From Octopus sinensis (lineage: Eukaryota), in NCBI RefSeq assembly GCF_006345805.1, contig NC_043012.1, forward strand, positions 45,942,001-46,006,000: 64,000 bases of DNA, read 5' to 3'. The translations under genes and the position numbers were made by a program. Shown here piece by piece: positions 1-64,000 of this stretch. Within the stretch, counting starts at the first letter, position 1, and every line of letters starts with the position of its first letter. The notes under the pieces were generated by a model, which searched no databases, was not told the DNA's origin, and saw only the letters and a list, made by a program, of their open reading frames with translations.

Positions 1-156
1 CCATCACTTCTATATCATGCAATTTTTAGTTTATAATTAACTTCGAACACGCGATACAAAGTTTTTTGATGTAATATACACAATCAGTTAACCTGAATTA
101 CGGAGTAGTTGCAGCGACAGAAGTGTTCATTGTGATAATGGTTATGGTGTTGTTGT

Positions 157-169
157 TGATGATGAGAAC

Positions 170-231
<62 letters not shown>

Positions 232-250
232 CGACGACGACGACGGTGAT
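157..250. repeat. (GAT)n/(GAC)n microsatellite
   Basis: Pure ATG triplets about 170-230 followed by ACG triplets; explains the poly-M, poly-H and poly-I ORFs. Confidence 0.97.
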
Positions 251-867
251 GACAACAGAGATTTTGACAGCGCTGACGTTTGTCGCAATTGTGGCGGAGG
301 TTCTCATTTAAATTCTGCATCATTGTCTTCCATTATATTTTGCATCATTTCCATTGACGTTACCCCATTCTTTACCATGAGTGACATCACAAACACTTAA
401 CAGCCTTAACAGGACAAACCTTATGATCACCACCACCATCATAACCACTGCTCCATACCATCACCACTCACTTAAATGCTATCATTGCTATCATGGTTAT
501 CATCACTACCATCACCAGCGGCACCATCGCATTCAACCCCACCATGTGTAGCATTATCATCGCCGTAATCAGTTTTTCCTTTCTCATTTGCACACCAGTA
601 CCAATCCCAACAATCCATCACCATTATAGAGACCACTCTCATCCCACTCACCTGACGCATCTCCTATTTACTTGTCCATCTGTTTCATACGACACCAATA
701 GAAACACAGCTTTTCTGTTTTATATGTCTAATATTTGCCTCATGCTGAAACAAAATGCCTTTTCTTGGAGCCATTGGTCTTCACGAAACTTGTTGAAACT
801 GAGCCTTGAGTTTTCTATTCTACGTGGCTTCACTGTTTTTCTAAACGAGTAAACTTAGGCCATCTTT

Positions 868-1210
868 CAGGCGTGGCTGTGTAGTACGAAGCTTGCTTCT
901 CCACCGCATGGATCGTGGTTTAATCCCACTGCGTAGCAACTTGGGCAGGTGTCGTCTACGAAAGCCTCGGGCCGACCAGGACCTTGTGAATGGATTTGGT
1001 AGACGGAAACTGAAAGAGGCCGGTCATGTATGTGTGTGTGTGTATGTGGAAGTGTGTCTGTGTTTGTGTGTGTGTGTGCCAGTGTTTGCCCTCCATTACC
1101 ACCCGAAAACCGATGTTGGCGGGTTTTCGTTCAATAACTTAGTGGTTAAAAAGGAATCGATAGAATAAGTACCATGCTTAAAATAAATAAGTGCTGGGGT
1201 CGACTTAAAG
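868..1210 (+). mobile_element. tRNA-derived SINE, family A (degenerate copy)
   Basis: Head GGCGTGGCTGTGTAG (A box) ... GGTTTAATCCCACTGCG (B box), body GGATTTGGTAGACGGAAACTGAAAGA, central (TG)n; homologous to the copies at 2020, 10931, 15737, 21939 and 61105. Confidence 0.88.
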
Positions 1211-1599
1211 TATGTGATGTCATATATGGAGATTGCTTTGTTGATAATAATGTTCGTCCTTCGGTTCGAAGATGACCAACTGACTCAAGCTCATTGAATA
1301 GAAGTACAAGCTGATTGAGAAGTGCTTTTGTTGCAGAGGTTCCTGTATGCACCACGTTAGAGTAGGGCTCTGAAGAAGCAAAATGAAAACTGAAATGTAA
1401 AATTCAACAGACTAAGAATATCTGGTATCAGCGGAAACGCGGAGAGCATATAGCTGCCGAGATTTGAAGGCATTATACAAAAGCACGTTTTTTGGCTGAC
1501 AATCTTCAAAATTGGTGCCATTGAGGTCAAGAGATGACTATGTGTTCATCGAAGACCCAGGAACAATCATGAATCAGTGAAGGCTTTAAAGATGTGTGA

Positions 1600-2830
1600 G
1601 ATAACCGATCTGTTGTTAATGATGTAATTATTAATGAGAAGTGCGCAAAAAGAGATTATGACAGAAATGATGGGTAATCCAACCATTAATGGGATGAGAA
1701 CTAATATCAAAGCCATAAACATAGGAAAAGTTCCAAGTTTGGATGGGACACACGTTGAATTCATTCCCTTTGGAGGAAATAAAGTGGCTATGGCTATGCA
1801 TAGCCGAGTTTTTTCTGCATGGCATGTCAAGTCTGTCCGAAAGACTGGGTATGAATGCATGCTTTCCATTTTCATGGGAAGGTCTCGAATTCTGAATATG
1901 CTGACTGCCGTAATATAAGTCTACTGGAATCGATAGGAAAAGTTTTATGCAACATTTTGCTGAATTTCCTAACAAAATGGTTTCGCCATGGTGTGGATTT
2001 AGAGCTGGGTGGGGTACTCTCTTTTTCTTTCTTTTTACTCTTTTTACTTGTTTCAGTCATTTGACTGCGGCCATGCTGGAGCACCGCCTTTTAGTCGAGC
2101 AAATCGACCCCGGGACTTATTCTTTGTAAGCCCAGTACTTATTCTATCGGTCTCTTTTGCCGAACCGCTAAGTGACGGGGACGTAAACACACCAGCATCG
2201 GTTATCAAGCAATGCTAGGGGAACAAACACAGGCACACAAACATATTCACACACACTTATATATATATACATATATACGACAGGCTTCTTTCAGTTTCCG
2301 TCTACCAAATCCACTCACAAGGCATTGGTCGGCCCGGGGCTATAGCAGAAGACACTTGCCCAAGATGCCACGCAGTGGGACTGAACCCAGAACCATGTGG
2401 TTGGTTAGCAAGCTACTTACCAAACAGCCACTCCTGCGCCTATGATTTTCTGAACTCTCCAGATAATGTAGATATATGTTGAGCAACGAGAGCCTTCGAT
2501 GCTATTAATCATAATGCAATCATAGTAGGTCATTTTGGGGAATCTTAGATGACCTCATGAATTTATTGGAATATTCAAAAAGCTTCTTCAAATATGAGGG
2601 CGAAAGTGAACTCAAATGGGAAACTTTCAGGGCTAATTCTAGTGGAAAACGATATTAGACAAGGTGACATTTTCAACACCCACTCTGTTCTCCATATACA
2701 TTGCCGTGCTAATTATGTATGTCTTCGACGACTTCGAATTTGGTGTGCATATGCGAAGGAAAAGCTCTGGCAAAATATTTAATCAAAGACGCTTCAAACA
2801 TTTCGTATTCTTTTCAGACAATTGTTATTC
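1600..2830 (+). pseudogene. Decayed RTE-clade LINE reverse transcriptase fragment, split by a SINE insertion
   Basis: Frameshifted pieces GKVPSLDGTHVEFIPFGG..W, DCRNISLLESIGKVLCNILLN, and after the SINE ENDIRQGDIF/TPTLFSIY..GKIFNQRRF match RTE RT motifs (GKAPGxDG, NYRGISLL, GVKQGCVLAPTLF, GKLFNLRRL). Confidence 0.8.
2020..2441 (-). mobile_element. tRNA-derived SINE, family A (full length, well preserved)
   Basis: Complete head-to-tail copy with (TTTTACTC)-like tail; contains the uninterrupted GTTAGCAAGCTACTT site at 2404-2418. Confidence 0.93.
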
Positions 2831-2989
2831 TTTTATGCTGATGATGCCGGGTATGTGGTTCATTCGGGGAAAAAACATACAGAATACATTAGACATTATC
2901 CAATACAATCACTGATTTTGGTCAATATATTAACGTAAAAAAGACAAAGGGCATATACACACCACCACCATGGGTGTATGTGGAGCCTT

Positions 2990-3125
2990 CGAAATTTCTT
3001 CTGGCTTTACGTTCTGAGTTGAAATGCCAGTGGTGAAAGTTGAACACTGAGGTCAATATCATCGATTTACTCCTCCCTGAAATTGGTGGCCTTGTGCCAA
3101 GAATTGAAACCAATAGTACTATAAT
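2990..3125 (+). mobile_element. SINE family B fragment
   Basis: TTACGTTCTGAGTTGAAAT...GGCCTTGTGCC similar to the 42056-42331 SINE. Confidence 0.55.
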
Positions 3126-3133
3126 ATTTGCTA

Positions 3134-3270
3134 TCTTCTTCTTCTTCTTCTTCTTCTTCTTCTTCTTCTTCTTCTTCTTCTTCTTCTTCTTCTTCTTCTT
3201 CTTCTTCTTCTTCTTCTTCTTCTTCTTCTTCTTCTTCTTCTTCTTCTTCTTCTTCTTCTTCTTCTTCTTC
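3134..3270. repeat. (TTC)n microsatellite
   Basis: About 45 perfect TTC units; source of the poly-F and poly-K ORFs. Confidence 0.98.
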
Positions 3271-5718
3271 CTTTTTTTCTCATTTGTATATATCATTGGT
3301 ATGAGTTTCTGCATACATACATGCATGAATGCACACGCACAGAAACACACACATACACAGAGAGACAGAAATACACAGGCAGACACACACACACACGAGT
3401 GCGCGCGTATAAAAATTGAAAAAGAGAGATGTAGAAATACAAATTTAAATTAGTCTTTAATCTCAGTGAGTGAGCTGCAAGCGGACTGTATTGTTTAGTG
3501 TCTGAATTAAGAATACATATTGCATATGTGTGATTTTTCTGTTGTTAGTGCAGCGACAGACCAATCGATTCTTGCCAAATTTCGTATTGCATTTATATCC
3601 TGGTTTAACAGATTATTCAGACTTCTCCCATTATAGTAGCTTTTATTGATATTATTTTTTCCCTAGTATATCGTGGCAAAAGCTTGTAATCGCATATTTT
3701 CAATCCTCACTGGAAGAGCGTACTTAATGTTATCAAAAACCATTGTTTATAGGCAAATTCTATATTTTTACAAAGGTAAAGTATTTGATAATAACTATAA
3801 CATGTATATGAAAATCAAATGACTTTTGAAAACACTTCAAAGCACTCATTAATTGCAAGAAAACATCTATGTATGTCGAAACTGAATCTGCAATTATGAG
3901 GATTACTAAATAGATAACCGAAGAGAGTGTTATCTCGTTTGCCGCGATGATCCATTCACAGCATAGAGTAACGAATGTCCAAATGATTTGTAGCTAATTT
4001 CCAGTGATTGTATCTAGTGGAAATTAATGATGCGTATGCGAAAATTATAGACATCTCTTAATTACCTTCTTCGTCCCTTTTCAGTATATAACTTTAAGGC
4101 TGTGGGAGAAATCAATAATATTGCAACATTGATAATTTCTGTATCAATTTCTGAGCATTTATGTTTTTAACAAATAAATTTTTGTTCTCTCTTTGTATTT
4201 TAAAACATTAAATATATTGCAGTAGATTTATCATTTCACTTTAATAGTTAATGATTTAATTGCAGTAAGTGTTTATAATAGAATTATTCTGTTATTTGCT
4301 TTCACACATAATGAAGTTATTGAAGCTGACGCCATAAATTCTAGCAGATAGAAAATATGAAATACAAACCATTCAGAGGAACACTAAAAGATACAACACA
4401 GAAATGAATTGTATATGAGCAGATGTTTGATATTGTTTACAGAAATGAAAGAACAACGTGTTGCCAAGTTACCATTCGTAGTTATTTATTTACATAATAG
4501 TTAATCACAGAAATTTGACATTTCAACACACCGGGCATTGGTTAAAGAAATATTTTACACTCTGAAATGTTAGAATATTGGATTAAAGCCGCAGGAGTAA
4601 CAGTGGGAGGCTGCATTTGCTTACATTGTGTGGGAAGCATTCTATCTTAACCACAATCCGTCCAATAAATTAACAGTATAATGTCTGAACAAATTGTCAA
4701 CTTTGCCCAAGCTTTCGACATCACAAAATTTCTTACCTCACCTAGATTACATTAACATACTTTATACAGAGAAAATGTGTCTACAATAACGTCTTCGGAA
4801 TTGTATTTGACAGGTAACCTACTGATATTAACATTTGAAAGCAATCAAATGTTTATCACATCTGAATATCAATTGAACAGAATATTCTGCTTATTTGAAG
4901 TTTATATTGGAAAACATATTGATCTTATAACTATTATCAGAAGTGATTGACTAAATTAGATTTCATTGTGCTTAGTTTAAGATGAAAGTTTGCAAAAACA
5001 AAATATTCCAATAGGTTACTACTTAATCCATTTATGCTTTCTTCTCCAATACACTCTTTATGTCATCTCTTTGTCGCAATTCTTATCGGCGTTGAATGTT
5101 AAAGGCCATAAATCCGTTTGTCATTGTCTTTATGGTCTACGGTGATGTGGAATGGTTGTAGAATAAATTGATAAGGTAAAATCAATAGCTCCAGTTGAAG
5201 AGCACTGGTTTCCACTTGAAAGCTGACATGTTGCCTTTGATATTTTATAAATAAGACCTATGCCATAAATCTAAAACACTAATATTATATTAATTTAGCG
5301 TTAACACAGCATCGAATATAAAGTAGAACGACGGTTTGCTATACAGGCTAAAATGATTCAGGAAAATTATCTTGTGAATATATTGCTATACAATTGGTTT
5401 GTCAAAAGGATTTATAAAAACGATGTTCCCTATTATCACTCTCTTCTCGTTGCTGCAGGAAGATGCAGAGTGAAGGCTTTTCAAAAACACCTATGAAGCT
5501 TGCTCTCTTCGCCTCCCCATCTCTACATACTCATACACGTATGTGTATATATGCATGTGTGTGTGTATGTATGTATATAATATATATATATTCATGTATA
5601 TATATATATATGTATATATATATACACACATATACATCATATATTTATTTATATATACGTGCGTGTATAAATATATATGTATGCATGTGTATCTGTATAC
5701 ATGTATGTATATATATGT

Positions 5719-5767
<49 letters not shown>

Positions 5768-6619
5768 TTAATTCTAAATATAATGCAATATTACCACCTG
5801 TCTACAATCATATTTCCCTCCCAACTATTTTGCTGCTCAAACAGATATATTTGCAAAAATTACCTCTCCTTGCACACAATCTCATTTTCCATTTCTTCTA
5901 TTCCTTAATTCTTATGTATCTGCTATGTATCTGTGCAATTTCTTTTTATTCTTAAACCTTTGCCAGGTTCTGTATAAGTAGAACAAAATAAGTTGAACGC
6001 ACTAGTGTAATGAAAACGTCTCCATCAAAATCACATATATTTTGATGAATATGATTAAGAGACATTTTAGTTCGGAGAAACTTTCAGTTAAATAGCTGGC
6101 ATTGGTTTCTATGTAATCAATGCTGACGTATGAAAAGCAAATTCGTCTTCAGTATGATTATATTTGCAATTCCACTATTCCATGAATATAAATTTGCTTG
6201 ACTGAAAATACACTTCAGACATATGGCAGCGGGTAAATGAAATTGTATAACATCTGTGTAGTTGTGAAGCGATTTAACATGACGAGTGAAACAATAGCCA
6301 CTTGATATCCATCCAAAAATAGTCAGGCTTGTAATTTCCCTGCAATCATTTTTGTATAATGCAAGTCTTACAAGGCGATAGTAAATTGAATATATTCACC
6401 CGTTGATATAAAGTAGCACAGTTGCCAAGGATATCATATTCAACATATCTAACCTAAGCAGTAATAGATATTTTTGAATCATTTAAATGTTTAATATAAG
6501 GAATAACTAAAAAAAATGCGTATCAGCTACTCATTTAAATGTATAAGCTCTTCACGTCTGTCGACATGTGTCTTATTCTTAAGGTTTTCATTTTGCTCTT
6601 CAGCTAAATATATTAAGCA

Positions 6620-6908
6620 CTGTTTGGTCAACCTGAAAGTTGACCCTCCGAGGCAAAAGTCCGGGTAAGGTTGTTTGTGGAAGACCAGCAGTTGCCCATA
6701 CATACCCGTCTCTCCTCTACACAACCAATAACCGATGTTATCCATTGTAAAGGAAAATGCTGATACCGCTTAGCACCTGCAACGTTGCAACACATTTCTA
6801 TAGTTGAGTGAACAGGAACAACGTGAAATAAAGAAGGCAACACACAACCCTCTACTAATCGAACTAACAACATCACAATTGTGAGCCCAACGTTCTAACC
6901 AATGAGCG
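6620..6908 (-). mobile_element. tRNA-derived SINE with CORE-like central motif (family C, old)
   Basis: GAGTGAACAGGAACAACGTGAAAT motif shared with 21745-21915 and (reverse complement) 22472-22725; tRNA-like head near 6880-6908. Confidence 0.55.
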
Positions 6909-7361
6909 ATATAGACATATAAATGACAATATATACGTCACACTACGTATTTACTGATATATTCTATCAACTGGAATATCGACTGTGTTTCGCTGGTTCT
7001 ACTCATGGTTGAATTCTGTAGTCGATGTGGCAGAGAAGGTTTTCTATGTTTAGTCGATTGCATCGATCTCAGTGATCCTGTCATTGATTGATGTTTATTT
7101 TATTGTCCTCAAAAACATCAAAAGAAATAGTAGTAGATCTAAGGTATGATGGGATATAACTAAAGAAAGTGCAGGTACGTTCTACATTTATAACGATTCC
7201 CCAATCAATAGCGAAATCAATGAATAATTAACACACAAACACGTTAAATTTTCCTAATGGCATAATGCATTAAGATCTGGTAGGTACGAGGTTGGATTTA
7301 AACAAGTCGAGCTGTATAAATATAGACACCCAAGATCAGATTTGGTAATTGTAATATATGA

Positions 7362-7399
<38 letters not shown>

Positions 7400-7423
7400 T
7401 ATGTATGCATGTATGTATATCTG

Positions 7424-7452
<29 letters not shown>

Positions 7453-7454
<2 letters not shown>

Positions 7455-8007
7455 GGGAAGGGTCTTCCTTTGATTCTGACATGCAATGTCTGTGCAAGAC
7501 CCTGCCTCAGTAAAGCTGGACTCATGAGTCATCTTCGTAGTCATAAAACGAGAAAGGTGAGTGACAACCTGGCCACTGGTGGTGGTGTAACACACCATAC
7601 TAATCATATCTGTCGGGCATGTGGAAGAGAGTGTAATTCGGCAGGAGGACTTAAACGACATGCAAAGGTACATGAAGCCCAGTTACAACTACAGCCGTCT
7701 ATTACCAGTAAAGGTTTTAGTTGCCAATTATGTACAAGACATTGTAGGTCTTTAGCTGGGCCAAAAAGTCACATTCGATCACAGCACCTGTAACAGTTAA
7801 GCTTCGTGCAATGGCCATACTCGATAACGAGGGGGCAGCCATAATGTATGTATGTAAAGGTTTTAGTTGCCAATTTTGTACAAGACATTGTAGGTCTTTA
7901 GCTGGGCTAAAAAGTCACATTCGATCACAGCACCTGTAACAGTTAAGCTTCGTGCAATGGCCATACTCGATAACGAGCGGGCAGCCATAATGTATGTATG
8001 TATGTAT
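7453..8007 (+). mobile_element. 5'-truncated RTE-like LINE 3' end with a duplicated terminal 146 bp and (TATG)n tail
   Basis: Zinc-finger ORF end, then 3' UTR TGGCCATACTCGATAACGAGGGGGCAGCCATAATGTATG; direct repeat 7708-7853 / 7854-8007; flanked on both sides by (TATG)n. Confidence 0.75.
7470..7793 (+). CDS. C-terminal fragment of a LINE ORF with three C2H2-type zinc fingers
   Basis: CNVC..LMSHLRSH, CRAC..LKRHAKVH, CQLC..PKSHIRSQH; no host-gene context, ends directly in a LINE-type 3' tail. Confidence 0.65.
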   Translation: MILTCNVCARPCLSKAGLMSHLRSHKTRKVSDNLATGGGVTHHTNHICRACGRECNSAGGLKRHAKVHEAQLQLQPSITSKGFSCQLCTRHCRSLAGPKSHIRSQHL

Positions 8008-8199
8008 CAGGCAATTGATTGGTATAATTGTCTCATGCAATCATGTCCCCCTCTGTTAAGCAGATGTACCGCTTTCTTTATTCGCAATTGCTGCTTGAAG
8101 GCTGCATCTCTTACAGTATCTGCTCATGGAAGATGACTAAGCTTATGTCAACTCCCTTTTGTCAATTCCAATTCTCTCTTCACGTGTGTAATGATCAAT

Positions 8200-8420
8200 T
8201 CCTATCCCATGATACATTATCCACACCCTTTCTTCATACTCTCTTTAAACCTTTGGAATTCCCAGATTTTTCAAGTCGCTCTTGCACATGCTGGCTGCAA
8301 AGTAGCCACAGAAACTTAAATGGCATACATCTCATTGGTGTAGGGCGGCCCATGAATGTCTTATGCAACTCTGTCTTCTCTCAGACCCTGCAGCAAATAT
8401 GTGCTATTGTTTCTGGTATG
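8200..8420 (-). pseudogene. Possible very old RTE LINE C-terminal remnant
   Basis: Reverse strand gives GRP...CKSDLKNLGIP, resembling the RTE motif GRP..KDxCKxDLKxLxI. Confidence 0.3.
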
Positions 8421-10930
8421 GTTCTGAAACTTAGTGTGTGCTTGCGTATGTATTAATAGTCGTGTATGATAAATGCTATATAGTATACACATATAAGAGT
8501 GTCAAGGAGAGAGAAGGAGGAGTAGAATAAGTGGGGAGAGTAGAAGAAGAGCGTATTACATTTACGTGATTTTGTATTTTCGTTTCGTTGTTACTCAGCG
8601 AAAGGACAGAAGTTACTGGATGCTCCTTGAAAAACGGTAACATTGTAAGAGTGCAATTCTCGAAGCACTTTAATTCGACTGGTATATAAATATCAGATGG
8701 AGAGTCTAAAATTACTTAACAACTCTATTGTTTTTTTCACACAACAGTTTGTGTAATAGTTTATCACTTAGACAAAGGAGAGCAAGAATCAAAAACAATG
8801 ATATGCATAATCGGCAGAATTGAAAATGAATTTGTCAGTTACTGTTATATTTCGTCTTCGGGGATCAACTTGTTATTCACAATGCGTGCTCATAATGTAC
8901 TCAAATCATTGAAGTAAGGATGACGTCGAGATACATCCATGTTTCGACCTTGTATCGCAAAGTTACTGCTATTTCCCGATCGATGAAACTATAAACAAGA
9001 ACTATGTCACCTCTTTATAGAATTTAGCAAACAAAATTATATTTGTGATTCCTGCTGATGGCTGCCAAACGGACAAAAATACCCCATATGTACTGAAAAT
9101 CAAAGTAATGCCCTACAATAAAGAGTGCATTTGAATAATGGCATATATATATACCAAGGTATAACCAAACCACGAACATATTCCACTACAGGAGACAGGT
9201 TTCCAGGATGGTTCTCGAAAGTAATAGGATAGTATTGGTAACACTCAGGAGTGTGAATCTTGGAAACGATCAAAGAACGTTCATTGATTCCGATATAATT
9301 TTCATTGAAGAGGGGTTAAAAAAAGATATTGAAACAGAATGGCGTCTCAAAGTACCCCTCTCTTACCACACTGGTTCAAGTGGGTTGTGAACATACACTA
9401 TGACCAAAGAGGCGTTGTTCTCCAACAAATATATATGTGGATATAGATACATACATACATACATATATATATATATTTGTGTGTGTGTGTTTGTGTGTTT
9501 TCACGAGCGCGCGTTTGTGTGTGTGCTTATGTATGATATTGAAGTCAAACCAAATAAGCATATGTATATATACACTTGTATATGTACATATGTAGATAAA
9601 TATGCGCACGCATGTGTATGTGTGTGTGTGTGTATACATGTATTTATATGTATGTTTGCATACTTGTGTGTATACATAAAATTGATTATAAAGGTTTTGA
9701 TATTGTTTAATAGAGTAATTAAAACATATTTTGTTTGTATTCTATTCTTCAAATTGCAATTGATAATATTTTCCCAATAAAACTAATAGACTTATTTAGT
9801 TTAAAATTTCATTGTAATTAAACATGAAAAGCCAACTAATAATAGCATTTATTTTTTGGTGGAAAACACTAAAACGAAACCCATTGTAAAATAAGCTTTG
9901 TTTTGTGAATATAGTATTTGCTATTTAGAAATTACCTTCTTTAGTATCGTTAATTATGTCAAATTCTGAGCCTTTTCACTATCCCTTCGGTGCTATAATA
10001 TTTACAGAATACATTTAATGAAGACTCCTTCTAAAACTTTATAAACGCAAAATAGAAAATGTTCAGAAAATACAACATTTGGGGATAATAAAATAAAATT
10101 ATTTGCTCGTGTACTTGCTTATTATTAATTTAATTTATTTATTTACATTTTAATAATTGCTTTTTTTAGATGCCTAATCTCTGGAGAAGGTATAAAAATG
10201 TTTGGTGTTGATGTACAAACGTAAAACTAAATGGAATCGGATTATTATGTCGCTTTTGGCAAGCTGGACAATTTGGGTAGGAATCATCAGGGATAACTAA
10301 ATACAATAATGTGAGACTATCGTTAGAATGTGATTAACGATTGGCTTTAAAGCGGTCGTCTGATGTTCTTTATTGTAATGTAAACAAATGGTATAAAAGA
10401 GTGCATTTTAAAGCAATTGCCAACGGATTTGGTAATTATCTTCATATTTAATGTATTTTAAATTTTATAGTAAATCAGCTTTCATTTCATTTATTTAATG
10501 TCGCCTAGATTATTTTTTGCGGAAAATAATGAATCGTTATTGAGACAGTGCATTTAATTTATTCTATATTTTGAAATAAAAGCAGTATAGTATAAACTTT
10601 ACAAATACTTTACGTATTCATGACGAGCATCGTAGGATATTGTTGCTAATATATTCCATGAAATGGAGTGTCGAGTGCGTAAGGCTCATGGGTGAATTTT
10701 AATTTGCAAATTACAGTAATATTTCGGAATATCACATGTGAACGTAATCCACTCAGAATTATCTTATCTCCTATGTGTTGCTTTTTCAAAAGTTGTGCTT
10801 CATCTGCTTATATAAATCTGAATTAGAGGTGCGAATATCCAGGGGTTTGTTTTTTCATTAGTTTCTTTTTTTGTCTGTTTTCTTTCCTTTTACTAGAAGT
10901 CCGTGTGTTTTATATTGATCTGTCATTTAA

Positions 10931-11294
10931 CTTTTACTTGTTTCAAACGGCGGCATTGCAGAATTTTAGTCGAATGAATCGACTCTAGAGCTTTTTCGTT
11001 TTTAAAGCCTGCTACTTATTCTATCGGTCTCTTTTACCGGACCGCAGATTTACAGGGACATAAACACACCAACACCGATTACGAAACGGTGGTAGAGGAA
11101 CGACACAAATACACAGACATACACGCACACACGATAGGCTTCTTTCAGTTTCCAGAACGAAATCTATTCACAATAGCTTCAGTCGGCCTGAGGCAATTGC
11201 AGAAATCACTTGCCGAAGGTGCCACGTAGTGGGGAGGAACCCGGAACCATGTATTTAAAAAGCAAACGTCTTACCTCACAACCACTCCTGCACC
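10931..11294 (-). mobile_element. tRNA-derived SINE, family A (diverged)
   Basis: TACTTATTCTATCGGTCTCTTTT, GGCTTCTTTCAGTTTCC and head ACCACTCCTGC as in the 2020-2441 copy. Confidence 0.85.
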
Positions 11295-11555
11295 ATGATA
11301 TTTCAAGATATTACCATCAATGGATTTGTAATTTGGTTCACGTGAAGTACGTTGCGTTAAAGATGTATGATTTAAAATCTTGTTTAGTTTCTGTGTTTTG
11401 CTGCTGAGCAGCATGCTTGCATTTGTTTATTTGTGTTATTCATTTCTTTTTAATATTTGCCATGATATTCTTTATTGTTCTTAATATTTCTTTATTATTT
11501 GCCATGATGTTTTGCATTTTATTTCATTGAACATTAAAGTGTTTAACCATTTGTT

Positions 11556-12745
11556 TACGAGGGAATGCCGAGTTACTGAATTTATCTGTTAAACTAATTG
11601 TCGATTTATAGAAATACATTCCATAGTATGTGTTCGAATCTGAAATCCTGCGTCGAAACTAAGGCTATTACAGTGTGCAAGACATTTGTTACCCATTCTG
11701 ATAAAAAAAAAACAGAAACCTTAACTTGCTCTACCACGTCGAAGTGTCTTTGTGTGGAAGGAGATGTTTAAAAATTGCCTGAAAAGTGTGAAGCACAAAG
11801 ACTGGAACAGGACTCCAATCAAACACCCCCACTGACATAAAGCTTCACGAAACTTGAGATATGGTTTTTGCGATCCGACCAGTGACCATCGTCGTGACGG
11901 CACGTTTTCTAAAAATTGGTCATGGTTCTGCATGCAAAATTATCCACAACAAGCTCCGCTTCCGTAAAGTCTGTGCAAGATAGATGTCAAGACAACATAC
12001 TTTAGCGCATAAGCGAAATCGTGTTCAAATCTGTCAACGCTAATTCTACCGCTACAACGATGGAGGCAAAACATTTTTGGAGAAAATATTAGCAGGTGAT
12101 GAGACCTGGATTCATCAATTTCAACCAGGATCCAAAAGGCAGAGTATGGACCGGAAATACCTGGCATTGCCAACGAAAAAGAAATTCAAGACCCAAACTT
12201 CTGCAGAAAAAAGTGTTGCTAACAGTCTTTATTAACGAGGACAATGGCCTATACTGGAACATTACCTGGAAAAAAGTGTTCACAATCACCTGCGTAGGCG
12301 ATATGAAATACTGGCCATCAACATTAAACCCAAAATTCGCAGCAAATGCTGAAGTCCATTTCGAAAGCAAGTTTTATTGCTGCACGATGATGCAAAATAA
12401 AATGTGCCACCACCCACTCCGTTGAGACCAAGGGTCAATTGGTTTTCGAGTTGCTAGAACATCCAGCATACAGTCCAAGTATTGCCTCTTCATCTTTTTG
12501 GACCGCTCAAAATCCTTTAAGAGTTTGGTGATTTGCTACGGACGAAGAAGTGCAGGAAGCGGTTTATGAATGACTACCCGACCACGTGGAAACTTTCTTT
12601 TCCGATGGAATAAACAAAATTGTGGATCGCTGTACGAAGTGCATCGAGAGGCAAAGAGACTCTGTCGGAAAATAATATGATTGTATACCCTGCTTTTGTT
12701 TTAATAAATTACAGTAACATGAGTGCGTAAAATTTTAGATTCAAA
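11556..12745 (+). mobile_element. Tc1/mariner (DD34D) transposon fossil, irritans/Hsmar2-like
   Basis: Broken frames give FRKVCAR, LEKILAGDETWIH, KRQSM, VLLLHDDA, LEHPAYSPSIA, DEEVQEAV, FFSDGINK; TACGAGGG terminus-like motif at 11556; right terminal repeat not recognisable. Confidence 0.85.
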
Positions 12746-13612
12746 TTTTTACCCAAGAAAAATACAGCCATGTTAACGACAGTAGCTTTATGTTATACTT
12801 TAATATGAGCCATTTTTGAGATAGCTCCACTTGCAAAGTATTGGTTTACAAGGCGTTGGTTCAAATCTAAGTTTCGAAATAATGATGAATGTCTGTTGTT
12901 CACAATTTTATCTATCAAAATGTCTATCGTGTGCCATAAATTTAAAATTACTTTAAGGTGGACCTCACGCTCATATGTCAACATTTCTGTACATTACTAA
13001 TATCTTAATATCTTAATAAGATTGCAAAAAGTCTCATTTTACAACATAATGATATTTTGCAGGAAACCTGAAAAAAAAAACTGTTGAAATTTTAAAAAAT
13101 TTCTTCAGAAGAATAAGATTTTAAAATTTTCGTTCATATATGAATAAACAAATTGAACAAATTTGCACATTTCTTTTGAGTAAAAAATACAGCTGTAAGT
13201 CGGATAGATTTTGCAGATTGAGAGTGATCATATTGGGATTACAATGGAAAACTATTTAAGTATAAAATGTTACTACTCATACATACAAATCGAATTTACC
13301 TATTCATATTTTCTCGTTGCCTGTGGTATACGAATCTACATTATATTAAAAACAAAAATCATTCCTTGTCTTTCTTTTTGTATTCAAAATTTGGCATAAA
13401 TAGATTTCACTTTATCGGAAATGTTCTTTTTAGGATAAAAGCTCTGCTAATAATTCCTTAGCAACTTTTAAGTTTTAATTGACCTTCATATCAATGATTA
13501 CATCATTTGTAACTAACATAATTGATTTACTTATTGAATTTATGGAAAATAAAGACCAAACTTCTCTTTCGTATGAATATAAACAAATAATTAAACGTTT
13601 TATAGAAAAAAG

Positions 13613-13684
13613 ACCTGTTCACTGACAAAAATCCGTGCTGCCTCATCCGAGATGCAGCACGGATTTTTGTCAGTGAACAGGTCG
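13613..13684. repeat. Perfect 30-bp inverted repeat (hairpin)
   Basis: GACCTGTTCACTGACAAAAATCCGTGCTGC / 12-nt loop / GCAGCACGGATTTTTGTCAGTGAACAGGTC. Confidence 0.95.
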
Positions 13685-13801
13685 CGGATTTTAGCGACGA
13701 AAATATTTTTACAAATTAAACTTAAATGTTGAAGTGAATCGAAGGGCTTTTGTGTGTTTCTTAAATGGCTTACAAACACCTTCCACGCTGCAATTGTATA
13801 T

Positions 13802-13832
<31 letters not shown>

Positions 13833-13892
13833 TGTATAGAGGGCATTATTACACATAAATGCCTCACACTAGGAGGGACAAAGTCATTACTA

Positions 13893-13940
<48 letters not shown>

Positions 13941-14122
13941 CGGAGATTTACTTGCATAGCGAGTGACTTGATCTGAGATCGTATGCTGGAACGAAAACAA
14001 TTGCAGCGTGGAAGGTGTTTATAAGACATTTAAGATACACACAAAACTGTTAGATTCACTTCAACATTTAATTTTAATTTGACAAAATATTTTCGTCGCT
14101 TTGAGACCGCGACCTGTTCACT
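13665..14122. mobile_element. Fold-back element with about 130-bp inverted arms, probably Penelope-like pseudo-LTR fragments
   Basis: 13665-13797 is the reverse complement of about 13997-14122 (TGTCAGTGAACAGGTCGCGG...CACCTTCCACGCTGCAATTGT); (TA)n runs inside and beside it. The inverted repeat is seen directly; the Penelope assignment is inferred. Confidence 0.6.
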
Positions 14123-14143
14123 GACAAATCTTCGAGGTGCATC

Positions 14144-14192
<49 letters not shown>

Positions 14193-14196
<4 letters not shown>

Positions 14197-14306
14197 GAAA
14201 TATTAGAATTTCTAATCTCTCTAAAGGAGACTACGGCAGCGGTTAATTTCCAGTCCCGCTGCCGTAGTCTTCTTTAGAGAGACTTAGACATCATAATATT
14301 TCTATT
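14193..14306. repeat. About 50-bp-arm hairpin
   Basis: TCTCTCTAAAGGAGACTACGGCAGCGG / 13-nt loop / CCGCTGCCGTAGTCTTCTTTAGAGAGA, with outer arms AATAGAAATATTA / TAATATTTCTATT. Confidence 0.9.
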
Positions 14307-14350
14307 TTTGAAAACCAATGGATGTATTCCACTGAAATTAGGTAAATAAT

Positions 14351-14600
14351 CCTTCGAACAGACGGTCAGCAGCGACGCCTGCTGGGTCTGGCTACTCTGC
14401 ATTGATATTGGGCAAATACCCTGAAACATGTCTGCAGATGTCTGACCATCAAGAGGAAGAAGCTCACCTCCCTTGTTCGAAGGTTATAAGGGACACAGGT
14501 TCGTGTGTCATATAGCCAGCTAGAGGCGATGGCCTCTTGGAGCTAATCAACGGCAGCTTAATTCATGGACTGCCATATCAGCTTGTTTGTGATAAGGTAC
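14351..14600 (+). ncRNA. Degenerate type I hammerhead plus structured RNA domain (copy A)
   Basis: Stem I GACGGTCA (14361) / TGACCATC (14443), stem II GGG-caaata-CCC, GAAAC-AT...AT-GTC triplet at 14440-14442; CUGAUGA box decayed (TTGATAT); downstream hairpins shared with copies B and C. Confidence 0.55.
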
Positions 14601-15736
14601 CCATCATAGGAATAAAGAAAGACATAATTCATTATATTAAAAGTTAGTTTATCGGAAAATAAAGTATAATATTGACAAATTGATCTAATACAATTTGTGG
14701 ATAGCAAACGTTTTATTCAAATGTTTGATTGAATACTTTGAAGATTTTATAAAATGAATCGAAAAGAAGGGGTGTTTTTTTTATATTATAAGTGGTCGAA
14801 ATGAATTGACAGCGATATTCCAGTCTGTTTTTATAGAATTAGTATTATTTATTTCAAATTCATAAATTTTGCATAGTTTCTAATGTTGAGTTAAGAATAA
14901 ATGAGGTTTATCATTTTTTTTTTGAAGTTGTAGGCGAAATGTGAAACAGCGGAATAATTACATTACCTGAAAACTTTCTGCTGGGTGATGTAATAAATAA
15001 CAGGATATTCTCTTAATTTTTTTTGTGGTATTGCAATGTATGTGAATGAGCCAGATGTTTGCAACAGTCGTTGAACAATATATGTGAGGACTTAAATAAA
15101 CTATGTTGGGTGATGTCAGTAAAAAGAAGACAAAATGAAAATAGATATTGTAGAATCTTACGAAGATTAATTAACAACATTATAATATTTCGGGAAACGT
15201 ACTCGTTATCAAGTAGAAATTAACATTACGCATAGACGTTAGTGAAGCATGCTGTTGTAGTCAAGCAATTGGAATAAGTAAATACCTTTACTATTTATAC
15301 CATATTTCCTATAGGAATTCAATCTCCAAATATTTAGCTGCAAACACAGATGAGAACTATCAATTTGAAGCAAATAAATAACTCATGAATATTATAAATT
15401 ACTCTAATATATGCGTAGACATTAGTTGTTTCACCGACATCGCCATACTGGTGCCTTACTTTAGCTTAACTTCTGCTTTGAGATGCTTATTGCACCAAGG
15501 AGGGATTGTATATCATTATGCTTAGTAAAACCTGTAAATCGGTTTCTGTTTTAATTATCAGCAATCACTACGTTTGAATTAAAATTAAGCAAATCCAGAA
15601 CAAAACTTCAAAGTTGGTGTTTTACTTTACTTTTCATGATATGTAATGTAAAGAAAATTATATGATTTTGCATGGGAATTTCCCAAACTTTACAGGGTAA
15701 GTTCTTAATTTTAAAAAAATATTTTGCAATTAAATA

Positions 15737-16109
15737 TTTTTACTCTCTACTCTTTACTCTTTTACTCTTTTACTTGTTTCAGTGGCCATATTGGCCATAT
15801 TGTGGCCATATTGGAGCATCGCCTTTAGTTGAACACATAGACCCTAGGACTTATACTTTCCAAGCCTAGTACTTATTCTATCAGACTCTTTTCCCGAACC
15901 ACTAAGTTACGGGGGCGTAAACACACAGATTCGGTTGCCAAGTGGTGTTGGAGGGACAAACACAAACACACCAACATATACACACACATACATACATATA
16001 TCTCCTCACAAGGCTTTGGTTGGCCCGCGGTTATAGTAGAAGTCACTTGCCCAAGGTTCCACGCAGTGGGACTGAACCCAGAACCATGTAGTTCGTAAGC
16101 AAGCTACTT
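15737..16109 (-). mobile_element. SINE family A, body and tail (host of the two insertions)
   Basis: Colinear with 2020-2418 up to the target 15-mer at 16095-16109. Confidence 0.93.
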
Positions 16110-18435
16110 TATTTCATATCATTTGCCATAAAGGCAGTACATAGAGTAAGTTAGCTTTGCGGGCTGGACGAGGACATTAATGAAATGAATGATAATGAAA
16201 CAAAGATGATGGGGATGGGAGAAGACAAGAAGCGCCCGCCGACTTCTGCTTCTCTAAAACATTGTTCTTTTAAAAACAAACACAAAACGATGTATCAAAC
16301 CTCTTACAATTTTTACAAATTTTCAGTTTTTGGACTTAACAGTCCATTACTAATAACAACATAGTTCAATAATTACATATATAAATACAATACACAAAGC
16401 CCCTCCTCCCAGACCTGGCTTACACTTCCCTTAGGAATGCGCCAGCTCTAGGTCGGGGCCCCTCAAAGTGTATCACAATTTGACTCGTCCTCGAAATAAC
16501 TTGTGCCCGTATCCTCCACCATCCACCACGCCTCCCTCAGAATGTAATCGAGTTCCGAGTTAGCGTCGCCCGGGACCAAGCTATAATCCTCATTGAGCTC
16601 CTTCAGCCCAAGCGTCACGTCGAACTCCACGGCCTCCACAGCTACCTGTGGAGGCCATTCGGGGTCCTGTGTGAAGGCTAAAGGTGCTCCCTTGTGGTGC
16701 TTTTCCATCACCTTTTCGATCTCTCCGCCTCTATGGAAGAGGATCAATACCTCGTTTTTGCTCGGGTGCGGGATATTCAATTCTTTCGTTGGCGGCACAG
16801 TTCCCGCCAACGGTATTCCTTCTGTCGGTGGCACAATCCCAACCGACGTAGTTTCGGGACATTCCGGTGCTATGTCACCGACAGCCGGTAATGTCCCGTT
16901 TCTCTTCCTCTTTTTCTTTTTTTCTTTTCAGCTGAGGGAGGGTGCGTCTCCTCCGTGGCCGGAAGATTCGCCTTTCCCTCCTCATCCCTAGTATCCTTTG
17001 GTGAGCACCCATTGTTGCTGACCTTCCTCTTTCGGCCTCTGTTTGATGAGTCCTCCGCTTCCTCGGCCGTTTTCATTCCCTCTTCTACAGGGGTTTCACT
17101 TAACTGTTCCGGGATTCTATTTTGTTCCCGGGGACAGTTCTTCTTTATATGGCCGGACTCCAAGCACCGATGACAATTAGGAGGATACCTCAAGCATCAC
17201 CGGATACCTGCACCCGGCCATTTTCAAAAAATCTGGAAGAACCAGATTGGCTGATTGGGTCCAAAGGGTCAAAATTGCCTTTGACCCAACCCAAGCAGCC
17301 GCAGGTAGAACTTTCACATTAAGGAGCTTAGTTTCGCTGCTACCCAGACCCCGGCGGATAGTCTCCTCTATCCACTCGGGTTTTATCCCGGGTGGCAGCC
17401 CGCAAATCCAAGCTTTCGTGAGTCTATTTTTTTGGTACGTGGGCAGGAATAAAATTTCCTTACCCTCCAGGGGTTTACTAGCAAATTTGCAAGCCTCTTC
17501 AGGGGTGTCAAATAGCAACCACACCGTTGCATATTTGACACCCCTGGAAATGAATTTAATTGTTGGCAAATACTCTGCCAACTCCTTTTCAATTGCCGTC
17601 TTTTCGAATAGGGCGATGGTGTCGAGTGCCTTGGAGTAGGTTCTCAACACCACCGTCCTATCTTCACGGTCTTTTAACCACTTTTTAGGCGGTATGATCT
17701 CCCATTCCAAAATTTTGTATTTTTTCATTGCCATGTTTTTTTTTGTTTTTTTTAAATATATTCAAATTAAACTTAAAAAGCGAGAAGAAAAAAGTTCAAA
17801 AGTCCAAATAAAATTTGATAGATTTTTGGAAAAACAAAAAGGAGAAAGCACAACAGAAGGGAAGAAATCAACGGAAAGTCGCAATAAACAAAAAAAAAAA
17901 ACAAAAGGGGGAGTTAAATGAAGTTCAAAAGAAAGTTAATAAACAGAAAAAACACAGCAAAGATCTTCTGGCCTTACGGTACTCCCGGCCTGAGTTGAAC
18001 CTGGAACGCCGCAACTGGAACACAACCTCCACAAAAATGGGTCCGAAAGGTAATCCAAAAGTGGCTTATTCTTATAATTTTCTTGCGAAATACTCCGACA
18101 AAGGAATAAATTCAACAAACCCAAACACAGCACTGGCTACGGTAATTTTAACAGTAACTGTATTGGGTTCCGAGGATACGCCCCTCCACTGTTTTTTTTC
18201 TCCAATAAACACAAAAACAAAGTAGCCGCCGAGAGCAGGCGAAATTGTCTCAGAGTTGGACACAACTTACTGAAATAATAATTAGCACGCAATAAATTGT
18301 GCCCAACTCACAATAAACAAAATCACTCACCTCGACAACTTTCTGTTTTTGGTCTTTTTTCTATAATTGGACGGAGCTGGTTAACTCACGTCCACTCTGG
18401 CTCAACAGGAAGCAACTGACTAACTGCGCACGTGT
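16110..18435 (-). mobile_element. ORF1-only L1/Tx1-like non-autonomous retroposon, element 1 (2.3 kb)
   Basis: Bounded by GT(A/T)AGCAAGCTACTT repeats at 16095-16109 and 18436-18450; one gag-like ORF; 350-bp 3' UTR ending GTACTGCC..GGCAAAT..ATGAAATA; no EN or RT sequence. Confidence 0.8.
16463..17734 (-). pseudogene. ORF1 protein (RRM-like region, CCHC zinc knuckle, acidic/basic linker, WPPQV domain), two frameshifts
   Basis: ORFs 17177-17734, 16870-17193 and 16463-16834 join into about 420 codons; PPNCHRCLESGHIKKNCP is a Cx2Cx4Hx4C knuckle; frameshifts near 17185 and in the A-run near 16915. Confidence 0.8.
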
Positions 18436-18450
18436 GTTAGCAAGCTACTT

Positions 18451-20445
18451 TATTTCATTAAAATTTCCCACGAGGGCAGTACAAAGAGTAGCTGCGGGTT
18501 GGACAAAAACATTACAACAGCGAAAATTGTCTTACGATTCTTCTTGTCAGGTCCCCCGACCTAATTGACGTGCCGCCTGCAGGCAACTCTGCATCTACAG
18601 GTCGGGGCCTGAAAACAGAACAGCGAATTCTTTCTTGTCAAAGGTCGCTGTGACCTTTGACGAAGTTTTTTTCTGTAATAGCCTCCGCAGTCACCTGTGG
18701 AGGCCAATTCGGACAGCTTCTGTCGTACGAGTACATTCGTCCTAGTTCGCCCATGCTGTCCAGAAATTTGCTAAACTTTCCTCCCTCGCGATAAAGGAGG
18801 ACAACCGTTCCCTCTTCAGGAGAAGGTACTTCATGCTGCTCCGTCAGTGGCACACTTCCCACTGACGGAGCCCTCTCCGCAATTGGCACACATCCCACTT
18901 GCGGCTCCGTCTGCGACTCATGAACATCAGCCGCCCGACCTCTATTTCTTTTTCTCCTCCTTTTTTGGGGGGAGACTGCTGACCCAGGGGCTTCAGTCAG
19001 CAGACATGGGAGGTCGTTATCCCCCTCCGCCACCTGAGCATTCTTTGGCGAGCAACCATTGTTGCTCGCCTGTCTTTTTCTTTTCGTGGAGGCGATTTCC
19101 TCCACGACTTCCACCGTCTCCCCCTCCAATGAGGGGGCGGCGGGCACCTTTTCCTCTTCATGCTCCGGGGCACCACCACGGCCCCCGGGACAATTCCTCT
19201 TGATATGTCCGGGCTCCAGGCACAGGTGACACTTGGGAGGGGGGCGTCCCTCGAGTATCACCGGGTACCTGTGCCCGGCCATTCTCAGGAAGTCTGGGAA
19301 TCTCATCTCTTCCACGGCTACCGGGGTCCACAGGGTCAAGGTTGCCTTTGACCCCTCCCAGGCGACCGCGGGAGTCATTTTTATACTCAGTAGCCTGGGT
19401 CCGCTATCCCCCAGGCCTCGTCGGATGGTCTTCTCGATCCATCCCGCCTCCGTGCCCGGGGGCAGCCCACAAACCCAGGCTCTTTTTATTTTTCTGCCAC
19501 AATACGAGGGGAGGAGCAAAATTTCCTCTCCCTCCAGGGGCTCGCTAGCAAATCTGCTAGCTTCCTCGGGGGAACCAAACAGCAACCACACCGTTGCAAA
19601 TTTAGTCCCCCGAGAAATAAACTTTATAGTTGGCAGGTGGTCCACCAACTCTCTTTCTATTGTACTCCTGTCGAAGAGGGCGATGGCCCCACGCGACCTA
19701 GAATAGATTCGTAGGACCACCGTCCTCTTCTCAAGACTTTTAATCACTGCTTGGGTGGGACAACCTCCCACTCCAAAGCAGTGGTTTCATTTTTTTTTGC
19801 CATGTGAAAGAAGTTCAAAGTTCAAAATAAAATATGATAGATTGAAACAAAGTAGGGAAGGTACTCAAAGGAGAAGCACAACAGAAAGGAAGAAATTAAC
19901 AGAAAGTCACAATAAACAAAAAAAACAAAAAGAGAAGTTAAATAAAGTTCAAAATAAAGTCACAGCAAAAATCGTCTGGCCTTACGGTACTCCGGCCTGA
20001 GTTGAACCTGGAACGCCGCAACACAACCTCCACAAAAATTGGTCCAAAGGGTAATTCAAAAGTGGCTTGATACTCCGACAAAGGAATCAATTTTCCGGCC
20101 GAAAAGGTACTCCTGGCCGTCTAATGGTGGAATAAATTCCAACTGGAATTAATTTTTGAGGAGGGGCTACGCCTCCTCAAAAAACAATTCTCACTGCAAG
20201 GTGAGTCTTTATACCCGACAACAGGCAGGAAAAAATACCTGGAGCAAAGTGAAGTTTATTACCTGCTAAAAATTGTTAATGCTAACTAACATTAAATGTT
20301 AAAACCATTAAAAGCAAGCAATAAAATTCACTAAACTCTGAAAAATATACTAATTGCCTACATGTCGTCGAGTCAAAAGTTCAACATTTCACGTTAAAAC
20401 ACGTGACAACTGGAGTAGCAAAAAACACGTCCGACCACGTCAGAT
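18451..20445 (-). mobile_element. ORF1-only L1/Tx1-like non-autonomous retroposon, element 2 (2.0 kb)
   Basis: Bounded by identical GTTAGCAAGCTACTT at 18436-18450 and 20446-20460; same 3' terminus motif GTACTGCCCTCGTGGGAAAT..ATGAAATA; 5' UTR homologous to element 1; no EN or RT. Confidence 0.8.
18638..19803 (-). pseudogene. ORF1 protein of element 2 (377-aa open stretch; N-terminus disrupted)
   Basis: EGRPPPKCHLCLEPGHIKRNCP knuckle; about 63% identity to element 1 over 136 aligned residues (manual count); ATG at 19803 gives LEWEVVPPKQ* matching LEWEIIPPKKW, with TGG>TGA and a one-base loss in an A-run. Confidence 0.8.
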
Positions 20446-20478
20446 GTTAGCAAGCTACTTATCACACAGCCACTCCTA
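20446..20478 (-). mobile_element. SINE family A head (A box), displaced 4.3 kb from its body
   Basis: GTTAGCAAGCTACTTATCACACAGCCACTCCT matches 2404-2435. Confidence 0.9.
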
Positions 20479-21744
20479 CGGCTATTCTAAACAATTTGCT
20501 CGTGTGTATCGATTTAGGTGAAATATATACCAATTTTCGAGGTACAACATATGAGAATAATAACGATCAACCGCCCTCAAAATACTTTTGAAAATATGAT
20601 TTATTTATTTGTCTAAATAATCAGATTTGCTAGCATTTTATTTAAATTTGGACTGTACTACTTTCAAAAGACTATATTGCATAATTTGCTACTTAAATAG
20701 CAATACAAAAGCCAAAACGGTAAAACTACAAATATAGACTTGCATAGTGGGCAATCACTATGATGGCATGGATTTCAAAATTCATACGCAAAGTAATTAA
20801 AAGAATGTTATTAACTGATTTTAAATGAGAACTGGAAATATATTGTGAATCAATTTCTCAGACTAAGTCCGCAACAGCACTCACTCCATATGACTAACAT
20901 ATTCAAAGTATAACAGTCAGGATTAATGCAAAGGAATATGACTCCCAACAAGATCAAGGAATACTGCATTGGCATTCTAGAAAAATGTCCTCTAGGATTT
21001 GCATCTATATCTAACTTTTTCAGAAACTATTTCCGCTGCTGAGCATATCAGGTTCATACTGAAACATTTTATATTTCATAAGTGTAAGACTAAATCATAG
21101 ACATGCTGTAATAAACCGCCATTAATCGATAAATTTAAATATAATACGTCTATTTCATTCTAAAAATATATAAGGAGTGGTATAAAAGGCAATATAAGAA
21201 CAATATAAAACAATATAAACAACATAAGAACAATATAAAACAATATAAAAGTATAGTATAGAACAAGTATATAACATCTATCATACATATATGTTGAGAG
21301 AAAATTACCAGATTTATATTAGAAATTAGCAAAGAAGTTCAGTAATTTTTATTCGCAAGAGATAGACTTCGTTCTAATTTACTAACTTGCTCAAAATAAT
21401 TTAACTTAGTATTTAATAATTGATACAAATATCCAGTATTAACAAACACTAATTTACGTCATATGTAAACAAACATAAGTTTGATTTTGAAGCGTTGAAA
21501 TGTATTGCAGAAAAACGTAGAAAGCTACACGTAAATACTGAACAGTATATATAAAGGATAACATTCTTTTAAAAGCAGAAAAATTTGCCGGCAACCAGCT
21601 CTTAAAAGCATTTTAGTTGGAAAAATATATCTTTGTACTTGTTCTAAAACACTAATTGATTTTTATAATATATGAATACATATGCGATGCGCACGTCTGT
21701 ATATGTATATCTGTATACATATATCAAAAATGTCAAAATCTCTT

Positions 21745-21915
21745 CCCGGTCCATAGGCGCACAAGGAGTTGGAACGCTGGTCTGTTGCAGAATTACTCAT
21801 TTGTCAAAGCTGAGTGGACGGGAACAACGTGAAATAAAATGCTTTGCCTGACAGCAATCGAGACCACTCTTAGGGTCATGAGTCGAGCACAGTAACTACT
21901 GGATCATGCGACTCC
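21745..21915 (-). mobile_element. SINE family C fragment
   Basis: AGCTGAGTGGACGGGAACAACGTGAAAT motif and a decayed tRNA-like head. Confidence 0.5.
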
Positions 21916-21938
21916 ACATATATACAAGTATAATACAT

Positions 21939-22315
21939 AGGCGTGGCTGTGTGGTACGAAGTTTCCTTCTCATTTACGTTGTCCCGGGTTTAATCCCACT
22001 GCGTGGCAACTTGTCTTCCACAAGTGACTTCTACTACGACCTCAAGTCGACTTGTGAGTGCATTTGGTAGACGGAACCTGGAAGAAGCCCGTTGAGCATG
22101 CAAATGTATGGGCGTGTGTCTCTTTGTGACTGTGTTTTTCCCTCACTAACACCAGTTAATAACCGGTGTTGGTGTATTTATATCCACATAACTTAACTGT
22201 TCGGCAAGAGATTGATAGAGTAAGTAATAGACTTTAAAAGATATGAACTGGTTCGATTCATTCCACTAAAAATTCTTCAAGGCGGTCCTCTAGCATGGCG
22301 ACAGTCAAAAATGAA
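21939..22315 (+). mobile_element. SINE family A (diverged, full length)
   Basis: GGCGTGGCTGTGTGGTA head, TTTGGTAGACGGAA body, GGCGGTCCTCTAGCATGGC 3' part. Confidence 0.88.
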
Positions 22316-22471
22316 CACACATGCACACGCACGCACGCACGCACACACACACGCACACGCACACACACGCCTCACCCCATGCACTCCCGACACTCTCTCT
22401 CTCTCTCATAAATATTGATTTACTAATAGGTACACAGTTGAATAGATAAGTTATAGACTATACATATAACC

Positions 22472-22725
22472 GTGGCTTAATGGTTAGGGTGTTGCACTCA
22501 TGATTGAGAGATCGCGGTTTCAGTTCCCAGACGGAACGTTGTGTTCTGAAGCAAACGACTTCATTTCACGTTGCTCTGTGATCATTTCGTCATTTGGCAT
22601 GTCACATACTGTGCGCAGTAACATCGATTTGATGTAAGGAGTGAGCTTATGTTAATACAAACATTTGAACACTATGAGCAAATCATCTGTGTGGTTGTTC
22701 GACGTATGAGGGGTAGCTGACCACT
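22472..22725 (+). mobile_element. tRNA-derived SINE, family C
   Basis: TGGCTTAATGGTTAGGG (A box) ... GGTTTCAGTTCCC (B box), then TTCATTTCACGTTGCTC. Confidence 0.65.
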
Positions 22726-22920
22726 CATCCATCGTCTACGATGGAAGAGTCCATGATATTTATATATGTGTGTGTGTATACATATGTGTGTAAGTGTATA
22801 AACGTGTGTGTGTACGTGTGCAAGTGAATCTGTGGTCTGTGTGTACCTGTGTATGTGTGTAATTTTATTTTACATATACAAGCATATATGTATGTATGTA
22901 TGTATGAATATATATGTATG

Positions 22921-22960
<40 letters not shown>

Positions 22961-24090
22961 CATACAGACATACATACATACAAACATTCACACTCAACCA
23001 CACATATATTTATATGTATATATCTGTGTGTGTGTGTTTGCACGTCCATCTGTATATGAATATGCGTGAAGGTGTGATTATGTGAAAGCGAGATAGTGTG
23101 TTAATTAATAGAAAGGGAAACGTTTTGACTAAATAGTAATTATACGTCTTGTCCCCTTTGAATGAGTAGAGTGATATTTAACGCTTTGTTGCATTTGTTT
23201 TAATACTTAAACTCTAACTTCAATAAAAATTCATTTACATATAACGTGATATGTGCTAAAATCCTATGTCTAACGGAAAGCTTCAAACATATTACCTCCA
23301 TATATTTTCCCAAATAGTCAAACATATACACTGTGATAATGATCTATTTTGCTTCGTTTGAATTTAGGACACATTTTTAATATGGAAGAAATAGTGTTTT
23401 GTAAATATCCAAAATTGGCTCCATAAATTTCCGAAATGTATTGAAGACAATAAAATATCTTTGCTTTGAGGTGTCTGATAAATTCAAGTAAAACATCAGC
23501 CATATCACGTAGTTTTTTGTCTTGATTTCTTTTTCTTGTGAAGGGCTTTTGTCTGTCTGCTGTTTCACTTTACTTCTAGTACATAACCTAAACGCAACAT
23601 CAATTTCGTACAATAAATATTGCGAGCCAGTCTGACTCAATTATTTTAAGTGCACTTGGTAAGGTGACGGTGGTGTTCAAGGAACGGTACAAAGCGAGCT
23701 AAATGCTTACATATATTAAGTAATGTTCGCCTTCGTTTGCACTTAAAATGCCTTTCATCTTAAGAATCATCGACCTAGATTTATCCTATCAATTACTTTC
23801 CCTTACTACGTAATTCATACCGTAAAGAGATATAAATTTTCCTTCGCTAAAAGTCACATTTATCTTGCTATATTCAGAAACAAAATTCTTGTATTCCACT
23901 CTCAATATAATCCTCGATTCAATATTCAATATAATCCTTGATTTTATAATTTAAATTTCAACGGGAATCATATAATAATATTTTGTATATATACATACAG
24001 ACAGGCATACATGTACATGTAACTATGTATCTATGTATGTGTGAATATATATATACAGACATGCATACATACATATACATACATACATAT

Positions 24091-24178
<88 letters not shown>

Positions 24179-25127
24179 TAAACGAAAACATCATTTGTTC
24201 ATGTTATATTTTAGGAAATTTATTTTCCAAATAAGCATATAATGCGAAACCTATTTATCAGATCGCGTTCAGTCATAGCGTATAAAACATTTATGCATAG
24301 CACATCGGGGGAGCGTAGATATACCGATATTTGCTTTATTTCTTTGCAATAATTTACAAAACCTTTGGCGATATTCCAATCTGCTACATGTCTTTGCAAT
24401 TAGGTGTGAAGACACAGAGTAGAAAATATAGGCAAATTTGGATTTATAGGTTGCCTTCTCTCAAAATATATGTAATTATGTCTACTCTTAGGGAAGGCGT
24501 TTGGTTAATTTACTCTATTGATTATGTAAATAGGTTGGTGGTCGAGAAAAAATGCATTTTATGTTCCAGAATTTCTTAGAGGCATGGTAAGATAAAAAAA
24601 AAAAGGAAATATAATCGACTTCACTTATCTGAAAATTCTGATGTAAATTCTTCCACATTTAAATTGAAGAGGGGTAGAAAATACTCATATCTCGTGAGAT
24701 ATGCTTTTGTGTTAATAAGGAAAAAACTGAAGCATTGCTATAATGATGATTTATTTTTTACTTTATGTTGCATTGATAGTAAAAAAAAAAAGGAAATTAT
24801 GTCGTTCCTCTTGGTTTTCCTCTAATTTTATAAGGTACCAGTAAAGTTACGAGCAAGCATAATTCATCACTCCACTTTCTCTCTCAACCATCTGAAAATC
24901 TATGATATTACAGCTAGGCAGATAGGGAAGGATGGACCAGGACTAGATTAATAAATTTTCAGCAGAGTTGATTGGCGAAATGTGAAATGAGGTAACATAC
25001 TCAAGAACAAAGCACGTATTCTGGTCCGGCAATCGGAATACATATATATGCTTGGATCTGTATTAGCTTCTTCTTAGGGGTGATGGGTAAAAAGTGTAAA
25101 GGTATATATATATAGATGTACATAGAA

Positions 25128-25186
<59 letters not shown>

Positions 25187-26032
25187 TATATGGAGGGGGT
25201 ATGTATATGCGTAAGTATATGCATGTATCTCTGTGATGACAGCACCGCATGACTGGATTCCGTGCTAGTGGAGCGCTAAGAGCACTATTCGAGCGATATC
25301 GTTGCCAGTACGGCCTTATTGGCCCTCGTGCCTGTGGCACGTAAGAGCACCCACCACACTCAACAGCGAATCAGTTAATGAATATATCTTATTAGCAAAT
25401 ATAAACCAAAATTACATGCTTACCGTTTTATTTTGCATAGAACACTGAAAATATGTTTTTTTAATAACTGAACAATAACATTTTTCCGCTAAAAACTTTT
25501 AGCGGAAAGTTTTTGTGAAAACCGAAAACTCTTTAATTAAAAGCAAAAGGACAGCTGTAAATATCATCATAAGCGAGAGCCAGTTCGGCTACAATCATTG
25601 TCTTGAAAATGACATAACTTGCATTTCTATTCAAAATTACCCACACGGGCTACTAAAGCTCCATCGCGTAGGAACTTCTTTGAAAAGCAGAAAACGGTGC
25701 AAATCGGTCAGTAAGTTATGGTACACTTTACTTTCTGAGTGAAAATAATTTTTTCAAATAACACTTCTCTGTAAATTTAGACTTTGTAAAATATTTCAAT
25801 TTTTTCTCTTTTGGCAAAATATATTTCTACAATAAAATCACATTATTCTATAAACAAAAAGTGTAATAATTTATTTCAGTAAAATATTTTTTTATACAAA
25901 AAATATCATTGTTGTTTTAAATTTACATAAGTTTATATATAAAATAATTATATTAAAATTGGTTTTGGAAATATTCAAAATTCAAATATAGAATTGTCAA
26001 CCAGCTCTCTTAATCTTTAAATTTATCTCTCT

Positions 26033-26037
26033 ATCTC

Positions 26038-26124
<87 letters not shown>

Positions 26125-26160
26125 GTCTGTCTATCTGTCTGGCTGTCTGTCTGTCTGTCT
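26033..26160. repeat. (ATCT)n/(GTCT)n microsatellite
   Basis: Directly visible tetranucleotide run. Confidence 0.95.
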
Positions 26161-26183
26161 ATCCATCTCTCTATCTCAATATA

Positions 26184-27434
26184 TATTAAGTCACCTCATA
26201 AATAATGCAGCTTTTACTTTTATTTTCCAAAATTATGTTAAGCAAATTTGTTTTTTAATCTGAAACATACTCTCCTTCGCTTTCTACAATGCGCTGTCAT
26301 CTATTTGGTAGACTTGCAAGCCCCCCTCTTCTAAAATTCATGTCTCCGTGACGAAACATGCTCCTCCAGTACTGTTCTAAAGAAACCATACAGAATTCAT
26401 ATTCTTTCCGTACAAAGGATTTTGAAGACTGCAGAATAAATGATAATCAGATGGGGCAATATCCGGCGAATATGATGTGTAGGGCATCGTTTCCCATTCA
26501 AACTACGCCAGCTTTAGGAATGTCATCCTTGCTGTAGGTGGCCGAGCATCATCCTAATGGTCATTTTTCTTCTAGCGCTGACTTAATCTACTCAACCTGC
26601 TCGCAGTAGATCTCCTTTTATATTGTTTGGTTTGTGTTCCAAAGTTCAAAGTGGGTTAGACCTTTCATATCCCACCAAACAGATAACAACACCTTACGTG
26701 CGTGAAGACCTCCTTTAGCCTGGGATGCTGATGTATACCCATTCTCTATCCACTGTATTCGGCGTTTGACATTTTAATAAAGAAGCCATTTTTCGTCCGC
26801 AGTCTCTATTCCGTCCCAAAAATGTTCATTCGTGAGACGTGACAGCTAAGAAGAGCACACATTCACTCTGTATGCGATTAAACTCTGAAAGTTTATTAGA
26901 AACCCACTGACCCAATTTGCGAACTTTTCCCATGGCACGCAGGTGTCGATGAAAGGCTGAATTATCAAATCCATGATTCTCTGCTACTTCCTCAACAATT
27001 GCCAGAGGATTTTGTTCCATCAGGGTTGTCAGAACGTTCTGATTGAGCTCTATAGTTCATCCAAGACGAGGTTCATCTTCTAGGTTGTAGTTTCCGGTTC
27101 GGAATCTCTGGAACCATCGTTCACACTGGCTTACGCTTATTGCCCTATCCCCATACACTGAATTAATATTCTACGCACTTTCCGTTGCGTAGTTGCCTTT
27201 ATTGAACTCCTAAAGCAATATATCCCGAATATGCTCCTTTGTCACTCCCATTATAACTTTGAAAAAATATATGTTAGAATCGAGCTGCACTCATCAAACT
27301 TTCACTATGAATATGTACAAGGTATAATTACTACCTACTTTATAGCAAGTTCATGCATGTAGTTTATCGCATCCCATTCTGACTTTTAGTTCATGCAATT
27401 GAAACAACTGCATTATTTATGAGATGTCCCAATA
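26184..27434 (-). mobile_element. Full-length mariner (DD34D) fossil with both terminal inverted repeats, about 1.25 kb
   Basis: TIRs TATTAAGTCACCTCATAAATAATGCAG (26184) and CTGCATTATTTATGAGATGTCCCAATA (ends 27434); minus-strand RWFQRFRTGNYNLEDEPR, GKVRKLGQWVSNKL, DDARPPTAR, YSPDIAPSDYH. Confidence 0.88.
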
Positions 27435-28653
27435 GACAGGCAGATAGAAAAATATATAGATAGACAATGCATATGTACATACATACACATGCATACATAC
27501 ATACATACATACATACATACATACATACATACATACATTCATACATACCTACATACATACATATGAAGGTGATCGTTTCTGTCGTAAACACCAGATGAGG
27601 GACCCCTTACTTGATAGCGTTAATTTGATCTTGAGCGGAGCGTTGGTTCGTATACAAGGATGTTTAACACCGATGATTGGCCACCCAATGTGGCTTTATG
27701 CTTTCTACTGTGTAACACGAGCCCTGTTTTACTGTAGACAAATCATTTGATCAGGTATTTGTTGGTGTATCTGCATAAGGACCACATACACAGTTGATTA
27801 TGTTTTTATCTTCTCACTTGGAACGGTTTTATACTAATTAAACTCGCTGTTCTCTGTTCGTTTCGCTTTGCAGCTAGTTCTTCTTAATCATCAAGTTCAA
27901 TTTAGTGGATAGATCATTCAATACGCAATCATGCAAGCATACACTAGATTAATGCTTACAGCAATACTCGCTCAAACATTAGCAACCTTCTTTGCCGTTC
28001 AGTCTCTGTTGGACCTCTTACAGAAGTGGCGTGGGGCTACTCTAGTGAGCTTTCATTTTCAGTTCATACTGATACGCGCTGTCACCTAATCGGGAAAAAT
28101 ATCGCATATAGTCATTGGTTACAACGTATCCAGTAGAAAAAACTCAATTCCCATACGTCTCTCTTTCAAACAGGTTGTCAGCTACTGAGCTACTCTCACC
28201 ACTTACTTTAAAAAGAAATACTTTAAAAGGGAAAAACGTGAGAAAAAAAAGAAAAATTAATAATCTAATTTAACAATAGACAAAAACATGTGCCTTCTCG
28301 CACATAAACACAGTATTCACACATATACAAACATGCGCAGATGCAATTATTGAAGTACTAAATGGCACGACAAATGATATTTAATCGTGTGGAACATGTT
28401 ACATGCATATCAATATTCTAAAGTTGGACATACTATCCCTTATCCTAAAGCTGCTTCAGACAATTAGGACGGGTTCCCGACTCGTTGACACGTCTGCTTT
28501 CAATCTGGATTGTGATTCGGCTCAGCCCAAACTCTCTCAGATTTTGTCTGCTGTTGCCTACTCTACAAGGATTGCACCTGTTTTTTTGTCCTGATTTAAC
28601 CCCGATTTGTCCTACAGCCCATAGAAGATTGTTTTTTTAGTCAACCATCCATA

Positions 28654-29698
28654 ATGGTCGCTACCTACGCATCGAAACTGAGATCTGCAAGTAGGGCTTC
28701 TCATCAAGTCACCCTTGATTTCTTCCTGGAGACGTCCAAACCGAAGGAACAAAATCGAAGCGGCCAAAGAAGGCGAAGGAACCGGCGGTCGTTCCTGCAC
28801 ATGATCGTTCCTGTGCGGATTCTTCCTCCTCTGCCTTTTCGGTCCCGGAGGTTCCCCAACCTATTTGCGGGAGCGTAGACTCAAACCCACCTGAAGACCG
28901 TTGTTCTCCCCTAAAGAAGAAACGTAGTCAAAACTCCAGAGGGGCAGATTGGCTATGAAACCTGATCACGATAAAATCTGTTTGGATTCTCCTTCACTTG
29001 TCTTCCCATTAATGCCATTGCTCAACCAATTCTGAACGATCTCGATGTGAGTTCATCTGGGGAGTGGTGCTCCCCAAACCGAAGAAGAGGCAGTGCAGTT
29101 CCAAACCAGGCGGGAAAATTATGACCACTAAATCCATTCCGATCGACCCCACAGGCCGACATAAGTCCGATGGCTATGAAACCACCCTTTCGAAATCCTC
29201 CAATGAAGAATCGAATACCGCAGCTCATAGTAGAGAACTTTTTGCCCACTCAAGATCGGCAATAATATATGGCAAAGCTGAATCCACCTGTGATACAGGC
29301 ATAAACCGCCTAAAAGATGACATTAATTTTGTTTCCATTTTGGTTGGAGAATTGTTCTCTGTGAACGAAAATGTCAGTGTTCTTAAGGTCGCTCGGCTAG
29401 GAAGATTCCAAGCGAACCCAACCGCAGATACTAGACCACGCCCAATAAGGGTAATCTTTTCTTCTGATCGGGAGGCTTCAGTCTTTCTGAACAGAGCTCA
29501 GACGCATGCCTGGGAGGACCCCAATATGGGTTTTCGCGAGGAATACTCACTAAGAGAGAGAATTCGCCGGAGGACCTGATATCCGAGCTAAAGATGAGGA
29601 AACAAATGGGAGAGAAGGGTTTACGAATCCAAGATGGACAGATAATCAAGTCCTACCTCTGGTCCCATGCTGTAGTGCTGACAGGGAAAGTGATGTGA
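28654..29698 (+). pseudogene. CR1 ORF1 (frameshifted as assembled)
   Basis: SAIIYGKAES..DD..KVARLG..RPRPIRVIF..FREEYSLRER is typical of CR1/L2 ORF1; restoring one G at about 29572 continues as DLISELKMRKQMGEKGLRIQDGQII to TGA at 29698; start codon uncertain. Confidence 0.7.
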
Positions 29699-30697
29699 GG
29701 GCAAATCGAAGTGAAGTTGATACCCCCGTCAACGATGCTATCTCTGATGCCCTTTATTCTGCTTGTTCCCCAACTCCCGCCCCTCAGACTTCACAGCTCA
29801 GCATCGTCTACACCAACTCGTGCTCCTTATTCCCAAAGTTCAGTGAACTATTTACACTGGCCATACGTGACTCCCCTGATGTGATAGCTATCACCGAAAC
29901 TTGCTGACTCCAGCAGTAAAGGACTCAGAAATCCACCTGCAGGGCTACGTCCTTTTCAGATGTGACAGAGGAAAAAGGCGAGGTGGAGGTGTTGCTGTGT
30001 ATGTTAAGTCTGAGCACAACCGTCCTGCGGTATTCTACCCACAAATGCTCAACCTACAACCAAATTCGATGCCGTCTATTGCAAGCTGAGCCTATCTGAG
30101 TTTTGCCTGCCCGTGTTGGCTGTCTACAGGCCGCCTCTAGCCGACCCCCAGGACGATGCTCATCTACTCGAAGCGATAAGATTCGTTTCAGCTTCGCATG
30201 ACTGCTTGGTACTAGGCGACTTCAACGCTCCCACGATCGATTGGCCCGCATCAATTTGTACAACATCTTCCCGGTTCGGCCAGGCCCTTCTTGACGTGGC
30301 TGAAGATTGTTTTCTATCGCAACATGTTGAATATCCGACAAGGCATCGGTCTGGGCAGCAGCCATCTATGCTAGATCTGGTATTCTCCCGCTATCCAAGA
30401 TCAGTGTCAGACGTATCTGTGTGCGCCCCTCTTGCCAAGAGTGATCATGCGGTCCTGAAGTTCGTCATGCACACAACTTTTTCCACGCCCACGATTACTT
30501 CGCTGCCACGTAGAGTCTTCTCTGCAATTAATCTTGAAATTCTAACCGAGGCTTCCGCGCTTCTGGACTGGCGATCCCTGATGACGTTGTCCTCAGTTGA
30601 CGAACTATGGTCATCCCTCAAAGCATATGTAATCTGTTTGACTGACCAGGCAGTTCCCGTTGGGCTTCCAAGAGGAAGAAACACAAGCCCTGGGTGA
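29695..30697 (+). pseudogene. CR1 ORF2 apurinic endonuclease domain (three one-base deletions as assembled)
   Basis: VYTN, PDVIAITET(W)L, DR..RRGGGVAVYV, VYRPP, LGDFNAP, LDLVF, SDH motifs. Confidence 0.9.
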
Positions 30698-32580
30698 CGA
30701 AGAAGGTTAAACGAGAACGTCGACTCAGAGATATTGCTTGGGCTGAATTCAAAAATCTGGATTCGACTGCAGCTTTTGAGGTGTACAAAACTCAACGAGA
30801 CCGAGCCGTGAAAATTGAAAAGAAAGAACGCTTCAGTTATGAATACAAAATCGCGGCAAATGCCAGTAGCAATCCAAAAACCTTCTTTGCCCATGTCCAG
30901 CGGAATTCCCGCTTGAACAACCAGATTGCAACGTTGGTAGACTCAACAGGCGTATCGATTGAGGACCCTTATCAACAGAGTCAATTATTTGCCGAGGCTT
31001 TTTCAACTATTTTCAAACAAGATGATGGTCGTGAACCCCCTCCATTTGATAGATCGGTACCTCCAATGCTTCGATTGATCATCACGCGGGACGAAGTCAA
31101 ACGTGTTATTCAAGGCCTCGATGTCAACAAGGGTCACGGCCCTGACGGCATACACCCACGGGTTATCAAAGCGTTGGCTGCGGTCATCTGCGAGCCCTTA
31201 ACACGACTATTCAATATGTCATTGGCGACGGGTGTTATACCTGCAGACTGGAGAACAGCGATAATCTGCCCAATTTTCAGGAAAGGGAGCCGCGAAGACC
31301 CGCTTAACTACCGACCGGTTTCCCTTACATCAATAATCAGCAAGATGTTCGAAACCATCATTAAGAAACGTATGATGCTCCACTTCCTAAACACAGCCTC
31401 GATCACTGATTCCCAACACGGCTTCGTGCCGAAGAGATCATGCTTGACCAACTTACTAGTAATGGAAGAATTGGTGACGCGCATCCTCGATGATAGTGAT
31501 GCTGTTGACATCGTTTTATTGGACTTTGCCAAAGCTTTTGACTCGGTAAACCACCGCCTACTACTTGTCAAGCTTCAAGCATATATTTTCCATCCGGATA
31601 TTGTACGATGGGTTGGTGCCTTCCTCTCAGATCGCTCCTTCCAAGTTCAAGTTAATGGTTCGCGGTCCGACGTCTCCAGTGCGAGCAGTGGCGTGCCTCA
31701 AGGTTCAGTGCTTGGGCCCTTGTTGTTCTTAGTCTTCATAAATGACTTGCCCGACGACCTCACGCAACACACGCTTCTATTTGCCGACGATATCAAACTG
31801 GTCGCTCCTCGCGGTAGTATAGAGGATCTTCGTCGATGCCTCCACCAAATTTGGAAGTGGTCTAACGATTGGGACCTGTGTCTGAACGTGTCAAAGTGCT
31901 GTCATCTGCCTGTCGGCTCTACTCCTACAACTCAACTTGATTTCGAGCCGGGTTGTCTGCTGCTGGAGAGGACCGATCAGGTAAAGGACCTGGGTATCTT
32001 GGTGGATTCCTCCTTTTCGCCTTCGGCCCAGTGCGTCCATGCTGCCAACAAAGCGCGCGGAATTCTGTTTTTGATTCGACGGTCATTCGGAATGCTCACA
32101 GCAGCCATATTCCTGCCACTCTATGTCACGCTGGTGAGACCCATATTGGAGTATGGGATTCAAGCCTCTTCTCCTTATCTCCTCAAAGACATACAGCATC
32201 TCGAAAGAGTCCAGAGGCTGGCTACCTGCATGGTTCATGGTCTCAAAAATTTGTCCTACGAAGAAAGGCTGAGGACGCTCGACCTTTATTCTCTTGAAAA
32301 ACGCCGCCGCCGTGGTGATCTCATTCTCGCCCACAACATCATAAGCGGGAAGTGTAACCTCTCGAAAGAGCTGTTCTTCACTCCTGCTCCGGAGCGTCGG
32401 CTGCGGGGTCATTCCGAAAAGCTCTACCTGCGACGATTTCATCTCAATCGAAGGAGAGGAGCTTTCTCCGTCCGGGTTGCGGATCCGTGGAACAAGCTGC
32501 CAGACGAGATGGTGAAGATGCCGACGACCGCTTTGTTCAAAGCCTCCCTGGACCTCAAGTGGCCTGAACTCTTTACATGA
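30694..32580 (+). CDS. CR1 ORF2 reverse transcriptase domain, 628 aa uninterrupted
   Basis: GPDGIHP, NYRPVSLTS, QHGF..RSCLTNL, DFAKAFDSV, GVPQGSVLGPLLF, FADD, KDLGI, RPILEY, LERVQR, RRRGDLI. Confidence 0.95.
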   Translation: MTKKVKRERRLRDIAWAEFKNLDSTAAFEVYKTQRDRAVKIEKKERFSYEYKIAANASSNPKTFFAHVQRNSRLNNQIATLVDSTGVSIEDPYQQSQLFAEAFSTIFKQDDGREPPPFDRSVPPMLRLIITRDEVKRVIQGLDVNKGHGPDGIHPRVIKALAAVICEPLTRLFNMSLATGVIPADWRTAIICPIFRKGSREDPLNYRPVSLTSIISKMFETIIKKRMMLHFLNTASITDSQHGFVPKRSCLTNLLVMEELVTRILDDSDAVDIVLLDFAKAFDSVNHRLLLVKLQAYIFHPDIVRWVGAFLSDRSFQVQVNGSRSDVSSASSGVPQGSVLGPLLFLVFINDLPDDLTQHTLLFADDIKLVAPRGSIEDLRRCLHQIWKWSNDWDLCLNVSKCCHLPVGSTPTTQLDFEPGCLLLERTDQVKDLGILVDSSFSPSAQCVHAANKARGILFLIRRSFGMLTAAIFLPLYVTLVRPILEYGIQASSPYLLKDIQHLERVQRLATCMVHGLKNLSYEERLRTLDLYSLEKRRRRGDLILAHNIISGKCNLSKELFFTPAPERRLRGHSEKLYLRRFHLNRRRGAFSVRVADPWNKLPDEMVKMPTTALFKASLDLKWPELFT

Positions 32581-32644
32581 ACACCACCCTGTACTTAACT
32601 CCATGTCCCCCTACATGGCCTTGCTATTTGCTTTTGAGCCAAAT

Positions 32645-32684
<40 letters not shown>

Positions 32685-33032
32685 CACATTTGTATGCACT
32701 TACCAGTACCTGAAGTCGTTCACTATCTACATTAATACACTGTGACCACAATCCACCTTGGTTGGTAGCTCATGGATTGAGATTCGGCTGCCTTGTAGCA
32801 TTAATTCGTCAACTCTCTGGAGTTTTTAGTTTTCAACAGGCTGACTCATTATTAGATGTAGAGTAAAGATGTAATAAAATTAGAATAATGTTGTACAGTT
32901 ACAATCACCTCTCCTAAAAGAAATGTTGACACTTCCAGAATACAACTCGTATATCTAGTGTAGGAATGCTTATTTATATGTGTGTGTATATACATTTAGA
33001 CTAAAGTTTTGGGGATATAGTGCGACTGTCCT

Positions 33033-33068
33033 CTGATGAACGTACGTATGTACAAGAAACTATTAGTA
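33033..33068 (+). ncRNA. Hammerhead core remnant
   Basis: CTGATGA ... GTAC/GTAC ... GAAACT-att-AGTA; stem I does not pair. Confidence 0.3.
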
Positions 33069-33262
33069 GCGCGTTAAGTACATGTAGTTCAAGCGTTTAG
33101 CAGTATATATATAATTCTCTGTATGTGTTTCTGTGTGTTTTATTGGTACGTTTTTAATAAAATAATTTCACATGCAGTCATACTCTTTGAGTGTTTTCAT
33201 ATGAGTCACCAGAACCTGCTTCCCTAATGAGATAATCCTAGAGTGTATCAACACATACGAAC

Positions 33263-33295
<33 letters not shown>

Positions 33296-33809
33296 AACAC
33301 ACACACACAAACACACACACACACACACACACAACCACAAGCATGCACACAAGCATACGTGTGTATTTGTATGCATATATATACATATATGTATGTATTT
33401 GTGCGTGTGTGCGTGTGTGTGTGTACACATTTATAATTATATATAGAATATTGAGGGTTACTTGGAAAATGTATCAATTTGCATGCTAGAAACAGAAGCT
33501 AGTACTTTCTCCTTGTACCCATCGCTATAATTATATATTTCATATATATTATTATGACTATTTAAAAATATGATAAAATCTTTATAAGAATTCATCAAGT
33601 AATTAGCGTGAAAAACCTCATAAGAGAAAAATCCAACAATTCTTCCTCTTAAATATATTTATTCAGATTATATACAAGGCTACACTATACAGAAATGCCA
33701 CACGCTAGGAGGGACTCTTAAAGACAAAACTACCAAAATAAATAAACAGATCGTACCGAATGTGAGGGAAGGCAACTCTCGAAGCAAGCCACTTAAAAAC
33801 AGAATCCAG

Positions 33810-33868
33810 CCGCAAATCACATGATTTCATAATTAGTGAAGAAATGCACTTTTTAATCATCAGTGCAA
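33810..33868 (-). ncRNA. Type I hammerhead ribozyme (Penelope pseudo-LTR type)
   Basis: Minus strand: UUGCA CUGAUGA U-UAA..AGUG/CACU..UUA-U GAA AUCA-ug-UGAU U UGCGG; all three stems pair; AUU triplet. Confidence 0.7.
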
Positions 33869-34755
33869 GCATAATTCAAGATTCATAACGAATGAACAAA
33901 AATCAACATAATAGACGAACAGCCAATGTATCCAACGTAGCATATAGATATGTTCACACTGTATACATCGATGTAAATGGCGGGCTTACATTGTATCGAG
34001 ATGCAATTCGAAAAAGGCCGAATTATAATTATAATTATAATTATACTCATAATAATAAAAAATTATATATATATATATATATATATACATAATGCCTAAG
34101 TGTATATCTCTCTCATAACGTGCATGATGAATATACATTATTTGTTTCCACTACCGATCGATAGAAATGAGGTGCAACACGTCATCATAATTGGTGTTTA
34201 TAGAATAATTACGGTACGTTCTCAATACATAAGAATTTAGTTCATCTTTATAAATTAATCAGTAAGTATTATCGATTATTGATTAAAATTTATATTTACG
34301 TAATTTAATAGACCAAATATAGTGCGCTTTACAAAAGAAATATTGTATATTATAAGGGTATTATATTAGCTACAGATAGAAATCTTGGGCATTACGGCAT
34401 CACATTTGGTGTTTATATAAATAATTACAAAACATATACGATACATAATGATTAAGTTAAACTCTATAAATTAATTAATAATAATTATTAATTAGTTAAA
34501 TTTTTTTAACTAGAATTTTTATCATTAATATAAGGTAATAATGTTGAATATAGTATATGCATTATCAGAGATATAATCAATAATATTCAGATATGTATAA
34601 ATATAGAATAAGCGAATTATACTAGCAGAATGGATTCATAAAATTCTCCTAATAAATGAGTACATACTAATTTTAATCTAGTGTATTAATAGGTAAAATG
34701 ACACTAGTTTATCAATAAGTAAATATTGTAGGATATTATATGAATAATATATAAT

Positions 34756-35090
34756 ACTAGCATTAAAGACCCGTCGTTGCCGGGTCATAGTGCTAGTGCA
34801 TGTATATATGTGTACGTATTACATGTACATCTATATATATACATCTACACATAAAATACAAATTACAAAGTTATATCTTGATATTGCTAGTGATAACAAT
34901 ACTCAAAATATATAACAGACTGGAATTGTTAGCCCGTCTCTTGTAATTTCGATCAATTGTATCTTGTCCTCCCTCTTGTATAGAAGTGTGGCTACAATCC
35001 AGCCTACCTCTACTTTAGGGGGGTAAAATTTTTTCCGGGACGTCTTACGTCCCAGATATAAAGGTAAGAGTAAAATATTTCCACTTTGCA
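34756..35090 (+). mobile_element. Possible non-autonomous Helitron/Helentron-like fragment
   Basis: ACTAGC..GACCCG..GCCGGG start inserted in TA-rich DNA, similar start at 55500; family assignment from recalled motifs only. Confidence 0.35.
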
Positions 35091-35329
35091 AGTTCGATTA
35101 CTCCCTTGCACGCTCCGTTGACTTGAACCTTGCTCCTATTGTGGCGAATTTACCGCCTCTATTTAGATACCTTTCATAGTTGCACCAAGACACTTTTCGA
35201 AGGTGCTTTCCTCCATGTGTTCAAATCTTCTTTTTTCTCTACATTGTATACTTTATAGACAATAGTCTTTTCTTTAATTTAATTTTTTATTATCCATCTG
35301 GACTATTCTATTTCTGCACGCTAATTTTA

Positions 35330-35578
35330 TTGTGAAGGCTGGACAGGCTCCTCAATCAGCAGATCTCACCTGGGCTGATGACGGGTTAAGACCCAGAATA
35401 ATGCATATCCTCAGGCGTGAATCCTGGCTGGTGGAGGTGCTTACCTCTCCTTCACAAACATAAGGACACAGGGAAAAAATGTGTCAAAGCCGACAGGAAG
35501 CGGTCGATGCTTCCTAGGGCTAAACAGCGGTGGGGTAATTCCCATACGGGACTGTCACATTAAGTTGACGGTATACAA

Positions 35579-35582
<4 letters not shown>
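35330..35582 (+). ncRNA. Type I hammerhead (35369-35415) plus structured RNA domain (copy B)
   Basis: CCTGGG CTGATGA C GGGT-taag-ACCC A GAA TA-atgca-TA TC CTCAGG (one A short in GAAA); hairpins GAGGT/ACCTC, TCCTT/AAGGA, GACACA/TGTGTC, AGCC..AGGAAGC/GCTTCCT..GGCT. Confidence 0.65.
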
Positions 35583-35621
<39 letters not shown>

Positions 35622-35636
35622 TATATATATATATAT

Positions 35637-35665
35637 ATAATCATTATGTATCTATATTTGTATGC

Positions 35666-35698
<33 letters not shown>

Positions 35699-35722
35699 AA
35701 TCATTATGTATCTATATTTGTA

Positions 35723-35760
<38 letters not shown>

Positions 35761-35828
35761 CATTATGTATCTATATTTGTATGCATATATATATATATAC
35801 ATATATATGCATACAAATATAGATACAT
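35637..35828. repeat. Three copies of a 34-bp unit separated by (TA)n, plus an inverted partial copy
   Basis: ATAATCATTATGTATCTATATTTGTATGCAT x3, then ATGCATACAAATATAGATACAT. Confidence 0.85.
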
Positions 35829-36069
35829 ACATATCTTAATTATTTGTAAACAAGAATATTATTGGCAGTGACTTCAAATTTTCGCCCAGGTGACCCTTCT
35901 TCCAAATGGCCGAAATATTTAAATCAATGTGAACAAAATTCTTGTATAAGAATGATAAATTTGTACTTTACAAAAGTATAGAGGAACCTATCAGCAAAAT
36001 TGTTTATATTAACACAAAATATAAAAACGTTAACATACTTATATATGTGATGAAATATGTTTCTCTAAC

Positions 36070-36151
<82 letters not shown>

Positions 36152-36162
36152 GTATATATATA

Positions 36163-36200
<38 letters not shown>

Positions 36201-36266
36201 GTATATATATGTATGTATATATATATATATTATATATATATATATATATACATATGTATATATATG

Positions 36267-36364
<98 letters not shown>

Positions 36365-36369
36365 GTATG

Positions 36370-36403
<34 letters not shown>

Positions 36404-36468
36404 TATATACATATGTATATATATGTATGTATATATATATATATATTATATATATATATATACATATG

Positions 36469-36524
<56 letters not shown>

Positions 36525-36599
36525 AGATATATATATATATATGTATGTATATGTATATATAAGCTTTATTTATATAACAGCATTTATTATATATATTAT

Positions 36600-36632
<33 letters not shown>

Positions 36633-36660
36633 CACACACAAATGTATATATTTTTCTGTA
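36070..36660. repeat. Long interrupted (TA)n/(TATG)n array
   Basis: About 600 bp of TA repeats; source of the YIYI ORFs. Confidence 0.97.
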
Positions 36661-36831
36661 TATGTATATATCTATCTATACTATCTTCCTATTTATCTAT
36701 GTCAGCAAAAATTTAGATTCAGATAAATATAGTACTTAAGTTGAAGCACTAGAATTCAGTACGGTATTATCCATATAATTTCAAAGTAAGGTGATTAAAA
36801 TCAAAATAAGCAACAAGGATATCCAGAGGTA

Positions 36832-36920
36832 ATGCAGTACGATTGTTTGATGCAAATCTATTTAATTGAACAATGCAATCATTACATCAATATAAAATGC
36901 AGAGCAACCTTCAGCTGCAC
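36832..36920 (-). ncRNA. Hammerhead remnant in the left arm
   Basis: Stem I GUGCAG/CUGCAU intact; core mutated (CUGAAGG, CAAAC). Confidence 0.5.
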
Positions 36921-38624
36921 AGACGGACACATTAGTATAATTATACCTAAAATCATCTCCAAGAAGTTAAGGAGATAGTCAAAAAAATGTGTTATCTCAC
37001 TCCAGCATAGAAGTTACCAAGTTTTCAAGAAGATCTACATTTGTTACAGACTGCCTGTCACTGATTTTTTTTTGTTTTTATAGGGTCAGTTTTAATTTAT
37101 AGACTAGTTTATCAAATCCCATATCTATCTAAAGCTGAGCGAACAGAGGACAGTATCTGTTAGGGGTAGGGCTGAGGGAGCAGATAGACATCATAGCTGG
37201 TATAGCCATAAAAATCAAGATTTATTAGAAGCAATATCATTTGGTTTGGTAAAGGAAAACTTAAAACAAGATGTTAGCTGACAATTAAGGGTGTCGCCCA
37301 CTAGCAGACCATTGATAATGAAACATTATAAATCTTATCATGTAGAATTATAGTTAAATATTTTAAATATTGTTGCTATAATGTATACAGTTAAAGTTTA
37401 GGGTCATTCATAGGATTACTAAGAAGAATATAACTAAAATACAGAAATTTATGAAAACTTTTACCACAATAGAGAGAGGAAAAAAAATCCAGAAATAGTT
37501 TAATATTTATACATATTGTACACTTAAATACTAACTCATCAGAAGGTATCTGTGAATATTGATTAATTGGTAAATGCTGGCATTAATAAAGTAGTATTGA
37601 GACAAAGGAAAATGTTAATTGTATATTAATAAAATTATAATCCAAGCAGTTTTTTATGAATAGTGAATATACCAGTATAGTTTTATATAAGCTAAGTATG
37701 AATTTATAGAGATACAAAAATTAGATTAATTTTATAAATAAATAAAGGCTAATTATATAATAATAAAGAAATAAAATAAAATAATCAAGTAGGGCAGAAC
37801 ACCATAGAAAAGGAAATAAAATAGCTTAATTACTAATACTATGGTAAAGTGTATGTAGCTTATTAACACCAATAGAGATGATATTTAGAAAAAGTATAAT
37901 AATTCAAAATATATTAGACTAAGAATTATATATTTACTTATTTTGCTAATATCAATAAAAGACTGGTGACTGGTATCGGCTAAAGGAATACTTAAGTTAT
38001 GGAACAATCAAATTTTAAACTAATCTTTTTTTATAAAAAAAACTAATGGATATATTATAGGTTTAAGAAGTTATTATTGTTACTCCCTACATGATATTTA
38101 TACTTTCATAGTGGTACTTGTTTAGAACGGTTATTTATATAAAGGCCGTTATAAATACTAAGATCAGGAGGGAAGAGCCATTTAACAAACGGAAAAATCA
38201 AGTGATTTATAAAGATCATTTCAAACAATATTGTCTTATTGTATAAAGTTTAAATTTAGGGTAATCAAGAAGATTATTAACAATGAAATTTTAACAAAAA
38301 CACAAAAATTCTTTGAATATTTTCAGCATATACAAAATTTTTACCACAATAGAGGAAGGAAAAGAAAATTGCAAAGAAATAGTTTAATATTTATTTACTT
38401 ATTACTTACCTAAATATTAACTTATTGGATGGTTTCTATGGAGATTGATCAACTGGATCAACTGGATCTAACTGGAGCAACTGAGGTTGAAGAACATGTT
38501 AACTGTATACTAATTTAATAAAATTGAACTATTTTAAAGTTGTATAGATACCTGTATTACCTTAATATGCTGAGTACGAATTAATAGTGATACAAAGATT
38601 ATATTTATTTAAGGCTACTATAAA

Positions 38625-38627
38625 ATA

Positions 38628-38684
<57 letters not shown>

Positions 38685-38701
38685 TAATAATGATAATAAT
38701 G

Positions 38702-38745
<44 letters not shown>
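38625..38745. repeat. (TAA)n microsatellite
   Basis: About 38 units with a few TGA variants. Confidence 0.97.
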
Positions 38746-38746
<1 letters not shown>

Positions 38747-39384
38747 TGGTTAGTTAGGGTAGAGCATCAAAGAAAAGGAATAAAAGTAGACTAATCACTA
38801 AAAACCATTATAAAATATCCATACCTTATTAACTTCAATAGCAAGTAATTATAGAAAAAGTATAATAATTTAAGTATTATGAGCTAAAAATTGTTAATTA
38901 ACTTATTTAGCTTATTATAATCAGGACTGAAACCCGGTATTGGTTAAAAGAATAATAGTTGTTAAAAGGACATGCTAATTATATACTAATATTAATTAGT
39001 TAAAACATTTTGTTTTAAATTTTCCTTTACCAAACCAAATGATATTGCTTCTAATAAATCTTGATTTTTATGACTATACCAACCAGGATTTCTGTTTGCT
39101 CCCTCAGCCCTACCCCTAACAGATACTGCCTTCTGTTCTCTCAGTTTTAGATATACATGGGATTTGATAAACTAGTCTATGAATTAAAACTGACCCTATA
39201 AAAACAAAACAAATCTGTGACAGGCAGAGTTTGTAACAAATGTAGATATTCTTGAAAACTTGGTAACTTCTATGCTGGAGTGAGATAGCATGTTTTTTGT
39301 CTGTCTCCTTAACTTCTTGGAGATTTTAGATATAATTATACTAATGTTTCTATCTGTTCTAATTTAGTTAAATTTTATGTGTTT

Positions 39385-39473
39385 GTGCAGCTGAAGATTG
39401 CTCTGCATTTTATATTGATATAATGATTGCATTGTTCAATTAAATGGAGTTACATGAAACGATCGTACTACAT
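39385..39473 (+). ncRNA. Type I hammerhead in the right arm (long stem II, palindromic stem III)
   Basis: GTGCAG CTGAAGA ... GAAAC GATC GTA CTACAT; ACGATCGT palindrome; one mismatch in stem I. Confidence 0.65.
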
Positions 39474-39523
39474 TACCTTTGGATATCCTTGTTGCTTATT
39501 TTCATATTTATCTATGTTTGTAA

Positions 39524-39571
<48 letters not shown>

Positions 39572-39587
39572 CCACACATAAACACAT

Positions 39588-39646
<59 letters not shown>

Positions 39647-40053
39647 ATATATATATATATATAGATACACACACATACAGACACGCACATAAAGACACAC
39701 ACACACACATATATATATCAACGTTTATGAATTTTTGCTGCCAGATTCCTAATGTGAAAGCGTTGTGTGGAACAAAGATTGTTGTATTTCAGGATGGTCA
39801 TTGTTTTTTTTTCTTAGGAAATAAACACACGCACTATAGAGCTTATGTTCATTTGGCAAAAAGAACCAAAAGAAAATAAAACAAAATTATCATCAGCCGA
39901 AATACAACAATCTATCTATCCATATATATGTATATAGAGAGAGACACACACACACACAGTACACACACACACGCACGCTTACACACATTCTGGATATGGC
40001 TTAAAAGGAATGATAAATATACATATATATATATGTATATGTACATTTATATT

Positions 40054-40090
<37 letters not shown>

Positions 40091-40186
40091 GCATACATAC
40101 TCACACACGCATTCACACACATACACACACGCACTCACACACATTTACACACACTCTGACACACATATACACACACAGACGCACGC

Positions 40187-40242
<56 letters not shown>

Positions 40243-40834
40243 GTACTATTGTACTGATATGAAGGTGTTCCTCTAGCAGGTTTTCATCGTTACACAAATG
40301 TTTGTACACAATGGATATGATTCTTAGCGAATATATGCTGAGAATGCACAAGATTCTAGATTTGTATGAGTTCTCGTCTGTATATAACATTTCCGTTCTC
40401 AGGGTATTTTGTCAACAAAACAATGTGGGTTCCACGCAAGAGAAATTACTCCTTTAAATCTCTTTTATTCAGCTCTAATTTCCGATTAACTGATGTATAG
40501 ACGTAGAAAGGGCTTTCAGCAATAATTAATACACTTGTATTTGTCTTCTGAAAATATGGATTGGATTAATGCAGCTGTTGCCGGCAGATGTGTGTGCTGC
40601 ACGATTCTTTAATTATTTAATTTGCCCCAGATTAGCAATGTCGGTTATTTGAACTAAAGTTTCTTTCGATAGAGAGAAAGTACAGTATGTATGTTTGAGG
40701 CATAATCCATACACAAAGAAAGAAGAAAATTCGAATTAGTGTTGTACTTTCCATTATCATTACTTAATATGTATGTGTGTGTGTGTGTGTATATATATAT
40801 ACATATATAAATAATAAATATATATGTATATATA

Positions 40835-40900
<66 letters not shown>

Positions 40901-40923
40901 TATATATATATTATATATATGTA

Positions 40924-40957
<34 letters not shown>

Positions 40958-42055
40958 CACGCACACACATACACACATATATGCATATATGTACATTATT
41001 ATATAGATATATATGTATATGCATTATATAAATTTGTATGTGATATTTGCTTTATTTACAAGTATGGACGTGCATATGTGTAAGATCGCATAATTTTCTA
41101 GAGAGAGATTCTGACGTTTCTGCAATGTATACACCTTCACACACGCACACACAGTCAACAACCATGCATATATAAGTGCTTGTGTATTTGAGAGCTTGGG
41201 CGCCCGCGCGCGCGTGTGCCCGTTTTCGTGCGAGTGTGTTAGTTCTTGTATGTGTTGTGTGTGTTGGTGTATGTTAGTGTGTGTTGGGTGTATGTCGCTT
41301 TAGTTGCTTGATGTTTATTCCACATGTGAAAAGAAACATTTTAAACATATACTTAATTCCAGGTTATATTTGCTATTTAATCTTATATTGAATTTGAAGC
41401 AGGGAAGTCCTTCATTATTAATTCTGTTCCTTCAACATAACATACTTTTAGTGCCGTATATTATATTTATTTATCAAATTTTCTGGACATGATATGTTAT
41501 CTGAGGAACGGTAATACAAAATTGACAGCGCCGAAGAAATGTTTCGCCTACAGTCTAGTGGATTACACGATATTGCTGGCATATCGCCGTTTTGTTTAAT
41601 TTATACGAGTCAAGTTTGTCCTAAATATTTGATGAGTTTTCAAGTTTTGCTCCATCTTCAAAACTAGAGTTCAGTATAATGACTAGTTGACAATGCGAGA
41701 AGTTTTCTTGCATTAAATTTTTCTTGCATTACAATGAAAATTTGCCGTATCATAGAACAAAAGCGACTAAAACCACAGAAATGTAACATTAGCTATTAAC
41801 TGTAAGATACTGAAATGTATCTGCTCCGTATTAAATATTATTGTTTTACACCTAAGCTACAATTATGTAATTGCTGTCAAAATTATTGTACTACTTGTTA
41901 TGCGAGTGTCTGAAAAATAAGATATTTCGTTTAAATTATCAGAATTAGCAGTGGCAATGAACTGATTCTTCTGCCGTATAATTCTACGAAAAGAATACAT
42001 ATTCTTTTCTATTCTAGGCAGACGGCCTGAAATTTTTTGGGAGGGGGCCAGTCAC

Positions 42056-42331
42056 CCCGGCGGAATTTGAACTCAGAACGTAACGGCAGACGAAATACCT
42101 ATTTCTTTATTGCCCACAAGGGGCTAAACATAGAGGGGACAAACAAGGACAGACAAACGGATTAAGTCGATTATATCGACCCCAGTGCATAACTGGTACT
42201 TATTTAATCCACTCCGAAAGGATGAAAGGCAAAGTCGACCACGGCGGAATTTGAACTCAAAACGTAACGGCAGACGAAATACGGCTACGCATTTCGCCCG
42301 GCGTACTAATGTTTCTGCCAGCTCGCCGCCT
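42056..42331 (-). mobile_element. tRNA-derived SINE, family B, with a partial tandem copy at its 3' end
   Basis: Head GGCGGCGAGCTGGCAGAAAC, body GAGTTCAAATTCCGCC; CGGCGGAATTTGAACTCA(G/A)AACGTAACGGCAGACGAAATAC occurs twice (about 42058 and 42242). Confidence 0.85.
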
Positions 42332-44109
42332 TAAACGGAATCAATATATTATAAGATGTATAACTGTTATAGAAATCAAGAATAAATTCTAATGAGAGAA
42401 GATATGTAAATGTGTAAAAATAATTTCAAAAGCTTATCTAATGCAGTTAAATTTTTTGTGGGGCACAAAGGCATTGAGAGGGGATATCCTTTCTATAGAT
42501 ACATAAGTATGCAAGCATTAAAAACCTATATATAAGTTTAAATCATTTTAATGCATTCTCCATAAATTTTGCATTCTAATCTATAATTTACATTTATTTG
42601 CAGTACATATATTTAAATATACAGAACATAATGCAGATAAATATTTTATCAATTCTAAATGTAATAAAGGACAGGAATGAATATTGAATTATAGGCTAAC
42701 GGAAACTGAGCCTCCAGTTACCTCTTTATCGCTTTTCCAAGCTACTTAGGGAAGCCAAAAGTTAAAAAGTGTAACTACGTGAAAATTTTCTCTTTTTAAT
42801 ACACAAACCGCAAAAATAATTGATGACCCTGTTCTTCTGTTTACAGTTATCTGAGAGGGTGTACGTACATAAAACAATTATTTCATTCCTTTGTATTCAA
42901 GCAACAGTCAAATTGAACAAAAATTATATGAAATTAACTCTTAAGGTTTTGAGATTAAGTTCATCTGAGAATCATAAAGACTGATTGTTTTTGTAAATCA
43001 TTCTCTACATAACCCCAAGCTTAATAATTTAAAATCATGCCAGGATAACCCTGGCTTTGATTTCTTGAAACAATATTTCTAATATCCATGTACTTAATTA
43101 AATATACCAAGTGACCTTCCTCTACTTTATCCAACCCTCTGAAAAATTTCAAATGAGAAATATTCAGCTTTCTCTATGCCAAACTACAAGTAATATATTT
43201 AAATTCACAATATGGATCAAAGGAATCATTTCATTTTGATGATTAAACTTAAGTTGTTTTAAATGAAACAAGTAGAAAAGCAAAGTTTTTAAAACTTCCA
43301 GTGCAATATGCAGTCATTTTGTGTCAATATTTTGAGCCTACTCAACAAAGCGTCTATTGGAATCGCAGAAAATATTCGAACACCGGCAGCTAATTTCTGT
43401 CTAGAATTAAAATTCATACAAATACTACTAAGAACACAAGTATACTATATGACAAAATGGGAAAATTTTCAAAAATATGCAAGTTTGAGGAACAGAATGA
43501 AAGATGCAATGAGTATGGTGCACAGGTGTTGCTCCAACATTTAATGTCTTTACTATATGCGTCGGGCGCGTTGATAAGCAAGTACTAATAAAGCATGCAA
43601 CAACAACGAGATTATTTCGAATTATCAACTACATCTCCTTTAAATTACAACCCATCATCTTTTAAACATCTAATACAATGTGCTAAATATCGAAACAAGT
43701 CTAATATTTACGGGTATAACACGTATATTTGTCACAAAGCAGTCATAAAATTTGGCTTAAGAATTTTAGTCACAAAAGTTTGCGTATCAGCAGCAGTAGC
43801 CGCAAATGTTAGCAAAAACCACCTTACATAAACGGAAAGAATGAAGCAGCTATAAGTTAATTTCACTCTGATCAATGTAAACGTCCACTTCTCATAACAA
43901 ATCGTCGAAATAAACGTACTTGCATTAACTATTAAATACGCCTTGCTGTTAGTTGTTAAATAGAAATCACTTCTCAGATGAATAGTGCCGATATGTTGAA
44001 TGAAGACCCCACGATATATGATAAACACACATGCCTGTATTATTCATATATGACATACTTAATTATAGTATATACATATAAACATTAAATGTGTGTGTAT
44101 GTGCGCGTG

Positions 44110-44165
<56 letters not shown>

Positions 44166-44284
44166 CATATATATATATATATACATAAGTATATGCATAT
44201 ATATATATATATATAAGTACATATATATATACATGCATACGTATATATTCATAAATATATTCGCACACATGTATTTATATAATA

Positions 44285-44328
<44 letters not shown>

Positions 44329-44835
44329 TATACATATATATGCATATATATGCATATATATATATACACACATACATAAATATATACATACAGAATGAAA
44401 GACACCGAAAATGAGGGAGGGAGGGAGAGTCATGGAGAGTGAATGAAAGGTGGGGAGGGCAAAAGTGGGGAGAGATAGTATGGCAAATATAGCAGTGGTT
44501 CCAGCAATATGAGAAGTAGTGACAGAGCTAGAGAGACTGAGAGAAATAGCAATACCTAATATACAGATGATTAAGATAAACTTTGGTTAGCTGAACCAGC
44601 TGAAAGACTTATCAGAGAGAGAAGTTATGCGCATCAGACTGGAACTAGATCATATCAAATGTATGTTTGGTGTGATTGAAAATCTAGTCTGGCTCTATGG
44701 AGATTTCTACCTATGTTGCGAGACGTTCATCAAAACATCATATTGATGTCATTCAAAGCTATACGCATATACGTGACCCCTATATAAATGTATTTGTATT
44801 CAAGTACATAATACACGAGAAAAAGAAACGCATAG

Positions 44836-44879
<44 letters not shown>

Positions 44880-45035
44880 GTATTATATATATTATATATA
44901 TAAAACTATATATATATATACATACATATATATATATATATCCCCATCTGTATTCCTATAAATTTTTATATACATCTAACCGTATGTGTGTGTGTACAAT
45001 AAATATGTGTATATATGCGTGTGTGTACGTGTTAG

Positions 45036-45079
<44 letters not shown>

Positions 45080-46639
45080 TATATACATATATATTTAGGT
45101 ACCTATATTTATTTGTAAACAGGCACACAGGCACACTCGCACTTATGTGTGCCTCAGTCACTATTTGAATATAATTCCGTAGAATATACGTATATGTATA
45201 CATACACACGTACGTACATACATACATATACATCTATACGTGTACACGTATGTGTACACACACACACACATTTATATATACTTGTGTGTGTGTGTGTGTG
45301 TATACGGCACATGTATATATATGTATATTACATTATATATACCTGCCTGCACAAACACACGTAAACACACACACATATATATATAGATAGATATACATAT
45401 ATATAGGTATAGATAGATATCTCACTTAATGTATGTTATTAAATATGTACACACTGTGAGAATGATAACGTTGTGTTGTCTGAGACGAAATCCCTTCAAA
45501 GGCTTGTGTTAAAGGCCCAATATAAATTGTTCCTGCTGTGACTCACACTATTGACAGCATATTTTCGCTCTCTCTGAGCATTCAGTGCCGTGCACCTGAT
45601 TTTCATATGCTGAAATATAATTTTTCGCTCATCATTTTGGAAACAGTATATAAAATATTGAGATAGAATTTCGTTTTAAGCAAGAAATAGTCCTGTGTGC
45701 AACATTGACGACACTCGAGGAAGGCGAAATGCGCTCGCGTTTCTGGTCTCACTGAATAATGATATTTTGCATTTACGCCAACGCTAAGAAGGGATTTTAT
45801 TTTGGAAATATACACAGTGTCATATTTTATATTTGTATATGCGTATGTATACATTTTAGCGTACGTATAAATGTATATAATCTTAAACGTATACATGTAT
45901 AATACGCATATCAATATAAAATATATATCAAATATACATGAATATATGTGTGACGGTGAGCATGCGTTCATATATTTGTTTTGATAGTAAAAATAAGTGT
46001 AGTAAAATTTAAAGCAAAAGTTACATCCATGTAGTATCGCATCACATATAAGGAAAATTATACGAGGTAGAAAATGCCAAAACGGCATACCATTAATGAT
46101 TTCATGGTCAGTGTGTAAAATTTCGCTCTGCATTCTTCAGTACAACATAATTAGAACATAAAATTATGAACATGTATACATAGCAAACGAATATTAATTG
46201 TATGCAACTAAATCTGTTTCTAAAAGGTATCTTTGCATGTTGCATTCCCTCGCTTTCGGTGCAATGTATATTTATTGAAGTAGTTTGATTTTTGAGTCCC
46301 ATTACAGCGCGAGGCGTTTACTTACAGCTATAGTTCTTAAGATAATTAATGTACTTATATTTAAAAGATAAATTGAATACTTTTAATTAATTCTTTTAAA
46401 AGCGATTTTTCACACAGTCTACTTGATAAATTCTTATAAACATTCTATCTTTATATATATAAATAATAAATATTAGGGAATATATCCAAATTTACAGGGA
46501 AAAAATCAGATTTAGGATTAAATCCAATTTTATAGTAAAATATTATAAAATATTATTTGAGACAAAACCACTATTTTGCAAAACAAACAAGGAAAGACTT
46601 AATCAATACATAAAATTTAATAAATAGTCAAAAAAACCG

Positions 46640-46682
46640 CCACTACAATCGTTTCTTGTCTTGATCGACAATCTTCAGGTGG
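46640..46682 (-). ncRNA. Minimal type I hammerhead ribozyme, canonical core
   Basis: CCAC CUGAAGA UUGUC-gaucaa-GACAA GAAAC gauu GUA GUGG. Confidence 0.85.
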
Positions 46683-47063
46683 ACTTCCAATAATTCAGTT
46701 ACAAATTAGGCTCACACACTGACTCTCTTCATTTGTAACTCATACATCGATAACTGTCAAGCAGACATATCTACACATATCTAAACTTCTTTTTTTAATG
46801 TTAGAATAATTTATTGATTCTCCAAAATCTTTCGCTGCATCACTTTTCAAGAAATTCCCGAAAGCCTTCAGTTTGCAGGTGTATTGAAAATCGATTTCAG
46901 TTAAATCTGCTGTTAGCCACAAGTTGGCTCCTGTTAAAGCTGACCTATAGCCAAAGTCAACCCAGCTCTAATCTACAAGTTATTTCTTTTCTGTAACGGG
47001 ACTACATTATTCAAAGACAGTATAATTTGTAACTTCATAATTTGTAACTGAATTATTGGAAGT

Positions 47064-47106
47064 CCACCTGAAGATTGTCGATCAAGACAAGAAACGATTG
47101 TAGTGC
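47064..47106 (+). ncRNA. Minimal type I hammerhead ribozyme (inverted twin of 46640-46682)
   Basis: Same sequence, but one G is missing in the 3' strand of stem I (GTGCGG versus GTGGCGG). Confidence 0.8.
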
Positions 47107-47793
47107 GGTTTTTTTTGACTATTTATTAATTTTATGTATTGATTAAGTCTTTCCTTGTTTGTTTTGCAAAATAGTGGTTTTGTCTCAAATAATATTTTAT
47201 ATTATTTTATAATCTTTATATATATATATATATATATATGAATACAGTGTACATTTAAACACATAAGAGGTAGCCATCATAGGACTACCAATATGCTAGA
47301 GAGGACAGTTAAATTCCGAACCACTATTAGAGATAAAAATAGAGGAGAATAAAAATAAAAAACATTTACCATCTAACTCCTGCATATATATGTATATATT
47401 TATGTATGTATTTATATATATATACACCACTAACTCTTCAATTGAAACCACCAAACCCTATACACTACCTACATCACTCACATCTCTAATTCCAGATCTA
47501 CTTACCTCCCTTTAAAATAATCCAGAACTACTTACCTCCCTTACAAATAATCTTTTTTCTCAGAAACTATTAGACCTGACACCGTATATTAACCGGTGTT
47601 GTTCAAACGATGAATAGCCTTCGCGTAAATCACTGGTTCGTTTTGTTCTCTTACTGTATTATCATCTTATAATGATCTCATAATAATGACCCTTATGATT
47701 CGAATTACTACCTCAGTCAATCTAAATGTATATATTTGTCACTACCTGTCATAAATAGCCTTTTTCTATTTGCAATATGCATTTTCGTTGATT

Positions 47794-47850
<57 letters not shown>

Positions 47851-47854
47851 ATAT

Positions 47855-47885
<31 letters not shown>

Positions 47886-48317
47886 TATATATTGATTGAT
47901 TTTTATTTTTACGGTGACGTTTATGCCGATTTGTATGCAGAATTAGCCCTAATACACCTGCAGCATATTGATTAATGGGCTCGGAAGACGTTGCCATATA
48001 TGGGAGACGTTATGTTATCGTGAGAGTGGTTTCGAGGGTAAGAAAAAGGAAATGGAACCTCTTACAGATAAAAATTCCTAGTCATTGAAGATGTGCAATG
48101 TTAAATTCGAATGATCTGTCAGATTTGTAAACACTGCCCTATTACAATATTTCGCAATAAATAAACAGATATGCAATACACTGTAGTCTTCCTTTCGATC
48201 TGGGTTTACTAGTGTAAGGATCACTGATTTGGAAATGTAATGTCGTGTAAATGAAACAGTAATAGACATGTACTGCCTAGCGTTAGCTTCTTTCTCAAAT
48301 GTGTACCTTATACACAT

Positions 48318-48508
48318 TTAGGCTCACACACTGACTCTCTTCATTTGTAACTCATACATCGATAACTGTCAAGCAGACATATCTACACATATCTAAACTT
48401 CTTTTTTTAATGTTAGAATAATTTATTGATTCTCCAAAATCTTTCGCTGCATCACTTTTCAAGAAATTCCCGAAAGCCTTCAGTTTGCAGGGGTATTGAA
48501 AATCGATT
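48318..48508. repeat. 191-bp direct copy of 46706-46896
   Basis: Offset 1612 bp; one visible mismatch (GCAGGTGTA versus GCAGGGGTA). Confidence 0.9.
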
Positions 48509-49818
48509 GATCAGAGTTAAAGCCTAGAGCGTCTCACGTTGATCTTAATTCGGTTAGTGTGAGATTGTTCAGAAAATCTATTCTCTTTTGTAATCTTTCC
48601 GTGGAAATTCTAAATGTGTAGTCAATGTCACAGTCAATGTTTAGATACAGTTAAGGATGTTCACAATTCTGAGGCCCATGTATACTGTCGTTCTTAGCTC
48701 AAGTTTAGATATGTCCATGACATTTTTTCTAGTAACTCTTCTATTATTATGGTTTAGTTTTAGGACTTTTAACTGACTGTCATCTATATCGTAGACTTAA
48801 AAGTCTGGTGAATTTAATATACCAATAATATGACACATTTCAGCACAATCTTTGCTATGCATGTACTTTTGCCACGTTAAGAGAGGATCTTGTTATTAGG
48901 AACCGCATTGTTTTGGCAAGGCCCTCATTACTCAGATCTTGGTTAAGGATTCTCTTTTAGTTCATTTGGTTTTAAAAGAAAAGACTTATTTTGTATGAGG
49001 TAGAACTCGCTTATTTCGAATTCTTTCAATGAATAGAAATATACGTAACTGATTCGAATGAAAATTTTAAAACCAGTCTCTGTGAGTCAGAAACGTTAAG
49101 CCGAAGATCATGTGAAATTGAACACAGAACAACAGTCGAAAATTTACCTTGTATAATAGAATGTCAGTGTTAGGACACATTTCTAAGGAAATCCAGAGAA
49201 ATTACAGGTGGAATAAATAGCTGTTCAAATATATGATAGAGGATGGTGACATGTATGTAACTCTTTTCTATTGTTTAGTTTTGGTTCCTGTTTGAATCAA
49301 TGGAGTTATTAATATCAAGAGCCAGCTGGAGAGATGAATTAGACGATAATTCCTTTGATAAATGGTACTCTTAGCTCAACAGTCAGTTTCCTTTCTAAGT
49401 GGAAAAAGAATATTGAAATTGAGGCTTGTATTGTCGACCAGCAGAAAAGTACAATCCTGTATTCTGCAAAAATATTCTTAGAAAGAAAAGATTCTTTCCA
49501 ACACTTAGAAAGAAAAGATTACCAACACTCAGGACAACATCTCTGCAAAATATTGTAGAATGCAATAGTTGTATAATTCTTCTTATTACAAAAGGCAGCA
49601 GAGTTTGTTCTGACTTCAGATTCCACCAATGTCGATTTTTCCTTTCTCCCTTTCTGGGTCGGGGAAATAAGTCCCAGTCAAGTACTGAAGTCGTTGTAAT
49701 CGACTAAACCAATCCCTCGGAATTGCTGGCACTATGCTTATAGCAGAACGGTTTATCACTAAAGGCAGTCAGGTGGCAGGATCGTTAGTGCTTCTCCTTC
49801 AGCTTAAGAAACACCCAA

Positions 49819-49935
<117 letters not shown>

Positions 49936-49944
49936 TGAGTGAGT

Positions 49945-50017
49945 GACTGACTGAGGGGTGAGTAACATCTGGACTGTAGGGAGGATGAGGGACAGTTTTC
50001 ATACTCGTCTCCGCCAA
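49945..50017 (-). pseudogene. Mariner transposase scrap
   Basis: VPHPPYSPDVT motif only. Confidence 0.5.
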
Positions 50018-50099
50018 GAAATGGTTACTAGGATGCTCTTTACTGGATGTTCTTTACTATAGTGCTTTAAAGTTTTATAAAACCATTGTCTACATTTAG

Positions 50100-50270
50100 A
50101 TAATGCTTCCAGATAATGCTTCCAATTGGCAATTAATTAAATTATTTTCTTTATATAATAATATGTATAGCGATTCTTTTGTACAAAGACGGCAGATAGA
50201 AGATTTATGCGTATATGGTGTAGCTGAGTCAATGATTGACCAGGAAAATATAACTTTACATCTATAAATA
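50100..50270 (-). pseudogene. Penelope-like GIY-YIG endonuclease C-terminal remnant
   Basis: WSIIDSATPY..SSICRLCTKESLYIL..NLIN matches the PLE motif WxI...PY....CxLCxxEKxxI...LLN. Confidence 0.7.
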
Positions 50271-50280
50271 TATATATATA

Positions 50281-51444
50281 TAATGTAAAGTATAGAAGCC
50301 ATTTTATCATGGCTAACCACATTGGGGAGGGGGTGTTACTGTAGCTTTATAGCCCCAAGAGATCTTCGTCTCTAGCTGGCTTTAGACACAATATATGTCC
50401 TTGGAGTATTTGCAAAGGGAGGACATCCCTTCCTCGCAAGCCTGAGTGATACGCTCGAACTACTTCGGGATTGTTGTCCTCGTCAACGGGCGGTAACCAC
50501 CAGGTAGCGATGAATGAGAAGGCTCCTTTGCAAATAGATATAAGTTTTTCTAATGGCGTCTGCCACTGATGTCGAAAAACGAACAGTAAGCATAATTAAA
50601 TCTCAGCATGAGATTGAAACAGTAATCGCTCGATAATGTAAAGTACAGAAGCCATCTTATCATGGCTAACCACATTGGGGAGGGGGTGTTACTGTAGCTT
50701 TATAGCCCCAAGAGATCTTCGTCTCTAGCTGGAGTATTTGCAAAGGGAGGCCATCCCTTCCTCTCAAGCCTGAGTGATAAGATGGCTTCTATACTTTACA
50801 TTATCGAGCGATTACTGTTTCAATCTCATTCTGAGATTTAATTATGCTATATATATATATATAATATATATATATATAATGTAAAGTATAGAAGCCATTT
50901 TATCATGGCTAACCACATTGGGGAGGGGGTGTTACTGTAGCTTTATAGCCCCAAGAGATCTTCGTCTCTAGCTGGCTTTAGACACAATATATGTCCTTGG
51001 AGTATTTGCAAAGGGAGGACATCCCTTCCTCGCAAGCCTGAGTGATACGCTCGAACTACTTCCGGGATTGTTGTCCCTCGTCAACGGGCAGTAACCACCA
51101 GGTAGCGATGAATGAGAAGGCTCCTTTGCAAATAGATATAAGTTTTTCTAATGGCGTCTGCCACTGATGTCGAAAAACGAACAGTAAGCATAATTAAATC
51201 TCAGCATGAGATTGAAACAGTAATCGCTCGATAATGTAAAGTACAGAAGCCATCTTATCATGGCTAACCACATTGGGGAGGGGGTGTTACTGTAGCTTTA
51301 TAGCCCCAGAGATCTTCGTCTCTAGCTGGAGTATTTGCAAAGGGAGGCCATCCCTTCCTCTCAAGCCTGAGTGATAAGATGGCTTCTATACTTTACATTA
51401 TCGAGCGATTACTGTTTCAATCTCATTCTGAGATTTAATTATGC

Positions 51445-51445
<1 letters not shown>
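50281..51445 (-). mobile_element. Two tandem 596-bp blocks, each with 1.4 copies of a 353-bp hammerhead-containing monomer plus an inverted segment (copy C)
   Basis: Blocks start at 50281 and 50877; monomer period 50281 to 50634; inverted segment 50776-50848; hammerheads at 50441-50504 and 51037-51102. Confidence 0.8.
51037..51102 (-). ncRNA. Type I hammerhead variant (also at 50441-50504)
   Basis: CCUGGU.. UUGACGA GGGA-caacaa-UCCC (G)GAA GUA..UAU C ACUCAGG; C3U and A15.1G deviations; the two copies differ by homopolymer indels. Confidence 0.55.
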
Positions 51446-51503
<58 letters not shown>

Positions 51504-52444
51504 GTAATAATATAAAAATAACAGGAACCAAGAGGTGGAACGAAACGACGAATCGGAACGAACCTGACGCGGGGCGCTGTCAGACAATAATGTGATAAAT
51601 AAAAATATATGCATACATACAAACATATATGTACGTACCTACATCTACATGTATATATACATGCATATATAAATAATTATACGTGAGTACAGGACACCAC
51701 AATAAGACGTAGAAACGGGAAAATCAAAAAAACAAAAAACAAGAAAACGAAAAAACAAAAAACAAGAAAACGGAAAAAAACAGTTACAGGACGTGCTACA
51801 CAAGGAAAAAACCCCCGTCATCAGCTGTCGCTAGTAGAGTCAAGCATGTTTCGAAGGCAGAGACAGAACACTAATCCGCTAGGCCTTCCTGCGAGAGAAT
51901 TAAAATAAAATTCCAAGCAGCGGGGCAAAATGAGTACGAACACGAACAGGACGAACAATAAAACTGCAAAAATAAAAATACATGTACAAGAAACACAAAT
52001 AAATTCAAAACGAGAAAATAAAAAGAGAATACGATACAGGAAATCAAACACACATGAGCACGAACGAAAAAGCCTTTTTATCTGGCATAGACGAAGGATA
52101 CTGTAGCAGCGCGTGGGAGGCAGTCTTTTCAGTAGTAAGAGCAACGTGTAAAAGAAAATTTTATAGGCTGGCAGTAAGGAAGAAGGAAGGAGGAGGGGGA
52201 CACGCGGCTGAGAGAGAGAAGAGGAGTGGGAGGGAGAGAGAGTGGAGAGGGTAAAGCAAAGGGAGAAAATTGGCTTAGATTTTCCTTTGGGGCTAGCCAG
52301 ATTGGAGCAATCTCAAGATTAATCAGCCGAAATTGCGAGGATGATCCGGTTCTTGACTGAAAATTGAAGGCTTCGAATGTCCCGTCCGTGTTTTTTGTAT
52401 CGTCTTCTAAATGTTTTGCGTTCTTGTCCCAGTTTGTATTTTTT

Positions 52445-52494
<50 letters not shown>

Positions 52495-52639
52495 GTGTGT
52501 GTATATATAAATATATATGTAGCCAATGAAGTAGTGTTACTCGTTATGTTCGGTTTAAATGAATGGATATGTGCTAAAAATCTTTGATTAAAGTTAATAG
52601 AGTTCCCTACTTTTACCATACTGTGTGAGTTATCAGTTT

Positions 52640-54560
52640 TTGTAAATACGCATTCATGCAAAAACCAAACCAGTCAATCCCACTCCATGGCACCCATTTG
52701 ACAACATAAACTTCCACAAAGCGGACTGGGGAGCAATCAGAAAGGATCTGTCTTCCATCGACTGGTCTTTTACTCTCCGTTCCTCTCATATTGAGACCGC
52801 GCGGCAGCACTTTGAAAACATTGTCACCTATACATGCTCTAAACACGCTCCCACGAAATCTACTAACACAAACAGAAACCGGCTCCCTAAAAAGAAAAAA
52901 ACACTCATCAGGTGCATTAAAAGACTCAACAAAAAAATCAACCAATTAAAATATTCCCACACACAACATCCACATTCAACAACAATGAAAAGACTAGAGC
53001 TGGAAAAACTTCATCTGCAGACCAACATGAACACCTTCATTGAAAATCAAAGACCAGTGTTCTATTCTTATGCAAATAAGCATAGAACCACTGTCTAACC
53101 CATTGGGCCATTGATTGATGATAACGGCTTTCTCCAACACGATGCGAAAGAAATGGCAGAACTACTGCAGAAACAATACTGCTCTGTCTTTAGTGTTCCC
53201 ACTGATATTGACGTAAGAGAAACGAACGAAGTTGACTCCCAACACAAAATCTCAGACATAATCTTCACTGCCACTGACATCGTAGCAGCAATAAATGAGG
53301 TAAAATATTACTCTGCTGTAGGCCCTGATAGATTCCCCACTATTCTTCTGAAGGAATGTAGACACCAACTTGCAGTCCCTCTGACCAACCTCTGGAGAAA
53401 TTCGTTAGACGCAGGTTATATACCGAAACAGTTTCTATCCGAGTCGGTCATCCAGGTTTTGAAACACGGAAACAGATCCCTCGCAACAACTATCGCCCAA
53501 TCTCTCTCACCTCCCACATCATTAAAGTGTTTGAAAGAGTGTTAAGATCAAGGATAGCTGACTTCCTGGAGACCCACAAACTCCTAAATGCAAATCAGCA
53601 TGGCTTTCGCTGTGGCAGGGATTGTCTAACACAGCTCTTACACCACATTGAAGATGTACTCAAAGCCTTGGGAACAGGTTCGAACTCTGACGTCATATAT
53701 CTTGACTTCAGTAAAGCGTTCGACAGGGTAGACCATAATATCTTACTCTCAAAATTGAGAGACCTGGGTGTAATTGTTGATGACGATCTCAGTTAGAGTG
53801 CACACATCAACAAGAAGGTCGATATAGCTCGTAGGATGAGTTCCTGGATCTTAAGAACTTTCCGGTCCAGAGAACAAGGTGTCATCATACCACTTTTTTC
53901 CTCCTTTGTACGGCCACACCTTGAATACTGCTGCCCACTGTGGTCTCCCCATACAAGACAAAACATCTCCAGAATTGAGTCACCCCAGAGGGCACTCACT
54001 AAACGAATTGAAGGCATGGCTGCTCTCGATTATTGGGATCGCCTTAAAGCCTTGAAACTTTACTCCCTCCAGCGTCGCCGTGAGCGGTACATCATTTGTA
54101 CGATGTGGAAAATATACCGCCAACTTTGCCCAAACGACCTAAACATTAGCTTCAAGGTTCATCCAAGACTTGGACCACGGGCTATACGTCCCCTGCCCAA
54201 TTCAAGATCACAACATACATGTACACTGCAACATAATTTATTTTCCTCAACAGGCCCTGCCCTATTTAACATTGTCCCGAGGGAGATCAAAGAGGAAAAG
54301 GATCCCATCAACTTTAAACGGAGTCTGGATAGATTCCTTCAAAGAATACCAGATAAGCCACCCATAATTGGATACAACTCACCCAACAAGAACTCACTAC
54401 TTTAACAAAACTTGATACAACTCACCCAACAAGAACTCACTACTTGAACAAAACTTGACTTAAACAAAACTTGACCTAAACAGGATTCGAAAATAATCCT
54501 ATCAGGTGGTGCTATTAAGTTAGACATGGCCTGGACCAGTTTATCTAAGTTTATATCACG
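52640..54560 (+). pseudogene. CR1-clade LINE ORF2 remnant with the RT catalytic core deleted
   Basis: AVGPDRFP..LLKEC, QHGFRCGRDCLTQLL, YLDFSKAFDRVDH, then directly DLGVIVDDDLS, RPHLEYC, LYSLQRRRERY; 43-bp tandem duplication at 54371/54414 near the 3' end. Confidence 0.9.
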
Positions 54561-54899
54561 TTGAAACTTCTACATCTGCCTTCTAAACGACAAGATTTTA
54601 AAATATTTTTACATGTGCAATATTTAGTTGTATATTTCTGTTCTGTGGTATAATCTTTAATATTATTTCTTATGGTACGTGGTGTTATATTTGAATCTGT
54701 TGTGGAATAATTTATAATAAAATTAAGTATATTTACTGCTTGTAAGTTATTATTGTTATTAGATTGTGGTATTGGATTATCCAAAGCATATTTTATATTT
54801 TGCGATGTATCATTATTGGAATTTTGTGGATAATTTATTACTGTTATAGTATCGCTATGTGTTCTCGTCATGATATCTAATGAGCAAGTATTATGTTGA

Positions 54900-55260
54900 G
54901 TATTATTTGGTGTTCTAGGACCGTTGTCTATTTCATTATTAGTATTATTGTTGTTATCATTTCTTAAACTATTATTATATGTTTTAAGTTTTCGTTTATT
55001 AATCTGGCGATAATTGATCCTATATTCGGTAATGTAGAAAGAAATATTTTAATTGTTGATCTGTTAAATATATGGTGATACTTATGATTATTAGGAAACC
55101 TATTTTTGACTATGTTGAGAAAATCTTTTGCTAATCCTTTAACATTTACATATATACAAATTCGGTGTCTGTTGCGTTCCATTATTTGATAAGTAAAAGT
55201 ATGTATGAACAAACGATGTCTCGTATACGGAATGTAAGAATGAACGGGAGACAAACAGAA
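54900..55260 (-). pseudogene. Penelope-like ORF remnant (RT-EN linker)
   Basis: KDFLNIVKNRFPNNHKYHHIFNRSTIKI..PNIGSII matches the PLE motif FL.L...FP..HK..KIFNR.T.K.SYS.MPN...II. Confidence 0.75.
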
Positions 55261-55341
55261 GGTCAGTAATTCTTCATCAGTTATCGACCCATTGGTACTG
55301 TTCAGTTATGCACTTATCTATCATTATGTATACACACACAA

Positions 55342-55410
<69 letters not shown>

Positions 55411-55436
55411 GTATATATATATATAATATATATATA

Positions 55437-55481
<45 letters not shown>

Positions 55482-55499
55482 ATATATATATATATATAT

Positions 55500-56345
55500 A
55501 CTAGCTTAAGGTGACCCGCTCTACGCGCGGATGACGTTGTGGTTTTTACTTTCTGTTGTTTCCTTTCTATTTCTTATTGCCACTTTCTCCCTCTTTGTTT
55601 CTCTATCCTTTCTTATTTTCTCAATTACTTACTCTTCCTTTCTCTCGGGCTTTCCCACGCTTTCTCTTACTCTTTATCTTTCTCTATCTATCTCTCTGCT
55701 ATTTATAAAAAAAAATTAGATTTCCGCGTTTAAATTACAAATCCGCTTCCATCTTACCATGTTGAAAATTTGATAGAAATCGGGCAAAAGGTGTCCGATC
55801 TAGACCACCAAGTGTCCCCCAAAATCAATAAAATCCCAGTTTTCACACCAAAGCAACCAGTGTAGCGCCACAAAACTCTGACGTAGCAAAACATGCTATA
55901 TATAGATAGCACAGAGAAACCCGGTCTTACTCGTGATTAAAATAGTTTGTCATTTCGGTATTATAACTTCATTTCATTCGGATCTACGCGGGCCACACTT
56001 TAAAGATGAGAAATTTTGCCCTAGAGGCCACACCTTTCAATTGAGCAAACTCAAAGTTACCATGCAAAGTCGCCGGCACTTTTAACATAGGTGTGCAAAT
56101 TATCAACTGAATCCTACCATATTTACTAACACTTTTGCCTGTATAACTGCTTGTGAGACAACATCTGCCCTTTTCACAAATATGTAGTAGACCTACAGAA
56201 CCCGGTTAATATAAGCTGATTACACTCGGGTGTAATCGGGCCACATTTTAAAAGATGAGGAATTTTGTCCTAGGGGTCACGCCTTCATTTGAGGAAAAAA
56301 TAGTTGCCATGCAAACTCGCCAGCACTTTTAACATAGGTGTGCAC
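55500..56345 (+). mobile_element. Possible Helentron/Helitron-like non-autonomous repeat with an internal 248-bp-period duplication
   Basis: ACTAGC..GACCCG..CGCGG start; 55990-56097 resembles 56238-56344 (GGGCCACA..GCACTTTTAACATAGGTGTGCA). Confidence 0.4.
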
Positions 56346-56380
56346 ATTTTCAGCTCAACCGACCACATAATGCACACATA

Positions 56381-56445
<65 letters not shown>

Positions 56446-57115
56446 GCACATATATATATGTACATATATACGCATTATATACAAATGTATACAAATTATA
56501 TATATATATAAATACAGATATATACACTTTGTATATATACATTATATATACATATTTATATATAGATACAGACACACACAAATTTTTTTTAACCCAATAA
56601 ATATCTGATTCATAATATTTTTTCTCATGATTGTGTGGTGGTGGTGACGATAATAAAACTTTCTATGAATGCAGACAGACGTACAGAGAGAGAGAGAGGG
56701 GGAGGGAGGTGGTGGTAAAAAAGAGTGACAGCGCTGGCGAAGGCGGCGGGGGAAAGTAGTAGCTGTCAAACGTCATTATAGAGAGAATGTGATGGGAAGG
56801 GAGGAAACAGAGGGAGAGAGAGATACGGAGGAAGACAGGCAGATAAGAGAATGGGAGAAGACTTGTCAAAGTGTGCGTTTTTTGCCCTAGTAACCATACC
56901 TTTTGAGATAGTGATTTCTAACCTGGCCCACTCACATCCTCACCTCATTTTACAAGTCCCTGTAAATGTTGGAGTCAATCCGACGGGATCTAGCGCCCTT
57001 TCACCCGTTCCAATGCCAAAACCAGACAAACAAACAAGCTTTCTCATTTCAGATTTATATATATACATATATATATATATATAAAAGAAGGCAAAACACC
57101 ACACCTCACTTTAGA

Positions 57116-57166
<51 letters not shown>

Positions 57167-57184
57167 TATATATATATGTATATA

Positions 57185-57735
57185 TATGACAAAACAAAAC
57201 ACCATACGTCACTTTAAATCACTCTCATATCTATCAACCCACAACCCCAGAAACAATGAGGCATACAACACAATTATACAAAATCTCCCACTGCTCATTC
57301 AAGACTCGAAAATGAACAACATCCTAAATTCACATAATCTTCTCAAATGCAAAAGACAAAATAAATCACTCATGAGATTCCTAACAAATGCAAAACAATA
57401 CTCAATACATACGATTCAAAAAGTTAAAAAGTGCAGGAGACCTAATTGTGCTACATACCGTGAAGGCTTCGAATTCACATTCCAGCAAGGAGTAAATTTC
57501 TCAGTTAAGACCAGCTTCACATGTGCTTCCCACAACCTTACCTATGTCCTAACTTGCTTTCCTCAACACAGGTAGATAGCCCTGAGAGAACATATGGACA
57601 GATGCGCAAGTAAGAAAACGTCGTATTTCCATATCTTTCCATTATATCAATGCCAAGTTGATATAATGAACGCCTAAACAAGGAAAACCTGTTCATACAA
57701 AAGTACAGACCGCACCTTAATTTAGAAACTTGACC
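57185..57735 (+). pseudogene. Penelope-like (Neptune-type) zinc motif and GIY-YIG endonuclease remnant
   Basis: KCKRQNKSL, KKCRRPNCAT, FSVKTSFTCASHNLTYVLTC. Confidence 0.75.
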
Positions 57736-58013
57736 AGTTCAAAAATTATTCTGAGGAGTTAGTTGTCCTCCTTGTGTGTATTTATGAGCGAAAAACCTTA
57801 GCTCCACGCGGGTCCGACAGAAGCCACTTTTTCGCCACAACTTTCTCTCTCACTCTTTCCTCATGCATCTTGCAGATCACCTGCGACGGACCGGCCCTTA
57901 TGAGCCAGGCGTGGCTTGAGAAGGAACATACAACAACGATATAATGGTAGGGATACAAACACAAACACGCACACACACACATATATATAAATATATGATT
58001 ATAAATGTATGCA

Positions 58014-58053
<40 letters not shown>

Positions 58054-58118
58054 AAACATTATTGGTGAATTGAAGAAATGGAGCTGAACGCAGATTGAAC
58101 AGAAATCGTTTTATTTCA

Positions 58119-58198
58119 TTCTACACGTCTTTCGAAAGGCACAAATTACCAAAATCCGATTGAATAATGGGACCATATTGTGTCTTTCTCTTCAGGAA
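58119..58198 (-). ncRNA. Type I hammerhead, one stem III mismatch
   Basis: UUC CUGAAGA GAAAG.CACA...UGUG.CUUUC GAAA(G)ACGU GUA GAA. Confidence 0.55.
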
Positions 58199-58494
58199 GA
58201 AAAAAACTTTTGATTAATCTACTACAAGATTATTCATCTTTCTATTTCACATAATATATATATATATATATATATATATGCATACATTTATATACATATA
58301 TATGCATACATATATATATGCATATGTACATGTACATTTCCATATTTTCTTCCTTTTTCCTTTCTTACCTCTATCAAAGATGAGTGTTCTCAGCTTAGCC
58401 GCGTACTCTGATGACGCCACACATTGGTTTGCTCAATAGGATGCATATTTTTCCACGAGCAACTGAAACGTTTGTACTGTGGAATGCCTCTTCA

Positions 58495-58740
58495 CCTCTT
58501 GTACTCTCAGTGAAGGATCTCATCACTGTCCCACATCTAGACGTGACTTACGCATCCATCAAATCCGAGGTTTTCCGTCGAAACACACAGTCTGCAGAGA
58601 GTAAATTTCGGACACTGGAGCAGGATGAACCCCTGGGAGATAGAACACCGTCTGAGTTTCTTCGTCGGTTGCGAGAACTCAGCGACACATCACTAGAGGA
58701 CAATCTTCTGCTAAGGAAATTGTTTTTCTCTCGTCTACGG
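58495..58740 (+). pseudogene. Ty3/Gypsy gag fragment
   Basis: VKDLITVP..YASIKSEVFRR..SAESKFRTLEQDEPLGDRTPSEFLRRLREL..LLRKLFFSRL resembles the Gypsy gag LGDRKPSQLLR motif. Confidence 0.7.
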
Positions 58741-59065
58741 TGGGGTGTGGGATACAATTTTTTTTCTTTATTTCTAGTGGGATATGGAATTGTGAAAATG
58801 CTTTTTTCGCTGCTAACAGACTACACCTATACTTAGCCAAACCAAACCAATCCCTCTAACCATGCATAATATGTTTGCTATAACACAGCGCTATTCTAAT
58901 ACCCTAGTGTGGATATTTTTAAGGAAATATATAATTATGAGATATCAAAAATAAACTTCCGTTTTTTTCCAATCGTCGGTAGGGCATTCATTTTTCTGGA
59001 AAGTTATAGTGAGGCCTGGGACAAAATATGCTGGGAATCACAGATTTAAAAAGATAACCATTTTT

Positions 59066-59175
59066 AACAACAACAACAACAACAATAACAACAACAACAG
59101 CAACAACAATAACAACAACAACACCACCAACAACAACAACAACGACGACGACGACGACAACAACAATAATAACAT
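59066..59175. repeat. (AAC)n/(GAC)n microsatellite
   Basis: Directly visible. Confidence 0.95.
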
Positions 59176-59221
59176 CGAAAAATATATTCGGAATGAGAAC
59201 CCAGGTTCGAAATTTCCCCAA

Positions 59222-59266
59222 GACATCTGAAGAAGGCTGGAGGGTATATCAGCCGAAACGTTGTGT
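59222..59266 (+). ncRNA. Minimal Penelope-type hammerhead with palindromic stem III
   Basis: GACAT CTGAAGA A GGCTG-gagggtatat-CAGCC GAA ACGT T GTGTT. Confidence 0.7.
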
Positions 59267-60201
59267 TAACAACAATCAAGATGAGGACAAATATCCGTCG
59301 AATGTAAATAGAACTGCAGATTTTTCCAGTATCGTTCTAATTTATTTTTGTGGTGTGTGGTGTAGTATACAGCAGCCTTATGTTGCAAGTGCAGAATGAA
59401 CCTGCATGTGTGTGCTGTACTGGTCAGAGCAGTGTAACAACTATTACTCTGAAGTTTGGAACTTACGGTTTTACAGTCAGATTCATAGATCAGTTTGGTC
59501 TCCCGCAGTTCGTTCTCGCCCTCTCATGTCAATAGGATGTAACCTATGAAGAAGATCTTGATTTTGCTAGTTTTTGCCTTTATATATTCCAGTGTGAAGT
59601 GTTTTGCAATGCGTTTTACGAAAGTTTTTATGTACGTCGACTTGAACACGTAATAGATTGTGTGTGTTTATTTCGATCATGGGCATTGTCTAATGTATTT
59701 CTGTATTGTGTTTTTATCCATATTATTTTATAGCTTATTCCACTAGTCTGCTAGAAGATCAGTTGTTAATTAACGATGGAATATTTGTATATATTTCGTA
59801 CTCCTCTAGTACATTGTTTGTTGACTAGAATGTAAATGTTCTTTTGAGGACAAACTTTAGCACTGTCTTGCTGTAGTTGTGTGGGTATTCACTGTCTCCA
59901 TATTTTTTGATTCTTCGGAGTACACACTTGTAATGTATCTAGAAAACGTTATCTGATTTGTATTATTGTCAATGTTATATCTTAGTACAGAGTCGTTTTC
60001 TAAGTCTTCCTTTCGTCTGTTTCCTATTGTAAATATATAGAATAGAGCAACAAGCTAATAAGAAAAAGAAAAATTCTAAAAGAAAAAAAAAAGCATAAAA
60101 CGTGAATACAGCCTTGTATTTAATGAAACATGCAAAACTAAAACCTGTTTCCCTCATATAAGGTCATAAAATTACATTGTGTGCGCTTGCGCGTGTATAC
60201 G

Positions 60202-60338
<137 letters not shown>

Positions 60339-60348
60339 GTGTGTGTCT

Positions 60349-60585
60349 ATGGCCCAGTGTTTAGGGCAGCGGACTCGCGGTTGTAGGATCGCGGTTTCGA
60401 TACCCAGACCGGGCGTTGTGAGTATTTATTGAGCGAAAACACCTAAAGCTCTCACTCTTTCTTCTGTTGGCCTGCTCGCTTAGCCATCGGGGTGGCGTCA
60501 TTTGAAGGATAAAACAATGCGAATTGTGACCATCGATGTGCAGCAACATCTGATAGCCTGGTCGGTCACGGTGATCACGGTGATG
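60349..60585 (+). mobile_element. tRNA-derived SINE, family D
   Basis: TGGCCCAGTGTTTAGGGCAGCGGACTCGCGG..GGTTTCGATACC tRNA-like head, then TTGAGCGAAAACACCTAAAGCT (related scrap near 57785); ends in (TATG)n. Confidence 0.7.
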
Positions 60586-60852
60586 TATGTATGTATGTAT
60601 GTATGTATGTATGTATGTATGTATGTATGTATGTATGTATGTATGTATGTATGTATGTATGTATGTATGTATGTATGTATGTATGTATGTATGTATGTAT
60701 GTATGTATGTATGTATGTATGTATGTATGTATGTATGTATGTATGTATGTATGTATGTATGTATGTATGTATGTATGTATGCATGTATGTATGCATGCAT
60801 GCATGTATGTATGCATGCATGCATGTATGCATGTATGCATGTATGTATGTAT
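60584..60852. repeat. (TATG)n/(CATG)n microsatellite
   Basis: About 50 perfect TATG units, then variants. Confidence 0.98.
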
Positions 60853-60931
60853 GTGTATACATACACACATACGCTTATCTGTATATATATGCATTCTGTC
60901 TTCCCTTCTCTGGATCTTTCCTTCTCCTATG

Positions 60932-60964
60932 TTTCCGACAAAGAGCTCCGCTCGAAACGTTAAA
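60932..60964 (+). ncRNA. Decayed minimal hammerhead (Penelope pseudo-LTR remnant)
   Basis: TTT CCGACAA A GAGC-tcc-GCTC GAAACGTT AAA; CUGAnGA box mutated. Confidence 0.4.
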
Positions 60965-61104
60965 CCCTCCTTCTTTCCTGAGCGTCCAAAAATACTATAT
61001 TTGTTCCACGTCCTCGCGCTGTTGTGTTTTTTGTGCTTTCATGTTTGGATTAACTATACATATATAAATATATATATATAAAACTTTTGATTTTGTTTTT
61101 CACG

Positions 61105-61375
61105 AGAAACTGAAAGAAGCCCGTCGTATATATGTATATATAAATATGTATGCGTGTGTGTGTTTGTGTGTCTGTGTTTGTCCCCCTACCATTGCTTGAC
61201 AACCGATGCTGGTGTTTTTATATCCCCGTTACTTAGCGGTTCGGCAAAAGCGACCGATAGAATAAGTACTAGGCTTACAAAAGAATAAGTTCCGGGATCG
61301 AGTTGCTCTATTAAAGGCGGTACTCCAGCATGGCCGCAGACAAATGACTGAAGCAAGTAAAAGAAAAAGAATAAA
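61105..61375 (+). mobile_element. SINE family A, 5'-truncated
   Basis: GAAACTGAAAGAAGCCCGTCG through GGCGGTACTCCAGCATGGCCGCAG and GAAGCAAGTAAAAGA. Confidence 0.9.
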
Positions 61376-61705
61376 GCTGCTATTCTTTTAGGCCGACTAC
61401 AATCTGATGATGTCGACTGGTGAACCAGTTTTGGGGGTTGTATCGAAATGTACCGATATAATGTTGGATAAATATAGTAACTCAACCGACTACCGCACTG
61501 GTCAAACGTCCCTCTGGTAAACATTCATTAATGTTATATCGCCTGAAGAAATAAATCCATGACGATGATCTACCCGATGCCCACGGGTATTAAGGACTGT
61601 AGTGTAATTATGTAATCATCCCAGAAAAGGGGTGGTGATATTAACGGATATGTAATCTGTAGAAACGCACGTAGCGATGCATTAAATGTTTATACATCCC
61701 AGCCA

Positions 61706-61763
61706 AGGATTATTATTATTACTATTATTATTATTATTATTGTCGTTGTTGCTGTTGTTGTTG

Positions 61764-61847
<84 letters not shown>
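61706..61847. repeat. (TAT)n/(TGT)n microsatellite
   Basis: Directly visible. Confidence 0.95.
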
Positions 61848-61854
<7 letters not shown>

Positions 61855-64000
61855 TATGTATGTATATATATATATAAATACATTTATATTTGTGTGCGTG
61901 TGTAAATCTGTGTATTTGCTTGTGGAAAGAAACTAATCGCAATCGTTGTAGATGATTATGCTATGAAGAGGCAATGAGACTGATTTACTGTTCACAACTT
62001 AATATGTTATAATAGCAGATCCATTCATCGTGTGGTCTATTGTTAACAAAAGTTTGAATAGATTGCTTACGAATGTCCCGCACATTAAAATGCATTATTG
62101 ACTTCATTGTAGTCCGTGAAATGTGAGAGATTGTTTAGCATTAAGAATATCTGGTAGAAAAGAGAATTATGACGAGTAATTGAGGAGTTCAAGAAGAGAG
62201 TATTTAATGAAGTTGGCTTTTTGGTCACAAATTATGGTTGCTATAACGAAAACACATCTTTAACCAAAGTTAATACATCTTTCACTTTCCCTTCTCTTTC
62301 ACTTTCTGCTCTCTACAAAGAAATTTTAAAAAATCGGTAATTAAGGAATACATTCGAAAAATGAGTTGCCGATGTTGATGTATGGAGTATCAAAAGACTC
62401 TGTATTCTTTCGGCTGACAAATAACTTTATTTTCATTTACAGGTTTGCATAACAAAAATTTAACATTATAATCTTTCTAAAATTCAACTATGCAAAACGA
62501 CATTTTACATCACGACAACAACATCACATTTTCTATATGAGTGTACCTTAACAGACATCCATTTCTCTATATGTTTTGAAGAAATACAGACACTCGTTTT
62601 CTCTGTCACATGCTCACGCGCACATACATACGAAAAATGATGTATGCATATGTATCTATGTACGTTCATACGAAAGACAATATGTGTGTGACATAGAGAG
62701 AAAGAGAGAGAGAGAGAACGAGTGAGTGCCATGACTGCACATACATACACTTACTGTCTATCTTTCTCTCTCTCTCTCTCACTTTGACATACACATCCGC
62801 ACGCATGCACACACTCTTACACACCTCCATTTCACCATTTCATATACACGTACATGTATATTTCTCCTCTCTTTCAGTTTCTGCTCTCAATTTAAAGCAA
62901 ATGTAGCCTTTTCACTTTCTCCTCTCTTTCAGTTTCTGCTCTCTTCAAAGCATTAAAAAATACAGAAATTAACGAACAATCATGATCTCATATAATCAAC
63001 CATATGATCGAGTTGACAACTTTTCTATATCAGACAAAAGAATTCCATAAAATAACTTCCTTTGGTACACACACACACATGCACGCACGAACGCATACAC
63101 ACACATGCACACACACACGCTCATTCTAGGTAAAATTTCTGTTTGAATTATGTTATTTGTTGCTATGTGCACGCGCAAAATAGCAGCTTGAATCCAATTG
63201 AAATCACCTATTTCTATTTTGTAATCCGTGTTTGTCATCAGTGTATTTAAAAGCACGATCTTCAATATAAATTTAAAAGAGAATTCTCGCAGAAATCTTG
63301 TTCGTTGCCTGTTGTTTCTAGCATGTCCGAGGTGAAATTTGCGACCCCATCCCCCCCGATATAGTCTTAATTTTTTTTTCCGATTCCTATGTTTTCAAAA
63401 CGGAAGATTACAGTTTCGCTGAAAAGACACGTTCACAATTATTTAATTTTCTCCCTCTCCGTCCCAATTTCTTCATGTTTTCACCTTTTTCGAATTTTTT
63501 TCTCACAGTAATCCACAGAAAAAAGACAGAGTATGAATATTTAAGAATTTTCTTCTTTCCTTTTTCTTAAATAAACACTAAAACCTTCTCCCTAAGCACC
63601 CACCAATCGCCTCAACACTTTCAAAAAGCTACAAACACCCAAAGTTTCCCTTTTATCTCTTTAATAAATGGAGAAATTTATTCAGAAATAATGTCGTTTA
63701 CCTGTTGTTTCTAGCATGTGGAGTTTTCTGGTTGTGCGCTGATATACGCAAGTTAAGCTTGAGTATATTTTGGTCATTATTTGGAGGTTTGTATCATACA
63801 TCCTGACTATTAATGTGCTTTTGATCACCTTTCTCTCTTTATTTGGCAAAACATATGTAGATAACTTTAGTTATATCTAGCTATCAGTTACACCTACATC
63901 AGTTATATATATATATATATATGAATCCAGATAGCTTCAGTTACATCTAGGGCACTTTTATATATCATTTTTTGTTTAAATTTCATTTGAAGGAATCGAG

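What the first reader, a model, noticed from the sequence alone, without database searches (positions are those of the whole stretch)
15737..20478. ORF1-only retroposon family that appears to target one fixed site in a SINE head; two different members stacked in tandem
Seen: one family-A SINE is split at the 15-mer GTTAGCAAGCTACTT, which is intact once in the copy at 2404-2418. The 15-mer occurs three times (16095 with one mismatch, 18436, 20446) and brackets two inserts of 2326 and 1995 bp, both in the SINE's orientation. Each insert has a 5' UTR, one gag-like ORF with a CCHC knuckle and a short 3' UTR. Both end ..ATGAAATA flush against the target with no poly(A), and neither has room for EN or RT. 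The two ORFs are only about 63% identical, mostly by conservative changes, so they are separate subfamilies and not a tandem duplication. Established: Tx1-clade L1 relatives are often sequence-specific (U2 snRNA, 5S rRNA, tRNA arrays, microsatellites), and ORF1-only half-L1 (HAL1) elements exist. Inference: a HAL1-like, target-specific family borrows a Tx1 ORF2 in trans and uses a very high-copy SINE as a renewable safe harbour, regenerating the target so that arrays can grow. I know of no description of this combination but cannot search the literature.
Basis: partly seen in the sequence, partly recalled or inferred. Interest (0 to 1): 0.88.

Follow-up and report, generated by a model that had tools for sequence, protein, structure and literature searches.

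The report
ORF1-only retroposons targeting a SINE head
Two diverged, ORF2-less relatives of octopus L1/Tx1-type LINEs sit in tandem at exactly the same 15-bp site in the head of one octopus SINE, and a third relative occupies the same SINE site in Octopus sinensis, so this is a real sequence-specific retroposon lineage, a new variant of known target-specific LINE biology.

Summary
The elements lie on the minus strand. One octopus SINE copy is split at AAGTAGCTTGCTAAC. That 15-mer flanks and separates two inserts of 1995 bp (B) and 2326 bp (A). Each insert is fully accounted for by a 5' UTR, one ORF1 and a 3' UTR ending ATGAAATA. Neither has a poly(A) tail or any ORF2 remnant.

New evidence:
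- A third subfamily copy in O. sinensis has its 5' junction at the same SINE position.
- ORF1p is predicted to have two RRM-like folds plus a CCHC knuckle.
- Its distant relatives are cephalopod ORF1s. Four of the seven loci I fetched carry an adjacent APE, or APE-RT, ORF2 (L1 group). They show microsatellite targets, a 15-16 bp TSD and a tandem array.
- A and B share a small covarying 3' hairpin with those LINEs and with a SINE family.
- A second ORF1-only lineage, at (TA)n, has two deeply diverged copies.

Not shown: copy number, an autonomous partner at the SINE site, formal Tx1 placement, and current activity (all three ORF1s are broken).

Verdict: a real, sequence-specific, probably trans-mobilised half-LINE lineage. 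It is a new variant of known kinds (Tx1-into-transposon targeting, HAL1, HeT-A). Interest is moderate.

The parts
20446..20485 (-). 5' part of the host SINE head (SINE positions about 3-42), ending in the first copy of the 15-bp target AAGTAGCTTGCTAAC (20460-20446)
   Evidence: BLAST with the intact SINE copy; pattern search; sequence
18451..20445 (-). Element B, 1995 bp. 5' UTR 20445-19804. ORF1 19803-18638, with ATG at 19803 and a 1-nt deletion near 19745. 3' UTR 18637-18451, ending ATGAAATA.
18466..18478 (-). B 3'-terminal hairpin, TGCC-CTCGT-GGGA in the common register (CCC/GGG stem)
18436..18450 (-). Second copy of the 15-bp target (AAGTAGCTTGCTAAC), lying between B and A
16110..18435 (-). 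Element A, 2326 bp. 5' UTR 18435-17735. ORF1 17734-16463 in three frames (frameshifts near 17185 and 16900). 3' UTR 16462-16110, ending ATGAAATA.
16124..16136 (-). A 3'-terminal hairpin TGCC-TTTAT-GGCA
16095..16109 (-). Third copy of the target (AAGTAGCTTGCTTAC, one mismatch), continuous with the SINE body
15737..16094 (-). Remainder of the host SINE (B box GGTTCAGTCCC, body, GTAAAAGA-type repeat tail)
17886..18064 (-). A 5' UTR block that is 90-96% identical to B 19912-20065, although ORF1 is only 60-78% identical
19912..20065 (-). B counterpart of the highly conserved 5' UTR block
2095..2445 (-). Unoccupied copy of the same SINE subfamily, with the intact target at 2418-2404. It serves as the empty-site reference.

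Best explanation
A and B are two diverged members of an octopod lineage of non-LTR retroposons derived from L1-group (most likely L1-Tx1) LINEs. They keep the 5' UTR, a Type I ORF1 (two RRM-like folds, a CCHC knuckle and a C-terminal domain) and the clade's 3' UTR with its small terminal hairpin. They lack ORF2 entirely.

**Shown**
- They integrate at one fixed position in the head of one octopus SINE subfamily, between the A-box-like and B-box-like motifs.
- They integrate in the SINE's orientation, with a 15-bp target-site duplication and no poly(A).
- Because the duplication reproduces the whole 15-mer, an occupied site offers the same 15-mer twice.

**Inferred**
- A second, different member later integrated into one of the two duplicates, giving the head-to-tail pair.
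- Mobilisation is in trans. An APE-RT ORF2 protein of an autonomous relative recognises the shared 3' hairpin tail, as it presumably does for the SINE family that carries the same tail.
- Its endonuclease nicks the bottom strand at 5'-..AGCTACTT^A-3' (SINE positions 27/28). Target-primed reverse transcription follows, and the top strand is cut 15 bp downstream.
- The partner's endonuclease would supply the site specificity.

All three known copies have broken ORF1s, so the lineage looks old and low-copy rather than currently active.
For: **Site specificity**
- Three 5' junctions (A, B, L001) and two 3' junctions fall at identical SINE coordinates and in the same orientation.
- The 15-mer gives 4 hits against 0.15 expected.

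**LINE origin**
- The AlphaFold model of the ORF1 protein has mean pLDDT 78, and above 90 over most of residues 11-130. Its best Foldseek matches are tandem-RRM proteins (NONO/SFPQ, hnRNP A1 UP1) at probability 1.0 but low TM-score, and it is followed by a CCHC knuckle.
- The profile search finds 96 distant relatives. Seven of the ten checked for a source name were cephalopod; the other three carried no name.
- In L003, L004 and L005 the ORF1 is followed by an APE-RT-zf-RVT ORF2. In L006 it is followed by the start of an APE. The best solved match is human L1 ORF2p, E 2e-71.

**Clade habits**
- (ATT)n on both flanks of L003, and (TA)n on both flanks of L002.
- A 15-16 bp TSD in L005.
- An array of three units, 99.1-99.6% identical, in L004.

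**Shared 3' module**
- A 4-bp hairpin followed by an A-rich tract occurs in A, B, L002-L005, a window SINE (42.1 kb) and an Argonauta repeat.
- 93.8% of cells pair against 69% in shuffles. Three of four pairs change on both sides. The covariation score is 0.598 against 0.147, reached by 0 of 500 shuffles.

**ORF2-less architecture**
- All bases of A and B are accounted for, with no ORF2 remnant.
- The post-ORF1 blocks are collinear, and both 3' UTRs begin with a GGCCCCGACCT...AGGTCKGGG hairpin.
- L002 and L007 are two copies of another ORF1-only lineage. Their ORF1s are 47% identical in amino acids, neither has an ORF2, and both abut (TA)n.

**Selection on ORF1**
- dN/dS is 0.15-0.21 in the N-terminal domain and 0.29-0.40 downstream.
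Against: - Only three copies are known, and one is 3'-truncated, so amplification of an ORF2-less master is not demonstrated.
- No autonomous element of this ORF1 lineage, and none at this SINE site, was found. Three protein searches returned only P0001.
- Purifying selection on ORF1 could have acted in autonomous ancestors rather than in ORF1-only elements.
- The Tx1-versus-L1 assignment is indirect.
- In the common register, B's hairpin has one non-pairing position.
- All ORF1s are disrupted.
- I could not search any whole octopus genome.
Confidence: 0.6

Rival explanations
1. The lineage is an ordinary autonomous, SINE-head-specific L1-Tx1 family. A and B (and L002, L007) would be individual internal-deletion copies that lost ORF2 during or after integration, and never propagated as ORF1-only elements.
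For: - Internal deletions are common in LINE copies.
- Only two informative copies exist.
- dN/dS below 1 is equally expected if ORF1 evolved inside autonomous masters.
- Four of the seven fetched relative loci have an adjacent ORF2.
Against: - A and B are 31% diverged, yet both lack ORF2 cleanly, from a few nt after the ORF1 stop to the start of a 3' UTR of normal length. They share collinear blocks and leave no ORF2 remnant.
- The same holds for L002 and L007, at 47% ORF1 amino-acid identity.
- No ORF2-linked ORF1 of this lineage appears among about 15 billion predicted proteins, although ORF1s of the autonomous relatives do.
Confidence: 0.25
2. The site specificity is contributed by the element itself rather than by the partner endonuclease. 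ORF1p or the RNA would guide a non-specific or differently specific ORF2p to the SINE head, for example through read-through RNA pairing with the target or through ORF1p binding. This would resemble the way HeT-A Gag targets telomeres.
For: - No autonomous element with this target was found.
- The known autonomous relatives have other targets.
- The ORF1 lineage is very divergent, at 20-29% identity to all others, and is conserved within itself.
Against: - In APE-type target-specific LINEs the endonuclease is regarded as the main determinant of target choice (stated in PMC4494074).
- Failing to find a partner in protein databases is weak evidence, because repeats are masked before gene calling.
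- There is no obvious complementarity between the element's 3' end (GAAAUA) and the primer end (..CTACTT-3').
Confidence: 0.1
3. The tandem pair is not the product of two sequential integrations. It would be an assembly join, or an ectopic recombination between two separately occupied SINE copies at the shared 15-mer or SINE sequence.
For: - The three 15-mers give a short homology.
- A 180-nt 5' UTR block is 90-96% identical between A and B, which shows some sequence exchange between them.
Against: - 15 bp is too short to mislead a modern assembler.
- The junctions are exact, with intact element ends on both sides.
- Recombination between two occupied SINEs would still require two site-specific insertions.
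- Tandem arrays occur in the relative L004, and the literature reports tandem Utopia insertions in U2 genes (PMC4640811) and SINEU-3 copies flanked by other SINEU or Tx1 copies at the Mariner target (PMC4494074).
Confidence: 0.04

Closest known systems
Tx1L in Tx1D (Xenopus), and Tx1-Mar with SINEU in Mariner-N4_AMi (crocodilians; Kojima 2015, PMC4494074)
   Same: These are L1-group, APE-type LINE lineages that insert at fixed sites inside another transposon family. Non-autonomous passengers (SINEU) share the same target and are inferred to use the LINE machinery. Copies are often found flanked by other copies at the target.
   Different: - The target here is the tRNA-like head of a SINE, not a DNA or LTR transposon.
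- The passenger is a 2-kb protein-coding ORF1-only element, not an snRNA-headed SINE.
- No autonomous element with this target has been seen.
- Tx1 clade membership was not tested by RT phylogeny.
HAL1 (half-L1) of mammals
   Same: It is derived from an L1-group LINE, keeps only ORF1 plus UTRs, and is presumed to use ORF2p in trans (my own knowledge; the name appears in the papers listed).
   Different: HAL1 has the Type II (coiled-coil/Transposase_22) ORF1 and an A-rich tail, and shows no sequence-specific target. The octopus elements have a Type I ORF1 (RRM-like folds plus CCHC), a hairpin tail without poly(A), and a fixed target.
HeT-A of Drosophila telomeres
   Same: It is a Gag-only non-LTR element with RT supplied in trans. 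It has a restricted target and forms head-to-tail arrays (my own knowledge; I saw only the title and abstract of PMC5537684, which describe HeT-A as a telomere-targeted non-LTR element).
   Different: HeT-A belongs to the Jockey clade. It adds to chromosome ends rather than to an internal DNA sequence, makes no TSD, and has a host function in telomere maintenance.
Kibi/Koshi-type microsatellite-specific Tx1 elements (named in PMC4494074)
   Same: The window element's relatives L002, L003 and L007, and the fragment at 35 kb, are flanked by (TA)n, (ATT)n or (GA)n.
   Different: A and B target a unique 15-mer in a SINE, not a simple repeat.

Membership tests
L1-group (L1/Tx1) non-LTR retrotransposon | ORF2 with an APE endonuclease, a reverse transcriptase and a C-terminal zinc-binding (zf-RVT/CCHC) domain | tested here: not met
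   ORF2 is absent from A and B. It is present next to related ORF1s in L003, L004 and L005: Pfam Exo_endo_phos, RVT_1 and zf-RVT, with human L1 ORF2p at E 2e-71. A and B can therefore only be non-autonomous derivatives.
L1-group (L1/Tx1) non-LTR retrotransposon | Type I ORF1p: at least one RRM plus a CCHC knuckle (definition quoted in PMC5203782) | tested here: met
   The AF2 model shows two beta-alpha-beta RRM-like folds. Its Foldseek top hits are tandem-RRM proteins at probability 1.0. The CX2CX4HX4C knuckle is conserved in the alignment, although Pfam zf-CCHC scores 18 bits, just below its cut-off.
Tx1 clade specifically | RT phylogeny grouping with Tx1L/Keno/Kibi rather than with L1 proper | not testable with these tools
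   No Tx1 reference sequences were available. The indirect support is that O. vulgaris repeat annotation lists L1-Tx1 as its only L1-group class (PMC13282606), and that Type I ORF1 variants in animals are described as consistent with Tx1 (PMC5203782).
Target-specific non-LTR retrotransposon | Independent copies at the same nucleotide position of a repeated target, in one orientation | tested here: met
   Three 5' junctions and two 3' junctions fall at the same SINE coordinates, in two SINE copies from different loci. The sample is small.
HAL1-like ORF1-only non-autonomous family | Only ORF1 between the UTRs, with no ORF2 remnant | tested here: met
   Every base of A and B is assigned to a part, and there are no tblastn or local-alignment signals of ORF2.
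HAL1-like ORF1-only non-autonomous family | Many copies sharing the same ORF2-less structure, which would show amplification of an ORF2-less master | tested here: inconclusive
   A and B share collinear post-ORF1 blocks. The third copy is truncated before that point. The analogous lineage L002/L007 has two ORF2-less copies. Genome-wide counts were not possible.
HAL1-like ORF1-only non-autonomous family | An autonomous partner sharing the 3' end | tested here: inconclusive
   The 3' hairpin module is shared with autonomous relatives and with a SINE, and it covaries. No partner with the ...ATGAAATA end or the SINE target was found.
tRNA-derived SINE (the host) | A tRNA-like head with A and B boxes, a body and a LINE-type tail | tested here: inconclusive
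   A-box-like TGGCTGTTTGG and B-box-like GGTTCAGTCCC motifs can be read directly in the sequence. ARAGORN finds no tRNA anywhere in the window, and Rfam (run on 15700-20600 only) finds no tRNA in the split SINE copy. About six copies lie in the window.

The most novel reading that the evidence does not exclude
Octopods would harbour long-lived, protein-coding 'half-LINE' lineages that have dispensed with ORF2 at least twice: one specific for a SINE head, one for (TA)n. These lineages would persist as parasites of autonomous L1-Tx1 elements through a shared 3' hairpin while keeping ORF1 under purifying selection. The SINE-head lineage would then be the first sequence-specific ORF1-only LINE derivative. 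It would imply efficient trans-action of ORF2p on ORF1p-coated foreign RNAs, and possibly a contribution of ORF1p or the RNA to target choice.
Probability: 0.35. Interest if true: 0.7.

Novelty: new variant of a known kind. Interest (0 to 1): 0.5.

Why it matters
- **Safe-harbour targeting.** It would add a SINE head to the list of safe-harbour targets of sequence-specific LINEs. With SINEs at about 11.6% of the O. vulgaris genome (PMC13282606), that is a very large and renewable harbour.
- **ORF1-only elements.** It would show that ORF1-only derivatives can keep strict target specificity.
- **cis-preference.** These elements offer a natural system for asking how much LINE cis-preference depends on ORF1p, and whether target choice lies only in the endonuclease.
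- **Annotation.** The 3' hairpin motif links an octopus SINE family, autonomous LINEs and the half-LINEs to one mobilisation machinery. That is useful for annotating the repeat-rich cephalopod genomes.

Tried and rejected
- **Protein word-index searches.** Three searches (the B ORF, the full alignment, and the N-domain alignment) each returned only P0001. No further family members could be fetched.
- **Junction scan.** An exact scan of metagenome contigs for the 3' junction found nothing.
- **Exact-product look-ups.** The look-up of A's first ORF piece, and of P0002 and P0035, found no record.
- **Pfam on ORF1.** It gave only a sub-threshold zf-CCHC hit. The RRM folds needed structure prediction.
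- **RNA families.** Rfam and ARAGORN gave nothing meaningful in the region; a mir-306 hit at 29.6 bits falls well below its gathering score of 52.
- **ORF2 remnant in A's tail.** I tested whether A's extra ORF1 C-terminal tail is a remnant of the ORF2 C-terminus. Alignment scores were no better than shuffles, so I rejected this.
- **Pol III drive from the SINE A box.** Rejected, because B starts with a T6 run about 20 nt in.
- **Head as part of the element.** I considered that the SINE head might be part of the element's own 5' end. Rejected, because A is preceded only by the 15-mer.
- **Tandem duplication.** Rejected at 31% divergence.

Full report
**1. Observation**

The 15-mer GTTAGCAAGCTACTT occurs at 2404, 18436 and 20446, and with one mismatch at 16095. 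Chance expects 0.15 hits, and none of 100 shuffles reached four.

The sequence reads most naturally on the minus strand. In order it holds:
- a SINE head ending ...GGAGTGGCTGTGTGAT
- AAGTAGCTTGCTAAC
- a 1995-bp insert (B, 20445-18451)
- the same 15-mer
- a 2326-bp insert (A, 18435-16110)
- AAGTAGCTTGCTTAC
- the rest of the SINE, down to about 15737.

BLAST with the unoccupied SINE copy at 2095-2445 matches SINE positions 3-42 upstream of B and positions 28-349 downstream of A. Positions 28-42 are therefore duplicated, as a 15-bp target-site duplication. Other SINE copies in the window differ at this site, so the target is a subfamily variant. No other copy of A or B lies in the window.

**2. 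Anatomy of the inserts**

Both inserts have the same orientation as the SINE.

| Part | A | B |
|---|---|---|
| 5' UTR | 701 nt | 642 nt |
| ORF1 | 1272 nt | 1166 nt |
| 3' UTR | 353 nt | 187 nt |

- Both end ATGAAATA with no poly(A). Nothing is left over for an ORF2.
- tblastn with ORF2 proteins of related elements finds nothing in either insert.
- A's extra ORF1 tail does not resemble an ORF2 C-terminus.
- Both ORF1s are damaged. B has a 1-nt deletion at about codon 20. A has two frameshifts.
- A and B are 68.8% identical over 969 nt. ORF1 is 59% identical in amino acids in the N-terminal domain.
- They share only short collinear blocks after ORF1: TGGCCTCCACAGGT, GGCCCCGACCT, TACTCTNTGTACTGCC and ATGAAATA.
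- Both 3' UTRs begin with a GC-rich long hairpin built on GGCCCCGACCT...AGGTCKGGG.

**3. A third copy at the same site**

The only close protein relative in 5.8 billion clusters is P0001, O. sinensis LOC115225585 (confirmed). At its locus L001, the element's 5' end abuts a different copy of the SINE head at the same position and in the same orientation...GGCTGTGTGGTAAGTAGCTTGCTTCC|TGTGCATGCGTTGATTAGTTGCTTCC. This is homologous to A's 5' end, ACACGTGCGCAGTTAGTCAGTTGCTTCC. The copy is truncated inside the ORF1 C-terminal region, so it says nothing about ORF2.

P0001 is 74% identical to A and 57% to B. Three subfamilies therefore share one target.

SINEs make up about 11.6% of an octopus genome (PMC13282606), and this SINE is about 350 bp long. 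Three random insertions would coincide in position and orientation with a probability of roughly 1e-7 or less. This is my own rough estimate.

In the loci at hand, four other SINE copies with a near-consensus target are empty.

**4. What ORF1 is**

- Pfam sees only a sub-threshold zinc knuckle.
- An exhaustive profile search finds 96 distant relatives. Seven of the ten checked for a source name are from Octopus or Argonauta; the other three carry no name.
- Their alignment shows an RGxxYGTVxVxF-type motif, a second domain, VEGRxPxCxxCGxxGHxxxxC, and a C-terminal motif.
- The AlphaFold model has mean pLDDT 78, and above 90 across most of residues 11-130. It has two RRM-like folds. Foldseek's best PDB matches are tandem-RRM proteins (NONO/SFPQ, hnRNP A1 UP1, IMP3 RRM12) at probability 1.0. 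TM-scores are low because the relative domain orientation differs.
- This is the Type I ORF1p architecture, which PMC5203782 associates with plant L1 and animal Tx1-like elements.
- dN/dS among A, B and P0001 is 0.15-0.21 in the N-terminal domain and 0.29-0.40 downstream.

**5. Relatives and their habits**

| Locus | Source | Structure | Flanks or target |
|---|---|---|---|
| L003 | O. sinensis | ORF1, then APE, a degraded RT and zf-RVT | (ATT)n on both sides |
| L004 | O. vulgaris | Array of three full-length units, 99.1-99.6% identical, one with an intact 1132-aa ORF2 | Junction heptamers |
| L005 | Argonauta hians | ORF1 + ORF2 | 15-16 bp TSD, TCTTCAACTTATGTTT |
| L006 | Logan contig | ORF1, then the start of an APE | Contig ends |
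| L002 | O. vulgaris | ORF1 only | (TA)n on both sides |
| L007 | O. vulgaris | ORF1 only | (TA)n on the 5' side |

- The L004 ORF2 has Exo_endo_phos, RVT_1 and zf-RVT domains. Its best solved relative is human L1 ORF2p, E 2e-71.
- L002 and L007 belong to one lineage. ORF1 is 47% identical in amino acids, and a 3' UTR block is 80.6% identical over 103 nt. Neither has an ORF2. A truncated member of this lineage lies in the window at about 35.6-34.9 kb, next to (TA)n(GA)n.
- ORF1-only elements are therefore recurrent in this clade, and at least one such lineage has persisted through deep divergence.
- The A/B/P0001 ORF1 lineage is about equally distant (20-29% identity) from all the others.

**6. 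A shared 3' module**

The following all end with CTCTNTGT.., a 4-bp GC-rich stem, a CTTGT-like loop and an A-rich tract:
- A and B
- L002, L003, L004 and L005
- a tRNA-derived SINE of another family in the window (42340-42100, minus strand)
- an Argonauta repeat (L005, about 9100).

On eight sequences, 93.8% of cells pair against 69% in shuffles. Three of the four pairs change on both sides. The covariation score is 0.598 against 0.147, reached by 0 of 500 shuffles. Sliding the partners by one to three columns destroys the signal.

The 42-kb SINE tail is nearly identical to the L004 3' end. I infer that this machinery mobilises non-autonomous RNAs through this tail.

**7. Mechanism**

*Shown:* fixed target, orientation, 15-bp TSD, intact 5' and 3' ends, absence of ORF2, the shared hairpin tail, and relatives with APE-RT.

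*Inferred:*
- An ORF2 protein supplied in trans by an autonomous L1-Tx1-type relative binds the hairpin tail.
- Its endonuclease nicks the bottom strand after ..CTACTT (SINE positions 27/28).
- Reverse transcription is primed there, and the top strand is cut 15 bp downstream.
- The TSD regenerates the 15-mer on both sides, so a second member could integrate into one duplicate, giving B-A. Which element came first cannot be told, because one mismatch in the third 15-mer fits either order.
- The endonuclease is usually taken to determine target choice (PMC4494074). This model therefore predicts an autonomous element at the same SINE site, and I could not look for one.

**8. Rivals**

- *Independent internal deletions of an autonomous SINE-specific family.* This remains plausible (0.25). 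It is disfavoured by the clean, collinear ORF2-less architecture of both A and B, by the same architecture in L002 and L007, and by the absence of any ORF2-linked ORF1 of this lineage in the protein collections.
- *Targeting by ORF1p or the RNA (HeT-A-like).* This is speculative (0.1).
- *Assembly or recombination artefact.* This is unlikely (0.04).

**9. Comparison with known systems**

- Tx1-clade insertion into other transposons is published: Tx1L into Tx1D, Tx1-Mar into Mariner-N4_AMi, and other families into Harbinger and LTR elements. So are non-autonomous SINEU elements that share the target and lie next to other copies there (PMC4494074).
- Target lists for non-LTR elements include tRNA genes, transposons and microsatellites (PMC4640811).
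- HAL1 (ORF1-only L1) and HeT-A (Gag-only, targeted, arrayed) supply the other halves of the analogy; these rest on my own knowledge.
- My full-text searches did not turn up a LINE lineage targeting a SINE head, nor an ORF1-only member of the Tx1 group. Repbase could not be consulted.

I therefore rate this a new variant of a known kind. It is real and tidy, and of moderate interest.

**10. Unexplained**

A 5' UTR block of about 180 nt is 90-96% identical between A and B, although their ORFs are 60-78% identical and A is otherwise closer to P0001. Possible explanations are gene conversion between the neighbouring elements, or a recombinant origin.

Noticed in passing
window 34935-35760 (- strand): A 3'-truncated element (5' UTR plus part of an ORF1 of the same superfamily) abuts a (TA)n(GA)n microsatellite. 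Its 5' UTR is 75-80% identical to that of L007, so it belongs to the (TA)n-associated ORF1-only lineage L002/L007.
   Followed up: partly
window 42100-42340 (- strand): A tRNA-derived SINE of a different family has a 3' tail (TTGTCCCCTCTATGTTTAGCCCCTTGTGGGCAATAAAGAAAT) that nearly matches the 3' end of the autonomous LINE in L004. It is followed directly by a 5'-truncated copy of the same SINE. This suggests that the LINE clade mobilises this SINE family.
   Followed up: partly
window 17886-18064 and 19912-20065: A 5' UTR block is 90-96% identical between A and B, although the ORFs are 60-78% identical and the L001 copy is divergent in that block. Gene conversion between neighbours or a recombinant origin could explain it. 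It remains unexplained.
   Followed up: partly
L002 9560-11780 and L007 5300-7800 (O. vulgaris): Two copies of a second ORF1-only lineage: (TA)n lies on both flanks of L002 and on the 5' flank of L007. ORF1 is 47% identical in amino acids, they share a 3' UTR block, and neither has an ORF2. L007's 5' UTR carries inverted repeats of about 100 bp, with one arm repeated near the 3' end.
   Followed up: partly
L004 4445-19184 (O. vulgaris OX597840.1): A head-to-tail array of three L1-group elements of 5.3 kb, 99.1-99.6% identical (the third is cut short at 19184). One has an intact 1132-aa ORF2. The junctions carry similar heptamers (CCGACAG, TGATAAG, CCGATAG).
   Followed up: partly
L005 9790-15260 (Argonauta hians): A full-length ORF1+ORF2 element with a 15-16 bp TSD (TCTTCAACTTATGTTT). 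A separate repeat ending in the same 3' hairpin motif lies at about 9100-9125.
   Followed up: no
L003 9725-15380 (O. sinensis): A degraded ORF1+APE+RT element flanked on both sides by (ATT)n. Its 5' end, AACGTGGATGGACGTGT, resembles B's 5' end, GACGTGGTCGGACGTGT.
   Followed up: no
window 30886-31803 (+) and 53485-53772 (+): Reverse-transcriptase fragments, only about 25-33% identical to the L004/L005 ORF2. They belong to other LINE clades.
   Followed up: no
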